Shown here in pieces: positions 1 through 64,000 of a stretch of 64,000 nucleotides of DNA. Position numbers and translations under genes: made by a program. The notes beneath the pieces were generated by a model. The model made no database searches. It saw nothing but the letters and a program-made list of their open reading frames with translations, and was not told the origin of the DNA. This DNA is from Dimorphilus gyrociliatus (taxonomy: Eukaryota > Animalia > Annelida): contig CAJFCJ010000001.1 of the NCBI GenBank assembly GCA_904063045.1, forward strand, positions 1,240,001-1,304,000, read 5' to 3'. Position 1 is the first letter of the stretch; each line of letters begins with the position of its first letter.

Positions 1-798
1 GAGTTTTCAGCAAAACCAAGGTAATTGTAGGACCCCATATTCATGCACTTGGTTTTCTTTCCAGTGAGTGTGAAGGTCCATCCCTGGTCAGATGTTTCTC
101 TATCGATAAGATCGACATAGGCGGCGGGTACTGATGCGATGGGTCTGTTCCAACAATCTCTTATTCTTCTGTATAGGTTTCTTGTGTAGAATGCTTCAAA
201 GCTATTGTACAGTGGTACCCATCCTGGGATTATAGGCTCGGCGAAGGGAATTTTCTCAAGTCCAAGTCTTCTCAACAGGTCTCTCATATGACCAAATATT
301 ATGAGTACGCCATATCCCAAATATGTTAGGACTGCAACTGGCAACGGGGTTTCTTCAAAGCTTTCATGGAACGTTTCAAGTATAGCTTTATTTTGATTAG
401 TGCCATTTTCTGCCTGATGAGTAATAAAAAGTAACACTTCAGGTCATCTGATTACAATCAACTATTTTCATAAAGAAAAGAAGATATTTAAAAGTCCGAT
501 TTAACAATATAATTAATCAAAAACAGATTTTTAAATTGAAAAACTTAAAATTTGGCGACACTTCTAAAGCGTAAATATTTTCAGCTATGTTTTGGTAACT
601 AATAAACAATGGTATTTCAACATTAATAACGTAATACTGTTATAAATACAATTTCTGTCTCGTCGGTTTTAATCTTACCTGTCTTGCATGAGTTCCATTT
701 ACAGTCTTTTGAGTCTTTTCAGCATGTACGTGACCATTCGTTTTAGATTTTGTGGAAAATTGAGTTGTAGAATTATCCCCACCCTTGGTCGCCGCCAT
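1..798 (-). CDS. SPTLC2: Serine palmitoyltransferase long-chain-base subunit 2, 5' part (continues off the left edge)
   Basis: Absent from the ORF track; translated by hand. Exon 1 is 798-679 (MAATKGG...HARQ, GT donor). Exon 2 runs from 413 leftward in phase 0: ESFEETPLPVAVLTYLGYGVLIIFGHMRD...FYTRNLYRRIRDCWNRPIASVP...NMGSYNYLGFAEN, matching LCB2/SPTLC2 motifs. Confidence 0.93.
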
Positions 799-1033
799 TT
801 TGTCAAAAATGACTCACTAAAGTTATTATCGTAAACTGTAGAAAAAATTACTAAAACTTGAAAAAAATGTTATTTAATTTTCTCTATATTTTTAAACAAA
901 AACTAGATTTTTTTTAGGTCATGTCCACCATATTAGACGAGTCTTTAAACATTTGCTAATCGAGATCCGATTGTCGCCAATTACTCTCAAAAAAGCCAAC
1001 ATTTTACGTAATTTTGAAGTCACATGCAATAAA

Positions 1034-6165
<5,132 letters not shown>

Positions 6166-6860
6166 ATATATATTCATAAAACTAAATATATTTGTGATTC
6201 TTTGACAAAATTAACATTTTTGCTTGCTATCCGCTGCTTGTGTTTTACAGTAACTGACTGGAAATCCTGCTTTGAACAAAAAAAATAACAGTGAGCGAAA
6301 ATGGTGTTGGCGCATTTGCATGGTTTTTAAGAGGGGCTATTCAAACATATATAAAATAAACCGCTTTTTGTTATTTTAGTTTCTCCTGACGGAGGTGATT
6401 TTTTTCGCTTGTAATTACTTTTTATAGCTAATTACTCATTTCTTTTCTCTCTTCATGTTTATGTGCATAATGCTAATGTTCATGCTCAATTACCTCTAAA
6501 TTTCGTAATTCAAATATCCGCTCTATAGAAGCCTTCTTTTCCACAAATTTATTGATTCTTAAATGCATTCTAATTTGAACAATGTATATAGTTAAACTGT
6601 CCGGCTGTGCCATTTGTCGTTATATTAATAATATATTATAAGCTAATACAAATAAGGTTTTAGAATTTAGAATGTTGTTTTCCTTTAATAAAAAAATATA
6701 TAACTCTTTAGTTGTTTTTTCCAACAAACATGACTTTTTTTACGATCAGTTACACAGGATAAATATTTAAAGCGATAATTAACTCAATGAATATCTTTAT
6801 ACTGGCACTGTTTTACGTATAAATATTTTATTTCCATTACTCGAAAATGTGTTCTATTCA

Positions 6861-6871
6861 GCGCCATCTAG
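6861..6871. promoter_or_regulatory. CTCF-like site GCGCCATCTAG upstream of DHDDS
   Basis: Matches the AGRTGGCGC core of the bilaterian CTCF motif. An identical 11-mer occurs reversed at 60334-60344, and GCCATCTGGTG at 11928-11938. Confidence 0.4.
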
Positions 6872-6956
6872 TAAAAATATTTAAACTAAACGAAGAGAAT
6901 GTATGCGCATTTCCTTTTCCGCTCAGCTAATGTTACGCTGGAATAGCCAACTCAAC

Positions 6957-6977
6957 TGCTCATTATCGCTCTCTTTG
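6957..6977 (+). promoter_or_regulatory. Promoter element TGCTcATTATCGCTCTCTTTG, 40 bp upstream of the DHDDS ATG
   Basis: 20 of 21 nt identical to 61396-61416 upstream of EEF1B2. Confidence 0.65.
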
Positions 6978-7017
6978 ACGTGTCTTCTCTCGGCAGATTG
7001 TTGACAACCGTCCCAAA

Positions 7018-8010
7018 ATGTCGTGGATTCGGCAATCTGATGAGAAAAAAAGTTCTACAAGAATATTAGTAGAAAAAATTATTAAAGAGGGAAAGATTCC
7101 ATCTCATATTGCCATAATAATGGACGGTAACCGCCGATTTGCTCGGAAAAATGGTTTATCATCTGTTCAAATGGGCCATAGTTTAGGTTTTGAAACTCTG
7201 GCCAATACTTTGGAGTGGTGTTCACACTTTGGAATAACAACTGTCACTGTATACGCATTTAGTATTGAAAATTACAAGCGAAGTGAGGAAGAATTGGCTG
7301 GACTTTGGAATATTGTTAGAGAAAAGATGAACAGATTATTTCAGGAAGAGGGTAAGCTTAGGGAAAAAGGCGTGCGTGTAAGAATATTAGGAAATTTATC
7401 ACTTTTGCCTAAAGATATTCAAAAATTAGTATCAAGAGCAATGAAAATGACATTGAACAATAATCAAGCAACACTGAATGTTTGCCTATCCTATACAAGT
7501 CGGGAGGAAATAGCCCAAGCCATGAAAAAATGCGCTCAAGGCGTCCAAGATGGAATAATTTTATCCTCTGATATCGACGAACGCGTCTTAGAAAGATGTC
7601 TTTATACTGCTGATGAACACGGATATAATCCTCCACAGCTTCTTATAAGGACATCTGGGGAAGTTAGATTAAGTGACTTTCTGCTGTGGCAATCTTCTTT
7701 TTCTGTATTGTCATTTGTTAGAGTTTTATGGCCTGAATTTAGTGTTTGGCACTTTTACGGAGTACTTCTTCATTTTCAATCTTGCTGGGGAGAAGTTTCC
7801 AAGCTACTTGAAGAACATAAAAAAAATATCGAGGAACTTGACGAAAGAGAAATATTAGAGATTGTTTCAAGAGATTGTATAAAATGTTGTGATACAGAAC
7901 TGAACCAAAAAGTCAAAGATTATAAAGAAGATAGACAAATAAGGTTAAATAACTTTTTTCAATGGTTAAATCGACGAAGAGAAGAAACAATTGAATCAAT
8001 GCTTTTATAG
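7018..8010 (+). CDS. DHDDS: Dehydrodolichyl diphosphate synthase (cis-prenyltransferase), single exon
   Basis: cis-IPTase motifs PSHIAIIMDGNRRFARK, TVYAFSIENYKRS, LSYTSREEI and LLIRTSGEVRLSDFLLWQ. Confidence 0.95.
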   Translation: MSWIRQSDEKKSSTRILVEKIIKEGKIPSHIAIIMDGNRRFARKNGLSSVQMGHSLGFETLANTLEWCSHFGITTVTVYAFSIENYKRSEEELAGLWNIVREKMNRLFQEEGKLREKGVRVRILGNLSLLPKDIQKLVSRAMKMTLNNNQATLNVCLSYTSREEIAQAMKKCAQGVQDGIILSSDIDERVLERCLYTADEHGYNPPQLLIRTSGEVRLSDFLLWQSSFSVLSFVRVLWPEFSVWHFYGVLLHFQSCWGEVSKLLEEHKKNIEELDEREILEIVSRDCIKCCDTELNQKVKDYKEDRQIRLNNFFQWLNRRREETIESMLL

Positions 8011-8301
8011 GGTTTTCAATATGCAAATATCTTTTAGGAATTGAAATCTAATACGATTAATAATGATTAAAATTTCAACCACTTTTTCGTTAATCTAATT
8101 GCCATTTAATTATTTTCTGATCCGTCTCAAAAAATTAAAATATAGAGAAATATTGATAATATTCAAAATATTTTCAATTTATTCTTTTATTTTATTCAAT
8201 TATAACAGTCTTGACAAACTATTTATCAAGATTTTGCTTAAAAATCAATCACAAAAACTGAAAAAAAAACGAATAAAGTTCATTTTTACATAAATTTGGA
8301 A

Positions 8302-11300
8302 TTAAAAATCTTTTTTATTGAGACTTTTCTTAGTTTGTCCTCCCACAGAGAATAACAAGTGCTTACTAGTTAAGAACTTTGATAATAACATAAAAAGGTT
8401 AAGAGCCAGTACCTTTGTCATAACAACAACGTAGTGAGATATACTTGTTCCTATATCTAACCAACTTCCTTCGTCTTTAATCATGAAGAAGAAATGAACT
8501 GCCATGGCATCACTAATGAATAAGATTAATGCAAACAATCCTTTTAGGGGAACTGATAGAGCAACGTGAATAGCATAGACTGCACATGTTGCAGTTAACA
8601 TGGGTAAAACAGTTTTAATGAATATTAGAGGTCCCATAATAAATGGTTTGAGAATTGTTGTAAAACAATAAGTGCTTGTTACATCAAAACTATTTATTGA
8701 AGCTATATTCCCTATTCCAAAAAAGCCTAATGTTACGAATATTAGATAAGCCACTGCTATCCGAATATCCCTTGCTTCCAGATTTCTTGCTGAAATAGAT
8801 GAACGAGAGAAGTGAATCCTCTCGATATTCTTTATCTTTGCCAATTGACATTCAACGTGAATCCACAGGATTAGCAGAAACGAATATATTGCAAAGAATA
8901 TAGCTTCGTACGACGTACTAAGTAACAGAATTAAAGTGAAAAATGATATTATAATACTGAAAAGTCTCTCGTAAAAATTAGTTGACATTATCATAGGAGT
9001 TAAAAGAAGAACTGGAATAGACGTCCAACTATATATTTGATTGAATATCGGCAAGCCTAAATTCTGATTGATGCTCCGAGAAGTAGTGAATACAATATAA
9101 CTTGTGAAAGCTATCATAATAATTTGAAAGATAAATATCTTTCGATCAAGTTTGTTGTTGATCCTTAAAAATGATGTAAGCAATTAGTATTTAGAAGCAA
9201 TGAAAAACAATAAAAATTACCTATTTCTGAAAAGGAAATATAAAATAGCGCTGAGAATAAAGAAAGAGAAGCCCACTCCATATCTGTATAATGTTATGGA
9301 AGGAAAAGCAGGATATTAGTCTTTATTTACTATTTGTTTTGTTTTTATGGTAAAGAATTCTTACACTAAATAATGTTGACTGGAAATTCCAACTACGGGT
9401 AATAAAGGGAATATTGCAACACTTATACACGTAATCGGCCATAGGACTCTTAGTTTTCCATCTAATAGTTGCTTTGCAGGATTATATAATATTGTAAACA
9501 GAGAGATTACAAGCAATTGATAGGTTAATGATGCTCTATTAAAATACGCCCACACCTGAAAGAGTTAATAATACATCAAACAACTATTCATAATATTATG
9601 GAAAAAGTATCATTTTTTACCATTGATTCTATCCATAAAATGCCTATTGTTGCAGTGAGAAAATAAGTAGTTTTATGCATTGAGAGAGAATTGAAAAATA
9701 CGTCCATGTTGATGTTTGTTAAAAGTTCACTTGTAACATTATACCATATAAGTATTGGTAGAATACAATATGTATAATTCATCCAAGGAAGATTTTGAAT
9801 AAAAAGGAGACAAACGGTTATTAGTATCAAAAAACCAGCAAGGATTCTGTTATAAAGCATTAAATTCTTATATTTTTTTGTATAATCGAATTTTTGAGCT
9901 TTTAAATTGGAAAAATTTTTGAGAATAACTATAGAAATATAGCCCAAAAGTCCCAAGAAACTTAACGTTATACAAGCCCTAAAAAATTATATTGTCATTA
10001 AAAATTTGTCTAAAATTTAACAACAAACCATAAGAAAAATCTATCATAATGATGATAATAAAGAAGGCCGTTTAGTGATAATTTTATAAGATCTTTAGAT
10101 AGTTTTATCTAAAAAAGGAATGTTAAAATATACTTGTACTATAAAATTTATATTAATATTTAATATGAATAAACTTACTGTAGTATTATAGTTTCCTGAT
10201 TTAAATGATTCGATAATTCGTCTATGGAAATTCAGTAGTATGGAAGGTGTTAGAAGTCTGATTGTATGGAAATATATCTATATATGTATATTTATGCATA
10301 TACTACGTCTGTATTATTCCTTACTTATATGGTGAAAATAGCATTGAAAATGTAGTTTGCTGTTTTTCTTTCATTTTAACCTGGACATATCGAAATTAGC
10401 AAGGTTTTTGATATCTTAAGTTTTGTTTACTAACTTCAAAGGAGGCGGAGACTTGCTTTGCATTGGCAAATATTGCATCAGCAATATATTTTTCACTTCC
10501 GGACAAGTATTCAACGGGTAACGTTCCCTGATTATGTAAAATATAGGATGAATTTAGAAAAAGAGGAATAGAAAAAGATTTATACTATTACTAACCACAG
10601 AATTAGCTGGGAAATTTACACCTATCAAACCTGCCATAAGGGCAGCCACATCAGCCTACAAAGTTACGGATATAAAAATCAATTTTCGCTTATTGATAAT
10701 ATAAACCTGTTCTACATCCTTTCTAACCAAATTGTCCAAGTTCCATGTACTCTCCTCCACCGATATTTTTCTATTAGACTTTTCGGGACCCTTGACTCCA
10801 GCTCCCCAAGCTACGAGAGGAGTCAGTGTTTCACTTGGATATCCACCTCCGTGAGTTCCTTGGAAATAATACGATAATCTAATTTAACAGATATTCCATT
10901 AGCTTTAAAACTAACCCCAAGCCGTCATTCCATGATCTGCTGTAAATACATAAGCCGTCTTTTTATCATTGTTATAGAATTCCTCAATCCTCTCAACTGA
11001 CTTCTTTATAATGTCGTCAACAACATTTATATTATCTAGATATTGCCTACAAACAAATTATAAGAATAATAATAATTATTAAAGAATATTCAATGATTCT
11101 ATGAATGGAACCTTGAATGAGGTTTATATGCGTGGCCATTTGTGTCTATACCAAGTAAATGAATAAACAGTACGACTTTATCTCTGTTGACGATCTTATT
11201 TAATGTACTATTCGTTGTTGCATTCCTAAGGAATTCCTGTAATGTGTGTTAGTGGATTAGTAAAATTCTTCAAGTGATGGTCAAATTGAATAGAATACTT

Positions 11301-11838
11301 TAATCATGTTGTAGACAGTTAAGTCTAGAGTGTATGGATTTTCAGCAGCCATATCATAAATCTCTTCCGAGTATACAAAACTCTTTACGTGCCCATCACG
11401 GACACCGTTTTCAAACATGGGAACAACATCAAAACTACCGAAAGAAAAAGTATAGCTGCTCTGATTGAAAACTGAATCAAATTCGACAGCGTTTTCTTTC
11501 CATCCCTTTGCCACTGAACTGACATCTTCGTAGAACCCAGCTATCATGGCAACATGTCCCGGTCGAGTTTCTGTAGGAACTCTTGTATGAGAAACTCCCC
11601 AAGAACCCTTCTCTTCTATAATTTTTCTCAAATAGGGTGACCTCTGTCTTTCTATATAAAATGTATCTGCACGTAATCCATCACCTACGAATAAAACCAA
11701 TCTCTTGGCAGGTGAGGAAGTCTTTGGAGAATGTAAATCCATTCCATGAGTTAATGGAGAAGAAAAGTATATATCAAAAATTGAATAAAAGAGAATAACA
11801 TGAACAATAAATCCTAATAAAAAATATTTCCAATTCAT
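8302..11838 (-). CDS. PIGN: GPI ethanolamine phosphate transferase 1, multi-exon
   Basis: PAKRLVLFVGDGLRAD, SHTRVPTETRPGHVAMIAGFYED, exon HLLGIDTNGH (about 11110-11190), SDHGM..GTHGGG, and C-terminal TM region FFGIGNIASINSFD...EGSWLDIGTSISHY. Confidence 0.95.
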
Positions 11839-12281
11839 TATTAAGTTACGATGATGTGTTCTTAACTCTTAGTAACTAAACAGCAAATTCTTAAATATCG
11901 ACCAATAAAAGAAAACTGGTAGACTAGGCCATCTGGTGTGTTTGTATGTTATTTTACAACTGATTATTTTCTTTCGAAAGTCTATTGTGTTAGTCTAAGA
12001 AATAGTCTGGGAAATCAAATATAACAATCACTTATGTGCAAATGTACGCCTTTTATTCCATAAAGTTTGTTTAGAACAAATATTTTCTGTAAATTTCCTT
12101 AGTTAAAAATTAGTAGAGGAGGAAATCCTATCATAAATATACCTCTATAAGGTCAATTTCTGCTATAGACATTATCCATACAACAGAGTATGTACAAATG
12201 CAAGAAAATCAAGAAACATACTTTTAGAATTTTTTTTCGTAAAAAAAAAACCAAAACTGAACTTTTTATTTCATTTAGTTT

Positions 12282-15200
12282 TCATTGCATATTTAATACT
12301 TCGTCCCATTTGATATTGACTGAAAATACTTCCTCCTCTAGCCATGATTTATAATGACGTTTAAATTCATTTGTCAGTTCAACATGCTTCCCTAGAACGC
12401 TTTGTAAACAATTATCAACAGGAGTCAAATCGGGATCGATATTTCCTTCGTATCTTCTACTATTAAATCTATCAACGTTGGAACGAAGAGCACATTCTTC
12501 AGCCTGAAAATCCCATGGTCGTGCGTCCATATCTTTAGGGTTTTTTTTAAATATAGTTATTACAAATATAAAAGAATATTATGAAAATATATAGTATATT
12601 TACCATTTCCATAAGCCCAATCGTCGTTAAGCCGATGGCGAACTTTTTGATAAATTGCTGACATTATTTTCATATTGTTCTTCCTCCATTGTCTTCCTAA
12701 ATATTTCGTCTGTACAAAGAGAAAAAAAGAATTGAATAGGGAAATTAAAAAAGATATTATACTAATACAAACCTGCATTTTTAATAATTTTAAAACATAT
12801 AATTGTGCCATAGCTTGAAGAATTTTCATTGCTCTCTTCAAGATTGGAGCAGATTTAAAAATAACCAACATCTATTTAGAAATTAATAGAAAATGGTAAT
12901 ATTGGAATTAATTAGAAAATATTTAATAAAAAGCATACCATTGTTCTTGAGTGTTTCCATTTAGTTAACTTATTAAGAATACGCAATAAGTTTATACAAG
13001 AAAATAGGTTCCTCCAACAGTATGTTTGAGTATCGCCAGATTCCTAAAAAAGTAATTAATTATTATCAAATAGAATATCCTAGAATAAAATTTTAACAAT
13101 GGTATTAACTTACTAGAGTGTCAGCTGTTAATTCAGACTGCTCTCCAATGATACATCTTGGAAAATCCAAAATAGAAATTGTATTCTTAGCAGTCACGTA
13201 ACCAACAATATTTTGGTTGAAAAATTTCAGAATCAAAGGAATACAATTAGCAAAAACCAAATGTTGACTCATATATTCAAATTGATAAACGTGATTCAAT
13301 TTGAAATGTTTTAATAGAAGTAAGATTAAACTAGAAATTCCTTTTACTATAATCTCTTTGTGACGATTTACGTCAATTCCTAATTTCATAGAATGCAAAA
13401 CTGTTGTAGGCATTTCTTCAGGTAGTACATCAGCTAATATGTTGACAGAGTCTGTTCGCGCTTTTGAAGTGGGAGCAGCAGCCAGAAGAATCTATAGATG
13501 GTATTAATAATATATCAAGGACAATAAAGGGACAAAGTACTAAACACTTACTTTTAATAGAGCTATCATGTACTGAGGGAGGGATGAAAATAGATCTTCA
13601 TATAGAATTTCTGCTTTGCTTTGCTCTATTTCTTTTTCACCCTTTGTTAAAGGATACTTTGCAATTTCTTCTTCTCTTTTCATTTGAATTTCGCTCAAAG
13701 AAACATAAATTTTATTCTTAAGCACCTAAATATCATAAAAATAGTTATATAAATCACAAATGTTATAGATTTATTTTCAAAGATTTACCCTTATTCCCTC
13801 GTGAATAGGTTTTGGTAATCCAGCCATAGAGGTAACATCCCCTTTAACTGTTAAACCTACAAATTTATCCCTAGTGTGTTCGATAAAACTCTCCAAATCT
13901 TTTTGCCTAACTTTCGGAAGCCATGGTAAACATCTAATGATAGCAGGAGGTGGAGTTGGAGGGCCATTTTCTAATTCTTTATCATCCTCTTCAAGCCCTC
14001 CCTGTTTCCTCATTTTTTCAGTCTTTTTTAAACCAGAAGCCACCATATTTGATTGTTCGATAATATCTGCGGCTGAGGTGGGTGGCGAACTCGCCCGCAT
14101 TTTCTTACACACCTCTAAACTATTTTCATTCCATTCTGGAAGGTTAGCCTTACGTCTGGCGGCATTTTTTAATTCATGAAAGTTACTCAGACCACCAAGG
14201 GTGAATAGGGTAATTTTCCACAAAAGTAGAAGAACTTTTTTCATAGGAAAATGAGGAGCAGAACCGCCACAGAATTTTGTTACCATTCCAAAAAGACAGA
14301 CAATTAGAGTTTCATCACCGCATGGAAGAGACACTGTTTAAATAGATTTTTATTTAATTAAAACATCCCACACTTGAATATTCAAAATGAATTGACTCAC
14401 AAAGCTCTTCCTTAAACTGTTCTCGAATCTTTTGTCTTTCTTCTGATTCGCTTGCAAATGGAGTTCTGATACTTTCCAATACAGTGTAAATAACGTTTAG
14501 AATAAGTCTAGATAAAAAAAAATCAAAAATTGAGAATGCTTTCTTTAAAAATACTATCAATATAGAGTATATAAGTAAAAACCTTATATGAACACTGTCC
14601 GCTAAAGAAACGGCAGGTTTTCTCACCGATGATGCATTCGTAGCGTTTATAATTCTAATATTTATAAAAAGAGATGATAGTTGATAGTTAGGCATTGGTT
14701 AAGTAACTTCTTTAACTTACTCCGTATATAGTTCATCCACAAAATAGTGAAAAACACCATTTCTATACAACAGAAAACTATTATCGATTGCTTCTTCTCT
14801 CTGATCATATTCAGTTTCGCATTCACCAAAAACACCTAATTAATTAAAGATATTTCAATTTATCGCTAAATCTAAACCTAGTTGTATTACCTTGAACCAG
14901 ATAAAGGAATATTCTCATCACTTCCACTCGAGTCAATCGATCAGAAGAGTCGAGAAGATTCAATAATGATAATATAAACTCTCGTTTTGTATGATCGTCC
15001 ACTTGGAGCCAATTTTTTCCAACTAGACATTATGAAGAGTGAGAAAACGCAAAAATTAGCTTAGAAATAATGGAAATAAAGGGCAGCTTACATCGAGCTT
15101 CAAAAAACTCTTTGCCGATTGGTAACTCAATTTCTTCTGTGTAACTATATAATTCTAAAAATAGAAAATTACAAACAATATATTTCTGAAATACGATACT

Positions 15201-15289
15201 TTAATGTGAATCTATTTACCCGCTATTTCATTTTCATAACAATCAGAATCTGAGTACACAAACTGCAATTCTGGCATATCGTCTGCCAT
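12282..15289 (-). CDS. STRIP1: Striatin-interacting protein (FAM40/STRIP), multi-exon
   Basis: [11 protein letters not shown]...[95 protein letters not shown]. Start at MADDMPE is provisional; STRIP1 versus STRIP2 cannot be resolved in an invertebrate. Confidence 0.92.
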
Positions 15290-15768
15290 GGCTAGTGAGA
15301 ATTTAACCTTACGGCGAGAAAGAGATTGGTGTAATTCACTGGCTTTTAAAATTGCTGATTGACTGTCATAATGTCTTAGACTTGAGAAAACTATACACCA
15401 ATTCTGCAAAACTGCAATTTAGTGCGGTTCAGAGATCCAAGCAAACTCTGGTATGTCTAAAACCAAGTAAGAAATGAGCGAGACCAAAATTGGCTGACAA
15501 CAAAAAGTTTATCTGCTAAATACATTCTACATTGAACTATTAGAGATAACTAACATTGATTTAAAGATCAAAGAATCTTTAATAAGCATCAAAATGGTTT
15601 GAAGTTAATAAATTCGATATATTTCCGTTGAAATTTTATAGTTTACTCAAGCTTCGATGTCAAATGCTATAACCACCACTTTCGTATAATTCCTAGCGTA
15701 CTTTAGCATACCCGTCTGTTAGCCAGTGCCTGTGAGAATCACACACATATCCTAACTCCATGCGGCAT

Positions 15769-15780
15769 ATTATCGCTCAC
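15769..15780 (+). promoter_or_regulatory. ATTATCGCTCAC element in the STRIP/CLPTM1L bidirectional promoter
   Basis: Same core as 6962 and 61401; 78 bp upstream of the CLPTM1L ATG. An identical 12-mer lies reversed at 32809-32820. Confidence 0.55.
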
Positions 15781-15858
15781 AGTCTTCTCTCCATTTCCTG
15801 AAAAAATAGTTTTTGTTGAGCAATTTTACCTGAGAGTTCATCAAACCTCAATATAAAA

Positions 15859-17736
15859 ATGATAAAACTAAATTTCACTTTCTTTTTATCTGTTGCTTTC
15901 ATAGTGTACATAGGAAATTCTTTATACAGCATCGGCAAAATGTTTTTTCCTCAAGATTGTCCGGTTGGTCAAAAATGCCTTGGTCCCTTTTTAGCTCGAA
16001 ATCCTGAGATGGAATTGAAGGTGTACACATCAAGAGCGTTTAAATTGACTCATGGATCTGCCGCAAGAGATTTAAAACTAATTTGGAATTATAGCAACTT
16101 TAGTTTCTACGAAGAAGTTACCAAGTAAAATTTTCAATTATCCCCGTCAAAGTTATTTTAAAAAAAACTAACATAATTTTATAGAGAATTGGAAGTCGAT
16201 ATGCCTAGGCAAACAAGAAAGAATGGAAGCTTATACATTCATGCTGCCTTAGTCATGAGGGGAGAAGAACCTTTTACTGGTCGTTCTCTGATGTCTTATG
16301 CAGTCACAAGACATACAACTTACACACCAAAGCAGGCCGAAGCCTTTAAACTCATGACTGAGAATTCTACAGCAAAAAAAGCTCCGATTGACGATAGACC
16401 AATTAGTCATTGGCGTTCCAAATTATATATTAACGTTATGGCAAACTTAACCACTTTTGATTACAATTCCATACCCAGCGAATTGCATCAGGTGAATCAG
16501 AATAATAATTTTTTACAACAATTTAAATATATTAAGTAACCTATTTATATAAATATGGCTATCTGTCAAATATAATGTGTTGACAGGAAAACCGTACTAG
16601 CTTTGCAAAAATGTTTTTAACTAGACTTTCTATTAATAATTTATTCTGAATCATCTGGATAGTTTATAAGAATAACTGAAAGCAACGAATACATGCCATT
16701 CCTATATTTGAATGAACTAAGCAATCGAGTAAAGGATTTGATGCCTTTGAACCAGAGTGCTAAAACTATGCCTTTAACTATTCACTATTCACCAATTTCA
16801 TTGGGAAAAATGAGATTATTTGTTACGATGCAACAATCTATTGAGCAACTGCATACTTGGGGATTTTCTGAGAAAGACGGTGATGAAATCAAAGGAATAT
16901 TTGTAGATACTGATTTTTATTTACTTATGCTAACTTTCATGGTTGCTGCTTTTCACATGCTCTTTGACATTCTAGCATTCAAGAACGACTTTCACTTTTG
17001 GAAGGGGAAAAAAAATATGGTTGGCCTTAGCACTAGAACGGTACTTTGGCGCTGTTTCAGCACCATAATTATCTTCTTTTATTTATTGGATGAAAAGACT
17101 TCATTACTTGTTTTAATACCCTGTGGAGTAAGTGTAGCTATGGAACTATGGAAATTGACTAAAGCCTTCAAATTAAAAATTACATGGAGTGGGTTGAAAC
17201 CAAAATTTGAGCTAGGAACAACTACTGACAAAGAAAAAGATACATTACAATTCGACAGACAAGCAATGAAGTATTTATCCTACGTCTTGTATCCGCTTTG
17301 TTTAGGGGGTGCAATTTATTCTTTATTGTATACACCGCACAAAGGATGGTATTCTTGGTGTATTCAGAGCTTGGTCAATGGAGTTTATGCCTTTGGCTTC
17401 CTTTTCATGCTTCCGCAATTATTTGTTAATTATCAGGTTAGTGTACCTTGAAATATTAAATATAAACACATTTTCTTTCTCATCAAACATCAGTTAAAGT
17501 CTGTCGAACATCTACCATGGAGAACATTTATGTACAAGGCATTTAATACATTTATTGACGATGTCTTTGCATTCATTATAACTATGCCAACATCACATCG
17601 CTTAGCATGCTTCAGAGATGACGCTGTCTTTCTTATATACTTGTACCAGCGCTATCTCTATCCTGTCGATAAAAAGCGCGTCAACGAATATGGACAGACA
17701 TTTGAAGATGATCAAGCCGATAAAAAGGATAAGTAA
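15859..17736 (+). CDS. CLPTM1L: CLPTM1-like lipid scramblase
   Basis: N-terminal TM then C..CLGPFLARNPEMELKVYTS; PISLGKMR, FDILAFKNDFHFWKGKKNMVGLS, LFMLPQLFVNY, YKAFNTFIDDVFAFIITMPTSHRLACFRDD. The N-terminus is of the CLPTM1L rather than CLPTM1 type. Confidence 0.9.
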
Positions 17737-18067
17737 ATTACTACATACGTATTATTTTCAATCATTTTTCCAAATACATATATTTAAAATGTTAAAACTG
17801 TTACTTTGCCTTATATATAAATAAATATTTGTATGTTGTCAATGTAGAATTAAATACACAAAAAAAAAGAAATATTAAAAGCAGTTTTTCTAAAAAGTGT
17901 ATAATGATACACGTAGGCTTATTTGTAAACATTGTTCAACATAAATTCAATTTCAATGTATAAATCACTTCCACATTATCTTTTATTTATTAAAAAATTT
18001 TAAAAAGTATTAAATAATTATTAATCGTTAACGGTTATGATAAAAAAAATGTGTATATTGAAAAGAG

Positions 18068-19372
18068 CTATGAGATTTTTTTATGAATGGGCCTATCAAT
18101 AATTGTGGGGACTAATTGATTACAGAAGATGAATACTTTTACACGGTCGAATACAAATAGGAAGATTAAAAGTAGGCTTAAATATTGAACCCATCCCCAT
18201 TTAATCATCTGCCAGAACCCGGGTCTAAATCTAAAATTAAAAGAAACTAGTCAGGAAAACTTTGTAAAGGTAAATTCTGAAACTTACAAAATGGTCTCCT
18301 CTGGATATTTAATTGTAGCATCAACAACAAAACGATCATTTATGGGTTTACCTTTCTTCCAGACTGCATACTCATCACTAAATGTTGTTGAGACTAAAAA
18401 CGAAAGAATATATGTTAGCAATTAAATTACTAGATACAAAGGAAAAACAAACAATTTCTCTTTGCGTAATTTGCGAAAATGGTGGATAAATCATACGATT
18501 CTGATAGAAGACTTGTACTGTTTATGATAGATTTCTGCAAGTAAAAATGAAAAGATAAGAGGAAAATTTATACATTTTCAGAGGACTCACGTTGTAAACA
18601 TTATTAGTTCCTTTATAGCCTATAGGAAATCGCTGTTTAAATTTTAGGTCACCAACAGTTGTTAGCTCACTTCCAGTAAACGGCGAGAAACGACTAACGT
18701 GAGCCATACATTCCATGGTCAATCTTTGATAGGTATAAAGCTTGTACTCGAAGAACACCAACATATCTATCCCCTTAACATTTTCATCACCTAATAGTGG
18801 AATTTCTAACAATAGGCGAGTCTCATCTTTTTTGCCGTCGAAGAACTCATCAGTTTCTTGCGACTGTGAAATTTTTATAAAAAATAAGCCTAAACAAACA
18901 TAATTTATTTTGCAAATATTTCTACAAATTCTATATAACCTAAATCTTAATTTGGAGAGACATAATAAGAAACCTAATGATGAAAAACTTTAACTTACTT
19001 TTACAATAGGAATTCTTAATTGGTTGGAATAAAGTACATTATAGTTGTTGTAAGTACTCCAAGTCAAAAATTGATCATTGTCTAAATATACGAGAAGGAG
19101 AATTTCATGTTTGAATCTGACATCCCCTTGTTCTCGATAATTATCTATTTTTTTCCAAAATCCTGCCGGCGCGAACAAGTTTAGACTTAAATTCTTTCAA
19201 ATTCTAACTTAAAATCAAAGATTACAAGCTTACCTTGGCTTTTATAAGCAATAATCAATGGAGGTATGAAAGTTAAAGCTATTATAAATATTTGTAAAAA
19301 GGTAGCCTTGGAAAAAATATGAGTTTTATAACGTCGAATTTCTGGATGGGAAAATATTTCGAAGACGGCCAT
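18068..19372 (-). CDS. TMEM231: Ciliary transition-zone protein TMEM231
   Basis: [15 protein letters not shown]...[30 protein letters not shown]; last exon [18 protein letters not shown]. Confidence 0.9.
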
Positions 19373-19947
19373 TTTACATTTTCGTGTTTCGTAGGAACAG
19401 AAAATACTATAAAAGATAGACTGCTCAAAGATATGGAAATACTGTCGCTCATTTCGAGCTCGACCCAGTCTACTCACACTTTCTTTAATGTACAAAAAAT
19501 TCAAGCAAAAATACTGTTTTTATACATACATATTATTGGGATGCCTAAAATACTTTTCTTATCGATCAAAATCAAAACTTAGTGGTCTTTTACCGTCACT
19601 ACTGCGAATTTTTAAATTGTAACTTTTAAAAAAAGCTTTTGTGCTCGAATTGAACGGGAAACCAGTCTCTACAGTACAATATCTTCAAAGATATGCTTTC
19701 ACTCACTTTGAATTTAAATTTAAAATTAAGTTTAATAGATATTGCTAAGGTATTCAATAATTTTTATAAATAAGGAAAGAATAAGCAAGTAAATTTTCCC
19801 AAGGTCTTTCTACAATAACATTAATTAACAAAAATAAAGCTATGTACAATTTTTTAGCCAAAAGACTCTGACAATTAGACAAAAATTCTCAGAAAACAGT
19901 ATGGAATCGTCCTGCATCTTAAATGAATTCTTTAAAAATATTCTTTC

Positions 19948-20975
<1,028 letters not shown>

Positions 20976-21053
20976 TTTATATAATGAAAGCTATTCGAAA
21001 TAAAAAATAAAAATTTTCATAAAGTTCCAACTCAACATCAGCTCCGTAGGAAA

Positions 21054-21067
21054 CCGGATGTGGAAGT
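21054..21067. promoter_or_regulatory. Tandem ETS-like sites (CCGGATGT, GGAAGT) in the TVP23/UBE3B bidirectional promoter
   Basis: ccggatgtggaagt forms a GC-rich island between the divergent start codons. Confidence 0.4.
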
Positions 21068-21288
21068 GGAATCTATTTTCGTATTATTTTTAAAATAATA
21101 TGGATCGGGGTCACAATAAATGACGAAAATTTTTGTAACTTTTATTCATGAATTTCTACTATTATGATAGTGATATTTATGTTTATAAAAAATGAGCAAT
21201 ACCCACCGACTGTATTTTAGCAGTACCCAAAAAAAATATTCTATGTTTCAATAATGATTAACACCACAAATCTTCGCAAACCAACAAA

Positions 21289-24200
21289 ATGTTAACTGAC
21301 GACCCGGAGAAGAAGAATGAATTTTTAAATGCTGCAAAATCAGCAAGAGAAGAAAGAGCTGCAAAGAAATTACAAGAAGATGCAGCGATTAGAATACAAG
21401 TAAATACAGACCTTAAACTTATATAAATTACTTACTCTTCCGATTTAGTCTTTTGTTAGAGGATCTCTTAGTCGAAAGAAAACCTATTCCACACTTAGAG
21501 ATGAGATCGATAGTTATTTGAAAGTACGTCAAGGATCACTTGATTATAATCCATCACAGTTTGGCTCAGGTTGGTTAAGCTAAACCTCTTACTAAAAAGT
21601 ACCATTTTACTCCTTCCATCAATATAAGCTATTCCTCAGAGAAGACCGTAATAAATAATCGAAGAAAAAAACAATTTAACTGAGGGAGATTGAACTATTC
21701 ACCTTAAAAAAATTCATTAATTAAAAGTATTTAAAGGCTTCTTTTAGAGTAAAATATTAATTTCCAGCAAATTTCATTTCGTTTTCCATGCTTTGAAAGA
21801 TTATTGATTTCAGCTCTCTCAACTTATAACCATCTGAGTAAGCTTCTCTTCGTTTTTAAGCAGGAAAAAGATTTATTCGTAGGTAACTGATTTTGACCCT
21901 GAATGTAAAGTAAAACCGTTTTTTCTAAATTCATTAGAGATTTCAATGCTTCTGCAAATATTTACTGGCCAGCATATTACAGAGTACACTTAAAGTCAAT
22001 TATATACCTTTGGCAATGCCAAAGACACATTTCGTTTTATGGATTGAACAAGCAAAAAAAGTACTATTGAAGTGTTGTCAAATAACAGAAATTTTAAAGG
22101 TTTGTGTCTACTAAATGAAAAAATAAAGATAAATAATGTTTTCCATCGTTATCCAACAGCCAGATGTTGCTAAGGAGTTGTGCGCAATTACTGTATTTAT
22201 TAATACTATTTTCAGCTTCACAAGCACATCTACTTGGAAAGTATTTAAAGATAACGAAAGTTAGTTACCTAGCTTTTCTTATTTGTGAATAGGAAAATGA
22301 TGAATCATCTTTCAGATGCTCAACTAAAAAGTAGCATTGATAAAATTTGTTCCAACATCTTAGCATATTTGTATGATAAAGGATTATTTCTTAGCCTTCA
22401 AGTAATATCTTTATTTTATCTGTTCATTTAATCTCTCAGTGTTCTATTTTCAGATTGTTCTGAAAAGAGCGTGTTCTAGAAGCAAGCCGTTTTTTAATAA
22501 CGCTTTGCTCTCTGTTTGTGTGACGATTGGTTTAAGGTATTATTACAAACTTTAAATATATTAATTACACACATTTATTGATATTGTTAAAAAAAGATAA
22601 TGGGTAATTTGTCAACAATTTTACAGACGCGTGCAGCTGACAAACGACGAATCAACAGCTTCCCAGTTTTTATTAAGATTTGTTTCAACTCCTGCATTAT
22701 TCTTTCATTTAAAAGCAGGAAGTGAAAAGATTTTTAACCAAATAAAAACTTTAAATCTGCTGGATAGTATGGTTGAAATATTGAAAAATGACCAAAGCAG
22801 AAAAATTGTGTTTTATTCACTTGATGAAAATTATAAATTATGTTTGCTTGGTAAGCTAGTTTTTCGAGTTGTTTAGTAACTTCTAATTAGAAAATGATCA
22901 CTTTTAGCTAATCTTGTTGACATTGCCCTTTACTCCAATGACTTTCTGGGAACCAGAGCTGAAAGTATTGCTGTAAGTGTTATGCATAGTTTCGCCCAGA
23001 GTTATAATTATAATCTTCAATCTTCAGAAAATTGTCATAGATATTCTACAACAATGTGGAAAATACACTCAGAATAAAAAGTCAAATTTATGTAATTGGC
23101 ATCCCATTTTGGGTTGGTTTTCTCAATCGGTGGACCAAAGGTCTTTTCTCGTAATTTATTTACTATATCTCTTTTTTTACATATTATACTTCATTTTAGC
23201 ATTCAAGAAGCGATGCCACTAGTTAATATACAGCTACAGCAACTATGGAAAGCATCTGCAATAAAGCAATTTTTTGAATTGTTGCTTTTAACTGATCACG
23301 CACAAATTGGATGCGTCTCTCCTAACAGACAAGGAAGTCAATCGAAGGAAACAAAAAGTATATAGTGTTTTTCTTTTTTTGCAGGAGTTCATTTGGTATT
23401 AATTTCATTTTTTTTTATCAGATATTTTTCAAAAGATACGTGAAAAAGCTAACAAAGTTTCATCTTCGAATATAGCTGGCTTAAAATTAGAATCACCTTT
23501 GTGTAAGCTCTGCAGAATAGTATGCCAAATGTATCAGACAGCTCTTTTAGCCTTGTCTCAATTAAAATTAGACATATTATCAAGTTTGAGGTAAAAAAAA
23601 ACACGGAAATTATTTGAACAAAATCGTATATTTATGCCATTTTTAGCAATAATAATAATCCTGATTTGATAACCAAGTTATGGTGTGTTGTGTTAACACC
23701 TGGAGTAAATCCTGCTGCAAAAGCCTACACCGATCTTATGAGTATGAGCAGATGCGGTGATGAGTTTTCAATTTTACTACTTGCTTGTGAAGTATCGAGC
23801 CATTTGATGATGTAAGTAATTTTTGTTTAGTTTCTTCTCTTAAGTCTAATTACTCTTTTCATAGTATTTTGGATGATGGAGAGCTCTACGAACGGCAAAC
23901 ACCGTTTACCTTAGATTTACTTGGCTCGATATCTGATTTCCTAAATCAATTGTGCTTTAAACTCATTTGGAGCGGAAATATCAGTTAGTAAAATTCATTA
24001 AAATAAATGGTCCTTACTTTGAACTTTTACAGAAGTAGGAGAAGCAGAGGAAAGCGATTTATTCAAGTCATTGCATTCTCTGTTAATGCTTATATATGAG
24101 AGAAATTGTAGGAGGGCTTTTGTTAGCGATGAACATTGGCTAATTAAGTATGTCAGCTAACATTTGATGTAGAATCTATTAATATATTTCACCTTTCTTT

Positions 24201-25724
24201 TAGGGATGTAAAGCCGTCACATATTTTATCCGAAATGGAAAAAGGCGATAAGAAGAGGGAAGCAAATTTTTTGTTGCAAAAAGTTCCTCATATAATTCCT
24301 CATAAAGATGTAATATCACGATTTGCTAAAAGTTATCTAATGAAATTTAATTGATTCCCCCTTTCAGAGAGTGGTCCTCTTCCGAAAGTTCATTCAGGCT
24401 AATAAATCGTCCTTAAATATAACCAATTCTCTATCATCCCCACGACCTACGATAATTACAGTACATAGATCTCACTTAGTTGAAGATGGCTATCGTCAAT
24501 TAGCAGAAATATCTCCTAAAGACTTAAAAGGGGTAATTCGTGTGAAATTTGTAAATGAACAAGGCCTTGATGAAGCTGGTATTGATCAGGATGGCGTTTT
24601 TAAAGAATTTTTAGAAGAAACTATTAGTAGAATATTTGATCCTAGCTTAAATTTGTTTAAAACAACAGACGAACAAAAACTTTATCCTTCCCCTACCTCA
24701 TTCGTTCAAGACGATCATCTGCAATTATTCAATTTTGTTGGTAAAATGTTAGCGAAAGCGGTTTATGAAGGCATAGTTGTTGAACTGCCCTTTGCTCCAT
24801 TTTTCCTTTCGCAACTGTTAGGAAAGAAGCATAGTAATATTTATAGTCCTATTGATGAATTGCCATCGTTAGATGCCGAGTTATACAAAAATTTGACGTT
24901 CATAAAGCACTACGAAGGCAATGTCGCAGATCTTGATTTAACGTTTTCCTGCACCCAAGATGTTCTTGGAAAACTCCAAAGTTTTGATTTAACACCTGGA
25001 GGTTCCGCCCTTAACGTCACAAACGAAAATAAGTTAGTTACTATTTCATTTGTATTTTCTGATATATATTGTATTTAATTGTATCCTTAGAATTCGGTAT
25101 ATTCATTTAATGGCCAATTTCCGAATGAGAACTCAAATTAAACATCAGACAGCCGCTTTCCTTCAGGGATTTAAATCTATTGTAAATTCAGAATGGTTGT
25201 CATTATTCTCAGCTAGAGAGCTGCAAAAATTAATCTCAGGAGACACTGTTGATATAGACTTAGATGACTTACGACAGCACACGCACTATTATGGTGGCTT
25301 TCATAACAATCACAAAGTTGTCTCCTGGCTTTGGGATATATTAAATAAGGATTTTAATGCTCAGGAAAGAGCACTATTTTTAAAAGTTGGTTTCTTTTTT
25401 ATTTCAATAATCCGTCTTGATATTTCTGTTACCATATAGTTTGTTACGAGCTGTTCTAAGCCGCCTCTACTAGGTTTTGCCAACTTAGAACCACCCTTCT
25501 CGATCAGATGTGTTGAAGTCAGCGACGATCAAGATAACGGAGACACTGTGGGATCTGTTATTAAAGGGTTTTTCAATGTTCGAAAAAAAGAAACTATGAG
25601 TCGATTGCCAACTTCGTCTACTTGTTTTAATTTATTGAAATTACCAAATTACCAAAAAAAGAGTACGTTAAGAGAGAAGCTGCGTTACGCAATAACGTCT
25701 AATACAGGCTTCGAACTCTCTTAA
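21289..25724 (+). CDS. UBE3B: HECT E3 ubiquitin ligase UBE3B, multi-exon
   Basis: N-terminal IQ motif AKSAREERA...AAIRIQSFVRG; HECT domain [17 protein letters not shown]; UBE3B-specific [16 protein letters not shown]; catalytic [12 protein letters not shown]; ends NTGFELS*. Confidence 0.95.
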
Positions 25725-25876
25725 TTTTGTACTAATTTATATTGCCAAATGTTCAATTTGAAAAAACAAATCATTTCAAAACAATAAACATACCAGTTTT
25801 GATATTGAAATCTCTCCCTTGTTGGTTTCACCTTTGATGATTCTATATAGCACTGTCACTGTAATTTTCAATTTTA

Positions 25877-26753
25877 TTACAAAACACCAAAAATCTCTTC
25901 AAAATGTTTTTCAAAATCAGGTGATTCGCTTAAAATCCAATTTCTAACATTTTTTGCATCAGCTTCGCAATTCACCAATCTATCTTTTTTGTCGAATGAT
26001 TCCAGACCATTCAAAGAACGATTAAGTGATTTCCATAAAGTTTGGTTGCCCGGGTGCAGCCAAATTAAATACTTATGGAATAAGATTTTCTCTGTCAAAT
26101 AATATTTTATTAAGTTGGACAATGTAATGATTAAAATCACCATTTTCATTAACAGCTGTCTCTAGCAATAACGAAACTATATATGAAGTTTGGTCGTAAT
26201 TTCCACACCCTTTGAGCTAAACAAAAAATGAGGAAATGTAATTGTATTTGTATCTCTAAGTAGACTGAATATGTTGAATATCGGTGTTGTATTTACCAGC
26301 AGTAAGATTATATTCCGACATTCCTCATACTGTTTCGTCGCATGATAGCACCTTGCCAAACAGTCTTGGGCTTCTCGATAAGCTCGGCAATCTTTATTTT
26401 TCATTACCTCTAGAATTTTATTAGATTAACGTATTATCTATCCTCCATAAATGGAAGCAAAAAATTACCTATTGCCTTTGTGTACCAGTCCACAGCTTCA
26501 CTAAACGATTGATTATAATAAGCGTAGTCACCTCTATATTTATATAACTCTTCCTCGTATTCATCAGTCGTTGCATCTTCTTTCATAAACCACTATTTGA
26601 GAAATCTCAATTGATATTTTTTTAAAACTCTTTTGTTATACATACAAGTTTTTCAAAAGTTTTAATGTCTAAATTTTTCTCTTTCATTTTTTGTGCCTTA
26701 TCTTCTTGGCAACAATGATCAAAAACATTTGATATTTCACTGATTGAATCCAT
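25877..26753 (-). CDS. C8orf76-like uncharacterised TPR-type protein, multi-exon
   Basis: Exons give WF...KYRGDYAYYNQSFSEAVDWY, REAQDCLARCY and LIWLHPGNQTLW. These parallel the recalled human C8orf76 segments KFKGDLAY, EGQARCLA and LISLHPFNP. Confidence 0.65.
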
Positions 26754-27021
26754 AGCTTTACTATTTAAAAGAATAAGGATAACAAAAACGCATGTTTTCC
26801 TATATTGTGCAAAATATTTGCATTTTCCGTTTCCGGAACTCCCAATCTCTATTCTTAGCGGACAATTCAAATTTTACATTAAGAAATTTGACTAATTTTC
26901 TTATGAATGATATACTATAATTTATTCTTAATTTTCATAGACAAAAGGTTATCGTTCTTATTTTCAAATACTAAACATAATTCAGCCGAAAATATTAGCT
27001 AAATAGTACATTTTATAATAT

Positions 27022-27816
27022 TTAAGATATTTTCTTGGAGGTTACCATTTTAGAGGGCACAATTGTTCTTTTTAATATTTCTTTGGAAGTAAGAAGAGAT
27101 TTTTCTTCATAATTTCTCTAAAATAAATAAGATAAATAAATATACATATATACATATATTTGCATTTATAAAGCATAAAAGTCAATGCTTAAATATCTAA
27201 GAGTATATTTATATATTAGCATGTTTACGTACTTCTTCCTCTTCTCTGACATTTTTTAATTCTACTCCTTCTGACCTTAAGCTATCGACCGCTTTATCAA
27301 AGGCTTCTTCCGAATATCTATCATCTGGACTGAATTCCATGTATTTATTGATGAATCTTTAAAGGAATATATAAGTTCGGCTCTTTAAATTTTAATATTC
27401 TAGAATATTTATCAACCATTTACCTTTGAATGACATTTGAAGAATTATTATCGATTAAGTCTAAATTGTCTGGATTACCATATTCTGTATAAAATTTTCT
27501 GTAAGGAAATATGAGTTTATTGAGCAGAACTTAAGTATAGAATAGACTAACGATCGAGCCATATCTTCTATATACAATATATCTTTAACCTCACATACTT
27601 CGTGTTTTCTATCTATTCTAGGTTCTGTTTTAGGAGGGAAGGCTGCATAAACATCATACCAGAGAGGTCGTTCAGCATACTTGAGTGCTCCCGATTTCAT
27701 TAAACCATTGATTCTGTCACGTGTGAGCGATATTAGAGTTTTTAACAAAACACAATAAATTTGAATAGATACCTTGTAAATATGGACCCAACTGCCTCGA
27801 ATCTACTACCAGCCAT
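27022..27816 (-). CDS. MRPS23: Mitochondrial ribosomal protein S23
   Basis: Exon 1 MAGSRFEAVGSIFTR; exon 2 LMKSGALKYAERPLWYDVYAAFPPKTEP. Confidence 0.9.
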
Positions 27817-28252
27817 ATCTTCTACGATTTATCGGATATATTATATTTATTTTGTGATTTATTTTGACAAGAATAGTAATGGAGTTTTATCCTTTGTCTA
27901 CCAGTTTCCTCAGACAAAATGTTCAGACAGACAAATTAATATGAAACTTCCATAAATCTTAGTATACATAGTTTAGTATATTCAATAACACATGGTTTTT
28001 GCCAAAAGCAAATGGAAATGATTTAAATTGAGTTTTTATTCAGCCAAGTTTTAAAATAAACATATATTTACAACTGATCAAATTACATCTTAAAGTGAAA
28101 ACCCTAAAATTAAGTCAAGTCAACTTGTTAGCATTGGTTCAAGTTTAAGCCAACTTATAAAAAGACAAATATATCTTTTATTTTTAAAGTTAACATAAAA
28201 TTATGGTATATATAACTGCGCTTATACTTATTTACAAAAACAAATAATATTG

Positions 28253-29671
28253 TTAAAGGGCTAACATCTTTTTTATTTCTTCTCCTTCAGTTTTTAAATC
28301 ATCACTAACATATCTATCTAAAAGCTCTCTCTTTTTTCTTAATATTAACGCTTTCTCAATATCTTTTTGTGTTGGAACTTCAACATGAGATATCATTACT
28401 GAACTTGTATCAGCTACTACTTTTTCCTCAGGTTCTGACAGTTTTATATCATCCTTGACATTAGGCTGAAAACGGTTAAAAGCGATAAAAATTACTGCAT
28501 TTTCATAAGATATTCAACTCACATCTTTTAATCCAATTAAAGTATAATTATTTGGCTTCTTTTGAGAAGATTTTTGTGTTTGAACGAGGTTTCGTATTGC
28601 TTCCTTTTCATACTCCGCTTCCAACGGGACCAGAATTCCGTCATCTTCATCTCTATATCCATAATAATCAGCGTCAACGTTACGCATAAGCTCTGCTCTT
28701 GTTTTTCGAGATGTTTCAGGCGGACCTTGCTCAAATAGCTCTCTGACACCAGGTAGATCTTTTGCTGCTCCAAAATATCTAACAAAACAAGTTATATGCT
28801 CGGTAATTTAATTGATATTATCAAATTTGTCGTCATACTTATATCCTCTATTCCCCGGTACTTCTTTTCCTTCGTGATCTAACATTTTTGGGCCCAATCT
28901 CTGTATAATAACTTTTCGTAATTAAAGAATTCACGAACAAAGATGGTAGATTACCAAAAAATTTGGTCCTCCTAATTCATTAATCTGAATTTCCCAGTGT
29001 CGTTTTTCTCTTAAGAGTTTGTTAATTTCATCATTCAAGTCACGTAATTTAAACTCTCCGAGACCAGCATTTTGAATCTGAGCTACCTTCTTAGAAATTT
29101 CTCCAATGACCTAAAAATAGAGGAAATTAAGATAACCAAACAACTCTAATGCAAAAAATGACTAACCTCTCTTCTCCATTTCATACAAACTTTAACATTA
29201 GTACATTCAGAGGCTAAATGAGGTCTTTTCTTTGGCTTTCCCTTAAGCAACTCTTCCTGATATAACCTCCATCGGTTCAGAGTGGTCCTGTTGTAAAAAA
29301 TTTAAAAATATATAAATATTTATAATACAATAAAACAAAACTTCTCGATTAACTTATATTATGTATGTAAGATTAGAAGTCCCTAATGTAAGTAAATTTT
29401 GCTTTGTGCATTTCATAAAATAATACACGTGTATTGGATCCTACAGTTTACGCAGAAATGACTACAGATTCGATCAATCATAGAGTATTACAACTTTAAC
29501 AGAAATTACAAGACTTACATTGCCTTTTCTGAGTTTCGAGCCTGAAATAAAAAAACAATTACATATCTTGAATAATACTAAAGGTATATTTAAGTATAAT
29601 AGATTAATCCAAATAAAACGCCTATGAAAAAATCATTTATAAATTATTATAACAATGATCATATTTACCAT
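28253..29671 (-). CDS. ISY1: Spliceosome NTC component ISY1
   Basis: ATG-only first coding exon (29671-29669, followed by gtaaat); then ARNSEKAM, RPHLASEC, LGEFKLRDLNDEINKLLREKRHWEIQINELGGPN, GNRGYKYFGAAKDLPGVRELFE. Confidence 0.93.
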
Positions 29672-30186
29672 TTTTATTTGTGTAGAGGTAAAGAAATAGA
29701 GATAAACTATAAACAAACGATTAGAAAACGTTTTTTCGCCGCTATATGGTCAGGCTGATTGGTAAAATATTGTTGAACCGAAATACCAGTTCTTGCTACA
29801 GCAGGGTTCCTGGTCTCGAATTTATAAGTTTTCAAAACGCCAGTAATACCTTATTTCTCAGCTGTGGGTCTAATAATATGATATTTTATCACTCTTGGTA
29901 TTTTATTTTAACCTTCATATTATTACTCCAAGAAGAAATCTACTTACTTTGGACTCGAACAATGCATTCTGTAAAATATAGCAAATGTAATATAAATCTA
30001 TAATTGTTGGTTGTTAAAATTAGGCAGTTTATTTAACTGATCAAAGTCAAGCAAAGTTAATAGTCACATACAAATATTTCTTTAACTAATTTCAAAATTT
30101 TTAGAACCAGTCTATGACTTTATAAAGACACTGTCGGCTTCGAAAGTAGGATATTTCAAATATCGCCCACACACATTGACTTAAAC

Positions 30187-31093
30187 ATGCGATGGAAATT
30201 TTGGAAAGAATCACTAACAGAAGAAACTCGTCAAACCGAGTTCTTCAAACCTGGGGCTGTATATCATACTTCCGACAAAAGCTCACTTCCCTCTAATGCA
30301 GTAAGATTAAGCCCTGCTCAACTGTCAATAATGGAATATGAAGTAGCGAAAAACTGGAAAAACAAGCGAGAAATGTAAGTTGTTTATTGGTTGTAAAACT
30401 TAATTTAACTTCATTGCTACTATAAATTTTACGTGTATGCTTTATTATTTTCCTCTGAGAAACTGTCTGGAAGAATTAGTGCACTACATTTTTTTAGTGT
30501 GTAAATTCTTTGAAAACTCTATGACATTGAAGAGAAGATTAATTTCCTTTGTTACATTTTGTAGATTTTCTTACTTGTATGCTCCTCAAATGTGTGGTTC
30601 AATATCTGCAGCCACTGGGCTTGTTTTCACAAATCATCTGAGACAATCTCTAAAATTATCCCGTTATGGCGTTGGTAGATTATCGACTTACGCGTCAGGA
30701 GTTTTTATACCCTTTGCTCTAACTGGGCTAACATACCATCGTTTTGTATCTCAGCGCCAAAATGTCAGTGACAAATGCCAATTATGTGCTATTAATCGAG
30801 GTGTTGCAATACAATTGTTAAATGGATTCCTGCAACCAATGATTCTAACAACTACAGCCTGTTTTGCTGTGGCAAAAGCTTATAAAACCATTGCTTTACC
30901 TGCTTTCTGGGATTTGAGAAAGCAATCATCAATAGTTACTAAAATATTTAAATCTGCCAGACTTCAAATTGGAGCTGCTCTGTTATTAAATGTAGGATTT
31001 GCCGTTTTCTTTACAATACGACAGCGAGAGGGATATCTACTAATCAAGGAAGAAATTCTGAAAAGATATAGTATAAAGAGCAGCAACATATAA
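30187..31093 (+). CDS. TMEM126: TMEM126 family mitochondrial inner-membrane protein, two coding exons
   Basis: Four hydrophobic segments and CQLCAINRGVAIQLLNGFLQPMIL, parallel to TMEM126A CETCTITRSG...GLYPVFL. The start codon is provisional. Confidence 0.7.
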
Positions 31094-31140
31094 AATTCCA
31101 TCAATAAGGAATATATTACAAAGAGTCATCATTGAGATTT

Positions 31141-32464
31141 TTATTTGTCGAATGAGGATGAACATACATTTGAGTTCATTTCTAGCGCTCTGGAACAACT
31201 ACGACGTTTTCTACCGGACCGAGCTTGAACTGGTGACGGATTTTCCAAGGGAGTATTATGATTAATGTCTTCATCTCCTAATAAAATTTTTACATATATA
31301 TCAAATATCCTTTAATGCGTAACTTTTCTTACCAAAAGTTAAGTTTTCTATCATATCGCCAATGGTTTGTAAAGCTTCAACTAAATGTTTAGATACTTTT
31401 GAATCCGAAATATCAGGAGAATTCCAATCAAGTAAAGCTTTTTCTCCGCTTTAGAGATTAAAATACAGCAAAAAAAACGATAATATAACTTATATACAGT
31501 GTAAAGTAATATACTTACAGTTCTAAAGTACTCTTTAAATTGACATGAGTTGCTCCATTCTCAAGTTTCTCCAAGTCCTCTTCAACTTTTGCAAGTTCAT
31601 CAATTTTTGAACGAAAGCAGCTCACAGCGTTTGAATTTTGTAGGAATTTAACTTGTCTTTCATTTTTTAGACGCGATAAAATCTCTAGATGCTTCGCTTT
31701 TAAACACTTTATCAAACTTTGAAATTCTAATTCGACATTAGTCAAGTAATTAGTGAATTCGATATGCTCTCTCTTCTTTATAGATTCGGCTCTTATCATT
31801 TTCTCTGTAAGACTTTCCTTAAAAGTTTTTATATTATTTTTCACTGGTTGAATTTGGCAAAAATTAGTTTCATAAACATTTTTTAGATATAAACTTATAA
31901 CGGTATGAGAATGGTGTCCGTCTATTGCACACCGATGACATATATCTTCCTTACAAACGGTACAGTAGAGAACTAATTTCATTCTCTCCATTTGATGAAA
32001 TTTGCAAAAATCGTCATTGAGCTCTTTGTATGATAGTGAAAATTTCCTTTGGGCGTCTTCAAAAGTCTTAATGACTGATTCTAATTCGTTATTTCGGGTA
32101 AGAGTTGGCTGATCATAGAACTTTTCCTGAGAATTCGGTTTATAATTTATTGTTGATTGATCCAAACACTTTGGACAAGTAATCTAAAAATTATTTTAAA
32201 AGTGTTCAAAAGAATAAATTATGTTTGTTAAATACTTACATCTGCAGTTTTGACTCTTTCTCTCAGCAATGGATCATTATCGTTAAGTAAAGTTAATTTT
32301 ATACTAACAATCAGGGAACTTTTAGGAGAAGGTTGGTCTAAACCATCAATAGACGTCAATAGGCAAATACATTTAAAACAAATATTATGTTTACATCGCA
32401 GTTGCATAGGGTGCGAAAGAAGATTTTTACATTGGGGGCATGATAAGTCTTCCGGTAGATCCAT
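31141..32464 (-). CDS. TRIM-type RING/B-box/coiled-coil protein with no C-terminal domain
   Basis: RING CPQC..CKHNICFKC..ITCPKC, B-box CKFH..YCTVCKEDICHRCAIDGHHSH, a coiled coil, and a short tail containing RKRR. Confidence 0.8.
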
Positions 32465-32681
32465 CTTTAAAGCTGTACATATAGTTAAAAAGAAAATTTT
32501 GAAAATGACGTTTGTGGTCGTATTTTATTACTATTTCGTAAAAACATAATTTTTCATGTATAATTTTTCTCTTTCAAATAAATATTGCTTAGATATAGTT
32601 AAAAATATTTTTACCATTTTTTAAATACACTACGAAAACAAATATATGGTTACCGCCGGTGTTTTTGTCTAATCTACAAGG

Positions 32682-35426
32682 ATGAATGTCGACAGTCCCT
32701 TTGTCATAGATTCGTCAAATCTCCCCGCTGAGGAGAGTGATCAATTAATAATCCGACCCTTGTAAGTAGTTTCTTTTTAAAACTGAATTTTGAAATATCA
32801 AGTAAAACGTGAGCGATAATGAGGCTATTATGGGATGTTTTAGAGGGTCAGGACAAGAAGTTGGAAGATCATGCCATATGTTAGAATTCAAGGGAAAGAA
32901 AATAATGGTATAACTTAGTTTTTACTTAAATTATCGCATATTTCAGTCTGCTTAATTTTAGTTGGATTGTGGAATACATCCAGGAATGTCTGGAATAGAA
33001 GCTCTCCCTTACACAGACATAATAGATCCCTCCCAGATTGACTTATTGTTAATAAGCCAGTAAGAAAATTATAAAAACTATTTATACTAACATTTTTAAA
33101 GACATTATTTTTAAAAAATCAACTAGCTTTCATTTGGACCACTGTGGTGGTCTACCGTGGTTCCTGGAGAAAACAACCTTTCAGGGCCGTTGTTTCATGA
33201 CACATGCGACAAAAGCTATATACCGCTGGCTGCTTTCTGATTACGTTAAAGTTAGGTAAGTATTTTGCAGATAAAAGCAGAATCAGCTTACTTTATTCCA
33301 AAGGGCTGGCTTGAATATTATGTATACTTGAAAATGTTTTTCAGTAATATTGCTACCGAGCAAATGTTGTACACCGAGGGAGATATCGAAAAGTCTATGG
33401 ATAAAATCGAAACTATTCATTTTCACCAGGAGGTAACAGTAAATGGCATTAAATTTTGGTGCTACAACGCCGGTCACGTTTTGGGTGCAGCAATGTTTAT
33501 GATCGAAATAGCGGGCGTAAAGGTAGTATCTTCTATTATGAGGATTGAGATTAATACGCCTTTCAACTATTTGAAACGTTGTTTTTCTTACAGATTCTAT
33601 ATACTGGGGATTTCTCTCGACAGGAAGACAGACATTTAATGGCTGCAGAAATTCCCACAGTGAAGCCTGATGTCCTTATTGTTGAAGCTACATATGGAAC
33701 TCATATACACGAACCAAGAGAAGAAAGAGAGAGTCGTTTTACCAGTCTCATTCATAGTATTGTCAGGCGTGGGGGCAGATGTTTGATACCTGTTTTTGCT
33801 TTGGGAAGAGCACAAGAGTTATTGTTAATTTTAGGTAAAAGATTTTTACTACTATTGTAATGTCGAGAACGAATTTCAAAAGATTATTATACTTTTCAGA
33901 TGAATATTGGTCCGAACATCCAGAATTGCATGATATACCAATATTTTATGCATCCTCTCTAGCCAAAAAATGTATGAGTGTGTATCAAACATACATCAGT
34001 GCAATGAATGAAAGAATAAGAAAACAAATTGCTATTAAAAATCCTTTTGTATTCAAGCACATTAACTATCTAAAGGTATATGCTACATCCGTGGAAAATT
34101 ATAAATAATTTTTTCCATTTTCTTCATAGAGTATTGATCATTTTGAAGACGTAGGTCCATCTGTTGTTATGGCCAGTCCTGGCATGATGCAAAGTGGGTT
34201 ATCTCGTGAACTATTTGAAAGTTGGTGTACGGATAAGAGAAATGGTGTTATTATTGCTGGTTACTGTGTTGAAGGAACACTAGCAAAACAGATCTTAACC
34301 GAACCGGAAGAGATAGTCACAATGAGTGGTCAAAAACTTCCAAGGAAATGTTCAGTTGATTACATATCCTTTTCTGCTCACACCGACTACAGACAAACTA
34401 GCGAGTTTATCAGAACCCTTAAGCCACCTCATATTGTTCTTGTTCACGGAGAAAGAAATGAAATGAACAGGTAAAATATTTTAATAGTGTTCACGGTTTA
34501 TCTATCATATATTATTTTCTCTGCAGGCTTAAACAGGCGTTGACAAGAGAGTATGAAGACGATAGTCAACATCGAATCCACATTTACAATCCAAAAAACA
34601 CCCAAGCGGTAGAGCTATACTTTCGAGGAGAAAAAATGGCTAAAGTCATTGGAAAATTAGCTGCTGATAGAAAAGAAAAAAAGAGAAACATCAGTGGACT
34701 TTTAGTCAAACGAAATTTCAATTACCATCTCATGTCAGCTGCAGACTTATCATCTTACACGGAATTAACAACTTGTTCTGTTTTTAATAAGCAATCTTTA
34801 CCATATTCGGGAAGTAATGAATCTTTGAAGCTCCAATTAAACTGTCTAGCAGGAGAAGTAAAAGAAAAAGCCTTAAGTTCAGGAGAAAATCGTTTTACAA
34901 TTTTTGATTCGGTTGATATATGGTTAGAGGAGGAACACGAATGCGTTGTGTTGGAATGGAAAGCTGGCCCTGTACAGGATATGTTCGCTGATTCAGTTAT
35001 AGCAGCTTTATTAAAAAGTACTTCAATAGAAGGTAATGGTTTATTCTATATTAAACATTTTTGTTATTTTTGAATATTTTCTTTTCTAATTAGACCTACC
35101 AAAATGTGGAGAAATCGAAAAAGAAAACATCAGTGATTACATTGTTGAGACATTAAATGAAATGTTTGGAGAACAAGCAGCTCATCCAACTTCTGAAAAA
35201 GGAATTTTTCAAATATCTGTTAATGGCAACTCAGCAGTTATCGACGTATTTGAGAAGGTATAATTGCACAATGATTTTTGCACAATGCTTCAGCTATTAA
35301 TTAAAAAATGAATTTTTTTCCCAGAAAGTAGAATGTAAGTCGGATAAGGAATTAGAGCAACAACTTCGCAACGTTATTGAGAATATTACAACAGCAATAC
35401 AACCAGTGAAGTATGGTGCTGCATAA
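32682..35426 (+). CDS. CPSF3: Cleavage and polyadenylation specificity factor 73-kDa endonuclease
   Basis: [81 protein letters not shown]. Confidence 0.97.
32809..32820 (-). promoter_or_regulatory. ATTATCGCTCAC element in CPSF3 intron 1, near the TRIM/CPSF3 bidirectional promoter
   Basis: gtgagcgataat on the plus strand, the exact reverse complement of 15769-15780. Confidence 0.45.
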
Positions 35427-35709
35427 TTTAAATACTGTAAATCGTTTTTTAAGTGGTTGACTCCAGCTTTTATAAATAGTACAAAACTTTTTTGTTTGCA
35501 ATACATTTCAATATTTTGATAGTAAGATAATTGTTTTATTTATGGATTATTTATAGTTAAATATACCTGATGTACTATAAATTGTATGAATGTAATTCAT
35601 TTATAATATAAAAATACTGTTTCGAACTTCCTACATTACTTACAAAAAATTTACAACCGAGTCAAATAAAGAAACTATTTAAAAATCATAGTATTCAAAA
35701 AGCTTCATT

Positions 35710-36277
35710 TCATGAGGCAGCGTTTTCTTGAACGTTCGGATTTTCCCTTGCATTTTTGAGCTCTTGCAATCGTTCAAGGATTGTTTCGGCATGTCTGTTT
35801 CTATGCATTGCCATATTAAAATCCTTTTTCTGGCCATATGGACTGACTTCAGTACCACTTCCACCAGCGTATTGTGTCAATTGTGATATCTGTTTTGTGA
35901 GTTTATTCTCAATATCTTCTACCTCTTTAAGGAAAGTGTTTGCATTGGTCTCCGCTGCTTTCATTCCTATTTTATCCTTGCCCATTTCAGCCAACGATGT
36001 TGCTATATTGAGAGAAAGGAGTTGAATTTATTATATAACGAAACGCTTTAAAACAATAAGAACGTAAGATACGGAAGATTTTTAATATAAGAACGCAAAT
36101 AACATAATATCGCTCATATAGAAAGAGTGATTGCAAACAACTTTTCTAATAAAATAAATTTTTACCTGCCGATTGCATAGCAGTTAATATCTGATTTTCT
36201 ACTTCGGCTAGTGCAGTCATTTGATCTCTGGTATGATTTTGCCGAGGAACTTGTGTATGTTGATTCGCACCCGCCAT
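35710..36277 (-). CDS. MED11: Mediator subunit 11, two exons
   Basis: ALAEVENQITAMQSA then EMGKDK...FLKEVEDIENKLTKQISQLTQ...SPYGQKKDFNMA, parallel to MED11 QIRYLTQ..SSYSSRKD. Confidence 0.85.
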
Positions 36278-36528
36278 TTTTATGCTTACAAAACTAACGT
36301 CTGTAAGCGCCAGGAAAAAGTTTAGACTGGAACAGGGAACCGCACAATATGTTATTCACTAACTACATTCATAATAACAATTGAATTCAGGCCATCCAAT
36401 TTGATATCTAGATCTACAATATTCAAGTTAGACTATTGATCATAAGTAATTTTTCACCAGTCGGCATAATTAATCATAAGTTTTGGCCTTTGTAAGAACA
36501 TAAAACAGTTTAGAAGACATAGCTCAAC

Positions 36529-37593
36529 ATGAGTGACAAATATTATTCTATATTGATAGAGACTGTCTCCTGGATTATTCCTGGTAAATTCTCTAACGTT
36601 CAAAAGCTTACATGTGGGGCACAAGGAATGTGCTGTACAGCTGATGACGAGACAATAGGGAAAATTGTCATAAAAAAGCTGTTAAAACCTTTTGAAAATG
36701 AAACAAATGCAAAAAGAGCATGGAGAGAAATTGTGATATTACGACATCTGAGTATTTCTCCTCATCCTCATATTATTAATCTATTGGATATCTATACTTC
36801 AGATACATGTCTTTCTTCTTTCAATAATGTTTATCTTATTACTGAATATGGTGGACAAAATTTGAAACAAAGTTTAAAAAATGTGCAATGCTATGATCAG
36901 AGTAGTGCTCTAAAAATCATAGGTCAAGTCGTAAGTGCCTTGGCTTATTTACACTCTGGTGGCATATTACATAGAGATCTCAAGCCTGAAAATATCAGCG
37001 TTAGTGAGAATTTAGAAGTTAAACTGCTCGACTTTGGCTTGTCTAGGACAGCAAGTGATGTAATGTCTGGCTATGTCATTACGAGACCATACAGAGCACC
37101 AGAAGTTATTTGTAGTTGGACTCATTACAAAGCGACTGTTGATATTTGGAGTGCGGGCTGTATACTTGCCGAACTATTATCAGGGAAAATTCTGTTTGCT
37201 GGCAAACACGCGGTAGAACATCTACAAAAGATTATTAACTTTGTTGGAAAGCCTGATGAATCAGTACTCTCCAAGATGACCTCTGCAGATGCTAGAAATT
37301 TTATTGCAAAGCTTCCAAATCCCAGTCCAGTTTCGCTTGAAGCCCATTTTACTGAAGTTCATGAAAGTATTATTGATCTCCTTAGAGTGATGTTAACCTT
37401 TGATCCAGACGAGAGAATTTCAGCAAAGGAGAGTTTACAGCACGAAAGTTTTCGCCTTTTCAGGGCAACGGCATATATATCTTCAAATCCTTTTGGTTGT
37501 CCAATTCTTGATTGCCACTATGATAGAGAAAAAAAGGATTTAGAATCCTGGAAATCATTGGCTTGGAATGAATGTAACAAAATAAATATATAA
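36529..37593 (+). CDS. Divergent, intronless p38-like MAP kinase with SGY activation motif
   Basis: IVIKKLLKPFENETNAKRAWREI, HRDLKPEN, DFGLSRTASDVMSGYVITRPYRAPE, VDIWSAGCILAELL, FDPDERISA. Confidence 0.88.
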   Translation: MSDKYYSILIETVSWIIPGKFSNVQKLTCGAQGMCCTADDETIGKIVIKKLLKPFENETNAKRAWREIVILRHLSISPHPHIINLLDIYTSDTCLSSFNNVYLITEYGGQNLKQSLKNVQCYDQSSALKIIGQVVSALAYLHSGGILHRDLKPENISVSENLEVKLLDFGLSRTASDVMSGYVITRPYRAPEVICSWTHYKATVDIWSAGCILAELLSGKILFAGKHAVEHLQKIINFVGKPDESVLSKMTSADARNFIAKLPNPSPVSLEAHFTEVHESIIDLLRVMLTFDPDERISAKESLQHESFRLFRATAYISSNPFGCPILDCHYDREKKDLESWKSLAWNECNKINI

Positions 37594-38615
37594 AGAATTT
37601 TATAGCTGATTTAACCTAAATTTTTGTTACCCGTAGGTGTATAATTGTTTATTAAAGAATATTTAGTCTTTCGTTTGTGTTTATAATTGTTTACAATATT
37701 AGATTTGTAAGATGATATTCATTATTTCAGAAAAAGAATTCCTTAGGTTTTAATCTTTCGTCAGACAGGGAAGTACCTCATCTCACTATCTCTTAAAAAT
37801 ACTTATTTTAATATTATATACTATTATCTAACATCTAATTGGTACTTTTACCAAATCTAAAATGTATTACAACTACTTATGAATGGTTTTTTAGGAACTG
37901 TTGAAAGAGAGTTTTTGTAATGTTAGTTCACTTATTAGCAAATTTGTTTTGAGCTACTGCTGTTACATTAATCTTTTGAATATTCATATTCATGTCCTTG
38001 GTAAGGTCTATGATAAAAAGATCAAATAAGCTAAATTTGTGATGTATATTTTGCAATTTTCTCGCGAAGAATAAGCAATCAATCTTTCTGCTCAAAAGTG
38101 ACTTTTGATTATTGTTTTATGTATGAATTTTTTAAATTAGCGATATTAAGAATACAGATATTAAAAATTTCATTCATAAAAAGCTTAATTGAATATTTGA
38201 TAAAGTTTTAAATATGATTAACATTTCTTTGTGCTTACATCGTAAACAAAGAAATTATAAACTTCTTCTGTATAAGTTATAAAGCAAATAGTTTTTTATT
38301 TGTAAGTTAAAAATATAGGTTAAACAATTTGTATGCATACTTTTATTCTAGTCGTTTCATTTAAGTAGTGCTGTCTATGAAATTGCACGCATAATTATTA
38401 TTCTTTATTAAATAATGTGTCAAACAATTTTGTACATTTATTTTTAAATCAACTTTTCCAAATCACTCATAAAATAATTATAAGAAACGATTGTAGTGGA
38501 ATTGACAATCAGTATTGAAAATATATCTTTATCTCTTGTAAATGGCTTTTTACTAAAAAATACAGATAACATTATCATCAGGTAAATATTGATTAGTTCT
38601 TATCATGCTTTACTA

Positions 38616-38809
38616 ACCGGTTCCATCAAGACTTTGGGTTGCAACTGGAAAAATGTTGATACTTGTTTACAATTTAGTAATAAACTTATATTAATAAACT
38701 TTTATTAAAAGATTTTAATACACAGAAATGTATTTTCACTTATTTTATTTGTGATAACAGACAATATTTCGAAAGTGTTGCAACCCAAACTGCTTTGTAG
38801 CTAACCGGT
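38616..38809. repeat. Inverted-repeat element (MITE-like candidate)
   Basis: Perfect 13-bp inverted repeat TTTGGGTTGCAAC (38633-38645) / GTTGCAACCCAAA (38777-38789), plus outer ACCGGTT/AACCGGT, around an AT-rich core. Confidence 0.5.
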
Positions 38810-39439
38810 ATGAATTCACCGAGTGAAAATATTTTCAGGCAGATCAGAGTAAAGAATTGCTTGGTGACTGGTAAAAAAAGAATATACTTTTAATAATAAC
38901 TTTTTGTAATGATAAGTATTTTATTTCAGTTAGTTTCAACAATAATTAAATTGGAATATTTATAGTACTAAATTATTTATAAAAAAGAATAATAGAACGA
39001 TTGACTTCATTTAGGTATAAAATATGATTTTTTGTTCACGACTAGATTATCATTTATCCTATAAATATTTTCATACTATTTTTATAACATTATAATTAAA
39101 TATCGTCTTTTTACATCTAAAAATCAATTTATATATGAGAAATTGATGTTTCTTTTGCTATGAGTTTTTATTTTGCTATGAGTTTTATTTTCTTCCAATG
39201 TTCTATAATCTATTTGTATTGGCTATCTATATACTTAGTTTGGATTAAAATAATTTGAACAGTCTTTAAGTCATGGTAGTAAAATAACTCCCATCTACTT
39301 TTCTCTAGAGTAGTTTTATTAGAAATTACGGTTAAAAATTGTCTAGAAAATATTTTATACTCATTCAACTAAGTAAAGTTAACTCATTCAAATTATTTTC
39401 AGGCAAAATAGGATAATTGCATAGCGAAACACAAATGAT

Positions 39440-40724
39440 ATGAGAATAAAAGTACGGGAGAGAAGTAGGCGTTTTTGTTTCAATTGTTTTAGTAGTAAAG
39501 ATCTCCTGTTAAGATTCCGAACACTTGACAACAACACTAAACAGGACTTAAGACTTCTTATTTTTTTATACTTTCTCACATTTTGCGTTATTCTGCCAAT
39601 ACTATGCAAATCGTGGCCTCACTCAATATATTATAGGAAGCCTGATAAACAAATTATTGAGGATCAAGTTAAGAAAGCGAACAATGAACGACATAAAAAT
39701 GCTAAGAACTACTTCCTCAAAACAAATACACGATATCTTAATAAGCTCGACAGAGATTATCTCTATGCCATCGGGATAATTACAATGAGAAGAGAAAAGG
39801 AAGACCCATCTGATGACTATGGTTTTCTTACACAAACTGCAGCTGCAATACACCAGCAAATGAATGACAACATTGCATTCTTCATATGTAATATAGATTT
39901 ACAACCAGAAAAACACACCGAAGTTCAGGCGTTATCTGAATATATTCCAGTTATAACGAGACAACAAAAGAAAGCAGCTGACTCTATTTTTGAGGATGAA
40001 AAGCGAGATTATCAATTTTGCATGTCCGCTGCTTCCCGATTTAATGTTAGTTTCTTATTATTAACAAAAAGGATTAATATTAATTTATCTCTCTCTTTCG
40101 TAGGCTAATTATACAATATTAATGGAAGATGATGTGCTAGTTCGCAAAGACTTTTTAAATATTTTAGGTAATGTGATAAATCGATTCTTCAAACCGGATT
40201 GTCAGGACTCATTCTGCAAAAGTTCAGAAAGTTGGCTTTTCTTAAAATTATTCTATCCTGAAAAATGGAGCGGATATGGAATAGAAATTAAACATATTCT
40301 CGAAAAATGTGGCATATTCTCCGTTTCTATCGGAGTAATTTCCCTAATATGTTATTCTACAAGGAAAAAGGGTTTACACCGATTCACTTTATTTTTAATA
40401 GGCTTATATTTTGTTTTGTTGGCTCATACAATTGGAAGGCAGTATATAAACAATTTACGATCATTTAATTGGCATCTATTAGAAGTAATTCCAGCCAAAG
40501 GATGTTGCACACAGTGTGTTCTATATCCTAAATTTGCAATTGATAGTATTATAAAAAGGTTAAGTTCCATCACTTGTTCAAAAGAATATCCTATTGATAT
40601 TGCTCTCGACCATTTTGCGAAAAATTCTTCTATAAGCGCATGGTTATTGGAGCCAAATTTGTCTCAACATATTGGATATAAATCAAATTTAAAAGCAAGA
40701 AAGGCATTGGAAAATTTTCTTTAG
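39440..40724 (+). CDS. PGAP4: GPI-GalNAc transferase PGAP4 (TMEM246), two exons
   Basis: N-terminal TM, IGIITMRR, FEDEKRDYQFC, MEDDVLV (DxD-like EDD), LKLFYPEKWSGY, two internal TMs, CCTQCVLYP, EPNLSQHIG. Confidence 0.82.
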
Positions 40725-41717
40725 TGAAGAAGATTTCTTTGTAAAGTGATTAATAATTGATGATAAATAAATGTATATAGTGTTCAATAACTGATTGAAT
40801 AATGTTACCAATGAAGATGATGTTTTGTTCTGCATTAATTTCAAGTTCTATAATGTATTTTACAATGTAATTTGGGTTACTATTTCCATCTACAAAGAGC
40901 AATAACTTTATATATGCTTTGGATAACCAAAGAAACATCTTATTAATATCAGTACACCAGTGTCTTTATCGGTAGTACTCGTTTGATCAGTTGCACATCT
41001 AGGTGTATTTTGGTGTAAACATCTCTTGAATAGGCTCATTAACGTGCATGAATTACCATTTATTATTGCCATATCTGTTATATATATGAAGGTCTAACTA
41101 AATGTATGTGCATATAGATAAAAGCCCTTTTTGACATGGAGTTAGTCTACTCAATGAGGATTTTTGTAACAATTTCTAAATGGGTTCATTAACAAATCAG
41201 AATATCTGATATTTTAGCCATATTTTAGCAGTTTGAAAAAAAAAATGCATAATTAATGATAATCCATTTACTATTAGTTTACCAGGTCTCATTTATACTT
41301 GACAAGGAATCTGTTAACTTCATTGTAACAGTAAGCTGTTACAATATGAAATCATAGAAATGACATAACATGTAAATATCCGGCGCTTTGCTATTGTTAC
41401 AATTCTCCTTTCGTCATTAGCTCTCGCGACACGATTAAACACACTTGGTAGACGAGATGGATTGTTTGCTCAAATAGACCTATGGAACAAATTCCATGTT
41501 GTATAGGTCAATAGGTAATGTATACTTGTTTGTTACTTATTTTTGTACAGCTTGTACCATAAATAAAGTATCTTTACTTGCAATAAAAACTTCGCACATT
41601 ATTTATTTATATCAAATTCACTTTAATGAAATTTATGTAAATAAATATTAAATTAATTTGTTAAAAGTAATTAAGTAATGTCACTTTTAAAGTATTTTAA
41701 AGTGGGACAAAGTAACA

Positions 41718-41748
41718 CGCATGCGCTAATAGTTTCATAACACTTCCG
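41718..41748. promoter_or_regulatory. NRF1-like (CGCATGCGC) and ETS-like (CACTTCCG) promoter sites
   Basis: Consensus matches 65-95 bp upstream of the ATG at 41813. Confidence 0.5.
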
Positions 41749-41812
41749 CTTCCTCGTGATTTCTGAAGATTTGTATCTTTGTGGAGTTTCCTTGATCAAT
41801 CTCACCGCCAAT

Positions 41813-44800
41813 ATGAAAGCAAAACGTAATAATTCTACATTTAATTTTGCCTTTAACAATACAGATTTTTCTAACATTTTATTTTTTTAAATTAGATAAA
41901 GAATACCATTTAAAAACTTTAGACAAAGATTTTTCTGATTGGGTACAAGTTATGTCTATACTATTAAAAACGGATAAAAGTCCCAATATGGAGAAGTTTG
42001 AAACTTGGTTCCATTCAAACTGGAGTGTAGAGTATATAAAAGTTGTTCAAAACTCAATAATCGTTGACCATTTTAAGTAATAACTCTGTTTTTCTTGAGC
42101 AATTGTCAATTAAAAGTTATTATAAACAGCTCCATCGTTGACGAATTCAAAAAAGACACCTCACAAAGTCAGATTAGATATGAACCTCTCTTTACAATAT
42201 ATCAAAGGGAGGTTCTGGCAGAATCCCTTTGTCAATGGGGAATTTCAACAAGGGATAAGTGCAATATCCTTAACTTTGACGAAACGCTTGGTATTAAACT
42301 TTGTTGAAATTATAAGTGAAAATTTATTTTATTATAAACTATGTTGACAATTAAAGGCGACGAAGAACAAGGCATTCAACTGTTCAACAACTTGGCAACA
42401 ATTCTAAGGATGGTTCCAGGCCCTGAATATTATATCATAATCTCTAAGGTTGATTTGTACATTTGGTTGATTCGTAACGTTTATATTTCAAAATTGTAAA
42501 TATCAGGTTGCTAGTCGGAATAGAGACTGTCTGGTAGATGAATCAGATATTTCAAAACCATTATCAACTGATTATGATCATCGCGTCTTCGAAAAGAAGC
42601 AAAAGTTTAATATTAAAGACTCGTTGGTTTTTGTGTACGATTTTGAACAAAAATCAACTAGACAAACCAACAGCTGGCCTCGACAAATTCTCCCTACGCA
42701 TTTGGTTAAAGTGTCTAGGAAAGGATATATACCCATCTCTGTCCCATATGAGGAGCCACCAAACTCTGACAAAATTGAACAAGCTCACTTGAATAGTATT
42801 CCACCTAACCTTTCGGAAAATAAATATTTTAACTTTCATGATTACAAGGAAAGTCAAAAAAGATTTCAGGAGCAAGATGTGAAAGCAAATCAAAATTCAA
42901 TGACGTTTAAAGAAATAGCAAAATGCCTCCAAGACATTCCAGAAGGAGATGAGATCAAATCCCTTAAAGAAAATGTCGAGCAACAATCACCTCAATCGAA
43001 TTCTGACTTGGATTTGGATTCTGATTCGAATTTAGATTCAGACTCTGATTGTATCTTCATCGAGCATGAGGCTCCTAGAAGTGCTACGAGTTTTTATTCT
43101 TACAATGATTGGAGAAGTGGTGGTGAAGATTTAAACAATGAAAATTGCCAAAGCACAGAATTTTACAATAAAAACTTCGATAGTTCTAACAAAAGCGAAG
43201 GTAATAGCCATAATAATAGAGGAAATGAAAACATAACTAACAATGAAAATAAGGGTAATCAAAATACTAATAATGTAAATTGTAACAATGCAGAGAATTC
43301 AAGTAATCAATGTATACACGATATCAAAAATCAAAATATGGCAAATGTAAAAGTCCAACGTAATGAAGCTGATGATTTCTACATTGAAAATTCGAATACG
43401 GAAGAATTAAACAATCACATCATAGAAAATCTAAATGTTACAAATACAAATGGAAGACACAATGAAAGGACAGACACACCTAATTTCTCGTACAAAGAAA
43501 AAGGTAACGATTCTAACAATAAACATATAAATACAAGTAAAACTCCAAATTTAAATATACAAGATCAAGAACAAGAATTGAACGAAACCGTTTCAAGAAG
43601 TACAACTGATAAAAACTTTAATCATATCAAGCAAGGAGATAAGGATAAATCAATAAATAGTACGAAATTAATAGCAAATAAAGAAACAAGCATTTGGGCA
43701 TCATCAAATTTTCTAAATAGTTTCGATATTGAAAAGCTTTCAAAGAGCAATCTTATAAAAAGGAATCAAAACTCCTCACCAGACTGCATACAGTTGAGCG
43801 ATTCTGATAGCGACACAAATGAACCTGAAAAGGAGAAAACACAATCACATAGTTCATCGAAAAAAACGGATTGTTTTGGTAAGAGACTATGGACTGAAAC
43901 CGCGAAACTATTTAAAGATACTAGTAAGTTGTTTTTGATAATACATGTGTTATAGAATAAATAACATGCTTAAATGTTTATTAATTCCCCTTAGAGCAAC
44001 CAAAACAAGGAATTGTTAATAATAGACCCCTGGAAGATTACGATAGCCTTGTTAAACAACACGATAAATCTCGTGTTCTCATTCAGCCAGTGATTGTTCA
44101 AAATACAAGCAGAATTGAAATTTATTTGAAAGCTTTTCTCATTGGTGAAGGCAAGTCGATTTGTGATATTCCTGGTCCAGAAATACTTGAACCTAAGAAA
44201 ATTGAATTTGATGAGAACACTTGTTTGGAAGCTCTCGACTGGTTCGATGGACAAAAACCATCATCAACATCGCTTAAAGCACTTTGTTTACACCCTGACG
44301 ATATAGAAAAGTTATGTATATTCGACGAAAACAGCGAAATGTTTAGTGAGAAAGCTTTTTCTTACAAATACTATTGAATCATTTTATATTCATTCATTCC
44401 TTAAAATAGATAAACAGGGTCAACAAACGCATAAAAGTGGGCTTGGAAAGGATTGGAATAATGCGGTTATTGATTTAACTGATTGTCATTCAGACGATGA
44501 CAGCAAAGTGCCTCATTTGCCACAGGAAAAGCCAAAAAAAAAATCAAATTTAAAGAGAAAGTTTAGAGAAAGTGAAGAATCTGGAAATTCTGATTCCTCA
44601 AAGAATAATGAAAAACCCAGAAAAAGGGTAAAATTTCTATTAGCAGAAAAACCGATTGCAGAGAAAGCTAGTTATAATAGCTGTATTAACGAAATGAAAT
44701 CAAAAGTAAACTATAATAGAAGATAGCATAAAATATTTAATTAATAATAATTTTACTTTCTAGCAGAAAGGAAATGAATTTTATTCGTTGGAATTAACGA

Positions 44801-45734
44801 GATATTTAGATGTATGTAGTGAATTTAATTTGAAAACGCTTGTTAATGATTAACAATTATCAATCAAACTACAGAGTATTGTTGAAAAAATTGCGCAATA
44901 TGAGGAAACGATGAAGAACTTCCCGAATAGAGTAGGTAAAAGAACATACGAAATTGTTATGAGCATCCTGAAATTGGACAAAAGAGCTATAGAAGTATGA
45001 CAATAATTAGTTTATTAGTTTATTTTAAAGACATGCTTATTTCTTATATTTTTGCCTATAGCTTCAGATTTTCAATTATGAAAATTGCGTTAAAAGCGAA
45101 GTTGATTTCTATTGTAGGCTATCTGAGAAAGTATTATTAGCTGGAGAAAGGTTAAGGTGTTATACGTTCGATAAAAAGTATCTACTATTTGGACATTCTC
45201 CTATTCCAAAAGATATGAGGTTATACTTAGAAAATATCTGCAGTTTAATGGAAATGGCTCATTCAAATTCCGATGTGGCTAAGTTCAAAGAACTCACTCA
45301 TAAAAGGAATTCAATTCTTAGTAGATATTGCGATGAAACTTTAGAAATTGATAAAATTATTCAGAAGGTCGACGAAGAACTGGACTATTTCAAGTAAATA
45401 CAATTTTCTTAAGTTTTTATCTGTTAGTTTGTTTTAATTATTATTTTTACCTTCGACTAGAGAACTGCAAGAAAAATTATCGATTGTGAAAAGGAATTCA
45501 AGTCTGAATAGGTTACTTTCAATAAATAGAACTATTTCAATGAATAGAGAGAAGTTAATTATAAGAAATTTAAAATGGATTGAACATTTGAAGAAAACAT
45601 TTACGGAAGTTCAACCAGTAATATATTATAAATTTAAATTAATACTATCCTCTTTTCGTCTATATTTCTTAATTATGCTAATCTTATTTAATAATTTATT
45701 GTTTATCCAACAGAGAATAAAAAGCTTTCGATAA
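41813..45734 (+). CDS. DUF3715 (TASOR/TEX15-type pseudo-PARP) domain protein with long low-complexity linker and helical C-terminus
   Basis: Exons 41813-41825, 41896-42076, 42130-42290, 42357-42448 and 42507 onward join in phase. They give KVVQNSIIVDHFNSIVDEFKKD..LAESLCQWGISTRDK..LGDEEQGIQLF..YIIISKV..KPLSTDYDHRV..SLVFVYDFE..WPRQILPTHLVKV. Later exons at about 43995, 44410, 44764, 45062, 45461 and 45714 are modelled with lower certainty. Confidence 0.72.
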
Positions 45735-45887
45735 CAAGATAACTTTTCATTCAATAGAAAATTTTGGATGGAATATGAGATGTCTCAGGTCATTTACATT
45801 TTTATCAACAAATATTATTGCACAACAATATATTTGAATTTATATTTATAACAGTAACAGTGAGTATTTCCCATTAGAAGTTAATTT

Positions 45888-48420
45888 TTAACGAAACTTG
45901 TGTTGGCGGCTAGTAGATCGAAATTCAACTTCATCTTCATTTTCATCTTCCTCTTCCTCATAATTATACTTGTTACTACCGCCTCTACCTTGTCTAGAAC
46001 TTTGTATTTTTGTGCTATTTTTTTTATAACTATTTGTAGTATTCAAAGAATGTGATTCCAATTCTTCTCCTGGCTTTGGTAAAGAGAAAAGAAGTTTCTT
46101 CATTTTATTTGTAGTTTTAATATGGTTCCTATCATCCTCTGATAGGGCGCCCAAAAGATTCTTAAAGAATTTCAAAAGACGCTCGGAAATGCCATCCTTA
46201 ATTGAAATGGAAAAATTGGTTGCTCTTGGCCGAAAATCGGTTGAAGTTGACGACATAGTTGAGTCACAATTTACAATATTTCTTTGAGTGAGGCATGAGA
46301 GAAACTTTTCAATTAAATTTAAAGTATCGCTTTCGTTTAAAGGGCCTAAGGCGCTTAAGAAACGAAATAGATAAACTACTGTTGCGGTACTACACTGAAA
46401 ATAAAAGACAGTTTTTAAAAATTATACTACAAAAAGCTTATACATACCGAATCGAGCGAAGCCAAACCTTCGTATGGATGGTCGTATAATAACAACATCT
46501 TTTGAAAGTCTTGTGCCCTAAGAACAGGATCCTAAAACGGAAAGCAAATATGTTTCAACTACATTTTGAACTTTGTAAAATTAAACTACTAACGTGTAAT
46601 TCTTCTATCCAATCCCATAATAATTTTGCTAATACAACTGCATTTTCCTCTTTTCCAAGTGTTTTCCAGATATTTATTTCAGCATTTAATTTTTGCTTAA
46701 GCTCTTCTACTCTCTTATGCACGTAGCCGTCATAGTCGTCTAACTCCAATGCTTCAATAACTTGTAAGGATATGCTCTCTTGCGCAGCTTCATCATCGTT
46801 ATCATTATTTTCAGATCCTATGCTCGACGAGTCCTGATGTTTTGAGTAGTACTTGTCGAGTTCTGTGATTAAATGCCAATAAACCCCAATTAGTATGTTA
46901 ATAAAACAAACTTGTCTCGTAAAATTCTGTTTTACTTTCAGTTTTTTTCCCTTTCCACCTTTTACCGTCTTTCACAAATCGATCTCTTTTATCGGCTTGT
47001 CTCTGATAATTTATAAGAAAAAAAAATCTTGATAAATCAATAATGTCAACACAATAATATCAAAAAATATCAATTAAACAGGTCAAACCATTGCTGGGTT
47101 GTAGTCTCTATCCATTTCTTTATTTAATGTCAATAATCTTTCGCATATTATGTAAACAATTTTTGGTAGATACTTAAATGTTCTAAATTGCTGACCATGC
47201 AACAAGTATCTTTGTCGAACAATATACTGAGAAAGATTGAACGGCGGTGCCTCGTTACCGTCACAATCATTTCTAAACAATAGAAAGATTAATTATTAGT
47301 CAATTAATTTTGTTACTGCGTTTTATTAACTTACTGAAGTGAATAAACTATTTTAAAAGGTCGAATATATTGTTGAAATTCTTGAATAAACTTAACTTGG
47401 TATACAGTCTGAATGGAGCCAGGTCGCTTAGATCTTACAAGATGAATAGCTTCTTCAGCTGTCATTCTATTAGCATAGATAAAATAACAGGCTATCAAAA
47501 CGCCTGTTCTACCACTTCCAGCATGACAATGTACTGCAACAGCTCCCTCCGATATGGAATATTGCATAACTTTAACAGTATCTAACACTCCACTTGTTGT
47601 ACCGACACCGTAATCTCTCCAACCAAAATTATAAAAAAAAACTGGAATACAAAAAAGATAACTCAAGATTTGATAAAAAGTTAATTGAAAAAAACAACAC
47701 GTACTTTTCTTTTTCATAAAATCTTCCGGTTTGTATGAAAATCCTTCTACTTCTAATTTATTTAATCCGCAGGCGGGATGTTCCCCAGGTAATTGTAAAT
47801 TTATTATAGATTTAATATTCTTTCTATAAAGAGGCATACGAAAATAAATCTGTGTGTGAATAATAAATTTTTTTATAAATACTGTTCAAATTGTCCGATA
47901 ATATCATATCGTTCAACTAGAGTTGTGCTTGGTCTTGAAATTGCTATTATCTTGTCAGTAATCCTAATTTCGCAAAAGATTTGTTATAGTTTATTCATAT
48001 TTGGAAAAAATATAGAAAAATTAAAACAATTGACACGTACCAACTAGAAAATAAACCTTTTATTTGCATATGTTCTTCGGAAAATTTTCCACTAGCGGGA
48101 GCATTGCAGTATTTGCATTTTTCACCACCACATCCTATCGAGCATGCATACGATTCTGGAATGGCATGTCTCATTTTCTGGAACAGAACCCCGTATTTAG
48201 CCGTTGGAGTTGAACCTATATTAAAATTTTAATGTTACACAAATATTAATTACTGATAATTATTTAATGCTACATTTGTTAATATATTAAGACCTTTTTG
48301 GTATTCTGTATTTTTTGCAGTCTCTTCAATATCAATATCATTGTCCTCATATTCCGTTAGAGATACTCTCCTATCAATAGCTCTTTCTCTTGTATCTTTT
48401 TTATTATTTCTAGACGTCAT
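45888..48420 (-). CDS. PTPDC1: Protein tyrosine phosphatase domain-containing 1
   Basis: [47 protein letters not shown], intact CX5[22 protein letters not shown]. Confidence 0.93.
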
Positions 48421-48680
48421 GTCTGTTGGTATGCTTACTATTAATCGTCATACATACATTGTGGAAAGGTTACTCATGAATGATGGAAAAACATGTACTA
48501 AACCGCTGCTTCAATTATCAACAATGTTGAGTGACATTTGTAAAAAGTATCATAAAGTCAAACCTGAGATATCCTTATTATGCTCCTAAATGCTTTAGTA
48601 TTGTAGTAACAGTCATTGAGTATTCAAAAATAAGAGTATCATGTTGTTAAGATTTGTTTATGGTTTCCACAATATTTCGT

Positions 48681-48748
48681 CCAATCAGCGTCAACAGGTG
48701 TATAAAATGGGAAAGGATTGCAAGGTCCTTCCAATCGTCTTTCATTGG
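48681..48748. promoter_or_regulatory. Cluster of three CCAAT boxes in the PTPDC1/NFRKB bidirectional promoter
   Basis: CCAATCAG at 48681, CCAATC at 48731, ATTGG at 48744. Confidence 0.5.
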
Positions 48749-49159
48749 TGCGGAATACTCAACCATACTCCATATAAAAATTATTTTTCAAGTGTTCTCT
48801 GTGAAAAACCTCTTTGATTTTCTTTAATGAAAAATTGATTTATTTTAGTAAATTAATTTTTGATGTATTATATGTATCAAGCACCATGAAGACTATCTGA
48901 ATAAACTCTGGAAATCAGTATTTGCCGTGGGACTGCATTTCAATATTGACGAGTACCTTATTTTCGCAAAGAGGATATTCACTCACTTAACGACTTAAAC
49001 TTAGTATAATTTGAGGAGATAACTGAAAAACTTTTAAGATTTACGTTAACTTTAATTTTGAGTGTCTCTTTCTTCAAATTCGGAGAATCTTACAAGTGCT
49101 TTACCCTACAAAGCTTATAATTGGTAAAGCCTGAAAGACCATATACATATATATCAAGA

Positions 49160-52100
49160 ATGGAAGATGACGCCTTTGAGGTGCCGGCTTCTGCTTTGGA
49201 AGCTCCTTCATCAGAACTTTGTGTGGCAGCAAAAACAAGTGTTCGATTACCCGTGGAAATGATGGAAAATGTTTGTTTATTTATATTATTTATAAATTAT
49301 AGTTGTATTCTAATTTAACTTAATCCTTCCGTAGCATGATATATTTTCGCAAGTTATTAATTTAAAAACATGGAATCATTTATCAGATGATAATAAATTA
49401 CATTTAATGGTGAGCATAATATTTTTTATCAACCATTTATATTAAACTAAAACCACCAATTTTCAGAAATTTCTCCCAAAATTTCCCAAGGATAATGTCG
49501 CAGAACTGCAGAATACGTTAAGAATGCTATTTCAGAGATCAAATTTTAAGTTTAGTAACCCACTAGAGGACTTCTATCAAAAGTTACACAGTAAGAAAAT
49601 CTTTAGTTTTTATTTTAGAATAAAAAAAAATATTGATTCCAAGATTGTATTTTTACTATTTAAACATTTTATTCTTTTAGATGGTCACTATCATCCTGAG
49701 GTTCAAAAATATTTGAAACTGGCAAAATTAGGACAAGAAAGGGAAACTAAACTATGGAAAAGGAAATATTATACCGATTTATTTCAGGATATTCTATTAA
49801 ATCGTCGGGTAACTTTTAAAATTTCATTCAATATTTCCTCTCTGATATTATGGCTATTTCTTATAGTTATTGTTAGAATACGCTTATAACCATCCTTCTG
49901 GTGAACCTATTGATAGAGAAGAACTTTTTTCTATACCCAAATTTACTTATTCTCAAAAATTATACGCATTAAAATGCAAGACTAAATATCAAAAGTAAAT
50001 CTTTCTCTTTTCTTAACGGCATTTATAATCGAAATAAAAATTCTTTATTTTTGAAGAATACTAAAAGAAGTTCGAGAGGAATGCAATGCCTCAGATACAT
50101 CTGAAAGTGAAGGTGATGAAGGTGAAGAGGAAATGACGTTTTATGGAATTCCCTCTAAACTTTGTAAGTTTTAAAACTAAACCATGTTGTCGAACAGAGC
50201 AAAGTTATATTACAATATGTCTTTTTCTTCATTTAAGTGGCTAACAACAAAGATCCTGATTTTCCGAATGAGCAAGTAGAATCTAGTGTTATCTCAACGT
50301 TGGATCCTGCAAGAAGCAATCAAATGCCAGAAGAGAAGATACTACGACCAGAATTTAGTTTGTCAATATCCGAGGATGATATTATGTCAATGCTTAAACG
50401 TCATCGTAAACGAAAAGCCGTTACGGAAGTGAGAATGAAAATTATTAGTATTGTATTGTAATTTTTATTATTGTAATTTCTTTAAGAATTCTCCTGAATT
50501 TACAACAAGCGGAAGAACATTAGAAGGCATAATTGAAAGAACTCAAACATCTATTCAAAATTTCATACAAGAAAACTCTGTTCAACGACCTAAAAGAAGA
50601 AGAAGTACCAATCTAAAAAAGAGATATATTAAAGAGGATGCTCAAAATTATAAAAATAGAAGCTCAGTTGATTCACCATTTAACTTTTTGTGCCTTATTC
50701 GAGACATAGTTAAATCAGAACCAGATAAAAGAATAACAGTCGCTTCTTTAGAGCAAAAGTTAAATGATTACGACTGCCATAAGTCACTACCGGGAGAAGA
50801 AGCAGATGACATTGATTTAAATGATAAAATAAATAAAGCATTAAGATTCCTTGCTGGTGATACACTGAATATCGTCGAACAATTTGTACCATACGTTGAC
50901 TTTAAGGAAAGAGCTGGGCTATACGTTTGGATAGGCGACGGAAGAGACTCTGATGAGGAATTGGAAAGTTTATGCAGAGCTTGGATAGAGAATTATGAAG
51001 AGTGGAATATGGAGGAGAGCACTAAATTAGAGTCTGTTGATCTTATTATTACTTATTACCTAATTACATAAGCTAAATCTTTATATTTATAGGAAAACAT
51101 CATTCAAAGTTCGGCCGTCTAACGAAGAAGAAAAATTAGAATTCAGGCGACAGGAATCCGAAAGATTTAACAATGCTCATCAGCCGTATACTTATAAAAT
51201 GCACGGATATAATTCTGGTATAATTGTATATATTAACATCCTGTTATTTGCACTAAAACCCTGCAATTTCTTTTAATTAGTTGTCGGACCTGTTAAAAGA
51301 GTATTTAAAAAAGAAGAATCTGGCAGTAAGGAAGCTAGGGACCATTCTATTTTAACAAAAGACAGACCTCACTATGTTACTATTTTAACTTTAGGTTTGT
51401 ATAAAACACTATAGAGACTAGAGTATTATTATATATAAATGTTCTATAGTACGAGATGCTGTTGCGAGGTTGCCGAATGGGGAAGGAACTCGAGCTGATA
51501 TTTGTGAACTTTTAAAGGATTCTCAATTTTTATTGCCTAATGTTTCGGATAGTCAATTGAATACTGTTGTTTCGGGAGCCTTAGATAGATTACATTATGA
51601 GAGAGATCCTTGTGTCAAATTTGAGATGTATAGAAAAGTTTGGATCTATTTACACAGAGGCAGAACCATGGAACATTATGGTAATATTCATTTATATATT
51701 GCATAAAAAGGACATATATACTAATATAATTTATTGTATATGTTCCTTTGTAGAAAAGCTACATCGAGCTCAAGAAGCTGCATTGAAAGCTAGAAAAGCT
51801 TTAATCAAGCCAAAGTCTCAAAGGGTAGGAAAATTGTATTTTCATTTTTGTAATTTATCATATGAACTTTTTTCATATTCTTATTTCTATTCCATAGGCT
51901 AAAGAGGCAACTGCTATTACTCCAGTGGTGAAAGTTGAAAAGATACGAGAAGAGTTCTCTCCGGTTGAGGCAAAGAAATCTATACCCATATCCTTGGAGA
52001 GTAACATCGTTAATGAATTTGCAAATGTTACTCCTGTAAAACTAGAAAAGTATCCCGAACCTGTAACAAAATCCGATTCATCGGCCGTTGATAATCTAAA

Positions 52101-53121
52101 ATTAGGTCTTGGAATGACAAGTGTCCCTATAGCCGTTGTATCTAATCCTTCCACATCCTTTCTCAAGCAAGGACAAATAAAAACCGTCCAATTAGCACCC
52201 GTTGGAGCATTGAATTTGATCAATCTACAAGGTAAGCAAATTTATTTTTTTGTTTTTAAAAATTCTAAGAAGGTTCTGCTTTTTCTACAATCAGGGTCGA
52301 AATTACTGCAAGTCCCGACTACTCAGTCTCAGACTCTATTCAGTCAAGTATTAAACAAACAAAGTCCAAAGAAAGAAGGCGGACTGACTTATGTCCAAAG
52401 AATATTACCTACTAATCAAAATGTAACAGCAGTACCTATGTCTGCTGCTACGAATACCATAGTAACAACTCAAAGTTCTGGTGGATCGTCAACCTTTCAT
52501 CTTACTTTGAATGCATCAACGATACAACCTAATAGAACCAAACAACTAACCATACAGCAATTGACGGAAGCTCAACTTGCTAAAGGGAAGAAGTTTAACT
52601 TTCAGAAAATTCAAGGATTACAAAACGCTCGTGTTGTTTCCATGGACGAAGAAAGTATGAAAAAAGCGGGTATGACAAGTAAGAATTCAATTCTTTACAT
52701 CTGTTTTTGCTATTTTGACTTTGTCCCACCTAAAACGTTTCTTTAATTGATTTATACAATGCTTCAGCTGGTCAACCAATTATAATTGGCGGGAAGACAG
52801 TACAACTGGCTAGAAAACCTATTCAAGTTTCAGTTTCTAAACCTGGTGTTGTTCAGTTGGCGGGTAAAACTGTACAATTGGCTGGTAAACCATTAACTAC
52901 TGTACAGCTGGTTAGTAAACAAACCCGAACCCCAATTAATCAAGGAGCAAGAGTTCAATTACAGGTTAGATGATTTTTTCTTCAAAAAAAAAGTAAAATA
53001 TTAAATGTTATTAAATTTATTTCAGACAATCAAAACTGAAGAAGTAGTGTCAAATACTTTACAAACTTCCACACCAAATGTTATAATAACTAAGAACACG
53101 AACTCTAATTTCTGTAGTTGA
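49160..53121 (+). CDS. NFRKB: INO80 subunit NFRKB (INO80G), multi-exon
   Basis: DEUBAD-like FLPKFP...LFQRSNFKFSNPLEDF..DGHYHPEVQKY; winged helix; RDHSIL..DRPHYVTILTLVRDAVARLPNGEGTRADICELLKDSQFL; ALDRLHYERDPCVKF; Q/T-rich tail. Confidence 0.93.
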
Positions 53122-53453
53122 TATCTTTTTCTCTTTTTTTTTTACTTTAAATTTTCTTTGTTGTATTTTGGCATGCTATATTTAAAAATGATTTATTATC
53201 AATCTAATTACCATTGTATAAGCAGATTGTTTTTTTTTTCCCTATTAAAAAAAATTTTACTTTCTATTTTTAGAAACTTTATCCACCTTTAATCCTCATT
53301 CCCTTCCTCATTCCTAAATTCCCTCGTCATTTTGTAAAAGTACTATTTTTTGTGTTATTATGTATCTTCCAAAAAAAATCACTTTAACAAGTATATTTGC
53401 TTTAATAAGCAGTTTAATTATTTTATTCTACCTATGACCTATAAATTTATAAA

Positions 53454-53549
53454 ATATATATATATATATACATTTGTATATATATATATATCTATATACA
53501 TTTATTTATATATATATATTGTACATATGTAAAAGTATATTTATATATA
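53454..53549. repeat. Degenerate (TA)n microsatellite
   Basis: Interrupted TA runs across about 95 bp. Confidence 0.85.
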
Positions 53550-53627
53550 ACATACTATAGCGATAATACAGACAACTCAATATTATATGAGCTTTGGAAA
53601 TGCACTGACATTGAATACATTCAGACA

Positions 53628-53921
53628 ATGTTGAAGGCTCTTTTATTTTTTTACTGTTTTACGTATTTTATTGAACCAATGCCCATATGGAATAATGAAA
53701 AAATTACTAACTCTACTACAGAAAGTTCTGGAAACTCATCAACTAATAGAAAATCTGAATATCTTACTAGAAATTGCGAAAAAGTAACTAATATCGATTC
53801 AGTTTTGAATTATACTGAAATAATCGTTATCTCTTTTTTTATGCTATCTTTATTTTTTTATGGATTTACCTACTTTTTCGCGTATAGAGACTACCGTGGT
53901 ACTGAAAACAGTACCTTTTGA
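53628..53921 (+). CDS. Small orphan type-I membrane glycoprotein candidate (97 aa)
   Basis: Hydrophobic N-terminus, S/T/N-rich ectodomain with NST, NSS and NYT sequons, one TM helix (IIVISFFMLSLFFYGFTYFFA) and a short tail. No homolog recognised. Confidence 0.5.
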   Translation: MLKALLFFYCFTYFIEPMPIWNNEKITNSTTESSGNSSTNRKSEYLTRNCEKVTNIDSVLNYTEIIVISFFMLSLFFYGFTYFFAYRDYRGTENSTF

Positions 53922-54272
53922 CAAACATTAAGTGAAAACAAAACAGCTGTCAATTTTTATAATAGATTTTATGCAAATATACAGTCTATACTGTACTTAT
54001 AAGATATAAATTTTAACTTTATTTTATGTTTTACTCATAAATGATTGTATAAATATTATTTTAAAGATGAAAAATAAAGCTGCAAATTTCAATGTCCTTC
54101 AAATGTAAGTTTAATGTTCTAGTTTTGTAGTACTTTAACCGTAATTGTATTATTGCAACTGATAACGTATCACGTGCTCCTCTAAAAAGAATTTATTCGA
54201 ATTAAACATGGATACAAAACAGAGACAAAATGGATTTTTCTAACAAATTAACTATTCTTCTTGAAAGTACTA

Positions 54273-57200
54273 TTAATCATCAGTTAAGAGTAGATGAACA
54301 TCCTTTTCTGAAGATAACATTGTGTTAGCCTTATTGGAACCAACAATTCCGGAGAGTTTATAAAAGTCATATTTGTCAATGAGAACTGTACAAGTTGGTG
54401 ATAGTTGGGGTTGCCTTTTACAAGTGTCTACCAGGAAATTACATATTTCACTATAGAAATGAGGATATTGAGGCAAGGAATAAAACACCAAGTGCCGTAT
54501 GCCTCTTATTTTATATCTGGAAAAATGAAAATATGTAAAAAAAAAAAGAAATACTTGAATAATCTTGCTTATTTACCTTCTATAAAAATGGAAACGTTCC
54601 GTATATAACAGCATATCTACTCTTGAGTGAAAAAACTTTGTTCTTGCTCGAGCAATTGCTTTGTCATTTGAATACCTTATTAGGGAAGGGAATTAGTAAA
54701 TTATTTGTATTCAGAATTATGTTTGTTTGTATGTACGTTATTGGCAAACTTACTCGCACATACTTCCAAAATTCATCTCCTCTTTATTAAAGAAATTCCT
54801 TAGTCTTACATAATCAAAGTAAGATGGAACAAATAATAGAGTTTGACTATTTATTTCCTGTCTCATTTTTGGTAGTATTTTAGATTTGAAAAATTCGAAT
54901 CGACAATCCGCCGAATTTGCTGCAGTCAATGAATTAATTCTATGGAAAATCTGTTGATGATAATGTATAAAGAATACGAAAAAACACTAGTACAGAACTA
55001 TTTTGATGAGGTAATATATACCTGGGGTAGATGAACGACAACTTGGCAAATAGTACCTCTTCTTTGAACTGAATTAACTTTAACTTTTCCAGCATAATTG
55101 AAGCAATGTTTATTCACTAATGATTGTATTTCAGGTGTAAGTACAGAGGAGAATACAAGTGTTTGTCTCATATATTTGGACAAATTGTTTAAGCACCACA
55201 TCCTTACACGAGAGAAATCAACTCCGTGAGCTTCTTTTGGCTGGCGATGTAAATGTCGCATTATATGCTAAAAAATTTCACATATTATTATATTTTATTT
55301 GTTAATAAACTACAACAAACCAAAATATGATCCCAATTTTGCATTTGAAATACATCCACTTGATCTAAAATTAACAATTCAATCGATGATAGAAAGTCAA
55401 AGTCACGCTCTTTATCGCTATTAAATACGATTTATAAGATATTTAGTTGATTATTAATTTAAATTTTATAAACGTATAACATACCCCTCTGCTCCTATAA
55501 TAGTTCGTAGACCAAGCGGAGAAACGATGAGAATATCGGCAGAATAGAATTCTGTATATATTTTTAAAGTCTTTTTCGCAACACCTATCCCAACTCGGAA
55601 ATGATCGTCAATATTTCCATTAAATGTATGTTCAAAATCCTCTGTAACAATTATTAATAAAACTTTATTATAATAATATATTTTTAATGTTAAAAGAATA
55701 AACCTGGTTTATATCCTTTCCTATGATTTTCTGTATCGTCGCTATACTCTTTTAGGAAACGCCTCTTATTCATTGCAGATTGCTAAGATTTATCGTTTAA
55801 TTAAAATTAATGAACAAAGAACAAAACACTGTCAATCTTTTTTCTTCTTTTACAGTACTTAAATTTGTTTGTAAAAAAAATTAAAAAACGAATTCAACTC
55901 ACACTGCCTGCGCAATTTAATAAGCTCATCATTAATTTTACGCACCTTAGTGCACTATCTCTAAAAGGAACAATAATTAGAACTTTAGGTCTTGTTAGCC
56001 CTTGATCTCTATGGGAACTGTAAAGGATAGAAATGTTATTAAATTATAAAATAACGTAAAAAAAAACAGATATTTTACTCGGTAACTTCTTCTTTCTTTA
56101 CTTTAATTTTGTTATTATTCGATATTACTCGACTTCTAGTTCTAGATTTGGATGGAAAAATATCAAGTAATTAATAATGAAAAAACAATAGGTAAATAGT
56201 ACTTGAGAATATGATTTAACGCATGAACACAATAAGAGAATCTTATATCTTCCGAATTTAAATGATTTCTATCGTGATAATAAAAATCTCTGTAGTCTTT
56301 GATATAATTTAGTATCGTCTTTTGAAATGGTGTTAACGAGGCTAAAAAAACATAAATTTTCTATACATAATTATCATATATAATAAAAATATTGTAAATA
56401 ATAAAAACTAACCATCTTCTGAAAGTTTTGTTTTCAATACTTTTTCGTTTGCAATTCTCAATCGACTCTCTAAACTTGGCTTTAACTGAGATATTATTTA
56501 AAATATAGAACTATATTCTTTACTCTTTATAGCTGATAACTTACATTCAATTTATTAGATTCTTTAGCGAATTCGAAGTGAAAGGAACTTTTTAAATTTT
56601 TCGGTGTGTTTACGACACAACTTCCAATTTGAGGATATTTCTTCTCCGATATATTCCATTCTTTTTTATTATCTAGTTTCTCTAATTCTGATTCGTCCAA
56701 AGCGCATTCAAAGTGTTGTTTAAAAGGATCTAAAGCACGTAAAGAATTTTTAAAATTAAACAAACAAATTTATAGATTTATTCTTACCATCTGACTTTAT
56801 AAAGTGATCTTCCTCTTCCAACACTATATCTTCTGAGTCTTCAAATCTGTAGTCATTCTTATCAATTTCTTCTTTTTCAGATTCATCATTTGAATCATTT
56901 TGCGCATCTTCATTCTCACTTTTTTCGTCGTCACTTCCTTCTTTCTGTTCTATCTCTTCAGATACGCTTTCATTATCATCTTCGGTGTCTTTCTCTTCCT
57001 CTTCTTCTTCTTCTTCTATGTCATCATCTCTATCTTCTTCCAAATCAGTATCAATATTTTCCTCTGTCTCTTCAAATTCGTTTAACTTCTTTACATAGCT
57101 TGGTCGCAAATTAGACAGTAACTCTTTATAAGCGGTTTGCTCATCTTCTTCACTCTCACTACTGGACGAAGATGCTATATTTTGCTATTTAAGAATAATT

Positions 57201-57509
57201 ATTTTAAAATTTCCTTTAAAAGTTATTAAATTATTCAATTGTTTTCTACATACTTGGGTTTGTAAATCCCTAGAGGAAATTCGATTGAATTTCGTCACTT
57301 TACTGGAAGATCTAAATAAAGGATTCACACGAAATTAGGAACATAGCTTGAATTAAACTTATTAAAGTAAAAAGTAAGTACTTTTCATCTGCAGGATGAG
57401 CCTCGCCAAATTGTTTCCAATGTGTTTTCTGCTTTTTCGTTAAATTTGATACGATGCTTTGCTTTTTTTTCCGTTTGCCACCAGCTCCATGCCGTTTAGG
57501 CTTTACCAT
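54273..57509 (-). CDS. UTP25: U3 snoRNA-associated protein 25 (DIEXF), multi-exon
   Basis: [18 protein letters not shown], acidic tract, [51 protein letters not shown]. Confidence 0.93.
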
Positions 57510-58360
57510 AGCTTTGGGTAGGTCTAAATAAGCTATGGTATCAGTATTACCAAAAGATGAGAAAGATTGTCTTAAGAGATGGATTCCCTACCAATTTGAT
57601 TGGTATCAGAAAGACAGAAGGGTAGAGGTCTACAGAACTTCCAGAAAAGTATGGTGAAGAAGGAAATGATTTTCTGTAAAAAAATGTTACAGGAGATGAA
57701 ACATGGGTATTCTATAATAAACCATTGACTAAGCTTCTTTAGAGTATCATACAAAGCTTTCTCCACCACCAGAAAAGATTAAGATGGGTAAGTCTGCAGA
57801 CAAACTGATGGCATGTGTGTTTTGAGATAGGGAAGAACTTATTCACCTAGAATTTTTAAGTTCATAAATCAGAATAAATTCAGAGATTTACATCAGTATT
57901 CTAAAAAAATTAAAGCAAAGAATAAATAGAATCAGGTCTCGTAAAGAGGTGATTTTATTACAAGATGATGCCACATCTCATACTAGCCTACAAACTACTC
58001 AATATTTTACAACAACTGGATGGGTAGTATTGCCTCATCCAGCCTACAGCCCAGATCTGGCGCCATCAGACTATTATCTTTTCTGCAAATTAAAGGACCA
58101 TTTTGTGGTGAAATATACGAGAATGATGATGAATTGAAAAAGGCCATAAGGGCTTTTTTCAGGTCCAAACCGCCTGAATACTTTGCCAAAGGAATTGATA
58201 TGCTTCCCGACAGGTGGCAAACACGCATTAACAATAATGGGGAATTCGAAGCTATATAGACATACCTAAGACATTAATAAATATTTATGAATAAACATGT
58301 TATGTAATTTTTCTTTAGCTGTAAGACACAAGAGGATAAAACTTTCAGTATGATCATAAT
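57510..58360 (+). mobile_element. Degenerate, 5'-truncated mariner (Tc1/mariner D,D34D) transposon relic
   Basis: RWIPYQF (WVPHEL-like) at 57578-57598, VTGDETWV at 57686-57709, LLQDDATSH at 57955-57981, YSPDLAPSDYYLF at 58045-58083; 34 residues separate D2 and D3. Several stops and a frameshift near 58100; ends ..NNNGEFEAI* at 58259. The right boundary near aaaactttcagta (about 58340-58360) is approximate. Confidence 0.92.
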
Positions 58361-58384
58361 ATGAACTAATTAAGCAAAAAAGTT

Positions 58385-60262
58385 TCACTTTCGTTTATTT
58401 GGACTGGAATTAGTATTTGCATACACAAAATTAATCTCCAAAAATGTTTTTCCTCTAGATTCCCTCATATTTGAATTTACAAATGTTGTCAATATGATCA
58501 AAATCATTATCGATATAACAGAAATAAAAATTCTACCAATTGATTGAAGATGAAGGAATAGTCCATTAGTAAGAATAGAGCAAATCCAATAAACAATTAA
58601 ACATAAAGCAACCCCTCTACATCTTACATCTTGTTGAAAAAGTTCTGGAAGGGAGATCCATGCAACAGGACCGATACCAATAGAATAAGCAGTTGTATAA
58701 ATATTTTTTAATAAAAGTATGGAGTAACCACATTCTGCCGATTTACACTCCGATACTACAAATATCAAATTAACACTATAGACAATTAGCATAACAGAAA
58801 TTGGTACAACTATCATCCTTCTCCTACCAACGAAATCAACTAAAGGAAGAAAGGAAACAGTACTGATTAAACTTATAAAATACGTTCCTATTCCGCCCCA
58901 CTTATACATAACTTCATTTACGTTCCTTTTAATATAAGAATTATTAAAGAAGATTGAGCCAAGATTTAAGAATGCTACTTGTTGGATTATCAATAAAGCC
59001 ATTCCAATGAAAATAAGGCGACGAAAGGCACAATTAGAGATTAGTTCTCGGAAATCTGATGATGGAAGAATCCATCGTCTTTCAAATGGATTCGGACGTT
59101 TAAATGAATTAGTTCCATCTTCCTTTCTAATTAATTTATGTGCTCTCTCAAGCTCCATTTCTTCCAATTCTCCACCAACGTCACTTTTCTTTCTGTAATA
59201 CCTTAGTGATTCTTTTGCCCTTTGCTTATCGTAAATTGTTAAATATAAATGTCTAGGTGTTTCCGGTAGGTAATTAACAGCTAAGGACCAATAAATAAGT
59301 AAGAGCTTGACATTAAAACGTATTAATTGAATATGTTCTGTATTAACCTATTAAGACCATAAATCCAGGAACAATTTGCATAACAATTGAATAAGGCCAC
59401 AATTTATCATTTCCGAATAGAGGTTCCAAAGACAGTATTGACGAAATTATCATCCCAACGGTAATTGCTAGCTGATGAATGCAAATCGATGTACCTCTTA
59501 AATTAAATGGTGAGATTTCTGATAAAGAAACAGGAGCAAGAACCAAAGAAAATCCAGAATGTAAACCAATAAAAAATTTACCCAATACCAACCACCAAGG
59601 TGACGATTGAAATACCGAGAATCCAGTTATAGAACATCCAATAAGAATAAAGATTTGAGTAAAAGATATCGCAAAAATTCTACCAAAAATATCGGCAAGA
59701 ATGAAACTTCTATTCAAACAGCCGTATTAAGGATTTTAATTAGTTTAATACAATAAATACAATATATATTTATAATTTACCCTACAGTGCCAAGAATCCC
59801 TCCTATAATGTAGAAAATTGATAGAGCATATAAAAAAGTTTCAGACTTATCTCTCACAAACTGTTCATCCCTACGCAAATCTTTTAATTTCTTTATAAAA
59901 AAAGTCTTTATTTCCTCTTTTAAGTTATTTTCCAAATTAACATTCAGACCGAAGAGAAATGATGTTCCTAGAACTAGAAGGAGACTTGACTTTATGAGAT
60001 TTCTATTAATCAACACTGGAGACTTTTCTCTCTATTTTTAAATAGCTTTTTTTATTATTCTTTGACAAATATATATTAGAAGAGAGATCTAAATAAGATT
60101 GTTTTATCTTACATCTCCTTCTAGCGATCCTTTCGTCAAACTGCTCGTTTGTTCTGCTGTAGAAGTTTTTGACCGTTTTTTTTGAATTTCATTGCCTTTA
60201 CTTTTATCGTTGGCCGATGGTAATTTCGAAGAAGTAATCTTATTTTTTGATATGAATTCCAT
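58385..60262 (-). CDS. Divergent GLUT/SLC2A-like MFS sugar porter, multi-exon
   Basis: LGTSFLFGLN, SIFYIIGGILG, LGKFFIGLHSG..LSEISPFNLRG..HQLAITVG, PETPRHL, VDFVGRRRM, YSIGIGPVAWISLPELFQQDVR, ESRGKTFLEI. Confidence 0.88.
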
Positions 60263-60407
60263 AATTGAGAACGTATGTTTCCAGTCTATTTAGACCATTT
60301 TAAAGAATTATTTGTTCAAATTCACCGCGAAGACTAGATGGCGCTTTACATTATTATTTACAAATTTCAACTGCATCTTTAGTTTCGTACCTGATAGATG
60401 CTTTAGA

Positions 60408-60920
60408 ATGGAGGCGGATGAAATCGCTTTGGAGTTGCTATCTAGCCTAAAGAAGGTGACTGATATTCGCAATGAATTAAATCTGTGCTTGGATCGAGGT
60501 TTCAATCATATTTCCAGATCTCGTTATCATAGAGGATTCCAATTTAGTAGGTCTTTGCCTCAACATACAAATTTGACTTTGGAACCAAAAAATTTAATTT
60601 CTGTGGATGACTGTACTAGCAAATTTGATTTAATGAAGATTGATAACACGAAAGAAGAAGACAGCAATTTACGTAAAAGAAAAACCGATAAAAGCACAGA
60701 AGAAGTAAACGGAAAAAATCCAAATAATCATAATTTTGATAATAATGTTTATAAATATTTAGGTATTGCATTAATTCCTCAAGAACTTAGATTTTGTCAA
60801 CTAGAATTTGAGAAAGCTACGTCCTTGTGCTGTGAATTGGCGTCGGCCCAGAGACAGTTACAAAAATTTCAAGAGAAATATAAAGAATTGCGCAACAAAT
60901 CCGAAAATAAAGAAGAATAG
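60408..60920 (+). CDS. CCDC115: V-ATPase assembly factor CCDC115/Vma22, single exon
   Basis: LELLSSL..LDRGFNHISRSRY (compare EEGWLSLAKARY) and YLGIALIPQELRFCQLEFEKA..LASAQ. The ATG at 60408 is preferred over the ORF-track start at 60312. Confidence 0.78.
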   Translation: MEADEIALELLSSLKKVTDIRNELNLCLDRGFNHISRSRYHRGFQFSRSLPQHTNLTLEPKNLISVDDCTSKFDLMKIDNTKEEDSNLRKRKTDKSTEEVNGKNPNNHNFDNNVYKYLGIALIPQELRFCQLEFEKATSLCCELASAQRQLQKFQEKYKELRNKSENKEE

Positions 60921-61395
60921 TAAATGATCTTTGCTTAAGATTGATGATCATGTTAATATTTTAGAATTATTTAATACTTTTTAAGAAATACATTCGAATA
61001 AGAATGCTCAAGTATTACTAAAGCAACAACTTTTGCTAAAATGTTTCATAGGCGATATTTCGTTAGTTTATCTTATCCTGAGATATTTTTAAATATAATA
61101 TAGTCTAAGATGCCATAAGTTATTTGGTAATGTAACATTATAAACTATATAGATATACAATTCATTTGCCAAATTAATACTAAAATTTAAACTATTTTCA
61201 AGAATTATGCAACTTATGTTTTTTTTATAAATAATTCTTCAATTCTTAAAAAAAATACAGCAAAAAAATTAACATCTATCTGTATAATTATTACATTTAA
61301 AGATGAACTATTCACGTTGATGTATTTCATATGTGATTATAGTTTTGATGGAACTATTTTTTTTTGTACATCTCGTGTGGCGCTCCGATCGTTTT

Positions 61396-61416
61396 TGCTG
61401 ATTATCGCTCTCTTTG
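61396..61416 (+). promoter_or_regulatory. Promoter element TGCTgATTATCGCTCTCTTTG with TCT/5'TOP-like pyrimidine tract upstream of EEF1B2
   Basis: Near-identical to 6957-6977. CTCTTT resembles the TCT initiator typical of translation-factor genes. Confidence 0.65.
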
Positions 61417-61465
61417 TGGCGTGACAGCGGCTCCTTCGTAATCCGTCTCGAGTATATCTGTTATA

Positions 61466-62186
61466 ATGGGTTTTGGTGACTTGAACAGCGAATGTGGCAG
61501 TAACTGCCTCAATTCTTATTTAGTAGACAAGAGTTATATTGAAGGGTTGGCATTTTGAAAAGCGTATATACGTGATATTAATGGCTATTTTTTTTAGTTT
61601 TGTGCCTTCACAAGCCGACGTGGCCATTTTTTCTGCTCTGAAATCTGCTCCGAGCGCCAAATTCGAAAACGCTTTAAGATGGTACAACCATATCAAATCT
61701 TACGAGAGTGAATTTTCTGCCCTACCTGGTGTAAAGAAGAGCGTAGAAGAATATGGTAGTTGCTTGAAAAAAGCAGAGGCCGCTAAACCAGCAGCAGATG
61801 ACGACAGCGATGATTTATTCGGCTCTTCTGATGAAGAAGTAGATGAAGAAGCCGAAAAACTTCGTCAAGAACGTCTGGAAAAATATGCCCAGAAAAAACA
61901 AGCTAAGCCGGGAGTCATCGCCAAGTCCAACATCATCCTCGAAGTTAAACCATGGGATGATGAAACCGATATGAAAGAAATGGAGCGCCTCGTTAGGGAA
62001 ATCAAAGTTGACGGTCTCTTGTGGGGAGCCTCCAAATTGGTACCTGTTGGTTATGGTATCAGCAAGCTCCAAATTTCCTGCGTTATCGAAGACGATAAAG
62101 TCAGCGTCGACGACCTTACAGATAAAATCACAGAAAACGAAGATTACGTTCAAAGCGTCGATATTGCTGCTTTCAACAAAGTTTAA
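61466..62186 (+). CDS. EEF1B2: Elongation factor 1-beta, two exons
   Basis: Exon 1 [21 protein letters not shown]; exon 2 [58 protein letters not shown]. Confidence 0.97.
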
Positions 62187-62240
62187 AATTTCAAAAGTTG
62201 AATACAGATTCACATTTTGCAGTGAACTAAAGCCATTTTT

Positions 62241-63558
62241 CTAAAAGTAGTCTCTTGTAGATTTTCGTCTTTTAAATACTTCGGGCGTTAGATGACGCTT
62301 CCTTTCTTCTATTCTAATTCGAGTTCGATTGTTATTCTTAGTCAACAAATCACCTTTCTTTTTCGCTGTATAACACGAGAGAACACTTCCAAGAAGAATT
62401 AATACGAAATTCACTGTCATAATGACAGTTATTTCATTTAAGTTTTTAGAGCTAACTATCCCTTTATAATTATCCTTTTTGTAGCACATTTTTCTTTCCG
62501 TGTCCTCGAGTCCGCAATCACGAATATTAGAAATTGGCTCAGGTGAAGAGCAATTTCGAAATCGTTCTTGAAACTGTATTTTATTTAAGTTTGGATTTAA
62601 TTGCAAACAGTTTCCCCACTGTCCCCATTCAGACCATTCACCAAATAGTGGACGCCAGCAAACGGTTGCGTGCTTCTCGGAACAACTCTTAAGGTTAAAC
62701 TCTATATCATGATCAAGTGTTTTTAGATTTGCAGTCACGCATTTTTCAACATTTGACGAGAGGAGGCCAATCTCCCTGATGATTTCTGATTTTGTTGAAA
62801 ATATTTCTGTATCCCATTTAAAGTGATAATCTTTAGACGTTAAACTAGTCCAAATCATAACCTCTCTGCTTAACAATGTAAATAATCTTGTATGGAAGAA
62901 ATTCCTAATTTGTGGAAGATCAAATTTAACTACGTGCATTTCCCTGATATGACAGAATTTTCTAGCTTGCGAGTAGTTTAAACTTTCTTTATTATACAAA
63001 GTGAAACAATACCCAGATGACTCGTCAAAGAGAAAAATCTCATTTTGACTATTTCTATTAAGATTACACTCTGGAGAAGATTTAACGAAATATTCGTATT
63101 GTTCAGAATTGATGTGAGTATTAGATTCTTGGCAAAAACGTCTATTTAGCCAACACTTTCTATTAAGCTTATCAAAAATGATACCAACACAAGAAGGATC
63201 AGTCAAACATTGTTTAAAGCAGATAGTTGAGGTATCAACATACGATAATACAGTATTATATTCATTTCTCTTATCGTCAACTTTCCTATAAAAATATAAT
63301 AATTGTATGTTTTATTAGTATTTTTCTCAATTAAAGAGCATAAGCAGACGTAAAGAAAGTATTAACAAACCTATAAAATGACGTTGAACCAAAGCACAAC
63401 TGTTTTAAATTAGTAATTGGTCTCATTTCAAATCGAAAGTTTTGATTTTCTTGATAGAAAATCGCCAATTTTCTCTTATTACTAAAACTATTAACCGTAT
63501 CAGATTTATTTTTATTAATAAAGGCACAATAAACAAAAAATAAACGAATAAAGAGCAT
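62241..63558 (-). CDS. Single-pass receptor candidate: signal peptide, PAN/apple-like, C-type lectin-like, TSP1, TM, basic tail
   Basis: Exon 1 MLFIRLFFVYCAF.. splices (phase 2) into CFKQCLTDPSCVGIIFD..CWL. CTLD CFTLY..LNYSQARKFC..IWTSL..CV..SC..VC; TSP1 WSEWGQWGNC..RFRNCSSPEP..CG; then a TM helix. Confidence 0.78.
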
Positions 63559-64000
63559 TATTAAAAGAGGAAAGAGGAGAAGGAAGAAAAAATAAAGAGT
63601 TAATAATGATTATTCCGCTGTGTTTAAAATTAGTTGCCAAATTATTTCTTCCTTTGTTCATACAAACTTAGAAATTTAATATATTGATATACAAGATTAT
63701 TGCAATCCTTGTTAAAACAGTTACAATATTCTCTCTTATGTTATCTCTACCCTTTTTCTCTTTAACTAAGAAAGAGACTTTGCATCGTAGTATATGTTGT
63801 CATTGTTTTGAATCCTGAAAAATATGGAATAAAAATTTAAAATTTTTGTTCAAAATATATAATTCTATTTATAGAAGAGAGAGATATACTGACGTAATAT
63901 CATCGTATATTGGTTCTTTTAGGCAGCCCTATTAGAATAGCATTATAAACAAATATTTTATTAGCTACCTCGGTAAGAGAACAAACTTACGGGAAACTCA

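Follow-up and report, generated by a model that had tools for sequence, protein, structure and literature searches.

DgyrCDS322, a spliced and expressed gene of Dimorphilus gyrociliatus with a predicted pseudo-PARP domain at its N-terminus

DgyrCDS322 proved to be a genuine gene of the tiny marine annelid Dimorphilus gyrociliatus, both spliced and expressed, and lies within the 64-kb stretch of DNA that we analyzed (the window). Its ~220 N-terminal residues most likely form a PARP/ADP-ribosyltransferase fold, as judged from a predicted model, and the residues found at the catalytic positions indicate that this domain is most likely a pseudo-PARP, predicted to be non-catalytic. On balance, we favor the reading that the protein, which joins this dead PARP-fold binding module to a disordered linker, short motifs, and a C-terminal tail, is a non-enzymatic nuclear scaffold in SUMO-linked chromatin or RNA regulation. 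None of the tests that were run places DgyrCDS322 in the TASOR/TEX15 transposon-silencing family, for which the initial annotation had put it forward as a candidate.

RESULTS

Gene structure and expression

As read from a transcript contig placed on the 64-kb window, DgyrCDS322 lies on the + strand at 41813-45734 and has 12 coding exons. The initial annotation had proposed that the removal of four in-phase GT-AG introns (41826-41895, 42077-42129, 42291-42356, and 42449-42506) yields a continuous domain. By direct reading, each of these introns starts with GT, ends with AG, and keeps the frame, and the proposal proved exact: the junctions are backed by the public protein model (P0001, 994 aa), by the transcript contig, and by the exon lengths and phases of a syntenic ortholog in a related species (L001). 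The contig, a 3779-nt Logan contig from public run X1, aligns to the gene across 13 GT..AG joints, and joints one to four coincide exactly with the proposed introns. In L001, a 13-nt exon 1 is followed by exons of 181, 161, and 92 nt, with the same lengths and phases as in the window gene. That the domain is continuous after intron removal was likewise confirmed by P0001, the transcript, and conservation in L001, and the N-terminus of the public model holds all of the sequence blocks pointed out earlier, in unchanged order.

The public model stops early, at 45397, and the transcript-based stop is at 45734; the products are 994 aa and ~1010 aa long, respectively. Exon 5 contains two optional in-frame GT-AG introns (43201-43293, 93 nt, and 43504-43563, 60 nt), both of which are removed in the transcript contig and kept as coding in P0001. 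DgyrCDS322 is the sole name in the source records shown, and it carries no precomputed Pfam domain. Two candidate elements lie upstream of the gene; the first is a palindrome with a single copy in the 64-kb window (0.05 expected) that we take to resemble an NRF1 site. The features are as follows.

41717-41726, + strand: palindrome ACGCATGCGC, candidate promoter element ~90 nt 5′ of the ATG; identical upstream of the ortholog
41744-41758, + strand: TTCCGCTTCCTCGTG, tandem ETS-like TTCC motif, candidate promoter or 5′UTR element; 14 of 15 bases the same in the ortholog
41813-41825, + strand: coding exon 1, 13 nt, ATG at 41813; transcript joint 41825>41896, P0001, and the 13-nt exon 1 at L001 9224-9236
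41896-42076, + strand: coding exon 2, residues 5-65, the N-terminal stretch of the PARP-like domain, presumably helical; P0001, transcript, and 47% ungapped identity to L001 9303-9479
42130-42290, + strand: coding exon 3, first PARP core motif, with T87 (42194-42196) at the place of the catalytic His; P0001 and transcript; Ala in the ortholog
42357-42448, + strand: coding exon 4, GIQLF motif, with Q126 (42377-42379) at the place of the catalytic Tyr; P0001 and transcript; GIQLF unchanged in the ortholog
42507-42713, + strand: start of exon 5, final 69 residues of the PARP-like domain, with L189 (42624-42626) at the place of the Glu; 65% identity to the ortholog
42636-42686, + strand: 17-residue stretch Y193-Q209 ahead of the final strand ILPTHLVKV; from sequence, within exon 5
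42714-43923, + strand: remainder of exon 5, Asn/Ser-rich, weakly conserved linker; composition and alignment to the ortholog
43035-43064 and 43785-43814, + strand: two conserved SUMO-interaction-like motifs in the exon 5 linker; ortholog alignment
43995-44345, + strand: exon 6, conserved ~105-aa orphan block; 48-49% identity to L001 11306-11620
44410-44705, + strand: exon 7; joints from the transcript contig
44463-44501, + strand: PIAS-type SUMO-interaction-like motif in exon 7, AVIDLT followed by an acidic run; conserved in the ortholog
44529-44567 and 44613-44636, + strand: basic clusters in exon 7 resembling nuclear localization signals; one cluster conserved in the ortholog
44767-45734, stop included, + strand: exons 8-12, conserved Lys/Glu/Leu-rich C-terminal region; transcript joints and 38-48% identity to the ortholog
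44767-44811, 44875-44994, 45062-45393, 45461-45617, and 45714-45734, + strand: exons 8 to 12 singly; transcript joints

Over 211 aa of the N-terminal domain, ungapped comparison with L001 gave 48% identity and 73% similarity, with a dN of 0.40 and a pS of 0.87, at which synonymous sites are saturated. Conservation figures were obtained exon by exon without gaps; MAFFT had misplaced some ends of exon fragments. Identity drops sharply just past residue 222, from ~0.6 to ~0.2, and the gene evolves faster than its neighbors (48% identity versus 60-86%). A HMMER search with exon 5 against 1.84 billion representative proteins found only its own protein and one ortholog fragment (P0002), and word-seeded searches with residues 1-240, residues 622-994, and the exon-6 block alignment returned only self or L001 open reading frames; these sequence searches gave no relative beyond the two species.

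Predicted fold and loss of the catalytic residues

The assignment of residues 1-225 to a PARP fold comes from one predicted structure, the ESMFold-type ESM Atlas model of DgyrCDS322, which has an overall pLDDT of 0.43. In this model, 174-196 residues within residues 1-239 align at TM 0.62-0.66 to clusters of PARP10, PARP12, ZAP, and plant SRO2, with the alignments stopping at residues 222-239, and the rows listed from the 30 nearest Atlas models all belong to PARP or SRO (inactive-PARP) families. The PARP-like fold claimed previously is supported by this single model. Atlas language-model features gave a score of 0.93 to PF00644 clusters, on a scale where, by the Atlas's own warning, shuffled proteins score 0.9 in 4-10% of cases; the top feature matches share 136-150 of 256 features, and true family members typically share 170. 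The Atlas comparison is also biased in that short single-domain clusters are favored over long DUF3715 proteins. AlphaFold2 produced no usable model (pLDDT 36.8 from the single sequence and 34.0 from a 5-row ortholog exon alignment), and its low-pLDDT model returned noise only in Foldseek against the PDB and in the Atlas shape search.

We located the H-Y-E triad positions by matching the order of the motifs to Table 1 of PMC7955679. They are occupied by T87, Q126, and L189 in D. gyrociliatus and by A, Q, and L in the ortholog; the catalytic His is therefore absent, as had been noted, and the Tyr and Glu are gone as well. Because all three positions are replaced, also in the ortholog, the domain is predicted not to synthesize ADP-ribose and to act instead as a binding module. 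The corresponding triads are L-Y-Q in TASOR, L-Y-S in TEX15, and V-T-E in TASOR2 (PMC7955679), and a degenerate triad is a feature of other pseudo-PARPs too, not specific to DUF3715. The canonical PARP profile PF00644 gave no match at E ≤ 10, and the His and Tyr of the canonical H-Y-[EILY] triad are missing; the resemblance to PF00644 is confined to the predicted fold and the language-model features.

Relationship to DUF3715

The DUF3715 identity assigned earlier was not upheld by the searches. With hmmscan against Pfam-A at E ≤ 10, we obtained no PF12509 match for P0001, for its residues 1-240, or for single exons. The PF12509 model misses ~50 residues at the N-terminal end of the domain (PMC7955679), and HMMER filters lose very weak matches. 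Searches of all PDB sequences by phmmer and profile hmmsearch (E ≤ 10; whole domain and two segments) recovered no TASOR or PARP chain from a set expected to include the TASOR domain 6TL1, and gave chance matches only, for example to methionine aminopeptidase and lyssavirus phosphoprotein. In the Atlas, PF12509 was the best named family with PF00644 excluded, at a score of 0.75 that is under the tool's own noise level. The blocks described as collinear with TASOR and TEX15 are indeed present in P0001 in the same order; they largely follow a pattern that we take to be common to DUF3715 and canonical PARPs, and because of this they do not separate the two.

Judged by sequence spacing, the only DUF3715-like trait that remains is the gap before the last strand. 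In both species, 17 residues (Y193-Q209) separate VFVY from ILPTHLVKV, the strands being assigned by sequence motif only; the spacing between the last two strands is reported as 14 residues for TASOR and as 5 for every human PARP (PMC7532188). By the same motif-based placement, F195 stands in both species at the place of TASOR Y305, the aromatic residue of the extended loop that is functionally essential (PMC7532188), and Pro-Arg comes just before the last strand. Tyr217 is the one catalytic-site residue called conserved in TASOR by Douse et al. (PMC7532188); at this position, Tyr is present in TEX15 and absent from TASOR2, and DgyrCDS322 has Gln. This apparent insertion makes us lean slightly toward reading the N-terminal domain as a very diverged DUF3715 (RDTS) domain, although PF12509 does not recognize it.

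Linker and C-terminal region

Most of the wider layout described in the initial annotation was found, namely an Asn/Ser-rich linker of 399 aa, a conserved block of ~105 aa, and a conserved C-terminal region; helicity of the tail is presumed only, from its Lys/Glu/Leu-rich sequence. The linker (16% Asn, 12% Ser) is of low complexity and poorly conserved past residue 222. By pattern, the protein carries three conserved SUMO-interaction-like motifs in which a hydrophobic core lies beside an acidic/Ser run. In exon 7, the WN..IDLT and acidic run are retained in the ortholog, together with a basic cluster. The exon 6 orphan block matched no known domain, its weak Pfam matches were inconsistent, and it had no relative beyond L001. 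The weak Pfam matches SduA_N, Ubiquitin_UBP8, IDEAL, and SpoIVA_C were taken as chance because they differ between the two orthologs. Pfam searches of P0001, its parts, and single exons gave no SPOC or PIN_TASOR match, and no TEX15-family match was obtained with P0001, residues 600-994, or individual exons from the two species. On these searches the layout corresponds to neither TASOR nor TEX15, and the TEX15-like architecture suggested earlier found no support.

DISCUSSION

We propose that the N-terminal pseudo-PARP, with T87, Q126, and L189 in place of H-Y-E, would serve as a binding module that makes no ADP-ribose. The three SUMO-interaction-like motifs, two in the long disordered Asn/Ser-rich linker and one in exon 7, may bind SUMO, and the basic clusters, recognized by pattern, suggest a nuclear location; from these sequence features we infer a non-enzymatic nuclear scaffold, probably acting in SUMO-linked chromatin or RNA regulation.

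DgyrCDS322 could also be a true DUF3715/RDTS protein of the TASOR/TEX15 kind, recruited to nascent transposon RNA via a HUSH-like or Piwi-linked complex and directing heterochromatin. Several properties are consistent with this: the position of the pseudo-PARP, which opens a long and mostly disordered protein bearing nuclear-type motifs; the lengthy stretch apparently inserted ahead of the last strand, in which F195 takes the Y305 place and Pro-Arg precedes the strand (PMC7532188); the rank of PF12509 in the Atlas once PF00644 is excluded; the occurrence of DUF3715 proteins across metazoa (PMC10578480); and the faster evolution of the gene relative to its neighbors (48% versus 60-86% identity). 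We nonetheless consider it unlikely, since neither PF12509 (E ≤ 10) nor the TASOR and PARP chains of the PDB were matched by HMMER, the Atlas PF12509 score of 0.75 is below noise, no SPOC, PIN, or TEX15 domain was matched and DomI is apparently absent, the Tyr217 position is Gln, and D. gyrociliatus is nearly transposon-free, lacks DNMT3, and has 0.16% 5mC (PMC11292947). The lack of DNMT3 and the 0.16% 5mC exclude a TEX15-type role in DNA methylation (PMC11292947). A more specific version, in which DgyrCDS322 is a fast-evolving, dinophilid-restricted DUF3715/RDTS descendant that lost SPOC/DomI, acquired motifs for SUMO interaction, and takes part in silencing by RNA-directed heterochromatin, is speculative and in our estimate improbable. 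If true, it would mean that the RDTS module can function where DNA methylation is lacking and might bear on how the genome stayed transposon-poor; a DUF3715 descendant would also be a compact, experimentally tractable case for telling apart what the module does in chromatin and what it does in DNA methylation.

A second alternative is that the domain is an inactive side branch that arose separately from canonical PARPs (PF00644; PARP10/12/14/ZAP type), unrelated to DUF3715 and comparable to ZAP/PARP13 and RCD1/SRO. In its favor, the nearest Atlas clusters are PF00644 or SRO whether ranked on features (0.93) or on structure (TM 0.62-0.66), with PF12509 in none of the nearest rows listed. The last strand, ...QILPTHLV, presumably resembles the human PARP10 C-terminus, which we count on the same side. 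By analogy, such a side branch might serve to bind RNA or proteins, for example in stress or antiviral responses, and it would be one more lineage-specific pseudoenzyme, of modest interest. However, no PF00644 match (E ≤ 10) and no PARP chain in the PDB was found, the 17-residue spacing is unlike the 5 of all human PARPs (PMC7532188), and the Atlas ranking is biased toward short single-domain clusters over long DUF3715 proteins; we regard this origin as quite unlikely. The failure of AlphaFold2 to fold the domain, the lack of sequence-level support from any library, and the Atlas warning on shuffled proteins (0.9 in 4-10%) would all agree with an orphan, lineage-specific domain that is not a PARP fold, its Atlas matches being artifacts of a low-confidence language-model structure. 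A poor model is not expected, however, to converge on one fold over ten PARP/SRO clusters and 174-196 residues, and both the order and spacing of the three core motifs and the drop in conservation at residue 222 are as expected for a PARP domain, which makes this last explanation very improbable.

Pseudo-PARP domains, as in TASOR, TEX15, ZAP, and RCD1, are coming to be recognized as a class of non-catalytic modules that work in genome defense, and a dead PARP fold in DgyrCDS322 would be a useful annotation of an otherwise unnamed gene. The combination of a pseudo-PARP, a linker with SUMO-interaction-like motifs, an orphan block, and a presumably helical tail is a layout unlike any described family. 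The suggestion of an undescribed invertebrate silencing system was overstated; in principle it is no novelty, since DUF3715 proteins of invertebrates have already been published (PMC10578480; bioRxiv 10.64898/2026.09.07.749791).

Comparison with known systems

DgyrCDS322 resembles TASOR (DUF3715/RDTS, 6TL1) in the N-terminal position of a predicted PARP fold without a working H-Y-E triad and, by motif-based placement, apparently in a lengthy stretch ahead of the last strand (17 residues versus 14), with an aromatic residue two positions past the strand and Pro-Arg before the next. It differs from TASOR in being unmatched by PF12509 or by HMMER against the PDB, in having Gln at the Tyr217 position, and in apparently carrying no SPOC, DomI, DomII, or PIN after the pseudo-PARP; we know of no Pfam model for DomI. 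In the TASOR-like layout (DUF3715-SPOC-DomI), SPOC and DomI come directly after the pseudo-PARP and PIN is at the C-terminus (PMC10578480). TEX15, a piRNA-pathway factor, is reported to be vertebrate-specific (PMC10578480) and has one or two TEX15 domains after DUF3715. Like TEX15, DgyrCDS322 is long and mostly disordered and begins with a pseudo-PARP, but no TEX15 domain was matched in it. The known output of TEX15 is piRNA-directed DNA methylation, which a species lacking DNMT3 and 5mC could not carry out (PMC11292947).

TASOR-like DUF3715 proteins are reported throughout metazoa (PMC10578480, with a DUF3715 set of 239 sequences), and DUF3715-only proteins, described as truncated Tex15 homologs, in 21 of 28 cnidarians (bioRxiv 10.64898/2026.09.07.749791). 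As described, these cnidarian proteins are, like DgyrCDS322, from invertebrates and combine a domain of pseudo-PARP type with the lack of any partner domain known from vertebrates; unlike the DgyrCDS322 domain, which PF12509 does not detect, they are detected by DUF3715 profiles. WWE, zinc-finger, or RST domains are found in ZAP and SRO proteins, which have their own Pfam matches (PF00644 in ZAP; WWE and RST in SRO); DgyrCDS322 has none of these domains and no PF00644 match. What it appears to share with ZAP/PARP13 and plant RCD1/SRO is a dead PARP fold used as a binding module, and ZAP and SRO2 are its nearest structural neighbors in the Atlas.

Gene model and expression

The window is AT-rich eukaryotic DNA (~31% GC) with short introns. 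The initial annotation had proposed that removing four introns (41826-41895, 42077-42129, 42291-42356 and 42449-42506) would join fragmentary reading frames into one domain, and direct reading confirmed that each starts with GT, ends with AG and keeps a single frame. All of the sequence blocks it listed are present, in the same order, in residues 1-240 of P0001, a 994-aa public protein. Searched exhaustively with HMMER, the large exon matched this protein at 100% identity across residues 150-621. The source name of P0001 is DgyrCDS322, from the annelid Dimorphilus gyrociliatus. A 3779-nt contig in the public run X1 maps onto this gene with 13 GT..AG joints, the first four being exactly the four proposed introns. 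Since the contig skips 13 introns, it represents a spliced transcript, and the DgyrCDS322 gene is expressed.

By arithmetic on exon lengths, the coding part of the transcript is 3033 nt, or 1010 aa, compared to 994 aa in the public model. Two more in-frame introns with GT/AG ends, 43201-43293 (93 nt) and 43504-43563 (60 nt), are spliced out of the large exon in the transcript but kept as coding in the public model, where they sit within an Asn-rich linker. As both lengths are multiples of three, the frame is kept either way, and the two introns may be alternatively retained. The exon 6 donor lies at 44345 in the transcript and earlier in the public model (differing region 44315-44345), and the orthologue described below keeps the longer end (F..E.S..F). 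The public acceptor is 3 nt upstream of that of the transcript, forming a NAGNAG pair at 44763/44766 (region 44706-44766). The public model ends prematurely at 45397; the transcript adds two 3′ exons, 45461-45617 and 45714-45734, with the stop codon at 45732-45734. We used P0001 for protein-level work and studied the additional transcript exons one at a time.

A syntenic orthologue

The exhaustive search started from the large exon covered 1.84 billion representative proteins and recovered one other relative, P0002, a 420-aa ORF. It is located on L001, a 43-kb Logan contig of a related species that is syntenic with the window, sharing the order MAPK gene, two upstream ORFs, DgyrCDS322 gene and minus-strand phosphatase.

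Features conserved between the window and L001
36529-48000 (L001 4100-14850): syntenic block, gene order conserved between species
Intronless MAPK gene: 75% identity
Two ~200-aa ORFs: 66% identity
Small gene, minus strand, between DgyrCDS322 and the phosphatase: 60% identity
Dual-specificity phosphatase exon: 86% identity
41717-41726 (L001 ~9127-9136): upstream motif ACGCATGCGC, kept in both species; one occurrence in the window versus 0.05 expected by chance
41744-41758 (L001 ~9154-9168): tandem TTCC element, kept in both species

In the orthologue, the first coding exon is 13 nt long and the next three are 181, 161 and 92 nt; all four match their D. gyrociliatus counterparts in both length and phase. 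Without gaps, the N-terminal domains share 48% identity and 73% similarity over 211 residues, with a pS of 0.87 (synonymous sites saturated) and a dN of 0.40. Identity drops from ~0.6 to ~0.2 immediately past residue 222, which marks a domain boundary. Because adjacent genes share 60-86% identity across the species pair, against 48% for this domain, the DgyrCDS322 gene has evolved faster than its neighbours; despite this, its domains are under constraint.

The ACGCATGCGC motif resembles an NRF1 promoter site, and the tandem TTCC element an ETS site. The transcript contig runs 255 nt further upstream, over what looks like a 5′UTR intron of 178 nt with GT-AG ends (~41515-41692), which would place both motifs within the second exon. 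This extension could also be read-through from the preceding gene.

A predicted, catalytically dead PARP-like module

In the ESM Atlas model, residues 1-225 of P0001 gave TM scores of 0.62-0.66 over 174-196 residues to PARP10, PARP12, ZAP and plant SRO2 clusters, and its language-model features scored 0.93 to PARP catalytic-domain clusters. AlphaFold2 gave no usable model, either from the single sequence (pLDDT 36.8) or with a shallow orthologue alignment (pLDDT 34.0), and fold searches with these models of the domain returned noise only. All evidence for the predicted PARP-like fold comes from the ESM Atlas. With catalytic positions assigned from the motif table in PMC7955679, the H-Y-E sites are T87, Q126 and L189, in agreement with the earlier observation that the catalytic His is absent, and A, Q and L in the orthologue. 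These residues argue that the N-terminal domain is a catalytically dead PARP-like module, and that catalysis was lost before the two species split.

We then considered whether this module belongs to DUF3715, as the initial annotation had proposed. The profile check suggested with that annotation came out negative: in Pfam searches, neither the full-length protein nor its N-terminal domain nor any exon taken singly matched PF12509 (DUF3715) or PF00644 (PARP catalytic domain) at E<=10. HMMER searches of all PDB sequences, expected to include the TASOR pseudo-PARP 6TL1, gave chance matches only, whether the query was one sequence, a profile built from both species or either of two segments. The blocks described as collinear with TEX15 and TASOR largely follow a pattern common to DUF3715 and canonical PARPs, and so do not discriminate between them. 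PF12509 is the top named ESM Atlas family once PF00644 is excluded, with a score of 0.75 that counts as no more than a lead on the Atlas tool's own scale. Douse et al. (PMC7532188) report that the final two strands are joined by a loop of 14 residues in TASOR versus 5 in all human PARPs, and that Tyr305 within the TASOR loop is essential. In both of our species, VFVY and ILPTHLVKV are spaced by 17 residues, with the aromatic F195 at the place matching Tyr305 and Pro-Arg immediately before the strand ILPTHLVKV. Judged from sequence spacing, this loop is the one feature that would point to DUF3715; for membership of the DUF3715 clade, we regard the case as about evenly balanced.

Layout, putative function and comparison with known systems

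The domain is followed by a 399-aa linker (16% Asn, 12% Ser). Three motifs kept in both species resemble SUMO-interaction motifs.

SUMO-interaction-like motifs of DgyrCDS322 (plus strand)
43035-43064: residues 326-335, hydrophobic core beside an acidic/Ser run
43785-43814: residues 576-585, hydrophobic core beside an acidic/Ser run
44463-44501: residues 747-759, AVIDLT and an acidic run

They look most like the PIAS or MCAF1 type, the third (AVIDLT) being like that of PIAS proteins. Basic clusters resembling nuclear localisation signals are conserved in the orthologue, as is a 105-aa block (48-49% identical) for which no relative was found beyond the two species. The C-terminal region, which we presume to be helical given the pattern of its residues, is 38-48% identical. 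The best reading of DgyrCDS322 is a putative non-catalytic nuclear scaffold, probably with a link to SUMO; a TASOR- or TEX15-like silencing role is possible. One candidate output, TEX15-type DNA methylation, is ruled out because D. gyrociliatus has no DNMT3, 0.16% 5mC and almost no transposons (PMC11292947).

TASOR-like proteins, defined as DUF3715-SPOC-DomI (PMC10578480), carry SPOC and DomI after DUF3715, and TEX15 carries one or two TEX15 domains, whereas Pfam profiles for SPOC, PIN_TASOR and TEX15 had no match after the domain in either species. The layout is thus neither TASOR-like by that definition nor TEX15-like, the latter contrary to the architecture first suggested. TASOR-like DUF3715 proteins have been reported throughout metazoa (PMC10578480) and DUF3715-only proteins in 21/28 cnidarians (bioRxiv 10.64898/2026.09.07.749791), so an invertebrate pseudo-PARP is not new in kind. 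What is new is the prediction of such a fold in an unannotated, lineage-restricted protein whose layout is undescribed.
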